The position numbers were made by a program, and so were the translations under genes. From positions 182,613 to 246,612 of the forward strand of contig CAKVMI010000001.1 in assembly GCA_934772525.1 (NCBI GenBank): a stretch of 64,000 bases of DNA, read 5' to 3'. Of the stretch, positions 1-64,000 are shown piece after piece. Numbering within the stretch: the first letter of the stretch is position 1; each line of letters starts with the position of its first letter. The notes beneath the pieces are model-generated. The model made no database searches, had not been told where the DNA came from, and saw only the letters and a program-made list of their open reading frames with translations. The DNA is from an uncultured Clostridia bacterium (GTDB lineage Bacteria; Bacillota; Clostridia; Christensenellales; UBA1242).

Positions 1-44
1 ACGATACTTTAACAAGTTTAGAGGAAAAGGGAGGAATTAAGTAA
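1..44 (+). CDS. 3' end of an upstream phage ORF (partial, continues left of window)
   Basis: Frame 3..41 is open and ends at TAA 42-44, which overlaps the next ATG (TAATG coupling). Confidence 0.3.
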   Translation, partial: DTLTSLEEKGGIK

Positions 45-277
45 TGTATTTTAATAGTTTTGAATTAGAAATGATATTAGCTGGTCTAAGAAAAGAAAGA
101 GAAAGAGCAACACAAGATTATGTTGAGTCATTAAAACAAACAATAAATAAAACTCATTATGACACAGACAAAGTCTGTATAGGAGTTGCAGATTCTCTTC
201 AATTTTTACAAAGGTTTAATAATTTGATAATCAAATGTGAAGACGAATTAAGAAAGGAGATAAAATCAAATGGCTAA
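44..277 (+). CDS. hypothetical phage protein (77 aa)
   Basis: ATG preceded by AAGGGAGGA. Co-oriented in the phage operon. No family recognised. Confidence 0.5.
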   Translation: MYFNSFELEMILAGLRKERERATQDYVESLKQTINKTHYDTDKVCIGVADSLQFLQRFNNLIIKCEDELRKEIKSNG

Positions 278-623
278 AAAAAGAAAAGTTAGTATACTAG
301 ATTATGTTACAGAAGAAATGTCAAACAAGATTGACGACATAGGATATGAGTTTTTAAAGAGCCTAGGTTATGATACCGAGGGAGATAGAACTACATATTC
401 ATTCACAAACAAAATCAAAAGACAATTAAAAGAACACAAACACGCACTACTCTATCAAGGTGCGTACAACGACAAAGGCGAAATGCTTGTATATTTTCAA
501 ATAGCAGAGTTAGGAACAGAGAAATTAAAGAATCCAAAAATATTGTTTACTAGCCAAGGCATTAAGTTTGTTCCTAAACGCAAAGACGGAGGTGCTAATG
601 GAGAAAACCCTCAATCAGATTAG
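270..623 (+). CDS. hypothetical phage protein (117 aa)
   Basis: Start overlaps the end of the previous gene. Basic N-terminus. No family recognised. Confidence 0.5.
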   Translation: MAKKRKVSILDYVTEEMSNKIDDIGYEFLKSLGYDTEGDRTTYSFTNKIKRQLKEHKHALLYQGAYNDKGEMLVYFQIAELGTEKLKNPKILFTSQGIKFVPKRKDGGANGENPQSD

Positions 624-1005
624 ACAAGACCTCCGCCTCTTAAAGAAAATACAACATAGTATTCAAGTTTTTTTAGATGTGGAGAGTATTCATAAAAAAA
701 GATTGGAGGTTTTGCTTTCAAAGCAGCAAACAGACAGTGTCAAAGCTGACATTACAAAAATACAAGATATTATATCAAAGCTGGATATTGAGAATTATAT
801 AAAGCGAGCTACTGAGATAGAATCTAGGTATTGGGAAGCAATCAATAGCCTGTCACCACTAGACAAAACTATTATTTTAGACGGATATATCAATGGAACT
901 CCGTACTGGAAACTAGGAAACAAGCTCAATTATTCAGAGGACGCAATCAAAAAGCGTATTCCTAAAATCATAGAGAATATAGCCGAGGCTATCAGAGAGA
1001 AATAA
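598..1005 (+). CDS. putative late-gene transcriptional regulator (sigma region-4 / ArpU-RinA-like HTH)
   Basis: GGAGG lies 6 nt upstream of ATG 598; the track start at 568 has no RBS. The C-terminal LSPLDKTIILDGYINGTPYWKLGNKLNYSEDAIKKRI looks like a region-4 HTH. It sits just upstream of the terminase genes and is followed by a terminator. Confidence 0.4.
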   Translation: MEKTLNQIRQDLRLLKKIQHSIQVFLDVESIHKKRLEVLLSKQQTDSVKADITKIQDIISKLDIENYIKRATEIESRYWEAINSLSPLDKTIILDGYINGTPYWKLGNKLNYSEDAIKKRIPKIIENIAEAIREK

Positions 1006-1010
1006 ATAAA

Positions 1011-1054
1011 AAAGTGCTTAGAGTGTTAAGTTTACACTTTCGGCACTTTTTTTT
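1011..1054 (+). terminator. rho-independent terminator
   Basis: Hairpin GTGC-TTAG-AGTG / CACT-TTCG-GCAC followed by T8. Confidence 0.65.
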
Positions 1055-1094
1055 GTTATAGAGTGTATATGTAAAAAACTAATTGGAGGTAGTT

Positions 1095-1325
1095 ATGGAC
1101 GAACTAAACGGAGAAAAGCTACTTGATTTAACAATCGAGAGGAACTTTACTTACCATAGGCCAACAGAAGATATGCAACCAAAGTTTGTTGCTATCAGAG
1201 ATAAGGCAAAAGAATTAGCTTATTTAATAGCAGATTTAGTACCAAACGGCAGAGAAAAGTCTTTGGCTAATACAAAGCTTGAAGAGGTTGCTATGTGGGC
1301 TAACGCTGGAATATCACGCAATTAG
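1095..1325 (+). CDS. hypothetical phage protein (76 aa)
   Basis: GGAGG then ATG at 1095. The track start at 1083 is a TTG inside the RBS. Confidence 0.5.
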   Translation: MDELNGEKLLDLTIERNFTYHRPTEDMQPKFVAIRDKAKELAYLIADLVPNGREKSLANTKLEEVAMWANAGISRN

Positions 1326-1367
1326 TTATCAATATTCGCACGAATAGCGGAAAAATCGGAGGAATTT

Positions 1368-1895
1368 ATGCAAGGGAAAGGATTTGGAGACAATGTAAAA
1401 GAAATGGTCTTAGCAGAGCTAGCAAGCGGAACAAGCGTTTCTGACTTAGCTAGAAAATACAAAATAGCAAAGAGTACGATAAGTGGTTGGAAGAAAGAAC
1501 TACATAAGCTCGGAAACGAACAAAAGCTGAACGAGTTTGAACAACTACGAACAGAAAAGAAACAAGAATTCATTAAAGGAGCTTGGGAGAATATCGAAAT
1601 GGGTAATCAACTCATTCAAAGAAGATTCAAGCGAGCTTTGGAACATGAAGACAAGATTGACGACTTGCTACAAGAAATAATGTCTCTGCCTAACATAGAC
1701 CTCTCCACAGGCCAAAAGAAAGCTCTTGCAAAGAAACTGAGTGCAATCAAGGTTGAAGATGTAAGCAAAATAACAACAGCCATAGGTACTCTATACGACA
1801 AACAAGCTGTGGCCAACAATGAAAACACAGCCAAGACAGAGCATGTGGTAACAATAGAAGACTTTGTAAAGGATATTCAAGGTGCAAAGTATTAA
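1368..1895 (+). CDS. terminase small subunit (HTH-containing)
   Basis: GGAGG RBS. N-terminal HTH GTSVSDLARKYKIAKSTISGWKK. The stop overlaps the GTG start of the large terminase. Confidence 0.6.
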   Translation: MQGKGFGDNVKEMVLAELASGTSVSDLARKYKIAKSTISGWKKELHKLGNEQKLNEFEQLRTEKKQEFIKGAWENIEMGNQLIQRRFKRALEHEDKIDDLLQEIMSLPNIDLSTGQKKALAKKLSAIKVEDVSKITTAIGTLYDKQAVANNENTAKTEHVVTIEDFVKDIQGAKY

Positions 1896-3594
1896 CACAA
1901 AAGCTTATATCGAAAAGTATTTGAAGATTAAGAACAAAGACGCTCAGATTATTCCGTTGATATTAAATAAGCCACAACAAAAGCTATACGACACTATCAA
2001 GCGTCAATACGAGCTAGGAAGACCGATAAGAATAATTATCTTAAAGGCAAGACAAATGGGATTCTCTACTATAACAGAGGGAATCTTGTTCAAGGAGACG
2101 GCGACAGAGCCAAATATTAAGACCGGTATAGTAACTCACGAAGAAACCGCCACCAAGAACTTATTTAATATGACTAAGATGTTTTATGCTAATCTACCGG
2201 CAGCATTAAAACCACAAACAATAGCCAGCAACGCCCAAGAACTTATTTTTAACAACAAAGATAGGACTGGGCTTAATTCAAATATAAAATGTATGACAGC
2301 TGGGAACGGCAACATAGGTCGTTCGGACACATTCCAAAAATTACATATTTCAGAGTATGCGTTTTGGCCGGGAAATAAAGTAGAAACTCTAACTGGTTTA
2401 CTACAAGCCGTACCAAATACGCCGGAAAGTATCGTAATTATAGAGTCAACAGCTAATGGCTATGAAGACTTTAAGCAGCTATGGGACGACGCAGTTGAGG
2501 GAAAGAGTGATTATACTCCGGTATTCTGTGCATGGCACGAGCTGGAAGAATACAGAATGGACGCTAGTGATTTAGGCGAACTTACACAAGAAGAAATCGA
2601 GTTGAAAGAATTATATCACTTAGACAACGAGCAAATAGCTTGGCGTCGTTGGTGTATAAGAAACAACTGCCGAGGCGACTTGAATAAGTTTAACCAAGAA
2701 TATCCTAGTTGTCCGGAAGAGGCGTTTATTTCAAGCGGAGCGTGTGTATTCAATAAGAAAGACATAGTTAACCGAATTGAGCAAATACGCCAGTTGCAAC
2801 CGCTAAAACAAGGCTCATTTAAGTATAAGAAAACATACGAGCCAGTACGAGACGCAGACGGAAATGTTGTAAGAACTAGAAAGGTTATTTCTGACATTGA
2901 ATTCGTAGAAGAAGAAAACGGAATTATTAGAATTTATGAAGAGCCACAAGTCAAGAAAGACAAGGAAGATGTTATTACAGCGTTATGTCCGTATACAATC
3001 GGTGGCGATACAGCCGAAGAGGGCGAGGACTACTATACAGCTAAGGTTATCAATAACTTAACAGACGAGTCAGTTGCAACGCTACAAGTACAATTTATCG
3101 ACGAGGACTTATACGCAGACCAAATATATTGTTTAGGAATTTATTACAACACAGCTTTGATTGGTATAGAAATCAATTACAGCAGAAAGCCTATGCGAGA
3201 GCTTGAAGACTTAAATTATCCAAGCTTGTATATGCGTGAGCGTGTAGACACAATGACACGAGAGATAGTAAAGGCTTATGGATTCAGAACTGACCCAGCT
3301 ACAAGACCAGTAATTATAGCTGAGCTAGTAGAAACAATGAGAGACGATATAACTCGTGAGACGGATATTCAAACATTAAGAGAAATGCTTACATTTGTGC
3401 GTAAGACTAATGGCAGAAAAGAGGCACAAGACGGATTCCATGACGACTTAGTAATGGCGTCTGCAATAGCTCATTTTATAGCTAAGAGTCAAGGCGAACA
3501 CATGTGGATAGCTGTTAAACATGAAGAGTTTGACTTTATTAAAGAAAACTTTTCAAAACCACAACAACAATCTAATTCCTATATGGAATGGTAA
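1882..3594 (+). CDS. terL: terminase large subunit
   Basis: 570 aa. N-terminal P-loop-like IIILKARQMGFST. Acidic nuclease-half motifs (GGDTAEEG, FHDDLVMA). Canonical position between small terminase and portal. Confidence 0.85.
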   Translation: MQSINTKAYIEKYLKIKNKDAQIIPLILNKPQQKLYDTIKRQYELGRPIRIIILKARQMGFSTITEGILFKETATEPNIKTGIVTHEETATKNLFNMTKMFYANLPAALKPQTIASNAQELIFNNKDRTGLNSNIKCMTAGNGNIGRSDTFQKLHISEYAFWPGNKVETLTGLLQAVPNTPESIVIIESTANGYEDFKQLWDDAVEGKSDYTPVFCAWHELEEYRMDASDLGELTQEEIELKELYHLDNEQIAWRRWCIRNNCRGDLNKFNQEYPSCPEEAFISSGACVFNKKDIVNRIEQIRQLQPLKQGSFKYKKTYEPVRDADGNVVRTRKVISDIEFVEEENGIIRIYEEPQVKKDKEDVITALCPYTIGGDTAEEGEDYYTAKVINNLTDESVATLQVQFIDEDLYADQIYCLGIYYNTALIGIEINYSRKPMRELEDLNYPSLYMRERVDTMTREIVKAYGFRTDPATRPVIIAELVETMRDDITRETDIQTLREMLTFVRKTNGRKEAQDGFHDDLVMASAIAHFIAKSQGEHMWIAVKHEEFDFIKENFSKPQQQSNSYMEW

Positions 3595-3605
3595 AGGAGA
3601 AATTT

Positions 3606-3869
3606 ATGGTCGTTATTATTAGCAAGAAGAAATACAACGCAATAATGTCTGAGCTTGGCAGTCTTAAAAAAGCTTTTAAGCAACACACAGAACAAGAGAA
3701 AGCTAATTTTAGCAAGGTAAATAAAAAGCTTGCTGAGGTAGACGAAAAAGCCAGCAAGAGATATGTCAGCGATAATTTCTCCAAAGAAAAAGATAAACCA
3801 AAGAGCTGGAATGAGCTTATGGACGAATACTTGAATGGCGAAAACAAAGACGATAAGGGAGGCAACTAA
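3606..3869 (+). CDS. hypothetical coiled-coil phage protein (87 aa)
   Basis: AAGGAG RBS before ATG 3606. K/E-rich helical sequence. Confidence 0.4.
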   Translation: MVVIISKKKYNAIMSELGSLKKAFKQHTEQEKANFSKVNKKLAEVDEKASKRYVSDNFSKEKDKPKSWNELMDEYLNGENKDDKGGN

Positions 3870-5950
3870 TGGCAGAAGAGAAACAATTAAATAAAGCTCA
3901 GACACCGGAAGAAAGAGCCTCTGAGTTGTGGAAGATGTATGAGGACGGCAAAGAGTATCAAAGTCAAGTTGGATTGACAAAAAATGTCAAGACATTTGTC
4001 GATTTCTTTGAGGGAAGACAATGGCCAGCCCCAACAAAAGATACGAAGAATTTGCCTAGACCGGTATTTAACATAATTAAGTTTATTTGTCGTAACAAAA
4101 AGAGTGCTATTCTCTCTACTCCGGTTAAGCTTGTGTATCGTGCAGAAGATGAGCTTAAACAAAACGCAGAGAAATTCACTAACTTTGCAGACTATATCCA
4201 AAAGGAATATGGTCAAGAACAATTAGACTCTATTGCGTTGAATGACGGCGTTAAGAAAGGTACATACATCTATCACTACTATTGGGATTCTGAGAGAAAA
4301 GGAAAGCAAGGCGTACAAGACGGCGGAATGGGCTGCGATATTATTGATTTGCTTGACTTTGTACCGGCTAATCCACAAGAAAAAGACGAACAAAAGCAAG
4401 AATGGATTATTATTGCTAGTCGTGAAAATGTAGATAGCGTCAAGTCTAAGGCAGACGAAAATATAGATAAAGACTTGATTGTAGAAGACGAGTGCGAAAG
4501 CAAATACGGAGAGGTTGAGAAGAAAGGCTCAAAACTCTGTACGGTCTTGACAAGGTATTTCAGAAAGGACGGCGAGGTTTACTTTGAGAAATCTGTAAAA
4601 GCAACGCTAGTAAATGCCGCCACCGCTCTAACACCGGACTTACAATCAGCTATGAAAGAGGTTGGACTTGAAGAAGACGAGCCTAACAACAATCTACCGG
4701 ACGAAAACGGATTCACTAATCCTAATTACACAGCGAAAGCTAATTTATATCCGATAGTTGTTGGCCAGTACGAAGAGAGAGAAAAGTCTATTTATGGTAT
4801 TGGCGAAATTGAGGGACTAATCCCTAACCAAAAATCAATCAACTTTACAACAGCTATGCACTTAATGAATATTGAGGACTTAGCTTGGGGTAAATGGGTT
4901 GTTGCAGAAGACGCCTTAGAGGGACAAACAATCACTAATGAGCCGGGACAAGTTTTAGTTAACCATAGTAAAACTGGTGGCATTCAGAGAGTTGAGGGAC
5001 ATCAGATTCCTAATTCTCCACTTAATGCCGTTGAGTTTATAGCTAGCTTAACAAGAACTATGGCCGGAGCTAATGAGGTCATGAGTGGCGAGGTTATATC
5101 TGCAAATATGAGTGGTGCAGCTATTGCACAACTACAAAGCCAAGCACAACAGCCTATCGAAGAGCTAAAAGATTCATTTTGGCGTGTTAAAGAAAAGATT
5201 GGTAAAGTGCTAGCACAATTCTTTAAGCTTTTCTACCAAGGTAAAGAATTCTCTTATTCAGAGACTAAAATGGTCGAGAAACAAGGGAAAATGGTAGAAG
5301 AAGAACAAGTATTGAAAGATACATTCAATGGTAGCGAGTTCCAAAATCAAGAATTTAGTGTTGTTGTAGAGACAACAGCCGGAACAAAAGCAAGTGCTGC
5401 TGGCGATATAAATGCTCTTGATACTCTACTTATCAAAGGCTTTATCACACCAAAAGCTTACTTGAAAGCTTATCCAAAGAACGCATTATCTAACAAAACA
5501 GAGCTTATAAAGGCGTTAGAAGAGGAAGAAAACTCACAAATCAATCAACTAAACGCTCAAATCCAAGAAATGACAGCTCAATCACAACAATTAGCTCAGC
5601 AATTACAAGAGTCAATCAACACAATACATCAACAAAAAGATATTGTAGACAAGGTTGTATCTGTAATAGCTGAGAATAACAAGCTTAAATCTCAGATAGC
5701 CATGCTTTATGCAGAGGGCAAATCAAAGATTGACGAGGCAAATCAAGCTATTGCAACGACAAATCAAGACGCCCAAGACATAACGCAAATGCTTATAAAC
5801 ACTATTAGCTCATTAACTGGCGTACCAGCAGAGCAAGTAGTACAAGGAATTTTGCAAGGAGGAACACAAAATGGTATGTCCCAAGTGCAAAACGGCTATG
5901 TCAGTCAAGGTAGCCAACCAAAAGCACAGAATCCTAACTTGCCGCAATAA
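3869..5950 (+). CDS. portal protein
   Basis: 693 aa, immediately after the terminase. GGGAGG RBS. Long C-terminal Q-rich coiled coil (QINQLNAQIQEMTAQSQQLAQQLQ), reminiscent of podovirus portal barrels. Confidence 0.75.
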   Translation: MAEEKQLNKAQTPEERASELWKMYEDGKEYQSQVGLTKNVKTFVDFFEGRQWPAPTKDTKNLPRPVFNIIKFICRNKKSAILSTPVKLVYRAEDELKQNAEKFTNFADYIQKEYGQEQLDSIALNDGVKKGTYIYHYYWDSERKGKQGVQDGGMGCDIIDLLDFVPANPQEKDEQKQEWIIIASRENVDSVKSKADENIDKDLIVEDECESKYGEVEKKGSKLCTVLTRYFRKDGEVYFEKSVKATLVNAATALTPDLQSAMKEVGLEEDEPNNNLPDENGFTNPNYTAKANLYPIVVGQYEEREKSIYGIGEIEGLIPNQKSINFTTAMHLMNIEDLAWGKWVVAEDALEGQTITNEPGQVLVNHSKTGGIQRVEGHQIPNSPLNAVEFIASLTRTMAGANEVMSGEVISANMSGAAIAQLQSQAQQPIEELKDSFWRVKEKIGKVLAQFFKLFYQGKEFSYSETKMVEKQGKMVEEEQVLKDTFNGSEFQNQEFSVVVETTAGTKASAAGDINALDTLLIKGFITPKAYLKAYPKNALSNKTELIKALEEEENSQINQLNAQIQEMTAQSQQLAQQLQESINTIHQQKDIVDKVVSVIAENNKLKSQIAMLYAEGKSKIDEANQAIATTNQDAQDITQMLINTISSLTGVPAEQVVQGILQGGTQNGMSQVQNGYVSQGSQPKAQNPNLPQ

Positions 5951-6061
5951 GAATTGTAGCAATCATGGGAAAGATGTTGAGGTTATCAAAAATCAATAAT
6001 TATCTGAGAAATCAGTAATTATATATCGCAGAAACAGCGGAAAAATTCAAGGAGGACTATT

Positions 6062-6886
6062 ATGTCAGAAGAAATTAAAACAGAGCAAACAAATGTCGAA
6101 GAAAAAGACAATGTGCAAGCAAACTCTGGGCTTGAACAAACAACAGAGGAAAGTAACGATTTTGAATTTACAGACACTCACACAGAGAAAGAAAACAAAG
6201 ACGAAGAGTCTAAGTCTACCGAATCAAACAAAGCGTCTAAACCAGTTCAAACAAAGGAACAGAACTCTGAGTTCGCTCGAATTAGAAGAGAGCAAGAACG
6301 CCAAAGAGAATTATCAGAGGCAAGGAACAAAGCCATAATCGAGGCTCTTGACGGCAAGAATCCATACACTAATGAGCCAATGACAGACTCAGTAGATGTG
6401 GAAGAATATCTTGCTATGAAAGAGATAGAGAAGAAAGGCGGAGACCCAATCGCTGACTATTCAAAAGTACAAAAGCAAAAGCAAAAAGACGAAATGGCCA
6501 AGAATGAGCAAGCTAGGTCGCAAGAGGAATGGATTAAAAAGGACTCAGAAGACTTTAAATCCAAACACCCGGAGGTTGACTTAGGCGAACTTATCAACAA
6601 TGAGGTATTTCAGAAATTTGCTGAGGGCAAAGTTGGAACTACTCCAATGGCCAAAATCTATGAGAACTTTGTAGATTTTACTAAGGCTTATGAAAAGAAA
6701 GCAAAATTACAAGCAGCACAAATGGTCGCAAACAAAAAAGCGTCTCCGGGAACTTTAACAAGTCCGGGACAATCTGAAAGCGGATTCTATTCAATAGAAG
6801 ATGTTAAGAAGATGTCTGCTGAGGAAATGCGAAAGAATTGGGACAAAGTGCAAGCAAGTAGAGCCAAATGGAATAAGAAAAATTAA
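6062..6886 (+). CDS. scaffolding protein (putative)
   Basis: 274 aa, highly charged (E/K/Q) and helical. Lies between the portal and capsid genes. AAGGAGG RBS. Confidence 0.55.
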   Translation: MSEEIKTEQTNVEEKDNVQANSGLEQTTEESNDFEFTDTHTEKENKDEESKSTESNKASKPVQTKEQNSEFARIRREQERQRELSEARNKAIIEALDGKNPYTNEPMTDSVDVEEYLAMKEIEKKGGDPIADYSKVQKQKQKDEMAKNEQARSQEEWIKKDSEDFKSKHPEVDLGELINNEVFQKFAEGKVGTTPMAKIYENFVDFTKAYEKKAKLQAAQMVANKKASPGTLTSPGQSESGFYSIEDVKKMSAEEMRKNWDKVQASRAKWNKKN

Positions 6887-6903
6887 AATAGGAGGAAAGA
6901 ACA

Positions 6904-7770
6904 ATGGCTTATACAAACTTTATACCTACAATGTGGGCTGTCGGTATCGAAAAAGCCCTTGAAAAGTTATATGTATTCGCTGACGATTGTAACCGCAAAT
7001 ACGAGGGTGCTGTGTCTAAACAAGGCGAATCAGTAAAGATTCTTGGTGTAGGTAGACCAACAATTACAAGAATCTCAAAAGAAAATAGAAATAAGGACAT
7101 CAATGATGTTGAAGAGGTAGAAGACACCTCAGTTATCATGTACATCAACCAAATTGCTTACTTTAACTTTATGGTTGGCGACATTGATAAAGCACAAGCA
7201 AGTGAAGACGGACTTATGAACGCTCTTCAAGGCGAAACAAGTGAGGGATTAGCTGACGAGGCAGATAAATATATCGCTGAATTAGTTAACGATAAAAGTG
7301 TTAAGAAAGTGTTTACTAATGACACAAAAGTTGTTAGAGGCGAAACATCTTCAAGTGGCACAAACATCTTAGAGGCTATTGACGCAGCTATTCAAAAACT
7401 TTATGAAAATAATGTTAAACCAACAGCTAAAATCGTTATTGATATGTCTCCAAGATTCTACACAATCTTCAAACAAGCGTACATCACAAAAGACACAGAC
7501 AACAGCGAAATCATGGCAAATGGTAGAGTTGGCAAATACGGCAACGCAATCGTTAAAGTATCTAACAATGTAACCAAGAGTGGAGACGGAGCGTCTGACT
7601 ATATCATGGTTAGAACACCAAGAGCTATTGCTTACGCTAACCCAATGACTCATGTTGAGCCATATCGTCCAGAAAAGAAATTTGCGGACGCTGTGAAAGG
7701 TTATATGTTGTTTGACGCAAAAGTTGTTAGACCAAAAGAAATCGTTAACCTTAATGTAAAATACGCCTAA
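6904..7770 (+). CDS. major capsid protein (putative, HK97-fold size class)
   Basis: 288 aa. AGGAGG RBS. Position directly after the scaffold gene. Family not recognisable by eye. Confidence 0.6.
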   Translation: MAYTNFIPTMWAVGIEKALEKLYVFADDCNRKYEGAVSKQGESVKILGVGRPTITRISKENRNKDINDVEEVEDTSVIMYINQIAYFNFMVGDIDKAQASEDGLMNALQGETSEGLADEADKYIAELVNDKSVKKVFTNDTKVVRGETSSSGTNILEAIDAAIQKLYENNVKPTAKIVIDMSPRFYTIFKQAYITKDTDNSEIMANGRVGKYGNAIVKVSNNVTKSGDGASDYIMVRTPRAIAYANPMTHVEPYRPEKKFADAVKGYMLFDAKVVRPKEIVNLNVKYA

Positions 7771-7799
7771 GGCAAAATAAAATAGGAGGAAAATAACAC

Positions 7800-8168
7800 A
7801 TGGCAAGAGTTCAATTATCTGTTAAAGAACTAACAGAAAGAAATAAATTTTTAGATTGTGGCACAATTGCTGCTATGGCAACAGCTATTGACGCAACAGA
7901 CGGAGCAGAATTTGTTATGAAAGAAAGAGACGACAAGTATCTTATCGTAGTAACTAACGCTGCAAGTGCGGCTAAGTCCGTAACACTTAAAGCTGGCGAC
8001 GGATTCCAAGCTGGCGAAGACCTAGTACATTCTGTACCAGCTAGCTCATTTAGCATTATCTCTATTGATAGTGGTCGTTATAAAAAACTTAGCGGAGAAG
8101 ACAAAGGTAAAGTTCTTATCGTTGGCGAATCTGCTGACATCAAAGTAGCTGTATTCAGACTACCTTAG
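7800..8168 (+). CDS. hypothetical head-associated protein (122 aa)
   Basis: AGGAGG RBS. Follows the capsid gene and is followed by a strong terminator. Confidence 0.4.
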   Translation: MARVQLSVKELTERNKFLDCGTIAAMATAIDATDGAEFVMKERDDKYLIVVTNAASAAKSVTLKAGDGFQAGEDLVHSVPASSFSIISIDSGRYKKLSGEDKGKVLIVGESADIKVAVFRLP

Positions 8169-8174
8169 TAAAAC

Positions 8175-8204
8175 AAAAGCGTAGTGTAGTCGCTACGCTT
8201 TTTA
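8175..8204 (+). terminator. rho-independent terminator
   Basis: Stem AGCGTAG (8178-8184) / CTACGCT (8193-8199), then a T-run. Confidence 0.75.
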
Positions 8205-8205
8205 T

Positions 8206-8293
8206 GGATAGATAGCTTAATTGGAAAAAGCTTTTCGCTAGCACCCTAACAAAGAGTTGTTGATTGCAAGTTCGAGTCTTGCTCTATCCACCA
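8206..8293 (+). tRNA. tRNA-like gene, long-variable-arm type, isotype unresolved (non-canonical anticodon stem)
   Basis: Acceptor GGATAGA/TCTATCC. D arm GCTT-AATTGGAAA-AAGC. T arm GCAAG-TTCGAGT-CTTGC. Encoded ACCA. Extra-arm hairpin AACAA-AGAG-TTGTT. Canonical numbering gives loop CTAGCAC (anticodon AGC), but the stem TTTCG/CCTAA has two central mismatches. Confidence 0.55.
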
Positions 8294-8392
8294 AACCCCA
8301 ATGGAGATTTAATAAAAAAAGGGTTTTATTTAATGAGTATATGTAGTTTTTGTGTTTGAGGGCTGTACTAAATAAGCCAAATAACACTTTAT

Positions 8393-8468
8393 GGGGCTGT
8401 TTCTTAATGGTAGAGAACTTGTAGGAACAACAAGAAAGTTGTGCGTTCGAGTCGCACCAGTCCCGCCA
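8393..8468 (+). tRNA. tRNA-like gene, 76 nt, GAA at anticodon positions but G33 instead of U33
   Basis: Acceptor GGGGCTG/CAGTCCC. D arm TCTT-AATGGTA-GAGA. Anticodon stem CTTGT/ACAAG with loop AGGAACA. T arm GTGCG-TTCGAGT-CGCAC. Encoded GCCA. Confidence 0.6.
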
Positions 8469-8491
8469 TTTTGAAATTAAAAGGAGACATT

Positions 8492-9127
8492 ATGAAACTA
8501 GGCGAAATTAAAGTTGCAACATTAAAGCTTTTATTTGTTGGATATGAAAACGACATCAATGTCGGAGACTTAGACGAATTATCGTTAGACGAAAACTATA
8601 AGTCTTATTTGTTTGGAATGAATGACTCAATTAACAGAGCTTTTTCAAGCATAGAAGAAAAAGGCGTTTTGCCTAGCAAGTCTTACACAATAAACAAAGC
8701 AGACGGCGAGGTGGACGGACAATTTATTAGGTTTGATTTAAAGAAACTTATAAAAGATTATTTTAGCATGGATAGAGTTATATATCAGAATTCAAATGGC
8801 GATTATAAAGGCCACTACGAATATCAACTTGAAGAAGATGTATTAGTGCTAAGAGATTTTAAAGAATCAGACGAAAGCTTGCGTGTTCTATATAAGCCAA
8901 CGCTTGAAAGAATAAACGACGATACAGATAATGACTTGGAGTTAGATATTCCTAACAGCATAGCTAGTCAAATCCCTCTATTTGTCAAAGGCGATATTTA
9001 TCGTGAAGACGAGCCAAACGAGGCAAGTGAGGCTAGAAACTGGTTTGAATCTGCTATGAGTGAACTACACAAGAACAAAACAACAAATATTGGTAGAGTT
9101 AAAAAGATATTTTCACAAACGGAGTAG
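8492..9127 (+). CDS. hypothetical virion protein (211 aa)
   Basis: AAGGAG RBS then ATG 8492. The track start at 8441 lies inside the tRNA-like gene. Confidence 0.55.
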   Translation: MKLGEIKVATLKLLFVGYENDINVGDLDELSLDENYKSYLFGMNDSINRAFSSIEEKGVLPSKSYTINKADGEVDGQFIRFDLKKLIKDYFSMDRVIYQNSNGDYKGHYEYQLEEDVLVLRDFKESDESLRVLYKPTLERINDDTDNDLELDIPNSIASQIPLFVKGDIYREDEPNEASEARNWFESAMSELHKNKTTNIGRVKKIFSQTE

Positions 9128-9129
9128 AT

Positions 9130-11688
9130 ATGAGAGCGAACACAAACATCACACTAAAAGATAGAATGAGTATTGAATTAAGCGACTTTAAGGGCGTTGA
9201 TTTTTCAAGCTCTCCTCTTCGTGTGTCTCAAAATCGTTCTCCGGACGCAAAGAACTTTATCAATGAGTACGGCGTAAATAAAAAGCGTCATGGCTGGAAA
9301 GAACTTTTCAGATTCAGAGACGAAAACAGAGAGCCATTAAGAATCAATGGTATTTATAAGTATATCAGAGGTTCTTATAATTGCTTTATTGTACACGCTG
9401 GAACAAAGTTTTTTAAGGTTGTGTTTGATTACACAAGTCAAAGGTATATTTCAACAGATATAACATTATCTTCAACATACGATGAATCTAAGGTAGTTGC
9501 TAATAAACTAAAAGACCAACGCTCACAATTCTTTTTGAATAAAGAGAGATTGTACATTATCGGTTGTGGCGATTTCTTAGTGTATGGCACTTGGGATAAT
9601 GGTTTAACTTATGAGCTTAGAAGAGTGGCTAATGATAAGGACACTTATGTCCCTACCACAACAATTTCTATTGACGACGATTCAGTAGAAGACAATGCAA
9701 GAGCTGCACTTGACGATATAAATATGCTTTGCTCTTATAGAATAAATCAACTAGTTGGCTCTTCGTCTACAAATAAGACTTGGACGCTTGATTCCGGAGA
9801 GATTGATAAGGATTCAGCAGTCGAAATTACACTTGAAACAATGGAGTCAAACAGAGCTGTTACTATTGAAATTAAAAACAATGGAACAGATAAGTCAATC
9901 TTATACAACACATCAACAAATGCAAAAGTTGGAACTATCAACTTTGCTACTGGCCAAATAACATTATCAATCACAACTACTCCACAGATTGCTAATAGAG
10001 ATAATATCTTTGTTAAGTTTAGTCATTTGGTAGACGGATATTTGGATAGAATTGTTAATTGTAATTTTGGAGTTTTATTCGGTGTAAATGGAAACTCAGA
10101 TAGATTATTTGTGAGTGGTAATAGTGAATTTGCAAATATAGACTTTCACTCTGAGTCAGACGATTTTACTTATTTTGGAGACTTAAACACATCTTCAATG
10201 GGTAGTAGCTCTGTGGCCGTAGCTGGTTATGGCAGACTTAGTGATAGCACGCTTGTTATCTACAAAGAAGACAACGCACAAGAGGCTAATATCTTTTATA
10301 GAAATGGTACTTTGCAAGAAACATACGATTCAAATGGTAATCTTGAAAGTATCAGAGCTGTATTCCCTACAACAGCCGGCTCTATTGGAGAGGGTGTTAT
10401 AAGTAGATATGCAACAGCCAACTTTGCCGGAGACAACTTGATATTATCAAGAAACGGCGTATATGGAATTGTATTGCCAAACAACATCACAGCAAGTGAA
10501 AGATATGCTCGTGAGCGCAGTAGAACAATAAACGAAAAGCTTACAAGATATAGCTCATTAAAAGAGGCTGTTGGAATTGTTTGGGCTAACAAATATCTAT
10601 TAGCTATTGAGGGCGATTGTTTTGTAGCTGACGCTAGATTCAAATTTACAAGCGAAAGCGATTTGGACGGCTCTTATAACTATGAGTGGTGGTTTTGGGA
10701 TAACATACCAGCGAGAGTTTGGGCGAATATCGAAAATGAATTGTACTTTGGTAGTGCAGACGGACAAGTTTGTGTATTTGACGAGCAGTACATTGACAGA
10801 GAATACGAAGAAACTCAATCCGGAGACCTTTTAATCTCTGTTGCAGATAACAAAGTAACATACAATAAGACTTATTTAGACGATTTAGCAGATAATGACA
10901 CAATCAAATTCAACTCTGACGGAATTTATGCTTTGGAGTTGGGTGTACAAGATTTGTTGTCGGTGGCGGATAATCGAATCAAAGTAAGCGAAGATAAAAT
11001 CTCTGAGCTTTATGTTGGAACAGAACTTTATGCAGACCATGTAGCAGCTAGTGGACTTAGCGTAAATAAAAAATACATTATATCAGATGTAGACGCTGGT
11101 GCTTGTACATTTACACTAGAAGACGAAAACGGAAACGCTGTTAGCGTGAAAGACATAGGATTCAGACTTAGCAGAAACTTAAAGAATATTGAGCTTTATC
11201 TATGCAACACTACAAAGACCAATTTTGAGCTTAAATACTACAAAGACTCTAATCCTATAAGATTAGTCGCATACAACAATATATCTCCAACAAACGCACT
11301 TGCAAGTCTTGTAACGAATAGAAATGTAGTCGCTGTTTGGACTACTCCAATCCTAGATTTTGGAACTAACTCTCAGAGTAAGACGCTGCTACAATTAACG
11401 ATAGCTACCGAGCCTACTGTGAACGGAGAAATCACTTTTGGATATGATACAAAAGATGTTTCAAAAGCTATTCAAGCTAAGGGTGTAGCTGTGTTTGACT
11501 TTGATAATATCAACTTTGAAAATTTTTCATTTGATACCGGATTTGCAAGCTCATATACAAAGAAAGTAAAACAAAGAAATTTCAACTTTATAATTTTCAG
11601 ATTTGAATCTGACAACGAATATAATTGTGCCGTTAACACATTCTCGGTACTTTACAAGATAAACAAAATGAATAAAGGAGTAAGATAA
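9130..11688 (+). CDS. large virion/tail structural protein (852 aa)
   Basis: Tightly coupled to its neighbours. Beta-rich sequence in the structural module. Family not recognised by eye. Confidence 0.5.
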   Translation: MRANTNITLKDRMSIELSDFKGVDFSSSPLRVSQNRSPDAKNFINEYGVNKKRHGWKELFRFRDENREPLRINGIYKYIRGSYNCFIVHAGTKFFKVVFDYTSQRYISTDITLSSTYDESKVVANKLKDQRSQFFLNKERLYIIGCGDFLVYGTWDNGLTYELRRVANDKDTYVPTTTISIDDDSVEDNARAALDDINMLCSYRINQLVGSSSTNKTWTLDSGEIDKDSAVEITLETMESNRAVTIEIKNNGTDKSILYNTSTNAKVGTINFATGQITLSITTTPQIANRDNIFVKFSHLVDGYLDRIVNCNFGVLFGVNGNSDRLFVSGNSEFANIDFHSESDDFTYFGDLNTSSMGSSSVAVAGYGRLSDSTLVIYKEDNAQEANIFYRNGTLQETYDSNGNLESIRAVFPTTAGSIGEGVISRYATANFAGDNLILSRNGVYGIVLPNNITASERYARERSRTINEKLTRYSSLKEAVGIVWANKYLLAIEGDCFVADARFKFTSESDLDGSYNYEWWFWDNIPARVWANIENELYFGSADGQVCVFDEQYIDREYEETQSGDLLISVADNKVTYNKTYLDDLADNDTIKFNSDGIYALELGVQDLLSVADNRIKVSEDKISELYVGTELYADHVAASGLSVNKKYIISDVDAGACTFTLEDENGNAVSVKDIGFRLSRNLKNIELYLCNTTKTNFELKYYKDSNPIRLVAYNNISPTNALASLVTNRNVVAVWTTPILDFGTNSQSKTLLQLTIATEPTVNGEITFGYDTKDVSKAIQAKGVAVFDFDNINFENFSFDTGFASSYTKKVKQRNFNFIIFRFESDNEYNCAVNTFSVLYKINKMNKGVR

Positions 11689-11689
11689 C

Positions 11690-12256
11690 ATGAGTGTAAA
11701 ACCTACAACCAATGCAACATTAAACGCCATGAAAAGAAAATCTGCTCAGACATTACCTAATAGGCCTAGTAACCAAGGTATGTCGGCGGAGCAGATTAAA
11801 AATGCGTTTTGGAAATTTGTTTTAGACAATGAAGATTCTATTGTTTCTGAAATAGCAAGAATCATAAATGAAACAAACAGCGAACTAGCAAAGAGACTTG
11901 TTAAGCTGACAAATGCTCAATTAACAGAGATTGTTAAAAATCATTTCTTAGAAAATTATGAGCTTAATAATGGCGATTTGTTTATTGCAATAGACGACGG
12001 CGATTATAAAGTTGGCCACATATATAAACTATCTACTTTGGAAAGCAACTATGGATTCACAGATGTTACTCAACAAGAACTAGATAAAAAGTTTACAAAA
12101 AACAGAACAGCTGCTAACGCAAAGAAAACTCTAACTATTGGAGAAGACGGCGAAACAATCGAAACCGATTATATCCATATTGGAGATATAAAAATACAAA
12201 AAGGGACAGAAGACGGAAGTCCTTACATAGAGTTTGTGTTCCCAGAGGAGGCATGA
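11690..12256 (+). CDS. hypothetical virion protein (188 aa)
   Basis: Starts 2 nt after the previous stop. Its stop overlaps the next start (ATGA). Confidence 0.5.
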   Translation: MSVKPTTNATLNAMKRKSAQTLPNRPSNQGMSAEQIKNAFWKFVLDNEDSIVSEIARIINETNSELAKRLVKLTNAQLTEIVKNHFLENYELNNGDLFIAIDDGDYKVGHIYKLSTLESNYGFTDVTQQELDKKFTKNRTAANAKKTLTIGEDGETIETDYIHIGDIKIQKGTEDGSPYIEFVFPEEA

Positions 12257-12732
12257 TGGGAAAATTAAAATTTAGAAAACCAAAAACCGATGAATATTTA
12301 GGTATTCCGCCAGTGGGCATAATTCTAGCATTTTCAAAAGAAGTAAGCCCAGCGCAAATTTACGGTGGGACTTGGGAACGCTGTGGTCAAGGTAAGACAC
12401 TTGTTGGTGTAAACGAAAGCGATAACGATTTTATAGCACCTACAACAGTGATTGCGGAAAACGGTAATCTTTCCGTAACTGAAAAAACTGGCGGAGAGAA
12501 GACGCATACACTTTCTGTGAGTGAACTTGCAACTCACGACCACCAGTTATTAAGATATCCTGATGCTAAGTATCAGGCTGGGTTTGGAGGCAGTACTCAT
12601 ACGGGTATTTTGTCAGAAACGGCAGCAAATGTCTTTATCGGAAACATAATGACTGATACCCGAGGTGGCAATCAACCCCATAACAACCTACAACCATATA
12701 TGACCGCATATTTTTGGCGTAGAATAGCATAA
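12253..12732 (+). CDS. tail fibre protein with phage tail-collar domain (paralog 1)
   Basis: GAGGAGG RBS. Motifs TGGEKTHTLSVSELATHDH ... GGNQPHNNLQPY ... FWRRIA match the tail-collar/MdpB-type signature. Confidence 0.7.
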   Translation: MMGKLKFRKPKTDEYLGIPPVGIILAFSKEVSPAQIYGGTWERCGQGKTLVGVNESDNDFIAPTTVIAENGNLSVTEKTGGEKTHTLSVSELATHDHQLLRYPDAKYQAGFGGSTHTGILSETAANVFIGNIMTDTRGGNQPHNNLQPYMTAYFWRRIA

Positions 12733-12746
12733 AGGAGCAAAAGATT

Positions 12747-13217
12747 ATGAGTAAACCAACAATTAAAATAACCCGTAAAAATGGCAGTTTCGCCATTAAA
12801 ACCACGGGGGGGGTAACTCTCAACGACCGAACAGTTGTTGATACAACTGGTGTGTTTGGGGCGTTCCCTATTGGCTCAATTTATTTGAGCGTAAATTCCA
12901 CAAGTCCTGCTTCACTCTTTGGTGGCACTTGGGAGCAATTAAGTGCAGACGCTTATTTTAAAATCGTCACAAGCAACGGCGGAAATCTTGGAGGTACAAG
13001 TAGTAGTCATAAGATACCTATTGGAAGTATGCCTAGCCATGTGCATACAAAGTATATGAGTGACGGAACGGAAACAAACGAGCCTTTGGTGACAAGAATA
13101 CCACACTTTGTTTGGAATAAACATGGTCAAGCATACATTGATACCGAGGCAAGCGGTGGCGGACAACCTTATTATCCATACTACTATGGTGTTTATGCTT
13201 GGATTAGAATAAATTAA
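12747..13217 (+). CDS. tail fibre protein with phage tail-collar domain (paralog 2, contains G8 tract)
   Basis: GGTSSSHKIPIGSMPSHVH ... GGGQPYYPY ... AWIRIN. The N-terminus is colinear with paralog 3. Confidence 0.7.
   Translation: MSKPTIKITRKNGSFAIKTTGGVTLNDRTVVDTTGVFGAFPIGSIYLSVNSTSPASLFGGTWEQLSADAYFKIVTSNGGNLGGTSSSHKIPIGSMPSHVHTKYMSDGTETNEPLVTRIPHFVWNKHGQAYIDTEASGGGQPYYPYYYGVYAWIRIN
12806..12813 (+). repeat. G8 homopolymer inside fibre paralog 2 (encodes GG of TTGGVTLN)
   Basis: Counted directly: ...accacGGGGGGGGtaactc... Confidence 0.95.
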
Positions 13218-13233
13218 ATTTTTGGAGGAAATT

Positions 13234-13713
13234 ATGAAAATTTACAATCAATCAAAAACTGAAATTTTAGAAAACCCAAATCTTGAATTGGGATATTTAA
13301 AAGCAGATAAAAGAGTTGTGGAAGTAGTCCCTGCTCAATCGGAAATAAAAGAGCAATTCCATTACGATTATAACGAGTATAAAAACGAAAAAGGCGAAGT
13401 TTATGGTCGTGACCGAATTAAAGTCGTTGATGTTCCTTATCAACCAGCAGTGGAAGAACACGAAGTTTTGGAAGATATACAAGTGTATATTCCATATACA
13501 GACGCCGAATTGCTAGAAAAGAAAAAACAATCTTTAAGAAATTGGCGAGAAAAATACTTCACAGTCATTGACCGTGCGGTATGGTTTGCTTGTCTTACAA
13601 GTGCCGAGCATGAAGAAGTTAAAACATTTAGACAAGCCTTACTAGATATAACGGACACATTAACATATCCAACCGTTCCTGATTGTGTTCAATCTCAAAT
13701 CAAGGAGGATTAA
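13234..13713 (+). CDS. tail fibre assembly chaperone-like protein
   Basis: GGAGG then ATG 13234. C-terminal LRNWREKYFTVIDRAVW...EEVKTFRQALLDITDTLTYPTVP resembles the YRQALRDI...P motif of fibre-assembly chaperones. Located between fibre genes. Confidence 0.5.
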   Translation: MKIYNQSKTEILENPNLELGYLKADKRVVEVVPAQSEIKEQFHYDYNEYKNEKGEVYGRDRIKVVDVPYQPAVEEHEVLEDIQVYIPYTDAELLEKKKQSLRNWREKYFTVIDRAVWFACLTSAEHEEVKTFRQALLDITDTLTYPTVPDCVQSQIKED

Positions 13714-13716
13714 GAT

Positions 13717-14185
13717 ATGTCAAGTTTGAAAATAACAAAAGTTGCCAGCGGTGTAAATATTGCGGGGGGGGGTACTAACCCTCAATAATCAACCACTTGC
13801 AGTATTGCCAGTTGGTTCAATAATTGAAACTACAAGCACGATTTCCCCAGCCCAACTTTATGGCGGAACTTGGGAAGAATTTGGCAAAGGCAAAGTGTTA
13901 GTTGGTTGTGATGCAAACGACACACAGTTTAATGAAGTGTTAAAAACTGGTGGTGAAAAGACGCATACTTTAATTGTTGGCGAAATGCCTAGCCATTGTC
14001 ACGGAATAACCAGCACGTTAGGTAACACGGATTACAATGGTATGTATCCACTCATTAAACCATTTTATCCTTCAAGCCCTTGGCAAAAAATAGATGTTGA
14101 CAATTCACAATCAAGTGGAAATGACCGACCACATAACAACCTACAACCGTATATAGTTGTTTATAGGTGGCGAAGAATAGCATAA
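13717..14185 (+). pseudogene. tail-collar fibre paralog 3, interrupted by a +1 frameshift at a G9 tract (phase-OFF state or homopolymer error)
   Basis: AAGGAGG (13702-13708) then ATG 13717. That frame stops at TAA 13786-13788 after 23 codons. The collar domain (GGEKTHTLIVGEMPSHCH ... RPHNNLQPY ... RWRRIA) continues in the +1 frame to 14185. One G fewer gives a 155-aa ORF colinear with paralog 2. Confidence 0.75.
13764..13772 (+). repeat. G9 homopolymer at the frameshift point of fibre paralog 3
   Basis: Counted directly: ...attgcGGGGGGGGGtactaacc... Confidence 0.95.
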
Positions 14186-14201
14186 AAATTTTGGAGGAAT
14201 T

Positions 14202-15251
14202 ATGAATAGAATAACAAGCTTAATCAGAAAGAATATTGGCATTATTGTTTCTATTGTGGGCTTGGCCTTACTTGTAATCCTTACCTTTGGAGATATGGGA
14301 GAATTTTTGACAGAGGAATATTGGAAGAATGTCGGTGGGAATTTATCCTCAATTAGTGCATTAACAATAGGACTTGTCTTGATTCAAACATCAATAAAGC
14401 AAGGTATAAGTGAACAAGCGTTGTCGGCCGGTTTGAATACAACAAACACAACAGAAAAGTATAAAGAACATAAAAAACTTGTTAAAGACAATCAAGAGAA
14501 ACATGTGTACTTGCCATATTTCTTAGCTATAAGGAATAAACGAGAAACTAGACGCAGAAAGCGTGAGTTTTTAGTGGATAACAATTTTACAAGTGAAAAG
14601 ATGTTGAGAACGAGTGGTAAAACAAGACTTATTAAAGCTTATGACGCTATTCAAACCAACATTACGGTAGACAGCATTAAGTGGTCCACTACGGAAATTG
14701 TTTATAACAAAAACGGAAGAATTGAAAAGCTAGAAACTTATCGAAAAAAAAGATTAGTTAAAGGATTAGTGACTGGAATTATTTTTATGATTGCTACAAC
14801 ATTCATAACTGGTGGGCTATTTCTTGATACAGCTCAGATTCCGTTTTGGCAAAAGATTATTAAACTTGTTACATATCTAATTACAATAGCCCTATCTGTA
14901 TTATTTGACATAGGCAAGAACTACGAAAAAGGTGCTTTTGGTGTTCCTAATGAATTAGAAGAAATCAATAGTATTTGGGAAGAATTTGCCAGCTGGGAAA
15001 TTCCTAGCTGGGTAAAGAAAGAGATTGAAGATAACGAAAAACAAGAAAACTTAGAAGAACAGCCGCAAGAACAAAAAGAAACGCCTCAGCAAGAATTCAA
15101 AGAGTCGATTGTTGAGGAAATAAAACCGATATTATTAGGCTTTGGAAATATAGAATCTATTAAGGAGGAAGATTATGAGTCAGACAGAGAAGAAAGCGTT
15201 GGCGCCGGAACAGATATACAAGAGAAACCAATTCAGAGCGAAGATATTTAA
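14202..15251 (+). CDS. phage membrane protein (349 aa, about 4 TM helices, acidic Q/E-rich tail)
   Basis: GGAGG RBS. Hydrophobic helices IGIIVSIVGLALLVILTF, ISALTIGLVLIQ, GLVTGIIFMIATTFITGGLF, LVTYLITIALSVLF. Confidence 0.6.
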   Translation: MNRITSLIRKNIGIIVSIVGLALLVILTFGDMGEFLTEEYWKNVGGNLSSISALTIGLVLIQTSIKQGISEQALSAGLNTTNTTEKYKEHKKLVKDNQEKHVYLPYFLAIRNKRETRRRKREFLVDNNFTSEKMLRTSGKTRLIKAYDAIQTNITVDSIKWSTTEIVYNKNGRIEKLETYRKKRLVKGLVTGIIFMIATTFITGGLFLDTAQIPFWQKIIKLVTYLITIALSVLFDIGKNYEKGAFGVPNELEEINSIWEEFASWEIPSWVKKEIEDNEKQENLEEQPQEQKETPQQEFKESIVEEIKPILLGFGNIESIKEEDYESDREESVGAGTDIQEKPIQSEDI

Positions 15252-15693
15252 AACACTCGCTCCCATTGTGTTTTGGGTATTTCTTGGATTAAGTATCTTA
15301 TTCTTTATTCTTATGATAGGAAATAGTGTTGGAAACATCACAGATATTATCTCATTACTAGATAAAGACAAGTACACCGGAGAGCAACTACAACAGAATT
15401 ATCAACACCTTGTTGAGAAATGGGGAGAATGGACGATTGTAGGAAAGAACGCTGGAATGTTTAGTATTCAATTTATTGATATAAGACAAGCATTTTTTAG
15501 TGGGCTTATGATTACTTTCTTAACGCTTGGAATTGTTTGTTTAATAATTTCAGTTGTGGCCGGAAAGATAGTGTTGCCAAAGCTTGCACAATATTTCACG
15601 GATAACAATCAAAGCATGGTAGATATAGCTACTTTACAAACTCATGCAGAGGTTACAAAAAATAATAAAAAAGATAAGGAGGGCTGGTTTTAA
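15175..15693 (+). CDS. phage membrane protein (172 aa, about 3 TM helices)
   Basis: AAGGAGG RBS before ATG 15175. Overlaps the previous gene by 77 nt in another frame. Confidence 0.55.
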   Translation: MSQTEKKALAPEQIYKRNQFRAKIFKTLAPIVFWVFLGLSILFFILMIGNSVGNITDIISLLDKDKYTGEQLQQNYQHLVEKWGEWTIVGKNAGMFSIQFIDIRQAFFSGLMITFLTLGIVCLIISVVAGKIVLPKLAQYFTDNNQSMVDIATLQTHAEVTKNNKKDKEGWF

Positions 15694-16112
15694 TGGGATA
15701 TGAACAAATACAAAATTTCTTAACTCTTCCAAATTTGCCGGATATAATTACTTACATTTTATATGGAATTGTCTTGATTGTAATTGCTTTTGTTAAAGCT
15801 TTTGTAAAGAAAGACAATAAAAATACTTTAACTTTTGTAAATAGCAGGTCAGACGAACTTGTACAAGCTAAGAAAGAGCTTAAAGAATGTAGAGAGGAAC
15901 TTGCAAAAGAGCGTAAGCTGCATAATCAAGAACGAGAAGAATGGCGAGCAGAAATGGATATAATGAAACAAGCTATAAGATTAAGTTCGAGAAATACAAA
16001 AGATTTGGTGTCTACTGGTGTGGCCAACAAAATTGCTAAGATGTTGCCGCTGGAAGAAGACAAAGACAATATTGAGGTAAAAAATATCGAGGAGGAGTCA
16101 ACAAATGAGTAA
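15693..16112 (+). CDS. phage membrane-anchored coiled-coil protein (139 aa)
   Basis: TAATG overlap with the previous gene. N-terminal TM (IITYILYGIVLIVIAFV), then a charged helix. Confidence 0.55.
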   Translation: MGYEQIQNFLTLPNLPDIITYILYGIVLIVIAFVKAFVKKDNKNTLTFVNSRSDELVQAKKELKECREELAKERKLHNQEREEWRAEMDIMKQAIRLSSRNTKDLVSTGVANKIAKMLPLEEDKDNIEVKNIEEESTNE

Positions 16113-17220
16113 AACTTATGACGCAAACTTTGAAGAATGGTATAAAAGATTATTTAATAAGAAATTCGACAAAAACACCGATTCTCTAACCAAAACAGAG
16201 AATATGTCAGACGAAGAATTTGAGCTCGGCACTAACTTGTATAACGCCTACTTACAAAAGAATAACCTTCTTGACCAATACAATAGAGCAAATACAAGTT
16301 TAGAAAAAGAGAAAACTCAGTCTCAACAACAGGCTAGTATTCAACTAGATAAACTTAAAAAATATATTCCTGCCCAGATTAAGGCACAAGGCTTGGGTGG
16401 ACTTGGTGTTTCTGAGTCTACATTACTTAAAGCTAATAGCGATTATCAAAACAGAATGGGACAAATCGCCTCAAATGTTGGCGCTAGGCAATTAGACTTA
16501 TTGCAAAGCTACAATAGTGGCGTGTCAGATGTAGATAAAAACTTGGCAAATGCAAACCAAGCCACATTGACTAAGTACCAAGAAATAACTAGACAGCAAG
16601 AAGAGACGGCTCGTCAAGAAAGAGAACAACAAAAAGCATTAGTTGATAATTACTATCGAAATGAAATGCTTTTAAATCCGGACTACTTTACAGAAGACGG
16701 CAGCAGATTAACAGAAGACGGAAAAAATAAAATAAAAGAATACCTTGACTCAAACAAAGATGTTTTGGGCGAAGAGTTATACAATACTTACTTAATCGAA
16801 TTAGAGTCTCGTCCGGTTTACACTAATAAAGAAAAAGCTGAGACAGAAGAGACTGCAAGAGTAGAACTTGAAAACCAAAGTAAAGCTCATTCTTTGGGCG
16901 GACATGGTAACGGAATTTCGGCAGAAGAGGCGACAGAGGCGACTTTCGGTAATTATAATGATTCCGGTAAGGCTGGCTCAAAACAAAGCGTTATGGTTGA
17001 TAGAATCATTAGTAAAGCAAGGAGAGGCGAGATTGCTGACGGAACATACATTGACTTTAACTATGGTGCTGGCTGGGTTTTTAATTCTGGCAGCATTTAT
17101 GTTTACTATGGTGGCAAATTCTATCCAACAACATATACAAGGCGAGAAGCAATGAAAATGGCAGAAAATGGTAAAATCGTTCTTGGTTATGATTATAACG
17201 AAATATACACAAAAGTATAA
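16105..17220 (+). CDS. hypothetical virion/internal protein (371 aa)
   Basis: Overlaps the previous stop by 8 nt. Q/E-rich coiled-coil N-terminal half and a globular C-terminal part. Confidence 0.5.
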   Translation: MSKTYDANFEEWYKRLFNKKFDKNTDSLTKTENMSDEEFELGTNLYNAYLQKNNLLDQYNRANTSLEKEKTQSQQQASIQLDKLKKYIPAQIKAQGLGGLGVSESTLLKANSDYQNRMGQIASNVGARQLDLLQSYNSGVSDVDKNLANANQATLTKYQEITRQQEETARQEREQQKALVDNYYRNEMLLNPDYFTEDGSRLTEDGKNKIKEYLDSNKDVLGEELYNTYLIELESRPVYTNKEKAETEETARVELENQSKAHSLGGHGNGISAEEATEATFGNYNDSGKAGSKQSVMVDRIISKARRGEIADGTYIDFNYGAGWVFNSGSIYVYYGGKFYPTTYTRREAMKMAENGKIVLGYDYNEIYTKV

Positions 17221-17241
17221 CTAAACATAAAAGGAGAATGT

Positions 17242-26821: not shown

Positions 26822-27988
26822 ATGCAAACAAAAGAAATTTTAATAAAACATTTTGATTGGACGGAACAAGAAGTAATTGACAAAGCTAAAAAATTGGATT
26901 TTATTTTTAGTGAATTGTCTGAAAATGCCGTGCTTGAATTAACGCAGTTTTTTTGTGATGAATTTAAGCTGAGTGAGGATAAATTTAAAAAAATATTAAA
27001 GAAGATGCCTTCGTTATTAAATTTTACAATAGAAGGTATTAAGAAAAAAGAACAGTTTTATGAAAGTGTATATAGTATGAAACGTGAGCAGGTTAACAAG
27101 ATGGTTAAGGTGTTTCCTAGGATTTTAGGTTTATCTACCCAAAGCGTACTAGATAAGGAAAATTTTTACAAAAGTGAATTTAGAGTGACTCATGATGATT
27201 TTTGTAAGATGATAAGGTTGTCTCCTGCACTTCTAAGTTACGATACCGATAGTGTGCAAGAAAAGACGAAATTTTATGAAAGTATATTTGGCATTACCAG
27301 TATAGAATTTGGTAAGATGATGAAGGTGCATCCTGCGTTTTTAGGTTACTCTACAGATAGTGTTCAAGAAAAGGCTAAATTCTATGAAGATACATTTGGC
27401 ATTATCAGTACAGAATTTGGTAAGATGATAAAGGTGTTTCCTGCACTTCTAAGTTACGCTACCGATAGTGTGCAAGAAAAGGCGGATTTTTATGAAAGTA
27501 TATTTGGCATTACCAGTACAGAATTTGGTGAGATGATAAAGAAAGTTCCTGCATTGTTGGGTCGATCAATAGAGAGTGTACAAGAAAAAGTTAGAGAAAT
27601 CAAAGATATAAAAATCCCATCACAAGTAATAGTACAAAACCCAAGTATTTTAGCGGTTCCTAAAAACACCCTAAAACTAAGATATGTAATTTTAAGAAAT
27701 ATAGCAACAAGAGAAGAAATATTTTCATATCCTAATTGGTATATGACTAGTCAAGACAAAACATATGCAAGGGCATGTTATCTATCAGAGACGGGGAAAA
27801 AGCTTAACTGGAAAACTGTTTTGTATTCAGAAAAATTGTTTGGTAAGATGTGTGGTGTATCGAGCGATGAATTAATGGCAAAATACAAATTAACAGCTGG
27901 AAAATTTGAAAAATTAAGATCGGTCTTAGAGAAAGACGAAATAGTAGATTTTAACGATGATGAAAAAGGCGGTATAGAAGAAAAATGA
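26822..27988 (+). CDS. mTERF-like helical-repeat protein, short paralog (388 aa)
   Basis: Built from 36-aa units such as KMIKVFPALLSYATDSVQEKADFYESIFGITSTEFG. Its stop overlaps the start of the next paralog (ATGA). Confidence 0.5.
   Translation: MQTKEILIKHFDWTEQEVIDKAKKLDFIFSELSENAVLELTQFFCDEFKLSEDKFKKILKKMPSLLNFTIEGIKKKEQFYESVYSMKREQVNKMVKVFPRILGLSTQSVLDKENFYKSEFRVTHDDFCKMIRLSPALLSYDTDSVQEKTKFYESIFGITSIEFGKMMKVHPAFLGYSTDSVQEKAKFYEDTFGIISTEFGKMIKVFPALLSYATDSVQEKADFYESIFGITSTEFGEMIKKVPALLGRSIESVQEKVREIKDIKIPSQVIVQNPSILAVPKNTLKLRYVILRNIATREEIFSYPNWYMTSQDKTYARACYLSETGKKLNWKTVLYSEKLFGKMCGVSSDELMAKYKLTAGKFEKLRSVLEKDEIVDFNDDEKGGIEEK
27206..27600 (+). repeat. 3.5 tandem copies of a 108-bp coding repeat (36-aa unit)
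   Basis: Direct comparison of consecutive 108-bp blocks and their translations. Confidence 0.8.
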
Positions 27989-29463
27989 AGATAGAAAAAA
28001 TTTTAATAAAATATTTTGATTGGACGGAACAGGAAATACTTGACAAAGCTAAAAAATTGGATTTTATTTTTAGTGAATTGTCTGAAAATGCCGCGCTTGA
28101 ATTAATGCAGTTTTTTTGTGGTGAATTTCAGCTGAGTGAGGATGAATTTAAAAAAATATTAAAGAAGATGCCTTCGTTATTAAATTTTACAATAGAAGGT
28201 ATTAAGAAAAAAGAACAGTTTTATGAAAGTGTATATAGTATGAAACGTGAGCAGGTTAACAAGATGGTTAAGGTGTTTCCTAGGATTTTAGGTTTATCTA
28301 CCCAAAGCGTACTAGATAAGGAAAATTTTTACAAAAGTGAATTTAGAGTGACTCATGATGATTTTTGTAAGATGATAAAGGTGTTTCCTGTGCTTCTAGG
28401 TCTCTCTACCGATAGTTTGCAAGAAAAGGCAAAATTTTACGAAAGTACGTTTGGTATTATCCGTACAGAATTCGGTAAGATGATAAAGGTGTTTCCTTCG
28501 TTCCAAGGATTATCTACCGATAGTGTGCAAGAAAAGGCGAAATTTTATGAAGATACATTTGGTATTACCCGTACAGAATATGGTAGGATGATGAAGGTTC
28601 ATCCTGCGTTCCAAGGTCTATCTGCCGATAGTGTGCAAGAAAAGGCGAAATTTTATGAGGATACGTTTGGTATTACACGCACAGAATTCGGAAAGATGAT
28701 AAAGAAGTTTCCTATGCTTATAGGTCTATCTACTGACAGTGCGCAAGAAAAGGCAAAATTTTATGAAGATACATTTGGTATTACAAGTATGGAATTTGGT
28801 AGGATGATGAAGGTGCATCCTGCGTCCCAATGTCTATCTGCCGATAAAGTGCAAGAAAAGGCGAAATTTTATGAAGATACATTTGGTATTACACGCACAG
28901 AATTTGGTAGAATGCTGAAGGTGCATCCTGCACTTTTAAGTCCCGCTACCGATAGTGTGCAAGAAAAGGCAAAATTTTACGAAAGCACGTTTGGTATTAC
29001 CCGTACAGAATTTGGTAAGATGATAAAGAAGTCTCCTACATTGTTGGGACTATCAATAGATAGTGTACAAGAAAAAGTTAGACAAATTAAAGATATAAAA
29101 ATCCCATCACAAGTCATAGTACAAAACCCAAGTATTTTAACGGTTCCTAAAAACACCCTAAAACTAAGATATATAATTTTAAGAAATATAGCAACAAGAG
29201 AAGAAATATTTTCATATCATAATTGGTATATGATTAGTCAAGACAAAACATATGCAAGAACATGTTATCTATCAGAGACGGGGAAAAAGTTTAACTGGAA
29301 AACTGTTTTGTATTCAGAAAAAGTGTTTGGTAAGATGTGTGGTGTATCGAGCGATGAATTAATGGCAAAATACAAATTAACAGCTGGAAAAATTGAAAAA
29401 TTAAGATCGGTCTTAGAAAAAGACGAAATAGTAGATTTTAACGATGATGAAAAAAATAATTAG
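27985..29463 (+). CDS. mTERF-like helical-repeat protein, long paralog (492 aa)
   Basis: Same N- and C-terminal regions as the upstream gene, but about 6.5 copies of the 36-aa unit (KMIKVFPSFQGLSTDSVQEKAKFYEDTFGITRTEYG and similar). Confidence 0.5.
   Translation: MKIEKILIKYFDWTEQEILDKAKKLDFIFSELSENAALELMQFFCGEFQLSEDEFKKILKKMPSLLNFTIEGIKKKEQFYESVYSMKREQVNKMVKVFPRILGLSTQSVLDKENFYKSEFRVTHDDFCKMIKVFPVLLGLSTDSLQEKAKFYESTFGIIRTEFGKMIKVFPSFQGLSTDSVQEKAKFYEDTFGITRTEYGRMMKVHPAFQGLSADSVQEKAKFYEDTFGITRTEFGKMIKKFPMLIGLSTDSAQEKAKFYEDTFGITSMEFGRMMKVHPASQCLSADKVQEKAKFYEDTFGITRTEFGRMLKVHPALLSPATDSVQEKAKFYESTFGITRTEFGKMIKKSPTLLGLSIDSVQEKVRQIKDIKIPSQVIVQNPSILTVPKNTLKLRYIILRNIATREEIFSYHNWYMISQDKTYARTCYLSETGKKFNWKTVLYSEKVFGKMCGVSSDELMAKYKLTAGKIEKLRSVLEKDEIVDFNDDEKNN
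28369..29090 (+). repeat. 6.5 tandem copies of the 108-bp coding repeat
   Basis: Direct comparison of consecutive 108-bp blocks. Confidence 0.8.
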
Positions 29464-29483
29464 TTTAGGTTAAGGATAAGAGA

Positions 29484-29777
29484 ATGGATAAAAAAATAAT
29501 AGATTTTATTAAAAGTTATAATATTACAGATTTAGAAATAGAAGACATGAAGTCTATTTCTGTATTGCTAGATGTTACAACATTTGAAGAATTTATGACG
29601 AATGCTTTATTGTTAATTGAATACGGTTACCCAAAGTCAGATTTGGATGTTCTTTTGCTTAATAATCCGTATATATTTACAGAATCTGCAAGTGTGCTAA
29701 AATCTGATCTTGAGAGTTTAAAAAGTAAATACGGGGATATAGAAGAGATTTTAAAAGAAGACCCAACAATTATCTAA
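29484..29777 (+). CDS. small mTERF-like protein (97 aa)
   Basis: AAGGA RBS. LLLNNPYIFTESASVLKSDLESLKSKYG repeats the P-x-I/L-x-x-x-S...L-x-x-K pattern of the neighbours. Confidence 0.4.
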   Translation: MDKKIIDFIKSYNITDLEIEDMKSISVLLDVTTFEEFMTNALLLIEYGYPKSDLDVLLLNNPYIFTESASVLKSDLESLKSKYGDIEEILKEDPTII

Positions 29778-30071
29778 GTTTAAGTGATAATTTGTTCTAT
29801 GCCCTAAATTTAGTTAATTAACAAAAATAGTGTAATAGCATAAAGCGGGAATAGATTAATAAACTAATAAGGCTAGGATAGTTTTATTTAAAAATTTTTG
29901 TATGGCACAACATAAATTTATAAGCCAAACTATTTGTGCCAAACTCTTTGTGTGTTGGATAAATTGTGTGTGTGTAAAGAAAATAGGGAGAGTTACCTTT
30001 ACAGTTTAACCGTGCCTTTGGCGTAGAAAAATTAGTAAATGAAAATTTTAAAATTAATCTATAAAAAATGC

Positions 30072-30101
30072 TTGACAAAGGAAACGCAGTAGTGATAATA
30101 T
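30072..30101 (+). promoter_or_regulatory. sigma-70-type promoter of the Rrf2-nifS-nifU operon
   Basis: TTGACA (30072-30077), 18-nt spacer, TGa-TAATAT (30096-30101). Confidence 0.6.
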
Positions 30102-30145
30102 ATAAACCATACTTAATTGGTATGAATTAATTTTAAGGAGTTAAG

Positions 30146-30535
30146 ATGAAGATTTCTTCTAGGGGTAGATATGCTGTTAGGGTAATGGTTGAATTGAAAA
30201 ATTCAAGCCCAAAAGTTATGACGGTTCCAGAAATTTCTAAAAATCAAGGTATTACTGTAAAGTATCTTGAAAAAGTAGTGGGGTTACTCACAAAGGCGGG
30301 ACTGGTTGAATCTACTCGTGGAGTGGCTGGCGGTTACAAATTGAAAAAAGATCCAGCAGACTACACAATAGCAGAAATTTTGCGGGCAACGGACGATCTT
30401 CCAGAACTTGCACCTTGCATGGAACAAAATGTAGTTTGTGATAAAATGCAAACTTGCAAAAGTAGGGGTTGTTGGGAAAGGTTGAACGAACTAATTGTAA
30501 ACTACCTAAATAGTGTAAAACTATCCGATTTATAA
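30146..30535 (+). CDS. Rrf2-family transcriptional regulator (IscR/CymR-like)
   Basis: MKISSRGRYAVRVMVEL N-terminus, wHTH, and a C-terminal Cys cluster (CMEQNVVCDKMQTCKSRGC). Heads the Fe-S operon. Confidence 0.8.
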   Translation: MKISSRGRYAVRVMVELKNSSPKVMTVPEISKNQGITVKYLEKVVGLLTKAGLVESTRGVAGGYKLKKDPADYTIAEILRATDDLPELAPCMEQNVVCDKMQTCKSRGCWERLNELIVNYLNSVKLSDL

Positions 30536-30619
30536 TAATTTTTTAGGAGTAGATAATTTACTCCTAAAAAAATGCCATTAAAACATACCAAATCGGTAGG
30601 AGATATAAAGGAGAATATT

Positions 30620-31795
30620 ATGATTTATTTAGATAATAACGCGACAACAAAAGCTGATGAAGAAGTTGTAAAAGCGATGCTACCATATTTAACAGATAAC
30701 TATGGAAATCCATCAAGTATTTATAAAATTGGTAGAGAAAACAAAAGGGTAATTGAGTCTGTTCGTGGTACGATTGCTAAAACTTTTAACTGTTTACCTG
30801 AAGAGATTTATTTTACATCGGGTGGAACTGAGAGTGACAACACTGCAATTCGTGGTATTGCGTACGCCTATAAAAATAAGGGGAATCACATAATTACATC
30901 AAAAATTGAACACCCAGCAGTTCTTGATACCTTACATAAACTAGAGAAAGAAGGTTTTGAAGTAACTTATGTTGGTGTAGATAGTGAAGGTATAATAAAT
31001 TTGGATGAATTAAAAAGTGCCATTAAGCCTACTACCACTTTAATAACCGTAATGTATGCAAATAATGAAATTGGAGTAATTGAGCCTATTGACGAAATCG
31101 GAAAAATTGCAAAAGAGAATGGTATAATTTTCCACACCGATGCAGTGCAAGCGGTGGGGTCAATTAGGATTGATGTACAAAAATCTAACATAGATAGTTT
31201 GAGTGTTTCGGCGCATAAGTTCCATGGTCCTAAAGGCGTTGGAGTGTTGTATGTAAAAAAGTCGGTTAGATTTAATAAATTTATTGAAGGTGGGCATCAA
31301 GAAAGAAATAAGCGTGCGGGCACCGAAAATGTTGCGGGAATTGTAGGTCTTGGCAAGGCGTTAGAACTAGCATACATTGACTTTGATGAGAAAAACGCAA
31401 AAATTAAAGCACTCCGTGACCATTTTATGACGGAAATACTTACTAAAATTCCGTACACAAGGTTAAATGGAAGCATTGAACATAGGCTTGTTGGCAACTG
31501 CAATATTTCATTCAAGTTTATTGAAGGTGAAGGTATATTATTAAATTTGGATAACCTTGGCATTTGTGCGTCATCGGGTAGTGCTTGTACATCGGGTTCA
31601 TTAGATCCATCGCACGTACTACTTGCAATAGGGCTAGACCACGCAACGGCACATGGGTCGGTTAGAATTTCTATAAGTAAGTACAACACTTTAGAAGAAA
31701 TTGACTATGTAATTAATGCGTTAATTGAAATTGTGGCAAGGCTTAGAAGTATGTCACCACTATATGAAGAATTTTTGGAAGGAGAAAATAAGTAA
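30620..31795 (+). CDS. nifS: cysteine desulfurase (NifS/IscS class)
   Basis: AAGGAG RBS then ATG 30620 (MIYLDNNATT). PLP-lysine motif SVSAHKFHGPKG. Active-site loop SSGSACTSG. Confidence 0.9.
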   Translation: MIYLDNNATTKADEEVVKAMLPYLTDNYGNPSSIYKIGRENKRVIESVRGTIAKTFNCLPEEIYFTSGGTESDNTAIRGIAYAYKNKGNHIITSKIEHPAVLDTLHKLEKEGFEVTYVGVDSEGIINLDELKSAIKPTTTLITVMYANNEIGVIEPIDEIGKIAKENGIIFHTDAVQAVGSIRIDVQKSNIDSLSVSAHKFHGPKGVGVLYVKKSVRFNKFIEGGHQERNKRAGTENVAGIVGLGKALELAYIDFDEKNAKIKALRDHFMTEILTKIPYTRLNGSIEHRLVGNCNISFKFIEGEGILLNLDNLGICASSGSACTSGSLDPSHVLLAIGLDHATAHGSVRISISKYNTLEEIDYVINALIEIVARLRSMSPLYEEFLEGENK

Positions 31796-32248
31796 ATGGA
31801 ATATTCAGAAATTGTTGTAGACCACTACACAAACCCTAGAAATGTTGGAAAGATTGAGAATGCTTCGGGAGTTGGTGAAGTTGGAAACCCAGTTTGTGGG
31901 GATATTATGAAAATGTACATAAAGGTTGAAGATGGTAAAATTAGTGACGTTAAGTTTAAAACCTTTGGTTGTGGTGCGGCTATTGCTAGCAGTAGCGTAA
32001 CTACCGAACTAATTAAAGGTAAAACCATTGAAGAAGCGCTGGCACTTAAAAATACCGAAGTTGTAGATAAGTTGGGTGGTCTTCCACCAGTAAAATTGCA
32101 CTGCTCGGTGCTTGCAGAAGAAGCAATTCATAGTGCCATTGCGGATTATTTTAAAAAGCAAGGTAAGTTAAGTGATGAAGAAATTGCAAAGATTTGCGAA
32201 ATTAAGGGTTGCTCTAGTTGTGAAATTAAAAAAGAAAATGCTAAGTAA
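31796..32248 (+). CDS. nifU: Fe-S cluster assembly scaffold (NifU/IscU-type)
   Basis: GNPVCGD, FKTFGCGAAIASS and LHCSVLAEEA motifs. Starts 1 nt after the nifS stop. Confidence 0.9.
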   Translation: MEYSEIVVDHYTNPRNVGKIENASGVGEVGNPVCGDIMKMYIKVEDGKISDVKFKTFGCGAAIASSSVTTELIKGKTIEEALALKNTEVVDKLGGLPPVKLHCSVLAEEAIHSAIADYFKKQGKLSDEEIAKICEIKGCSSCEIKKENAK

Positions 32249-32257
32249 ATAAATTTT

Positions 32258-32286
32258 GTACCATTTTTAGTGGTACATTTTTTTTA
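32258..32286 (+). terminator. rho-independent terminator
   Basis: GTACCA (32258-32263) / TGGTAC (32271-32276), then T8. Confidence 0.75.
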
Positions 32287-32421
32287 GTTTTGTTGACAGG
32301 CGAAGTTGGTCGTTGTATACTAAAATAAATTCATTAAACACAATAAAAAAACTTAATGCATTTGCAATACAATATATAATGAAAAATAATTAATATATTT
32401 AAAAGTTTTTTAGGAGCGGAA

Positions 32422-33312
32422 ATGGGATTTTTTGGTGATATAAATACATTTTTTAAGTGGCGTAAATATAAAAAGCAGGTAGATTCTACAAAGAGTCAAG
32501 AGTCTACAACCCTTCAAAACAGTTTTGAAGAATTGGGAAAAATTGAAGGGGATAGGTTGACTCGAAAGAGAGGAAAACACGAGCCAGAAAAGAACTACAC
32601 AAAAGAAGAATGGCTTGAAAAGGTGCGACTTAGAGAAGAACTGCATTTAAAAGAAGCTCAAGAAAAGCAAAAACAAGAAGAAACGGACGCTATTAACGAA
32701 CTTAAAAAGAGTACTTATCAGATAGAAAATTCTAAACTTGTAAAATTGGCTGAATATAGGTTGAAAGGTAAAAATGAAATAGAACGCCGAACTAAACTTG
32801 CTTCATTTAACAGTAAAATGGAAATGGCAGATGAAGTGGTGGAGTCGGGGCTTTACAGAATTTATAAGTTGCACGAATGGTTAAAAAAGACGGATGCAAC
32901 GAAACTTTCAGCGGAAAATATTGGTTTGTTAAATCAAAAAAGTGCAAGTAGCGGGAAGAATTTCTATTTTGATAGTTTTAAATTTGTATCTACTGGACTA
33001 TATGACCAAAATGCAGTGCTTGAGTGTTTTGTTTGTGACCATGACGGAGTAAAGTCTGCAGACAGAATGGCGTGTATACCTCTAGATGTTTACTCATTTT
33101 GTAAGTGTATAGAACATTCTAGTTTTAGTTTGGTAGAAAAAATCGCAAAAGGTGTAAATGAAACGGGGTGTTGTCCTATAAACTATGCGTCATACTTTGG
33201 TTGGGGAAAGAAGGAAAAGACCTTGATTGAAAATGCACTTATTACTAGAATATTGGAGATAAGGTCGGGATTGGATGGCTTAAACTATGGTGACGACGAT
33301 GAAAGATTTTAG
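32422..33312 (+). CDS. hypothetical protein, charged coiled-coil N-terminus and Cys-rich C-terminus (296 aa)
   Basis: AGGAG RBS. A TTGACA-17-TATACT promoter lies at about 32293-32321. No family recognised. Confidence 0.5.
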   Translation: MGFFGDINTFFKWRKYKKQVDSTKSQESTTLQNSFEELGKIEGDRLTRKRGKHEPEKNYTKEEWLEKVRLREELHLKEAQEKQKQEETDAINELKKSTYQIENSKLVKLAEYRLKGKNEIERRTKLASFNSKMEMADEVVESGLYRIYKLHEWLKKTDATKLSAENIGLLNQKSASSGKNFYFDSFKFVSTGLYDQNAVLECFVCDHDGVKSADRMACIPLDVYSFCKCIEHSSFSLVEKIAKGVNETGCCPINYASYFGWGKKEKTLIENALITRILEIRSGLDGLNYGDDDERF

Positions 33313-33548
33313 TGTATCTCGGCACTTACTTTTAAAATCGACTTATTAATGATTCTTATGCTGTTAGATTAAAAAGCAAATAAAAGAACAACTGAAAGCC
33401 CCTAAGGCATCATGGTTGTTTTCACTTTCTATATATAATAATAATTTAAAAAAAGAAATTTATAAACTTTTCATAAACGGGGTTTTACAAGGGTCGGCGA
33501 TATTTTTTAAATAAAATTAAATAAAATACAAAAATATTTCACAAAATG

Positions 33549-33578
33549 TTGACTTTTGTCGAAAAACTTTAATATAAT
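33549..33578 (+). promoter_or_regulatory. sigma-70-type promoter
   Basis: TTGACT (33549-33554), 18-nt spacer, TATAAT (33573-33578). Confidence 0.5.
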
Positions 33579-33693
33579 AAAAGTATGAGAAGTCAAAGTG
33601 AAAAAATTTAACCACTCATAAATTTGGGTTTTATAAACTTGAAATTTTTGAATGGTTTTTATATTCTTTTGACTAAAATAAAAGGAGAGTAAA

Positions 33694-35523
33694 ATGAGAA
33701 AAAAATTGTTATTTAGTATGGCAGTTGCAGTTGTTTTATGCTTTGCAGTAGTTACCGCTACTATTTTAACCGGTTGTGGAAATAAGTCCTCAATTAACAC
33801 TGTAAATATTTATAGCGAAACTCCAAAGTATGAAGTTGGAAACATAACTGACCATACAGCAAATCTTGAGGGGGTGGAATTTTTATATGTTCAATCTTCG
33901 GGAAATCTTGAGTCTAGCGAAGGCTCGCCTTATCTATTATTTGATAAGAATGCACCAACTATTTATAATGCTGTAGATGCATCGGATAATGGTGCGGTAG
34001 TTGTTAAAAAGATTGTAGATGGCGTACAAAAATACGGCGTGTATAGTTTTAAATTAGGAAAATTCATCTTTGAACTTAAGGAATGCACTAATTTAAAAAT
34101 TATGGCAGAAACTGAAAGCGGTGCAACTTATGTTTCATACCGCACAAATGTTGGCGAAGTAGAAAAGTACTTTGTAGAAGAATGTGGCGTTGGTATTGTA
34201 TATGAAAAAGAAGTTTCTACATTCGTTTCATTTTATGTAAAAATGTTAGGTTCCGTTGTAGATGGGAAGACAAGTTACGAAATGTGGCAAGTTTTTGAAA
34301 ACGGCGTAGCTTATTATGAACTTCATAAAATCAAGTCTGGTAAGAGAAGTCTTGTATACGAAACTCGTGTAGATGCTGGCGACCCAATTTGGCTTGGTGG
34401 TGTTAGTCCGATTGCTGAAGATAGCGAGAATTTAACACTTGAAAATATGTATACTTTTGTTGGTTACACCATACCTAATGGCGGTGCAATGAGAATTCAA
34501 GTATATAATATGAAAAAACAAAAAAATGTAGGCAGTGTAGATATATCTGTTGATGTAAATTGTCTTATTGCTATTGGCAATACTATGATTTTCCAACGTG
34601 TAATTAAACTGTCTCAAAATGCTACTAATTACGATTTTATAGATGACCGTGGAGATTTATATCTTCTAGAAACAAAAATGGTTAATTTAGTGACTGCTAA
34701 GGTTACCGAATTAAAAGACTTTAACTATGTAATTCAGTCATCTGACGAAGAGTATAACAAAGAGTATGCCGTTGTAAAAGCTTCAAAAATTGATGAAAAT
34801 AAAATGTGTAATAGCGAAGAAAGTGCCTTCTCACAAATTCAAATAAATGAAAATGGTAAGGTAAAAGAAATCGGAATTTATAATAAAGCTACAAAACTTT
34901 GTGATGATAGATTTGTGCTAGAATCTAGCGAGGATATGCACGTGCTTGTAGATGGTGACTATGATATAATCGCTGAACTTTCGGGTTTAACCGACTTAAG
35001 ATTCGAGGCGGTTGGCGAAATGATTGTTGCGAAGAATAGTGCAGGTAAGTACGGCGTTATTGATAAAGACGGCAAATGTATTGTGGACTTTAAATATAAC
35101 GATGTTTTCTGTGTTGGTAATGGTGTGGTTATGCTTTCTGAAAATAAGACAGTTGGAGAAGTTGAATCTACCCATATTTATAGCATTGATAACGAAGGTA
35201 CGGCGACCGAACTATATAGTTACAGTTCAAACGACGGTAAGGGAATGTTTAAAGGAAGCGAAATAGCGGGCTTGGTACGTGGAACTAACGCATTTGCAGT
35301 TAAAACCGTAGATAACGGAAAAAATGTTTACACTTGCTATAATGCAAAGGGCGAACAAATCGGCGTTGTAACCGATGCTGTGGATAGCGGAAACGTATTC
35401 AATATTGTAAATTATGGTAAAAATAATGAAAACATTGCATTTGTAGTAGTTGCAAATAGTGGAACTGCAAATGCAAAAATAGTTTCTATTAGCACTTGGA
35501 CAAATAACAGCTTAGAAAAGTAA
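33694..35523 (+). CDS. lipoprotein with WG-type beta repeats (609 aa)
   Basis: AAGGAG RBS. Signal peptide ending in the lipobox LTGC. GKYGVIDKDGKCIVDFKYNDV matches the WG-containing repeat pattern. Confidence 0.65.
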   Translation: MRKKLLFSMAVAVVLCFAVVTATILTGCGNKSSINTVNIYSETPKYEVGNITDHTANLEGVEFLYVQSSGNLESSEGSPYLLFDKNAPTIYNAVDASDNGAVVVKKIVDGVQKYGVYSFKLGKFIFELKECTNLKIMAETESGATYVSYRTNVGEVEKYFVEECGVGIVYEKEVSTFVSFYVKMLGSVVDGKTSYEMWQVFENGVAYYELHKIKSGKRSLVYETRVDAGDPIWLGGVSPIAEDSENLTLENMYTFVGYTIPNGGAMRIQVYNMKKQKNVGSVDISVDVNCLIAIGNTMIFQRVIKLSQNATNYDFIDDRGDLYLLETKMVNLVTAKVTELKDFNYVIQSSDEEYNKEYAVVKASKIDENKMCNSEESAFSQIQINENGKVKEIGIYNKATKLCDDRFVLESSEDMHVLVDGDYDIIAELSGLTDLRFEAVGEMIVAKNSAGKYGVIDKDGKCIVDFKYNDVFCVGNGVVMLSENKTVGEVESTHIYSIDNEGTATELYSYSSNDGKGMFKGSEIAGLVRGTNAFAVKTVDNGKNVYTCYNAKGEQIGVVTDAVDSGNVFNIVNYGKNNENIAFVVVANSGTANAKIVSISTWTNNSLEK

Positions 35524-35820
35524 TGTGAAAATTTAAAATAGTGCAATATTGTTTAATATAAAATAGAGCATATTATAAACAAAAAAGTTAATTATTAAAC
35601 CCTGAAAGGAGTATATCTTTTTGGGGTTTATTTTTTTGTGTTGATTTGGGAAATTAATGGGGTTTCAGAGTTAAAAAAATAGGGAAATAAGTGTCAGTTT
35701 AAAATGGAATTTTTTTGGGGGAGTATTTAGGTGCGAAGAAAAATTTGGATTAAACTATTAAAAGCGTTTTTTAAAATATGGTTAGTGGTGTATAATTATA
35801 ACGATTGAAGGAGAAATTTT

Positions 35821-37017
35821 ATGAATTGTTTTAAAAAGTTATGGTGCAGAACTTATCAAGGAGCATTTAGACTAATAAGTCCAATGCTTCCTTATAGAGA
35901 ACCTAAAATATTAAATGGAATGACGGATGTTAAAGACGTTTTAGTGAAGGCTGGGGTTACGAGAGTAATGCTTGTAACAGATAAAAGTATTTTTGGGCTT
36001 GGTTTAACAAAGCCATTAGAAGAAACTTTACTAAATGCAAATATAAAGGTGGTTGTTTTTGATGGCGTTGTGCCAAATCCTACCATTTCGTGCATAGAAA
36101 CGGGTTTAACCATATTTAAACAACAATCATTAGAAGCAATTATTGCTTTTGGTGGTGGTTCGGTTATGGATTGTGCCAAAATTATTGGTGCAAGGTTTGT
36201 GCGTCCAAATTTAACCGTTAAAAAGATGAAAGGGCTTCTAAAAATTAGAAAGAAGTTACCACTATTTATTGCTATTCCTACAACTGCTGGTACTGGTAGT
36301 GAAGTAACGGTTGCTGCCGTAATTACCGATGAAAACTCTCATAAAAAGTTCCCTATAAATGATTTTTCGTTAATTTCGCACTATGCGGTTTTGGATCCTA
36401 CGGTTACACTTGGGCTTCCAAAAACTGTTACGGCGTGGACGGGGCTTGATGCTTTGGTTCATGCAGTAGAAGCGTATATTGGTAAGAGTACAACAAAACT
36501 TACAAGACAAAGAAGCGAAGAAGCAGTTAAACTTATTGCCGAAAATCTGCTTTTGGCGTATGAAGATGGTAGTAACATAACTGCTAGAAGTAATATGCTT
36601 AGGGCGTCTTATTGTGCGGGTGTGGCGTTTACAAGAAGTTATGTAGGTTATGTTCATGCAATTGCACATTCGCTTGGCGGAAAGTATGGAGTTCCTCATG
36701 GGCTTGCAAATGCAATAATTCTTCCAAAAATGCTAGAAGCGTATGGTGATACCGTATACGCTCCGCTTGCACGTCTTGCTCGAATTATTGGTCTTGCGGA
36801 TGAATTTACTGTAGATAGTGAAGCGTGTACTAGATTTATTAATTGGGTAAAGGACTTAAACGCCAAAATGGGCATCCCTGAAAAGGTAAAGGAACTTAGA
36901 GAAGTTGATATAAAAGAACTGGCAAAGAATGCAGATAAGGAAGCAAACCCACTATATCCTGTTCCTAAACTAATGGGTAGGAAGGAATTAGAAAAGATGT
37001 ATATAAAATTATTATAA
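35821..37017 (+). CDS. iron-containing alcohol dehydrogenase
   Basis: GGGSVMDCAKIIG, PTTAGTGSEVT and HAIAHSLGGKYGVPHGLANAI motifs. Confidence 0.9.
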   Translation: MNCFKKLWCRTYQGAFRLISPMLPYREPKILNGMTDVKDVLVKAGVTRVMLVTDKSIFGLGLTKPLEETLLNANIKVVVFDGVVPNPTISCIETGLTIFKQQSLEAIIAFGGGSVMDCAKIIGARFVRPNLTVKKMKGLLKIRKKLPLFIAIPTTAGTGSEVTVAAVITDENSHKKFPINDFSLISHYAVLDPTVTLGLPKTVTAWTGLDALVHAVEAYIGKSTTKLTRQRSEEAVKLIAENLLLAYEDGSNITARSNMLRASYCAGVAFTRSYVGYVHAIAHSLGGKYGVPHGLANAIILPKMLEAYGDTVYAPLARLARIIGLADEFTVDSEACTRFINWVKDLNAKMGIPEKVKELREVDIKELAKNADKEANPLYPVPKLMGRKELEKMYIKLL

Positions 37018-37028
37018 TGAATAAACAA

Positions 37029-37058
37029 TTGACAAATTGAAAGAAATTTTGATACAAT
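37029..37058 (+). promoter_or_regulatory. promoter of LRR gene 1 (shared TTGACAAATTG -35 box)
   Basis: TTGACA (37029-37034), 18-nt spacer, TGa-TACAAT (37053-37058). Confidence 0.6.
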
Positions 37059-37136
37059 ATAGTTAGATTTACTAGATAAAATACTTTCAAAACAATGGCA
37101 ATATATTCAATATAAGGGTGAAATAAATTTAAACGT

Positions 37137-40100
37137 ATGAAGAAGATTAAGGAATTTTTTGGTAAGCTTTTTTCAAATAGAGTGCTAATTTTACCACTAA
37201 TAATAGGAATTTGTCTATTTGCAGTGGTAAATTTTAGTGTGTTTAAAAAGCCTGGAAATACAAAGCCAAACGATAGTAATCAAGTAAATATTGACGACGT
37301 GATTATTTATCCAGATAGAGCAAATTCTGGTATGTTTACCTACGAAAGAATTGGTGGGGGTTGTGTAATAACCGGTATTAAAAATGGCGTTCAAATAGAT
37401 AAATACGCCTTTGTTATTTTGCCAGAAACCGCCGTTAGTGGTAAGGTACTTGGAATTGCCGATGAAGCATTTAAAAACACCGCAATTAAAGGTGTTGTTA
37501 TTCCGTCTTCAATTATGACTATTGGAGAATCGGCGTTTGAAAATTGTACCGAATTGAAGTCAGTAAAATTTTTGAGTAAAAGCGAAAACACTCTGGCTTC
37601 TACTAAAATTGGAAGCAATGCTTTTAAAAATTGTACAAAACTAAAAGAAGTCACATTAAGTAACGCGGTTGATGAAGTTACGGAAAACGCTTTTGCTGGA
37701 ACAACTATTGAAACCCTTATTTTGGAAAGTAATAAATTCTATTTGGCGGTTACCGATAACGGCTCTATTGGTGGAGCGGTAAGTGGAAGTACTGCAATTT
37801 TGACCTTGGCAGAGCAAAACGGCGAGATAATTGATGATGGGACTAATGATTATTTAAAGTATTTTTATAATCTTAGTGAAAGGGTTGTAAATAATGTAAC
37901 TTTTTTGGAATATACTTTAAAAGGGGACATTATTACTATTAATTTAAACCTTTCGGGCGGAACACTTTCAAGTGGAGTTGAAGGAGTAATTTACCGAACA
38001 AAAATCTCCGTTGTTAAGGTACTAGATAGCGAAGGAAACATCCAATTAAAAGTTTTGGATGATAGCGGAAAACTTGTAAATTTGGTTGATGAAACAATAA
38101 AACTACCACTTGTTGAAAAACTAGGATATTGGTTTAAAGAGTGGAGAACGGAAGATGGTTTGGTTTACACTAAAATTGATAAAAACATTAGTGAAGATAT
38201 AACGCTAAATGCTATATTTTTGCCACGTCTTATATTTATAAATTACGATTTGAATGGTGGAACTAATGATAGTAGAAATTTAAGCGAGGCAAGTGACGGG
38301 TTAACTTATAGAGTTGGCGGGGAAGAACGAGTTTTGTATCCTGCAACAAAGGAATACTCAATGTTTGTTGGCTGGTATATAGATGCCGATTTCAAAACCA
38401 AGATAGATTCTATTAACGATGATATTTTTAGATACATTATTTACTCAGACGCTGGAAAACCAGAAAGCGAAATAGAAAAGAAAAAAGTTGTTACACTTTA
38501 TGCAAAGTTCGAAACAATCCTAATCATTAATGGTGGGGTGGTTACTGGCGTAAATAGTTTAGCAAGTGGACTTACCGAAATTGTTATTCCACAAAGTGTA
38601 AATGGTGTAACTATTACAAGTATTGCTGATAGTGCGATGGAAAATATGTATTCGTTACGAAAGTTGACCATTAGTGCTAGGCTTACTAGCATTGGTAAAA
38701 ACGCATTTAGAAATTGCTATATGTTAAGTGAAATTAATTATAGCGGTGCGGGGCTATACACAATTGGAGAGTCTGCATTTGAAAATTGCATAAATTTAGG
38801 CGGGTTTACAATTGCAAATTCGGTAATAACTGTTGGTAAAAATGCTTTTAGTGGTTGTATGAACCTTAAAAGTGTTGAATATGAAAGTGGTTCATTAATT
38901 ACAAAAATTGAAGACAATACCTTTAATGGTTGTAGGCTTCTTGAGAGTTTAAAATTGCCGTCGGGGGTTGTTGAATTTGGTGAAAACGCATTTTTAAATT
39001 GCGAAAAACTTAGAGATGTCACCTTTTTAAATGTTTCGTTCCAAGTTCTTGGAAACTATGCTTTTAGCGGAATTAAAGGTTTGACAAATATTACACTAGA
39101 CGGAACTCTTGAAAGTTTAGGCGAAGGAGTTTTTGCGGGGTGTTCTGGACTTAAAAAAGTTAGTTTTGTAAACGGCTTTAAGTTAACCACAATTCCTAAA
39201 AATACTTTTTATGGAGCAACAAGTTTACAAAGTGTTATTTTACCTGAAAGCGTGAAGGTAATTGAAGATAATGCGTTTAATAATTGTGCCACCTTAACTA
39301 GTGTGAGCTTTGGTGATGGTATTACGAAAATTGGTAGTGCTAGTTTTAAAAACACCGCCCTATCAAAAATTGATTTACCAAAAACTTGCACCGTAATTGG
39401 GTGTGATGCATTTAGTGGGTGCAACCTAAAATCGGTGGAAGTTGAAAGTTTAAATGGTTGGGAAGCAAGTGGTGTATTTTTGGAACTTGAAAGTAAGTAT
39501 GACTTATTATACGCTTTAATTAAGGGTGCTAGTTTAACCTACACTGAGCCATTTGTTATGGATGAAAATGGGTATATCACTAAAGTTAAAGCAAATTATT
39601 CATTATATATAATTGGTCAAAATGTTAAGGGTATAGTTGCTGGCGTTTTTGACGGAAATAATAATTTTAGGTTACTATTTGAAAATGAGTCGGGGTGGTT
39701 TTCGGAAATCTCTGAACTTAAAATAAATAACTCAAATGGAAATGCTGAAATTATAGAAATGCTAAGAACATCGACTATTATGAATGAACAAGCCTTGGTT
39801 ATTGAAAAAGGTAGAGTAGTAGGTTCAACTACTGCATTAAATAAAATTTCTATCTTAATTATTCCAGAAGGTGTAACTGTTATTTGTTCGGGTGCAATTA
39901 CTGGTAGTGAAACTATTACAAAAATTGTTCTTCCTACAACGCTTATAAAAATTGAAGTGGGGGCTTTTGCAAGTCTTACAAACCTTGAAAGTGTTGAATT
40001 TTTGGATGAGTTGTATTGGGGGGATGCTAGAGAGAGTGTAAACTTAGAAGATTTTTCTTTGAATGTGCAAAAGGTACAAGAATTAACTAGTGATTTAATA

Positions 40101-41039
40101 AAGACCGAAGTCTTTGAGTTTAGAGGTAATGAACTTATAGGACTTACCGATGTTGGTAAGGGAATGATTGAACTAATAGTACCTAGATTTGTTACGGTTA
40201 TTGGAAGTTATGCTTTTGATGGCTCTATTGCTAGAACAATCACCATTAGTGCGGGTGTTCGTCAACTTAATGAATTTGCCTTTGTTGGGGCGAGTGAACT
40301 TGAAAATGTTATATTTAGTGAAAACCCTACGCTTGAATCTATCGGCAAATATTGTTTTAAAGACCTTAAAAAATTAAAGTCATTTGTAATTCCTGGCGGT
40401 GTAACAACTTTAGGAGAAGGAATATTTAGCGGTTGCGTTGGAATTACTCAAATTGACCTTGGCGGAATAAACTGCATTACCGACGAAATGTTTATGAATT
40501 GTTATAATCTTTTAGCGGTGACCGGTGGACAAAATGTAGAAACTATTGGTATAAAAGCATTCATTTATTGTGTAAACTTAAAAAGTTTTGAATTTGGAAA
40601 CGCATTAAAAGCTATTGGTGCACACGCATTTTATTCGTGCGTATCGCTTAAAGAGTTAAACCTAAATGAAGGATTATTAACAATTGGGAAGGATGCATTT
40701 AATGGTTGTGAAAATATAGTTGGAGTGGTGGCTCTTCCTAATAGTTTACGAGAAATTGGCAGTAATTGTTTCTCAAATTGTTTTAAATTAACCACTATAA
40801 TTTTTGGTGAACAAATTGAAAAAATTGGTGCTTATTTAATTTTTAACAACAACGGGAAAACAAGCGTTTCATCAATTATAATTAAAAGCGGTCTAGTTTT
40901 TAGTTTGTGTGATAATTTAAGCGGTATGGTGTTGCAAGACGGAATAGTTATAGGCGAAGGTGATTTTGTTTCGGGCGAAAGGCTTGCTCATTGCTTTAGA
41001 GAGTTGCTATATAATTACGATTGGGTGAGAGAAAAGTAA
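37137..41039 (+). CDS. BspA-type leucine-rich-repeat surface protein (1300 aa), N-terminal membrane anchor
   Basis: N-terminal TM ILPLIIGICLFAVVNFSVF. Many units of the form IPSSIMTIGESAFENCTELKSVKF (LRR_5/BspA pattern). Confidence 0.8.
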   Translation: MKKIKEFFGKLFSNRVLILPLIIGICLFAVVNFSVFKKPGNTKPNDSNQVNIDDVIIYPDRANSGMFTYERIGGGCVITGIKNGVQIDKYAFVILPETAVSGKVLGIADEAFKNTAIKGVVIPSSIMTIGESAFENCTELKSVKFLSKSENTLASTKIGSNAFKNCTKLKEVTLSNAVDEVTENAFAGTTIETLILESNKFYLAVTDNGSIGGAVSGSTAILTLAEQNGEIIDDGTNDYLKYFYNLSERVVNNVTFLEYTLKGDIITINLNLSGGTLSSGVEGVIYRTKISVVKVLDSEGNIQLKVLDDSGKLVNLVDETIKLPLVEKLGYWFKEWRTEDGLVYTKIDKNISEDITLNAIFLPRLIFINYDLNGGTNDSRNLSEASDGLTYRVGGEERVLYPATKEYSMFVGWYIDADFKTKIDSINDDIFRYIIYSDAGKPESEIEKKKVVTLYAKFETILIINGGVVTGVNSLASGLTEIVIPQSVNGVTITSIADSAMENMYSLRKLTISARLTSIGKNAFRNCYMLSEINYSGAGLYTIGESAFENCINLGGFTIANSVITVGKNAFSGCMNLKSVEYESGSLITKIEDNTFNGCRLLESLKLPSGVVEFGENAFLNCEKLRDVTFLNVSFQVLGNYAFSGIKGLTNITLDGTLESLGEGVFAGCSGLKKVSFVNGFKLTTIPKNTFYGATSLQSVILPESVKVIEDNAFNNCATLTSVSFGDGITKIGSASFKNTALSKIDLPKTCTVIGCDAFSGCNLKSVEVESLNGWEASGVFLELESKYDLLYALIKGASLTYTEPFVMDENGYITKVKANYSLYIIGQNVKGIVAGVFDGNNNFRLLFENESGWFSEISELKINNSNGNAEIIEMLRTSTIMNEQALVIEKGRVVGSTTALNKISILIIPEGVTVICSGAITGSETITKIVLPTTLIKIEVGAFASLTNLESVEFLDELYWGDARESVNLEDFSLNVQKVQELTSDLIKTEVFEFRGNELIGLTDVGKGMIELIVPRFVTVIGSYAFDGSIARTITISAGVRQLNEFAFVGASELENVIFSENPTLESIGKYCFKDLKKLKSFVIPGGVTTLGEGIFSGCVGITQIDLGGINCITDEMFMNCYNLLAVTGGQNVETIGIKAFIYCVNLKSFEFGNALKAIGAHAFYSCVSLKELNLNEGLLTIGKDAFNGCENIVGVVALPNSLREIGSNCFSNCFKLTTIIFGEQIEKIGAYLIFNNNGKTSVSSIIIKSGLVFSLCDNLSGMVLQDGIVIGEGDFVSGERLAHCFRELLYNYDWVREK

Positions 41040-41222
41040 AATCAAATTATTTAACTTTAAAAATATTTTAAATTTTAACCAAAAGTGATAGAATACTGGT
41101 TTAAAACACAGAAATTATTTAAAAAACCAGATAAAACAAAACTAAAAAAAACAAATGAAAACATAGGGTAAAATTCACACAAAATGTGTGATAATTACAT
41201 CTGTGTTTTTTGTTTAAAGGTA

Positions 41223-41250
41223 TTGACAAATTGCGGATTTGTGGTAAAAT
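41223..41250 (+). promoter_or_regulatory. promoter of LRR gene 2
   Basis: TTGACA (41223-41228), 16-nt spacer, TGg-TAAAAT (41245-41250). Confidence 0.6.
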
Positions 41251-41278
41251 ATATGCAAAATAAAGGGAGGACGAAAAT

Positions 41279-43027
41279 ATGAATAAAGAAGGAAGAAAAA
41301 AATTAGATAGCTTTCTAAGATTGTTCTGTGTTGGTATTGCTTGTACTGCAATACTTGCAGTTGGAACTTTTGCACTTGTTGGTTCGGGGTTATTTGATGG
41401 TGTTGTAAAAAGTGGCTCTACTAATGACAACAATAACAGAAATGATATTGTTGACACCGGTGCGAGTGACGATAACGAAAGAGCCAATGGCTTTAAGTTT
41501 GTAAAGATTGGCGACGAATGGTATGTTGAAGAAATTGGCGATGATGTAGTCGTTGATGGCAAGGTTACATTACCAACCGAAACTGGTGATGGAGACAATG
41601 TTGTTGGTGTAATTGATGGAGCTGGAAAAGACAACAAAAACATTACCGAAATTGTTGTCCCTGATGGATACAAAGATATTACTGATGGTGCGTTTAGTGG
41701 CAATGATAATGTTACAAGAATAGTTATTGATAGCAAAAATATCTATGATAAAGTTGACGATAATCTTTTTGGTATTGGAAATGAGAATAGAAAGAATGTA
41801 GAAGTTTTAGTTAATAGTTCTATTGACGACCGCTCTAATGAAACTCTTAGCGATATGGACTTCTATTTAGTAGAAAAGACCGAACAAAATGGCAAGTCTT
41901 ATAATAGATATTTCTATAACACTACCGATTACAGAATTGTAAATGGTGTAGTATATGGCTTTACCACTGCTGGTGCAAGCAAAAACTTAACTACAATTGA
42001 TTTAAATAAAGAATACACTTCTGGTATTGTTATTACCGAAGTTGCAGATAGTGCTTTTGAAGCGAATCAAGTAGCGAAGACTTTAAATATTGGCGAAGGC
42101 ATTACAAGAATTGGTAAATTTGCATTCTACAATACAAAACTTCAAACCGTTTGCACTACAAACACTGAATCTGAATTGTTAGTTGATAGATGTGCATTTA
42201 TGAACTCAAAGGTTACACTTCTATCGCTTGGTAGAACTGTAAAAATTAATATGTATGCATTTAAAAACTGTAGACTTTCTGACAAGTCATCTGTATTAAA
42301 TGCTGAATATTGGTCTTACTTTGTAGCACAACAATCTTTTGCTGGTACTATTAAGATTATTCAAGAAAGCAGAGTGCCAGCTGGTATGTTAAGTACAAAT
42401 AAAACTGGTGACCAAATCTTTGTAAGCAGTATTGATGAATTTATGGCAATGTGGGTTAACGTCAATGAAAACTCTATTGTAAGAAGTTCGGCTAATGCTA
42501 AGATTACAAGAAGTGGTAACATTGTTACTATTGAAGGTGCTTATGGTGCTTATGGTAACTTTAGAATTAGTGCTTCAAATAACTTTATTGGAAATAACTT
42601 TGCAAGCATTATTAATAGTCATCCAGAATACGAATTGTGCTACAACGATTTTAATTCATTTGTTGAAATTAAAAATGGCACAGTAGTTGGATTAAAGTCT
42701 GGTGCTGAAGAAAAGATAAACTTTGCAGTTAAGACTTTACCAAACTATAACCGTGAATTAGTTGTTGATGCTAACATTGATACAATCAATTTAAGTTTAT
42801 TTAAGACACTTTCAAATGGCGAAAATTTAGTTAACGGCGTTACATTTAAAACTGTAAACGACGAAAAAGTTGTATTTGAAATGATTAGTTCGGATGGCGA
42901 AAGCGGGGTTACTATTGAATTTGGTAACGACACTAAGTTAAACGCAAAAAAGATTTATTATATGTTGGACATCTTGGAACAATTTGGTAATGGCGTAACT
43001 GCTGTAAAACTTGTAAGAGTTAAGTAA
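41279..43027 (+). CDS. BspA-type LRR surface protein (582 aa), N-terminal membrane anchor
   Basis: TM LFCVGIACTAILAVGTFALVG, an N/D-rich linker, and units such as VITEVADSAFEANQVAKTLNIGEGITRIGKFAFYNTKL. Confidence 0.7.
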   Translation: MNKEGRKKLDSFLRLFCVGIACTAILAVGTFALVGSGLFDGVVKSGSTNDNNNRNDIVDTGASDDNERANGFKFVKIGDEWYVEEIGDDVVVDGKVTLPTETGDGDNVVGVIDGAGKDNKNITEIVVPDGYKDITDGAFSGNDNVTRIVIDSKNIYDKVDDNLFGIGNENRKNVEVLVNSSIDDRSNETLSDMDFYLVEKTEQNGKSYNRYFYNTTDYRIVNGVVYGFTTAGASKNLTTIDLNKEYTSGIVITEVADSAFEANQVAKTLNIGEGITRIGKFAFYNTKLQTVCTTNTESELLVDRCAFMNSKVTLLSLGRTVKINMYAFKNCRLSDKSSVLNAEYWSYFVAQQSFAGTIKIIQESRVPAGMLSTNKTGDQIFVSSIDEFMAMWVNVNENSIVRSSANAKITRSGNIVTIEGAYGAYGNFRISASNNFIGNNFASIINSHPEYELCYNDFNSFVEIKNGTVVGLKSGAEEKINFAVKTLPNYNRELVVDANIDTINLSLFKTLSNGENLVNGVTFKTVNDEKVVFEMISSDGESGVTIEFGNDTKLNAKKIYYMLDILEQFGNGVTAVKLVRVK

Positions 43028-43038
43028 ATAATAAATTT

Positions 43039-43071
43039 ATACCGATTACATTATGTAGTCGGTATTTTTTT
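43039..43071 (+). terminator. rho-independent terminator
   Basis: ATACCGATTAC / GTAGTCGGTAT hairpin (one G-U), then T7. Confidence 0.75.
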
Positions 43072-43253
43072 ATTACAAAAGAAATAAAACTTATTGGGCT
43101 TTAGTTGGAAGAAGAAAATGTGGTTTAACAAAATGAAGAATTAAATGTATAGAAAGAAAAGTAAATCTATTAAAATAAACAAAAACAATCTAAAAAGATT
43201 GCAAAAACATTCCCAAATTGTGTTAATTTTGACCACTTTATTTCCAAATGCTA

Positions 43254-43281
43254 TTGACAAATTGGCGTTTTGTGGTACAAT
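43254..43281 (+). promoter_or_regulatory. promoter of LRR gene 3
   Basis: TTGACA (43254-43259), 16-nt spacer, TGg-TACAAT (43276-43281). Confidence 0.6.
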
Positions 43282-43313
43282 ATAGAAAATGAAGATTAGG
43301 GGGGACAATCTTT

Positions 43314-44711
43314 ATGATGAATAAAAGAGATAGCTTAGTAAGACTACTAATTGTTTCTATTGTTATGGTGGTTATTGCAAGTGTTGGGGCATTAGGTTTT
43401 GTGTACTATCGTAATGGTAAAAACAATGATGGTAGCGGTATAGTTGATGATAAAAAGCAAGAAGCGGGTATAGGTAATGACGACAATAATTTGCCAGATG
43501 ATGGTAGAGACGATCTTCCTATAATTGACCCAGGTAAAAAAGATGATGAGCCTATAGACGAAGACTCAGATGGATATTTGTATGACGCAAGTATTTACCA
43601 ATATGTAAGAATTGGTAATGTGTATTGTGTTGCAGGTTTTGCAAAAAATGTAAAAAATGTAAGAAGTAATTTAATTTTACCAACTGAAACACCAAATGGT
43701 GGAAAGGTTGCAGGTATTTTCGATAGTGCTTTTGCGGTAAACGGTGATGGTTTAAATTCAAAGATAAAAAGAGTGGTTATTCCATCAACTTATACTTTGA
43801 TTAGTGAATCGGCTTTTGAAAATAGTAATATTGAAGCAGTTTACATTGGACTAGTAGTAGATGGTAATGTTGTATCAAGACCAATTGTTGAAGGGAAAAT
43901 GACAATTAAGGCTGATACATTCAAAAATTGTACAAAGTTAGTTCAAATTGAAATATATAAGTCAGTAAAAAGTGTTGACCCAAAGGCATTTAATGGTGCA
44001 ACTAATGTAAACGTAATGATTATAGAAAGTAAGACCGTTCTTGCCGGAATGACTGGAGACTTCTTTGGTATATCAACCGACCATAATATTGAATTACTTA
44101 TTGAACGTAATATTAATAATGAAAATAGTGTGGTTTTAACAAATCTATTTAAATTAATTGATATTAAATACAATAGAAATGTTGAAATGCATAGATATAT
44201 GGTAAAGAAATTCGCTAAAAATGTTTTTGAAGTTAGAGATAATAAAATAATAGGTTTGAGTGACTGGGCAAAAACAAAAAATGTTGAGTATCTTTTAGTT
44301 AATAGTGAAACTACAGGAATTTCTAAACCTTCTACAAGTTTTGGTGCAAAAGTAGTTGTTGGATGTAATGCATTTACAAATAATGCAAACCTAAAGGGTG
44401 TTGTGTTTGATGGTATTGATGTAGAAATAGAAGAGAATGCTTTTGCAGGATGTGTAAATTTGAAGACTTTAGAATTCAATACCGAACAATTTTTAATTAG
44501 AAGAAATGCTTTTGCAAGTTGCATAAAACTAAGTGCTATAAAAATGACAATGAATACTAGTGTATTAGTGTCACATTATTACGAAGGTGCCATTTGGTCG
44601 GGTGAATATGCAATTAGAGTTGACAAAACCGAAAGTAAAGAATTGATAAAATTATTATTAGAAGTTCCAAAAGCCGATGATTATAACGAATTTAGTGCAA
44701 TTGTTGGTTAA
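43314..44711 (+). CDS. BspA-type LRR surface protein (465 aa), N-terminal membrane anchor
   Basis: TM LLIVSIVMVVIASVGALGFV, a D/G-rich linker, and units such as VIPSTYTLISESAFENSNIEAVYI and VVGCNAFTNNANLKGVVF. Confidence 0.7.
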   Translation: MMNKRDSLVRLLIVSIVMVVIASVGALGFVYYRNGKNNDGSGIVDDKKQEAGIGNDDNNLPDDGRDDLPIIDPGKKDDEPIDEDSDGYLYDASIYQYVRIGNVYCVAGFAKNVKNVRSNLILPTETPNGGKVAGIFDSAFAVNGDGLNSKIKRVVIPSTYTLISESAFENSNIEAVYIGLVVDGNVVSRPIVEGKMTIKADTFKNCTKLVQIEIYKSVKSVDPKAFNGATNVNVMIIESKTVLAGMTGDFFGISTDHNIELLIERNINNENSVVLTNLFKLIDIKYNRNVEMHRYMVKKFAKNVFEVRDNKIIGLSDWAKTKNVEYLLVNSETTGISKPSTSFGAKVVVGCNAFTNNANLKGVVFDGIDVEIEENAFAGCVNLKTLEFNTEQFLIRRNAFASCIKLSAIKMTMNTSVLVSHYYEGAIWSGEYAIRVDKTESKELIKLLLEVPKADDYNEFSAIVG

Positions 44712-44720
44712 AACAAAAAG

Positions 44721-44750
44721 TGTGTTGATAAAATTTATCAGCACATTTTT
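44721..44750 (+). terminator. rho-independent terminator
   Basis: TGTGTTGATAA / TTATCAGCACA hairpin, then T5. Confidence 0.7.
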
Positions 44751-44842
44751 ATTTGTAAAAATTTTTTAATATAATTAAATTGACAAAACTTATAAAAAAC
44801 ATTACAATTAAACAAAATGATAAGTTTAGGGAAATGGGTTTT

Positions 44843-45754
44843 ATGGAAAATGTAATTGAAATTACGGGGCTTAAAAAGTATTTTGGCGAAGTAAAAGCCG
44901 TAGACGGAATTGATTTTAAAGTAAAAAGGGGAGAATTATTTGCCTTTTTAGGTGTAAATGGTGCGGGTAAAAGTACAACTATTTCTATAATGTCTGGAAC
45001 ACTCAAAAAAGATGCTGGCAGTGTAATTATTGATGGGCTAAATATAGATACCGATATGCAAAAGATTTCGACGATGTTAGGGGTTGTTTTTCAAGGGTCG
45101 GTATTGGATAATTGCTTGTCTGTTGAAGAAAATTTGATGGCTCGCGCTAGCTTATATGGAATTACTGGAAAGGATGCGATGGCTAGAATAAAATACTTAG
45201 CTCAAAAGCTTGAATTTGAAAATATTTTAAATAGACCGGTTGGAAAACTATCTGGTGGACAAAGAAGACGAATTGATGTGGCGAGAGCGTTGTTACATTC
45301 TCCAAGTATTTTAATACTAGATGAACCAACCACAGGGCTTGACCCATACACCAGAAGGGTTTTGTGGAGTGTAATAAATGAGTTTAGGAAGAGTCTTGGG
45401 ATGACGGTATTCTTGACGACTCACTATATGGAAGAAACGGTTGATGCAGATTACGTAATTATTTTGGATGCCGGAAAGGTTGTTGCAAGGGGTACACCGA
45501 TTGAATTAAAAAACAAGTATACCTATGACTACATTACTATTTATGGACAAACCGAAGAAGCGGTAAAGAAACTCGGGTGCTTGTACGAAATTACTAAAAA
45601 CGGAATAAAAGTTCGGGTAAAAAGCACATTCGATGTGGTGAATCTAATAAAGGAACACGGCGAAGTATTTACCGATTTTGAAGTTATAAAAGGTAAAATG
45701 GATGATGTATTTTTGACGGTGACTGGTAAAATTTTGGAAGGGGGTAATAACTAA
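44843..45754 (+). CDS. ABC transporter ATP-binding protein
   Basis: Walker A GVNGAGKST, signature LSGGQRRR, Walker B ILILDEPT. The start at ATG 44843 is preferred (AGGGAA upstream); ATG 44834 and TTG 44780 are alternatives. Confidence 0.9.
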   Translation: MENVIEITGLKKYFGEVKAVDGIDFKVKRGELFAFLGVNGAGKSTTISIMSGTLKKDAGSVIIDGLNIDTDMQKISTMLGVVFQGSVLDNCLSVEENLMARASLYGITGKDAMARIKYLAQKLEFENILNRPVGKLSGGQRRRIDVARALLHSPSILILDEPTTGLDPYTRRVLWSVINEFRKSLGMTVFLTTHYMEETVDADYVIILDAGKVVARGTPIELKNKYTYDYITIYGQTEEAVKKLGCLYEITKNGIKVRVKSTFDVVNLIKEHGEVFTDFEVIKGKMDDVFLTVTGKILEGGNN

Positions 45755-46653
45755 TGAAAACACTTTTTAGTTTAACGACCAGAAACATTAAATTGTTTTT
45801 TAAAGATAAAGGAATGCTTTTTACATCACTAATTACCCCTATAATTTTACTAATTTTGTATATTACATTTTTAGGTAAAATTTACACCGATAGTTTTGCG
45901 TCTAATGTGCCAGAAGGAGTGAATATTGCAAGCAAGTTAATTGACGGAACGGTGGCGGTTGAATTGGTGTCATCGCTTTTGGCGGTTAGTTGCATTACGG
46001 TTGCGTTTTGCTCGAACCTAATTATGGTACAAGATAAAGCAAATGGCATATATAAAGACTTTTTGGTAGCACCAGTTAATAGTTCTACAATATTTTTAGC
46101 GTACTTTTTGGGTACATTTTTAACAACATTGATAGTAAGTTTTATTACGTTAGGGCTCGGGTTTATATATATTGCCGTTGCGGGGTGGTACTTTAATTTT
46201 GTAGACATTTTGCTTATTATTGCCGATTGTATTTTGCTTACATTATTTGGTACAGCGTTATCTAGTATAATCAATATGAACTTAAAAACCAACGGGCAAG
46301 GGACGGCGGTTGGTACAGTTGTTTCGGCGGGATATGGGTTTATTTGCGGAGCGTATATGCCACTTTCTCAATTTGGAGAAGGCTTGCAAAATGTTTTAAG
46401 CTTGCTTCCAAGTACTTATGGAACGAGTCTTATTAGAAACCACTTTATGCGTGGAGTCACTAGAGAAATGCGTGTAAATAATTTCCCTAGTGAAATTATA
46501 GACGGCATAATGAGTAGTGTAGATTGCAATTTGAAGTTTTTTGGAACCAAAGTCACTATGTTTGGATTATATATGGTTTTAATATTATCAATTGTAGTAA
46601 TAATAGGCGGAATACTATTAATTGCAAAACTTAGAAGAAAACATAATTGCTAA
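45754..46653 (+). CDS. ABC-2 type transporter permease
   Basis: ATGA-type coupling to the ATPase gene. 299 aa with about 6 hydrophobic helices. Confidence 0.8.
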   Translation: MKTLFSLTTRNIKLFFKDKGMLFTSLITPIILLILYITFLGKIYTDSFASNVPEGVNIASKLIDGTVAVELVSSLLAVSCITVAFCSNLIMVQDKANGIYKDFLVAPVNSSTIFLAYFLGTFLTTLIVSFITLGLGFIYIAVAGWYFNFVDILLIIADCILLTLFGTALSSIINMNLKTNGQGTAVGTVVSAGYGFICGAYMPLSQFGEGLQNVLSLLPSTYGTSLIRNHFMRGVTREMRVNNFPSEIIDGIMSSVDCNLKFFGTKVTMFGLYMVLILSIVVIIGGILLIAKLRRKHNC

Positions 46654-46848
46654 ATTTTAGTTATGATTTTATAATAAAAGTTATTTTAATATAAACAAAA
46701 AATAAGAATAGACTTGACCTAATTTAATTAGTGAAGGTCTATTTTTTTCGCGAAAAGATAAAACAAATGTTTGAAAATGACACAAAGTACCACTTTTGGT
46801 GCGTAGCGTATGTTATACTAGCGTTGTAATAAAAAGGAGATAGAACGA

Positions 46849-47508
46849 ATGAAAAAGTATGGAACAAATTTAGGAAAAATTGTAGTGGGAGAAAGTAACT
46901 TTATAACGCTTAGTGAACCAACTTTGGTTGTTGCAAGGCGTACCGAATTAATCTCGGGGCTAATAAATAAAATCTTTTTGGGGTTAGAAGCAAGCGGAGA
47001 TGAAATTCAAAAGATTGTGTTTGGTGGTAGTATTGCAGGAGCAAAATGTTTTGTAACCGAAGATGAGATAAATAAAGGAATGGTTGAAGTGTATAATTAC
47101 ATCAAAACGGTTTCTACATTTTTAAAGTTAAATAGGTGTAAAAATATAGAAGAGTATAACCAAAAGTTTAGAAAAAGCGGAGCAAGGCTTGTGGTTGTAG
47201 TGGAAGATATTGAAAAACTTTCAAGAATGGAAAATTATTCTAAATTTGAAGCGATTATAAACTTTTTGATTACTAAGGCTACTGACACTGGTGTGATGGT
47301 GATTGCGACGACTTCTCAGATTGAAAGACTTGCTATGGAAGAAAACCTATTTTATAAATTTTCTAATAGGTTAGTTTTTGGTGGGTTTTCTGGGGATGTG
47401 GTAAACAAATTAACTCTTGGGATGTATCATACAACAAAAGGGCTTAATGATAGTGAATTTTATTATATGACAATGAACAAAGGGAATGGAAGTTTACTTG
47501 AGCTATAA
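46849..47508 (+). CDS. degenerate FtsK/SpoIIIE-like ATPase-domain protein (219 aa, Walker A lost)
   Basis: Colinear with the FtsK motor core. EPTLVVARRTELIS takes the place of P-H-L-L-I-A-G-x-T-G-S-G-K-S. ARLVVVVEDIEKL takes the place of the hhhhDE Walker B. TGVMVIATTSQ corresponds to GIHLxLATQRP. FSNRLVFGG corresponds to IPxRIAFxV. Confidence 0.5.
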   Translation: MKKYGTNLGKIVVGESNFITLSEPTLVVARRTELISGLINKIFLGLEASGDEIQKIVFGGSIAGAKCFVTEDEINKGMVEVYNYIKTVSTFLKLNRCKNIEEYNQKFRKSGARLVVVVEDIEKLSRMENYSKFEAIINFLITKATDTGVMVIATTSQIERLAMEENLFYKFSNRLVFGGFSGDVVNKLTLGMYHTTKGLNDSEFYYMTMNKGNGSLLEL

Positions 47509-47581
47509 AATGCTAGTTAAAAATTGAAATATAAATTGAAGTGTGGTATAATGGGGTAACGAAAGTTTTGGAGTAAAGACG

Positions 47582-48565
47582 ATGGCTATTGAAAGTAATA
47601 AAAAATTGTTGCTATTATATGTGCTTGATGTATTAAAAGAATATAGTGATGCCGAACATCAATTAACGCAGGCGGGGATAAGCGAACGCATAGAAAAGCG
47701 TTTTGGGATGCAGTCTGAAAGAAAGGCGATTTCCAGAAATATAGATTTTTTGGTAGATTTTGGGTATGATATTGTGCGTGGTGAAAAGGGTTACTATTTG
47801 TCGGGTAGAGAGTTTGATTCTAGCGAGATAACCTACCTTGTAGATTCGGTGTACTCAAGCAAGGTGCTTCCGCCAAACGCTGTTACCGAAATTGTAAAAA
47901 AACTTGCAGGCTTTTCAAGCGTTTATGAAAGAAAGGCGTATAAACATTTATTCAAACCAATGCTTGATACTGGAGTGAACAAGCAATACTTTTTTAATAT
48001 TGATGTGTTAAATACCGCAATCGAAAAAAGACACAAGGTTAAGTTTGATTATTTGTCTTTTAATTCGGTGGGTGGAAAGGTTAACGAAGTTCGAAAAAGT
48101 CATATAGTGAGTCCGTACTTTATGGTTAATAATAATGGCAAATACTACCTAGTATGCAATAAAGATGGCAAGACTACACTAAGTAATTACAAAATTGAAA
48201 ATATTGTTGATATAGAGGAGTTGGAAGATGATGCAATAAAAATTGAACAGTTTGTTGAAAAAGATAAAAAGTTTGATGAAAACGCCTATATAAACGACCA
48301 TATTTATATGTTTGGTGGAGCGGTTTTAAATGGAAAGATAGAACTTCTCAGTGATAGGGCAATTGGTGTAATTTACGAGTGGTTTGGAAAGAATACTAGT
48401 ATAATATCCGAAAATGGTAAAATGGTGGCGTACATAAAGGCGGATGAACAAAGTATTGCTTACTGGGCTCTGCAGTATGCTGAACTTATAAAGGTTATAA
48501 GCCCAGAAACAGTAGTTTCAAAGATAAAATTATTAATTGATACATTAAAGAAAAATTATGAGTAA
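47582..48565 (+). CDS. WYL-domain transcriptional regulator (wHTH-WYL-WCX architecture)
   Basis: N-terminal wHTH (LLLLYVLDVLKEYSD...ISRNIDFLVDFGYDI). Central HKVKFDYLSF...HIVSPYFMVNNNGKYYLVC is the WYL-type fold signature. Confidence 0.75.
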   Translation: MAIESNKKLLLLYVLDVLKEYSDAEHQLTQAGISERIEKRFGMQSERKAISRNIDFLVDFGYDIVRGEKGYYLSGREFDSSEITYLVDSVYSSKVLPPNAVTEIVKKLAGFSSVYERKAYKHLFKPMLDTGVNKQYFFNIDVLNTAIEKRHKVKFDYLSFNSVGGKVNEVRKSHIVSPYFMVNNNGKYYLVCNKDGKTTLSNYKIENIVDIEELEDDAIKIEQFVEKDKKFDENAYINDHIYMFGGAVLNGKIELLSDRAIGVIYEWFGKNTSIISENGKMVAYIKADEQSIAYWALQYAELIKVISPETVVSKIKLLIDTLKKNYE

Positions 48566-48608
48566 ATTTTAGGCTTTGTGAAAATTAATAATTTAAAAAG
48601 CAAGTTGC

Positions 48609-48844
48609 TAGTGAGTAATGAAATAAGAAAAAGCAAGTTATTAAAGATATAAAAAGCAAAATAAATATTTAGTGAATAATATAAAAAGTAAAAAGCGATT
48701 TGAAAAAGATGTAAAAAGTAGGATGAGTATTTAGTGCGTGAAGTAAAAAATCAGGTTACCAAAGTTATAAAAACATTTAATGAATTAGTGAGAAATGAAA
48801 TAAACAAAAAGGAAGTTACTAAGAATGTAGAATTGTTAGATTAA
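48609..48844 (+). repeat. four degenerate 54-62-bp direct repeats (TAGTG anchors at 48609, 48670, 48732, 48786)
   Basis: Aligned by eye. Each unit reads TAGTGnnnAATgAAATAAnnAAAAAGnnAGTTAnnAAnGATnT. Confidence 0.7.
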
Positions 48845-48905
48845 TAATTGGTTGTTATTTTACTTGATGAAAAAAAATAAAATAGTAGATATAAAAAATA
48901 AAATA

Positions 48906-48939
48906 TAAAAACCGTTTACCTTAAAGTAAGCGGTTTTTG
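48906..48939. terminator. bidirectional rho-independent terminator
   Basis: A5-ACCGTTTAC-CTTAAA-GTAAGCGGT-T5. Lies between the convergent WYL and XRE genes. Confidence 0.7.
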
Positions 48940-49215
48940 TTATTATTGTTTATTTGATGTTATTTTTTGTTGGTTATTGAAGTGTAGATTTTGTATGTTA
49001 GGATGTAATTTTATTGAATATTAATTGATAGTTTATAGGTTATTGATTTGTGGTTGTTGTTATGTAGGTTTGTGGTTTGTAATTCTATCTTAAAGAATTA
49101 TTAAGCGGGTTTAGTTAATTGAATTAAAAAACAAACTTAATATGTCTTTTTAGATGTATAATTTGTGGCTTGATAATTTGGTTAGTTAATAAAAGAAGAT
49201 AGATTAGTTATGCTT

Positions 49216-49884
49216 TTATAAATTTTCGGTTTGGTCGGTAATTTGCTTTTGTGATTGGTCGGAGGGTGGGAGCTGTGATTGGTCACGAGCAGATTGTTGC
49301 ACTTTAGAGCGTGGACTTAAACCTTGCCAAAGAACGATTGAAATTTGAACGGGTACGCCGATTATAAAAATTAACCATACTTTATAGTTTATAAAACTTA
49401 AATACAAACTTGCGAGAAAACTCCAAATAAATAGGGAATTTATATAAATGTAAAATTTTCGTTTGCCCCACTTAAAATTAAATACACCAAGAACCATACA
49501 AGAAATTGGAACCGCCCATATAAAGACTACCCAAAGATTTTTGTTTAGGTTTACTTGGGTATATACGTATACAACGGTTGCAATAAACCAAACAACGGTA
49601 ACGGCAAGTGCGGTAATAGAAATTTTGTTGTTATTGTTGGCCTTTGGGATGGTTAGGTCTTGCTTTTCTTCAAAAGAGCCTTCGGTAAGTAGATAATCTA
49701 CTTTTACATTAAACATATCGGCGATTTGTTTTAGCACGTCAATGCTAGGAATGCTTTCGCCCCGCTCCCATTTACTAATTGCTTTGTCGGTGTAGTTTAG
49801 TCGTTCGGCAAATTCGGCCTGGGTAAGTTTTTCCTTTTTTCTTAAATCGGTGATATTTTGTGCAATAATATTCTTTAATTCCAT
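49216..49884 (-). CDS. membrane-tethered XRE-family HTH regulator (222 aa)
   Basis: N-terminal LTQAEFAERLNYTDKAISKWERGESIPSIDVLKQIADMF (HTH_3), then about 4 TM helices and a Q/S/D-rich tail. Confidence 0.75.
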   Translation of the reverse strand: MELKNIIAQNITDLRKKEKLTQAEFAERLNYTDKAISKWERGESIPSIDVLKQIADMFNVKVDYLLTEGSFEEKQDLTIPKANNNNKISITALAVTVVWFIATVVYVYTQVNLNKNLWVVFIWAVPISCMVLGVFNFKWGKRKFYIYINSLFIWSFLASLYLSFINYKVWLIFIIGVPVQISIVLWQGLSPRSKVQQSARDQSQLPPSDQSQKQITDQTENL

Positions 49885-50271
49885 AGTAATTATATTATAA
49901 CATAAATTTTTAGTGAGTCAAGTAAATTTGGTGTGGGTAAAATATTGAAGTTTATAATTTTCATTATTGCTTTTTTAGGTTGTAAAATTGATATAAATAT
50001 AAATTATGGTCAATTGGGTGGGTTATAATTGTAGGACGTTATCAATTAAAATAGTTTAAATAAATTTAAGTGGGTGAAATAAAAAAATAGAAAGCCGACA
50101 AATGCAAAATGCAAGTAGATTATTTTGTAAACTCTGGGTAGCTTAGAAAAAATTTGTTAGTAGACCGAAAAAACAAATAATAGAGTATAAATTGTTGTAG
50201 ATTATTACACAAAAATATAAAATACATAATGTAAAGTAATTATGCTTTATAAAAATTTTTGGAGTTGTGTT

Positions 50272-51015
50272 ATGCGAAATTATATAAAAAAGAGTTTTAT
50301 AATAAAGGAATCTAATTTAGATTGTTACAACAAATTATCGTATTTTGAACTTATGAAAATGCTAGAAGAAGTTGCGGGGTTGCATTCTGCAAGTATGGGG
50401 ATGAGTATGAGTGACTTAAAAAATAAGGACAATGGTTCGTGGGTAATATCAAAAATTAAAATAGATTTTGCTGGCGAATTTCCAGTGTCTGGCGAAAAGT
50501 TACAAGTATTTAGTTATCCTACAAAGCCAACGCTTATTAAAAATGAACGAAACTTTGTTTTAAATGTAAATGGTAAACCTTTTGCTAATGTGTGTTCGGT
50601 TTGGTGTATTATAGATATTGATACGAGAAAATCTATTTTAACAACTAAACTAAATAGCTTACCTAAAAACTTTAAGTTTCATAAAAATGAACTTGATAAT
50701 ATGAAGTTTTTGAGTGTGGATAAAAGCATTTTACAAAACACCGAAGCGGTTTTGTATGAAAAGCAAGTAGAACTATCTGACCTTGATATAAATAATCACT
50801 TGAATAATTGCGTCTATACAAAAATTGTGGTTGACGCTTTAGGTAAAGAATTTTTTGATAATGTAAATGTTAAAAGTTATGAAGTGCATTTTTTGAAGGA
50901 AGTACTACTTAAAGAAAAAATAGAAGTTAGTATAAAAAATATTGAAAATAGATATTTTGTGATTGGTAAGGTGGAAAACGAAAATGTGTTTGTTGCGATT
51001 GTGGAAACCTTTTAA
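50272..51015 (+). CDS. acyl-ACP thioesterase
   Basis: GGAG RBS then ATG 50272. Double hot-dog length with DLDINNHLNNCVY (D-x-N-x-H-V-N-N-type motif). Confidence 0.7.
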   Translation: MRNYIKKSFIIKESNLDCYNKLSYFELMKMLEEVAGLHSASMGMSMSDLKNKDNGSWVISKIKIDFAGEFPVSGEKLQVFSYPTKPTLIKNERNFVLNVNGKPFANVCSVWCIIDIDTRKSILTTKLNSLPKNFKFHKNELDNMKFLSVDKSILQNTEAVLYEKQVELSDLDINNHLNNCVYTKIVVDALGKEFFDNVNVKSYEVHFLKEVLLKEKIEVSIKNIENRYFVIGKVENENVFVAIVETF

Positions 51016-51417
51016 ATTTCAGTACGGGAATTTGGCTTTTAAAAAACTCAAAACAAATTATAATTTTTGTGATAAATTTATGTAATTTTGATAATATCAG
51101 AAAATATCAAACTCAAAATGGGCTTAAAAATGGCATTATTTGGGTAATTGCACACAAAACGAATAGTAAGTTGGGTTGGTCGGAAGTGTCAAAAGTCTGG
51201 GGTAAATTTAATTTAATTTTAGTATAAAAATTCGATTAAATTTTGTTTTTTGTGGTAATGGAAAATAAAAATTAATGCTGTTTGATTTTAAAGAGAAACC
51301 ACAAAAAATATTTACAATTTCACTAAAAATTTTAAAATTGATTAAAATGCTTGCACTACTAAAAATTTTTGTGATAGACTATCCATTGTAAAAGTTTTTT
51401 TGAAAAAGGAAATTACT

Positions 51418-51960
51418 ATGGATAAGTTTAAACTGGTTGTAATTATAAACGGAAGGGGTGGAGTTGGAAAAGATACATTCTGCAACGTTATTTCAGATTG
51501 CTATAATGTATTAAATGTTTCAAGCATTGACCCTGTTAAAGAAATTGCAAGAACGGTAGGTTGGCAAAACGGCAAGGAATTTAAAGACCGTAAATTTTTG
51601 TCGGATATGAAAAGTCTTTTGGTGGAATACAATGATTATCCAACCCAATATCTTTTGAGCGAATACAAAAGATTTATGGAAGATGATATCTATCAAGTTA
51701 TGTTTGTGCATATTAGAGAACCAAAGGAAATTGAAAAGTTTAGAGAGTTGATTGATGGTAGATGTATAACTTTAAAGATAACTAGGTCGGATATTGAAAA
51801 TGTTGTATTTGGAAATTCTTCAGATGACAATGTGGACGATTATAATTATGATTATACCTATCATAATGATACTCCGCTTGAAAGCGTTTCACTTGAAATG
51901 TTAAAATATTTTAACACCATTTTGGATAGTGAAAAATTAAAAGAGTTTCCGCACAGATAA
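51418..51960 (+). CDS. P-loop NTPase, dNMP-kinase-like
   Basis: ATG 51418. Walker A INGRGGVGKDTF (the GKDT type seen in phage deoxynucleotide monophosphate kinases). Confidence 0.45.
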   Translation: MDKFKLVVIINGRGGVGKDTFCNVISDCYNVLNVSSIDPVKEIARTVGWQNGKEFKDRKFLSDMKSLLVEYNDYPTQYLLSEYKRFMEDDIYQVMFVHIREPKEIEKFRELIDGRCITLKITRSDIENVVFGNSSDDNVDDYNYDYTYHNDTPLESVSLEMLKYFNTILDSEKLKEFPHR

Positions 51961-51992
51961 AATTTAGTTAAATTTTTTGGAGGGTCAAGTTG

Positions 51993-52457
51993 ATGCAATT
52001 TAGAACAAAGTTAGATGAAAATATGCAAAAGGAATTGATTAGAGTTCCTCGTATATTTGCAATTGTAATTTCGGTTTTGGGTTTTGTCGGAATAGTATTT
52101 ACGGTGTCTGTTATTGTTTTTACGGGTAGTGATGATAATCAATTTTTGGAATACTTCTTTGCTGCAATATTTGCAATGGGGCTAGTACTTATTTTTACTT
52201 ATGGGCGAATAATTAAAAACTTTAGTAAGATTAATAAAGAAAACGAGTATACAATTTATGATGAGTATATGGAGATTAAGACCTATTATCACGGAGAAGT
52301 AGAGACCACTTGTAAGTTGTATTATTCGGATGCCTTTAAAATAAGAGAAAGCAAAAGATATATATTTGTTTATCAAGATAATATGCGTGCTTTTCCAATG
52401 GAAAAAGCGAATGTTCCAGACCTTGAGAGATTAAAGGAAGTATTAAAATTAAAGTAA
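51993..52457 (+). CDS. YcxB-like membrane protein
   Basis: GGAGGG RBS. Two adjacent TM helices followed by a small beta domain (YMEIKTYYHGE...YIFVYQDNMRAFPMEK). Confidence 0.5.
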   Translation: MQFRTKLDENMQKELIRVPRIFAIVISVLGFVGIVFTVSVIVFTGSDDNQFLEYFFAAIFAMGLVLIFTYGRIIKNFSKINKENEYTIYDEYMEIKTYYHGEVETTCKLYYSDAFKIRESKRYIFVYQDNMRAFPMEKANVPDLERLKEVLKLK

Positions 52458-53144
52458 TGAGTGGTCGACATCTGTTGGGTCATTTCATTTTGATACGTGA
52501 TGTACAATTAAATAATCTATAATGAATAAATCTTTAGCGTAATTTATTGCTAGAGATTTTTTGTTACTGAAAATAAATATTTCAGATTTTAAAGTATCTA
52601 AAAAGTGTGAAAATGTTGGAGAGATTATTGTTGCTGAGAATAGTTTTTTGATGATTAGTTAGGGTTTGAAAAATGTACATTAGCGGAAATAATTTTTTTA
52701 AAAATTTGAGACTTTGCAGAGTTTGAAAAGGTTATAATTACTAGAAGTGTTTTTGATATTTAAAAGAATTTTGATTGGGTTTAGATAGCGGTAAAAACAC
52801 GGGCTAATTGCTCGAAAATTTTTGAATTACTGAATAATAACAACCGCAAAAAGTGTTTGCAAATTGGGGCTTATATATGTTATAATTCTATTATGAATAA
52901 ATAATTCCCTTACTTTTTTATAAGATGTTTTAAGTGGAGCGTCAATGCTTAAATTCGGTATGAGTTTCGAGTGCAAGAATTGGTTTTGAAGTAATTTAAA
53001 ACGAAAAAAAATATAAGTACCGAAAAACAAGTTTTATAACTTTTTATTCAAACAAAATTTTTAAAATTAAAGCGTTAAAAATGAACACTTTGTAAAAAAT
53101 TAAGGAGATAGAAAAACACTTTTCTTAAGGAGATTTTATTTTCA

Positions 53145-55826
53145 ATGGCAAATGATAACGAAAACAACGGCAAGAACAACGACGACAAAATTGAGGAGTT
53201 AAAAAACAAACTTAATAGTGATGATGAAAATACCATACTAGATGGTCAAGTTGGTCTTGATGACTTAATTGAACAAATGGAGCAAGTTAGTGAGCAAAGT
53301 GTAACAACTGACCAGTCTATTGAAGAACAAGCGGAATTAAAAAAGAAGTTAAAGCAAGAGATGTTTGTAACTGCTGGCTTTGGTAAAAATGTAATTCAAA
53401 AAAGCGTAGATGTCGTTATGCACGAGTCTATGTTGCCTTACTCTGAACATGTTATTTTGGATAGAGCGTTGCCACGTGTTGAAGACGGACTAAAACCCGT
53501 TCAAAGACGTATTTTGTACGATATGTTAGAACTTGGTATCACTCCAGATAAACCTTTCCGAAAATCTGCAAGAATTGTCGGTGACTGCTTGGGTAAATAT
53601 CATCCGCATGGCGATACTTCCGTTTATGATGCAATGGTAAGAATGGCACAACCTTTTAGTATGGGTCAAATATTGGTAGAAGGTCATGGTAACTTTGGTA
53701 GTGAAGATGGAGATGATGCTGCTGCTATGCGTTATACCGAAGCTAGACTTGCACCGCTTGCAATGGAAATGCTCCGTGACCTTGAAAAGGATACTGTAAG
53801 GTGGTCGTATAACTTTGATGATACGTTAAAAGAACCTGATATGTTGCCATCTAGATTTCCAAACCTACTTGTAAATGGTGCTACTGGTATTGCGGTTGGT
53901 CTTGCAACTAATATTCCACCACATAATCTTAATGAAGTCATTTCGGGCGTTGTGGCTTATATTGATAACCCTAACATTAAACTTAAGGAAATGATGAAGT
54001 ATATTAAGGGACCTGACTTTCCGATGGGTGGTGTTATTATTGCAGGGGAAGAACTTGCAAACGCTTATGAAACTGGTAAGGGTAAAATTTCAATTAGAGC
54101 AAAAGCGTATATTGAAACTCGAGATAAAGATAAAAAGAGTATTGTAATTACCGAATTTCCTTATGGTGTAAAAAAAGCGGGTCTTTTAACAAAACTTATA
54201 GACCTTAGAGAAACAAAAAAAGAACAACTAGATGGTATTGCTGAAATTGTTGATGAATCGGATAAGACGGGTACACGTGCGGTTATTAAGGTTAAAAAGG
54301 ATGCCGACCCTGAAAAATTGCTTGAAAACCTATATAAACTTACCGAGTTGCAAGTAAGTTATGGTATCAATATGGTTGTAATTGCAGATGGTAGACCACA
54401 ACAACTTGGTCTTATGCAAATTATCAAGTACTATGTAGATTACCAACAAGGTATAATAGTAAGACGAACAAAGTATGATTTAGACCAAGCAAAGGAACGT
54501 GCTCATATTTTGGAAGGTTTGGTTATTGCCGTTAAAAATATTGATGAAGTTGTAAAGATAATCAAAACTAGTGCAAACACTCCAGAAGCAAAAAGAAGAT
54601 TGATGGAGAGATTTAAGTTGTCTGACCGTCAAGCACAAGCAATTCTTGATTTAAGACTTGCAAGACTTACACATCTTGAAGTGTACAAACTTGAACAAGA
54701 ACTTAAAGAATTAAAAGAGTTAATTGAAAAGTTAACTAAGATTCTGAATAGTCCAAAACTTCAACTTGAAACGGTTAAGAGTGAACTGCTTGAAATCAAA
54801 AAGAGATTTAAGGTTGAAAGAGCAAGTATTATTATAAAAGACCTTGGCGAATTTGTTATCCCAACCGAAGATGACTCTAAACCTATTGAAGAAGTTGTTG
54901 TCGGTATTACTAAGGCGGGAACTGTAAAACTTCATACCTTAAAGCACTTTAATATGAGTGGCAAGGAGTTTAGCGAAAAGACTACCGATAGTGATATTTA
55001 TAGAAAACTAATTCAGACTAATACTTCTAAAACACTAATGTTCTTTACAAACCTTGGAAACGCATTTAAACTAACTGCTGGCGATATTCCTGAACATAAG
55101 ATGAAGGATAGGGGTATTGAGTTTAATGTTATGTTTAAAGAAGCGGTTGCTGGCGAATTCCCTGTAGCTGTATTTGAAATGCCAGATGCTGAAAATGCTG
55201 AAGAATGCGCAAAGAACTTATTATTCTTTAGTAAGGCTGGTATGATTAAAAAGACTGCTTGGAGCGAATACTTCTTGCTTAAAAATTATTTCCAAGCTAC
55301 AAAGTTTAAAGATGATGACTATTTGGTAGATGTTCAAAGTGAAAACACTAACCCTAAGTGTACTATACTATTTGTAACTAAACTTGGTATGGCTCTAAAC
55401 GCATTTACCGATGATATACCTTTGCAAGGTAGAATTTCGGGTGGTGTTAAGGGTATTATGCTAGCTGACGGGGATGAAGTTATTCTATCTAGTCAAGTTA
55501 TGCCAAACAACCGTATTGCTGTTATTACGGATAAGGGATACGCTAAAAAGGTTAAACTTGCTGAAATTGAACCAATGGCAAGATACCGTAAGGGTGTAAG
55601 AATTATGGATTTAAGTGCTTCAAATAATGGTAACGCTTGCGTATTTAGTGCGGTTATAGATAAGCCATTTACCATTGTAATTGAAGCTAAAAATGGTGAC
55701 CGTGGCGGATACAATACCGAAAGTTTAGATAACCAATCTAGAACCACATCGGGCAAGAGTTTGGTTAGAGCAAAAGCTGGAATTGATGTAAAATCGGTTG
55801 ACGTATTTGTGAACTGGCTAAGTTAA
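53145..55826 (+). CDS. type IIA topoisomerase subunit A (GyrA/ParC family, ParC-like: no GyrA box seen)
   Basis: [41 protein letters not shown] and [10 protein letters not shown] (catalytic Tyr). The beta-pinwheel CTD lacks a QRRGGKG box. There is a 75-aa acidic N-terminal extension. Confidence 0.85.
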
Positions 55827-55835
55827 AAATAAAAA

Positions 55836-55876
55836 ATCAAACGGGGGAATATGATTTCTCCTGTTTTGATTTTTTG
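55836..55876 (+). terminator. rho-independent terminator
   Basis: ATCAAACGGGGGA / TCTCCTGTTTTGAT hairpin, then T6. Confidence 0.7.
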
Positions 55877-55908
55877 TTATAAAAATATAACTATTTTGTG
55901 AGGAAAAT

Positions 55909-64000: not shown

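Follow-up and report, generated by a model that had tools for sequence, protein, structure and literature searches.

What state is a phage fibre gene in when a run of guanines near its 5' end is one nucleotide too long for the frame to stay open, and when a neighbouring gene carries a similar run in frame? We addressed this question in a 64 kb stretch of DNA (hereafter the window) from an uncultured gut Clostridia bacterium, starting from an earlier note made on its sequence. Since related phages carry the same genes with other run lengths, mutational on/off switching is the most likely role of the runs. We consider it likely that the locus as a whole is a prophage fibre-tip cassette in which slippage at poly-G tracts turns genes ON and OFF, and unlikely that assembly error, decay or recoding accounts for the pattern instead.

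The features of the cassette are collected in Table 1. Its three paralogous genes differ in their make-up: paralog 1 has neither a poly-G tract nor the N-terminal hairpin predicted for the switchable genes and is presumed to be made constitutively, while genes 2 and 3 (paralogs 2 and 3) each carry a tract. Tract-less orthologs of paralog 1 also fill the first cassette slot in L205, L207, L211 and L213. The 159-aa protein encoded between genes 2 and 3 lies directly upstream of the last collar gene in every related cassette, a pairing kept in L001, L204, L205, L207, L211, L213, L215 and L216. The 141-aa ORF that gene callers report for gene 3 is identical to the database protein P0121. The element is a prophage adjoining bacterial genes. 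No invertase, reverse transcriptase or template repeat adjoins the cassette, and we could rule out that the window contains a concatemer or a repeat artefact.

Table 1. Position in the window of the genes, ribosome-binding sites and poly-G tracts of the cassette
Feature	Position	Strand	Basis or remark
Paralog 1, 159-aa Gp10_C collar-domain protein	12253..12732	+	Pfam PF21939, E 9.6e-20
Gene 2 ribosome-binding site AAGGAG	12732..12737	+	sequence read directly
Gene 2 (paralog 2), 156-aa collar-domain fibre protein, ON with G8	12747..13217	+	Pfam PF21939, E 2.5e-11
Poly-G tract G8 in gene 2	12806..12813	+	sequence read directly
159-aa protein, weak similarity to tail-fibre assembly proteins	13234..13713	+	PHROG phrog_4628, phrog_8716, E ~8e-5
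Gene 3 ribosome-binding site AAGGAGG	13702..13708	+	sequence read directly
Gene 3 (paralog 3) 5' part, true start and 23 codons, OFF-state product	13717..13788	+	stop TAA 13786-13788
Gene 3 collar-domain body, +1 frame, 141-aa ORF from TTG 13760 according to gene callers	13760..14185	+	Pfam PF21939, E 5.7e-25
Poly-G tract G9 in gene 3, one G too long	13764..13772	+	sequence read directly

The proteins of genes 2 and 3 share 31 % identity (E 4e-14) and their tracts fall on an aligned Gly-Gly, which upholds the earlier claim that the genes are paralogous with tracts at homologous positions. The G8 encodes codons 21-22 of gene 2 (ACG GGG GGG GTA) directly after a predicted N-terminal beta-hairpin. 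Both tracts lie in the 5' coding region, G8 spanning codons 20-23 of gene 2 and G9 codons 16-19 of gene 3. A recount of the 64 kb window agrees with the statement that these are its sole G/C homopolymers longer than 6; there are two G6 runs, and C runs of 6 or longer are absent. Base composition alone would predict about 0.18 runs of at least G8 and about 0.04 of at least G9. In the phage genes GGG makes up 4.3 % of Gly codons, and GGG-GGG occurs in 2 of 30 Gly-Gly pairs, both of them the tract sites. Because the tracts are the only G/C runs above 6, because GGG is rare and because the run is kept in paralogs that have diverged to 31 % identity, their presence is not due to chance. The host portion of the window, approximately 39 kb, contains no further G/C run longer than 6 and thus gives no sign that the host makes general use of poly-G switches.

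All three paralogs match the Pfam family PF21939 (Gp10_C), with scores of 72.4, 45.1 and 89.3 bits against a gathering cut-off of 27. The earlier note had given genes 2 and 3 a shared tail-collar end; the shared, collar-related domain stands, but the family it named is a different one. The cassette also matches PHROG tail-fibre families and T4 gp10 in the PDB (phmmer E 8e-8; 2FKK and 5HX2). An AlphaFold monomer model reached a mediocre pLDDT of 66, and its best Foldseek match, again 2FKK, was weak (E 0.013, TM 0.24). A hypervariable loop lies between the motifs EMPSHxH and HNNLQPY. In Streptococcus prophages the domain forms the C-terminus of a fibre gene located between the tail lysin and the holin. 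When gene 3 was compared by tblastn with 50,697 phage records, 346 of them matched, and the organism names listed among these are mainly those of Microbacterium, Streptococcus, Vibrio, Arthrobacter and Lactococcus phages. These similarities suggest that the cassette probably encodes small fibre-tip proteins with a receptor-binding function. The predicted N-terminal hairpin probably docks the protein to the tail.

As the earlier note had it, gene 3 is frameshifted with G9. The frame that opens at ATG 13717, behind a perfect ribosome-binding site, reads through the tract and reaches a stop after 23 codons, and the collar domain goes on in the +1 frame to 14185. A tract of G8 or G11 gives an intact protein of 155/156 aa; in the OFF frames translation stops 1-12 codons past the tract. 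The note had further stated that one G fewer would restore a 155-aa protein. The G8 ON protein so predicted is present in another sample at 96 % identity.

To place these two lengths among those of relatives, we compared tracts between assemblies, which in every case come from different samples. A pure G run occupies the Gly-Gly site in every close relative (L161/L001, L162, L204-L215 and L216-L220), and more distant gut-phage arrays keep a pure G run at the same position. This is the opposite of one result that, according to the earlier note, would refute its idea, namely related phages that encode the Gly-Gly with mixed codons and carry no tract. One relative, L221, has neither the Gly-Gly nor the tract, which implies that the protein itself does not need the tract.

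The length of the run differs where its surroundings do not. With identical flanks, orthologs of gene 2 carry G6 (OFF), G11 (ON) or G13 (ON), compared with G8 in the window. For gene 3, G8 (ON) or G9 (OFF) is found between identical flanks at the DNA level, and protein variants point to G10, G11 and G13. The B type tract occurs as G7, G8, G9 or G11, also with identical flanks. The comparison with homologous prophages that the earlier note had suggested thus yields lengths from G6 to G13 among orthologs, with all three frames present. Two IMG/VR contigs whose neighbouring 852-aa protein is in each case 98 % identical to that of the window show how states combine: contig 076669 carries genes A (G10, ON), B (G9, OFF) and C (G9, OFF), and contig 011901 carries A' (G9, OFF) and C' (G10, ON). 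The 90 %-identity cluster of the window's gene 3 has 12 distinct members that cover all three frame states: five of 141 aa, the window's own included, represent the G9 OFF form, three of 155/156 aa are ON, and four of 167/168 aa are in the other OFF frame. The arrangement of an N-terminal peptide followed by poly-G and a collar domain is seen again in about 19 IMG/VR contigs, and it occurs on two different phage backbones.

Other searches delimit this picture. Within the window's own lineage, where pairs are 2-4 % diverged, we looked for a pair differing at the tract alone and found none. Megablast of positions 11690-15251 against 50,697 GenBank phages gave no match, an exact-protein look-up of the window's paralogs 1 and 2 found none on record, and an exact search of the flanks of the gene 3 tract in IMG/VR returned no matches. 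Relatives of the 852-aa protein at 34-61 % identity (L163-L180, from IMG/VR, metagenomes and Clostridia MAGs) have no G run of at least 7 and no downstream collar genes; they say nothing on the tract beyond the cassette being lineage-specific. We also considered a rule by which every genome keeps a single tract gene ON, no more and no fewer. This fits the first five genomes, a pattern with a roughly estimated probability of about 0.01 under independence and about 0.06 given at least one ON gene, and is broken by L205 and L213 (two ON each) and by L211 (none).

Poly-G tracts are indel hot spots. Among the more distant relatives, L010 and L200 are 99.9 % identical over 7817 nt; besides 3 mismatches, they differ by 3 indels, every one of which falls in a poly-G tract. 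Likewise, the sole indel in the 3128-nt alignment of L188 and L189 (98.9 % identity) sits in a tract. A/T runs of at least 7 showed no length variation in either comparison.

The G9 OFF form of gene 3 is found with identical flanks in five other lineages that have diverged by 1-8 % around the tract. Such uniformity is more than one would expect of a very unstable tract under no selection; the shared length means either that OFF is favoured, or that G9 is fairly stable, or that G9 is expressed by recoding. An allele in which a 2-nt 'TA' insertion puts G9 in frame hints that this length has persisted long enough for compensation.

Recoding would mean that G9 is not truly OFF, and that slippage of the RNA polymerase or +1 slippage of the ribosome yields some full-length gene 3 protein; the run would then set a low level of expression instead of working as a DNA switch. 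Homopolymers of about 9 or longer can indeed cause transcriptional and translational slippage; exactly G9 is kept across the five lineages, purifying selection on the ORF is apparent even when two OFF copies are compared, and the G run can pair with a downstream ACCCUC (fold z = -2.6). However, programmed recoding sites normally have one fixed frame arrangement, whereas the orthologs here occupy all three frames and in-frame alleles are common. Furthermore, the shift required to restore the frame is +1 in the OFF state of some genes and -1 in that of others. Because some OFF alleles have a surplus nucleotide and others lack one, a frameshift in a single direction cannot account for them all. 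The hairpin that follows the tract is only weakly stable (-10.8 kcal/mol, z = -1.7) and the shift site has no slow or stop codon, the TAA lying five codons further. We regard recoding as an unlikely explanation of the OFF alleles.

A second alternative takes the gene 3 frameshift as ordinary inactivation in a degrading prophage, given that G runs are prone to mutation. Host DNA surrounds the prophage, 9 of the 12 distinct sequences in the gene 3 cluster are OFF, and in the relative L211 all three tract genes, which have short runs of G6, G7 and G8, are OFF. Against decay, comparison of OFF gene 3 copies with their orthologs, and also of two OFF copies with each other, gives dN/dS of 0.09-0.37 at dS up to 0.14, and the OFF copies have no second lesion. 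These copies are intact and under purifying selection, and they are not decaying. The pure G runs are kept in paralogs despite the rarity of GGG, although a synonymous interruption would stabilise the gene, and the layout recurs in some 19 contigs and on two backbones. The share of ON copies, near one third, is the expectation for free switching. Neutral decay is in our judgement quite improbable.

The possibility, also raised in the earlier note, that G9 is a homopolymer sequencing or assembly error, with a true length of G8 and an intact gene 3, has in its favour that G9 is hard to call on long-read platforms, on which the window may have been sequenced. But the same G9 with identical flanks recurs in the five other lineages in independent ENA and Logan assemblies, two assemblers gave the same lengths for run ERR2136666, and the A/T runs of 7-8 in the window's long ORFs are every one in frame. 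In addition, the tract is conserved and polymorphic whatever its length in this genome. An error is very unlikely to explain the observation. Finally, the automatic annotation of gene 3 as a 141-aa protein made from TTG 13760 without the N-terminal peptide is scarcely credible: the ORF is open and reported by gene callers, but the start would fall inside the G run, an upstream scan finds no GGAGG-like site before it, as the earlier note had claimed, and in-frame orthologs all start at the upstream ATG with a conserved MSSLKITKVASGVNI peptide.

We return to poly-G switching as the likely explanation. The tract conservation, the length polymorphism in three frames and the purifying selection on OFF copies all support the slipped-strand phase variation proposed in the earlier note. 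A switchable gene encodes about 20 N-terminal residues forming a predicted beta-hairpin, a Gly-Gly(-Gly) hinge encoded by the pure G run, and a T4-gp10-C-like collar domain with its hypervariable loop. Slipped-strand mispairing during DNA replication would add or remove one G; one length class modulo 3 gives the full protein (ON) and the other two end at the early stops described above (OFF). In the genome of the window, gene 2 would be ON, gene 3 OFF and paralog 1 always made. A lysogen or phage population would accordingly release virions with differing sets of fibre tips, spreading the risk over variable host surfaces. From the sequence data we infer that replication slippage is the mechanism, that switching within a population is frequent enough to matter, and that the fibre-tip proteins are present in the virion, where they would bind receptors.

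It is conceivable that phages of gut Firmicutes widely use the module of hairpin, poly-G hinge and collar domain as a portable host-range switch that works combinatorially, with arrays of 2-5 fibre-tip genes that switch independently and move between unrelated backbones. Each tip would bring its own hypervariable loop, and a lysogen population could produce virions with many tip combinations. We put forward this wider proposal tentatively, rating its chance at somewhat below even. If it is true, poly-G switching of this kind would characterise the gut virome in general and could be seen directly in metagenomic read pile-ups.

For most gut phages, what is chiefly unknown is which hosts they infect. 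Annotation routinely turns frameshifted fibre genes into pseudogenes or assigns them a false internal start, and gene 3 is a case of this in public databases. If the tracts are real switches, one prophage genome would give rise to several adsorption phenotypes, and predicting host range or designing phage therapy from a single consensus sequence would consequently mislead. Poly-G phase variation of receptor-binding proteins would also reach from one genus of Campylobacter phages to temperate phages of Gram-positive gut anaerobes.

Several known systems resemble this locus in part. Bacterial contingency loci, such as the poly-G/C tracts in surface genes of Campylobacter, Haemophilus and Neisseria, share with it a homopolymer in the 5' coding region, a frame shift by one unit, early termination in the OFF state and, here probably, products with a role in surface interaction. 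They act at the cell surface, whereas the locus described here is phage-borne and would act on the virion. Homopolymer slippage in phage genes, with a proposed role in bet-hedging, is described for the coliphages T2 and T4 (Gomez, Barrick and Waters 2025 preprint, PMC12633550). Most of the contingency loci described there are short A/T runs of at least 6, for example in agt and rIIA, and such repeats are under-represented in tail-fibre genes (PMC12633550); the window phage, in contrast, has long G runs confined to fibre genes of an AT-rich genome. The invertible G/C segments of Mu and P1 and diversity-generating retroelements (BPP-1 Mtd) serve the same purpose, alternative receptor-binding tips in one population, but by site-specific inversion and mutagenic retrohoming, mechanisms that differ from that proposed for the cassette. 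The C-terminal domain of T4 gp10 is homologous to the collar domain (Pfam E 1e-11 to 6e-25), yet gp10 is a 602-aa baseplate wedge protein without a tract, while the domain here stands nearly alone behind a 20-residue N-terminal peptide.

To our knowledge, a poly-G contingency system of this sort has so far been shown in Campylobacter phages only, and the earlier note's remark that it is rarely documented in phage fibres is a fair one. In this precedent, the Fletchervirus phages of Campylobacter, receptor-binding proteins are phase-variable through tracts of G7-11 (Sorensen et al. 2021, Cell Rep 35:109214, via PMC8713573 and PMC12633550). Tracts within this range also lie in the window's two switchable genes, whose receptor-binding role is probable. 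Both Fletchervirus and the window phage have several genes of this type, some always on and some switchable, with length setting the ON or OFF state, and the role proposed for both is a phenotypically mixed phage population. The Fletchervirus phages are lytic myoviruses of a Gram-negative host that uses poly-G switches itself, whereas here we find prophages or temperate phages of gut Clostridia. RBP1-4 of Fletchervirus are unrelated to gene 3, and no Campylobacter phage is among the organism names listed for the tblastn matches. Unlike in Fletchervirus, the tract here sits at a fixed hinge of a small (~155 aa) portable module. The window locus thus appears to work like the Fletchervirus system without being a member of it by descent, and it adds prophages of gut Firmicutes to the kind described for those phages.

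The window has a G+C content of 34 %, and a scan of its whole length finds just two runs of G or C longer than 6, a G8 and a G9 tract, where base composition predicts about 0.18 runs of at least G8 and about 0.04 of at least G9. Each lies in a small collar-domain fibre-tip gene of the window prophage (gene 2 and gene 3, see table). The tract region of gene 3 reads GCG GGG GGG GGT ACT AAC CCT CAA TAA, resulting in a stop after 23 codons. The remainder is open to the end of the gene in the +1 frame, and one G less or two G more gives an intact protein of 155/156 aa. The automatic annotation places the start at a TTG within the G run that has no Shine-Dalgarno sequence. All of this agrees with the earlier note, which had described the two tracts as the only such homopolymers in the window, the G9 as a frameshift repaired by one G fewer, and the TTG as lacking a ribosome-binding site. 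GGG is rare in the phage genes (21 of 484 Gly codons), and GGG-GGG spells 2 of their 30 Gly-Gly pairs, exactly the two tract sites.

Coordinates of the features in the window and in related contigs (L-numbers)
Feature	Position	Strand	Remarks
Phage structural module	left 25 kb of window		terminase, portal, major head protein, 852-aa virion protein, 188-aa protein, then fibre cassette
tRNA-Ala and tRNA-Phe	8206-8468		inside phage structural module
Third paralog (paralog 1)	12253..12732		tract-free; no N-terminal extension
Gene 2	12747..13217		AAGGAG ribosome-binding site; G8 in frame; 156 aa
G8 tract, gene 2	12806-12813
Variable loop, gene 2	13040-13170		alignment A1 columns 101-150
Gene 3	ATG 13717 to 14185		perfect AAGGAGG upstream; frameshifted at G9
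Annotated TTG start, gene 3	13760
G9 tract, gene 3	13764-13772
Variable loop, gene 3	13990-14130		alignment A1 columns 101-150
Downstream of fibre cassette			membrane proteins, then 2461-aa polyvalent protein
2461-aa polyvalent protein	17242-24627		ADP-ribosyltransferase domain PF18760, residues 849-972; last phage-module gene
tRNA-Ser	24727-24817	minus	exact phage/bacterial gene boundary
Bacterial genes beyond tRNA-Ser			cysteine desulfurase, iron alcohol dehydrogenase, BspA-type leucine-rich-repeat protein, ABC transporter, gyrA
388-aa and 492-aa genes	26822-29463		adjacent; bacterial
Cysteine desulfurase	30572-31795
BspA-type protein	37137-41039		1300 aa
TA-insertion allele, gene 3	L204:1235-1247, L209:199-211, L211:3090-3102		tactataaccct replaces tactaaccct
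Fibre shaft tract	L188:9978-9987		G10, ON
Fibre shaft tract	L189:2609-2617		G9, OFF
Triple tracts	L085:4600-5000, L086:3650-4100 and 6816-6989		also in L084 and L088

The gene 2 and gene 3 proteins are 31 % identical with the tracts on aligned Gly-Gly residues, the homologous placement that had been claimed for them. All three paralogs match Pfam PF21939 (T4 baseplate protein gp10 C-terminal domain) well over the family threshold, as well as PHROG tail-fibre families and T4 gp10 chains in PDB. Foldseek on the structure model returns a weak match to T4 gp10. A hypervariable loop of 35-50 residues is bounded by two conserved motifs, EMPSHxH and HNNLQPY; collar proteins with near-identical N- and C-terminal parts differ completely in this insert, which looks like a swappable specificity loop. 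Domain homology, gene position and the hypervariable loop point to a putative receptor-binding role. For gene 2, AlphaFold (pLDDT 66) predicts a beta-hairpin at residues 6-19, immediately ahead of the Gly-Gly hinge; such a hairpin would be consistent with a docking peptide, model confidence being low there. Homologs from cultured phages (e.g. Streptococcus Javan prophages) have no tract, and in them the collar domain is the C-terminus of a fibre gene of about 600 aa located between tail lysin and holin.

Two IMG/VR contigs encode an 852-aa protein 98 % identical to that of the window, and in both the corresponding slot holds a fibre cassette. Tract gene A of contig 3300045988_076669 is in frame with G10, while B and C are out of frame with G9; in 3300029305_011901, A' is out with G9 and C' in frame with G10. 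Since A and A' share identical flanks and C and C' nearly identical ones, the same genes are ON (full-length frame) in one genome and OFF (early stop) in the other. Querying a large protein collection with the restored gene 3 protein places it in its own 90 %-identity cluster of 12 distinct members, where the predicted G8 protein is present at 96 % identity. Five members have the 141 aa of the G9 form, the exact window ORF among them, three are in frame with 155/156 aa and the N-terminus MSSLKITKVASGVNIAGG, and four have 167/168 aa, the third frame having been called. These three length classes recur in a sister cluster that shares the N-terminus and has another variable loop. P0133, a database protein from the cluster of P0002, reads MRWGG, a G-to-T change within the run, and may represent a naturally occurring allele whose tract is interrupted and hence stabilised.

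We read the tract lengths in DNA recovered for the cluster proteins, a comparison across homologous prophages proposed in the earlier note, and found lengths from G6 to G13, with ON and OFF states both represented. Between the flanks tgtaaatattgc and tactaaccctca of gene 3, the window and five further assemblies share G9 (OFF), and one assembly has G8 (ON). An allele with an extra TA right after the tract is ON with G9 and OFF with G8; because G9 becomes the in-frame length, the insertion seems to compensate for the G9 frameshift. Gene 3 of the syntenic relative L205 has G13 (ON). Gene 2 occurs with G6 (OFF) and with G8, G11 and G13 (all ON), and B-type genes with G7, G8 and G11 (OFF) and G9 (ON). 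At the codon position of the tract, a relative at 49 % identity has G9 and another relative has Leu-Gly-Lys-Asp-Val and no tract, so the protein does not depend on the G run.

A scan of IMG/VR for further cases of this design, requiring G8 and then the collar motifs P-x-G-S and G-G-x-W, yielded 23 stretches on about 19 contigs. Contigs 094619 and 100652 contain a five-gene array of this design and are 99.9 % identical over 7817 nt with 3 substitutions and 3 indels. All three indels fall within poly-G tracts; paralog 1 is ON in one contig and paralog 4 in the other. Between L188 and L189, the sole indel in a 3128-nt alignment at 98.9 % identity is in the tract between a 472-aa fibre shaft and the collar domain at its C-terminus, and switching here would cost a long fibre just its tip. 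Some 850 nt further downstream, another tract differs in length as well (G9 versus G10). A/T runs of at least 7 show no length variation in any of the pairwise comparisons. In L084-L086 and L088 (IMG/VR; L085 and L086 from contigs of 125-133 kb), three tracts of G8-G11 lie about 100-200 nt apart, directly 3' of a gene for a fibre of 744-750 aa, and are followed by arrays of small genes resembling fibre-tip genes, several of which have collar motifs; the tract lengths vary among related contigs.

For the ORF in the collar frame, pairwise dN/dS ranges from 0.09 to 0.37 (dS up to 0.14), a range that also covers pairs in which both copies are frameshifted, and a search for a second lesion found none in any OFF copy. 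OFF copies are thus not dead, and these results require that the genes were expressed for most of their history. Such purifying selection fits reversible switching, expression despite the frameshift being less likely. The best explanation, and in our estimation quite a probable one, is slipped-strand phase variation at the DNA level, in which changes of G-run length would turn fibre-tip genes ON or OFF. Recoding, by programmed frameshift or transcriptional slippage, would be favoured by the G9 OFF state common to five lineages whose sequences around the tract diverge by 1-8 %, and by the 2-nt insertion exactly compensating G9. However, all three frames are represented among orthologs, alleles that are in frame are common, the OFF states of different genes need opposite shifts and the hairpin 3' of the tract is weak; recoding is unlikely to be the main route and may be a source of leakiness. 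A plain homopolymer assembly error at G9, also considered in the earlier note, is very unlikely given the independent assemblies with G9 and the same flanks. A/T runs of 7-8 inside long ORFs of the window are all in frame, arguing against a general homopolymer problem, and two assemblers gave identical tract lengths from one run. Neutral decay of a frameshifted gene is contradicted by the selection on OFF copies and by pure G runs kept in paralogs with long-saturated synonymous sites.

The phage module adjoins bacterial genes, with gyrA having uncultured Clostridia as closest named relatives, which indicates that a gut Clostridia genome carries the element as a prophage or, at a minimum, as a phage-derived region. 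The tRNA-Ser may mark the attachment site, and the polyvalent protein is probably injected or virion-internal. On the bacterial side, the 388-aa and 492-aa genes are made up of 108-nt (36-aa) tandem repeats, match Pfam mTERF (E 2e-49 and 9e-47) and are 94 % identical over their first 300 nt; this family is mainly known from organelles and is unusual in a bacterium. The BspA-type surface protein, with a Listeria-Bacteroides repeat, is a possible adhesin. Gut metagenome contigs from ENA and Logan (L207, L208, L211, L213, L214) contain copies of the gene 3 cassette at 95-98 % identity within another temperate-phage backbone, where the cassette is preceded by a 569-aa protein and followed by an rve-family integrase. 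Near-identical cassettes on different backbones indicate that the fibre module is exchanged between phages. In L207, genes for cysteine desulfurase and NifU adjoin the phage; a cysteine desulfurase is also encoded on the bacterial side of the window.

The tract design appears widespread, and existing metagenomic reads allow a direct test. Full-text literature searches turned up no description of poly-G fibre switches in phages of gut Firmicutes. A 2025 preprint describes contingency loci in T2 and T4, such repeats being depleted in tail-fibre genes (PMC12633550). In Campylobacter Fletchervirus phages the receptor-binding proteins number up to four, and G7-11 tracts switch two of these (Sorensen 2021, as related in PMC8713573 and PMC12633550). 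Going by those accounts, this is the closest known system, with the same switching logic as the window cassette, where it is read from sequence. Its proteins are unrelated to gene 3, no Campylobacter phage being among the organism names listed for 346 homolog-bearing phage records. Unlike Fletchervirus, the phages here are temperate and have a Gram-positive gut anaerobe as their host.
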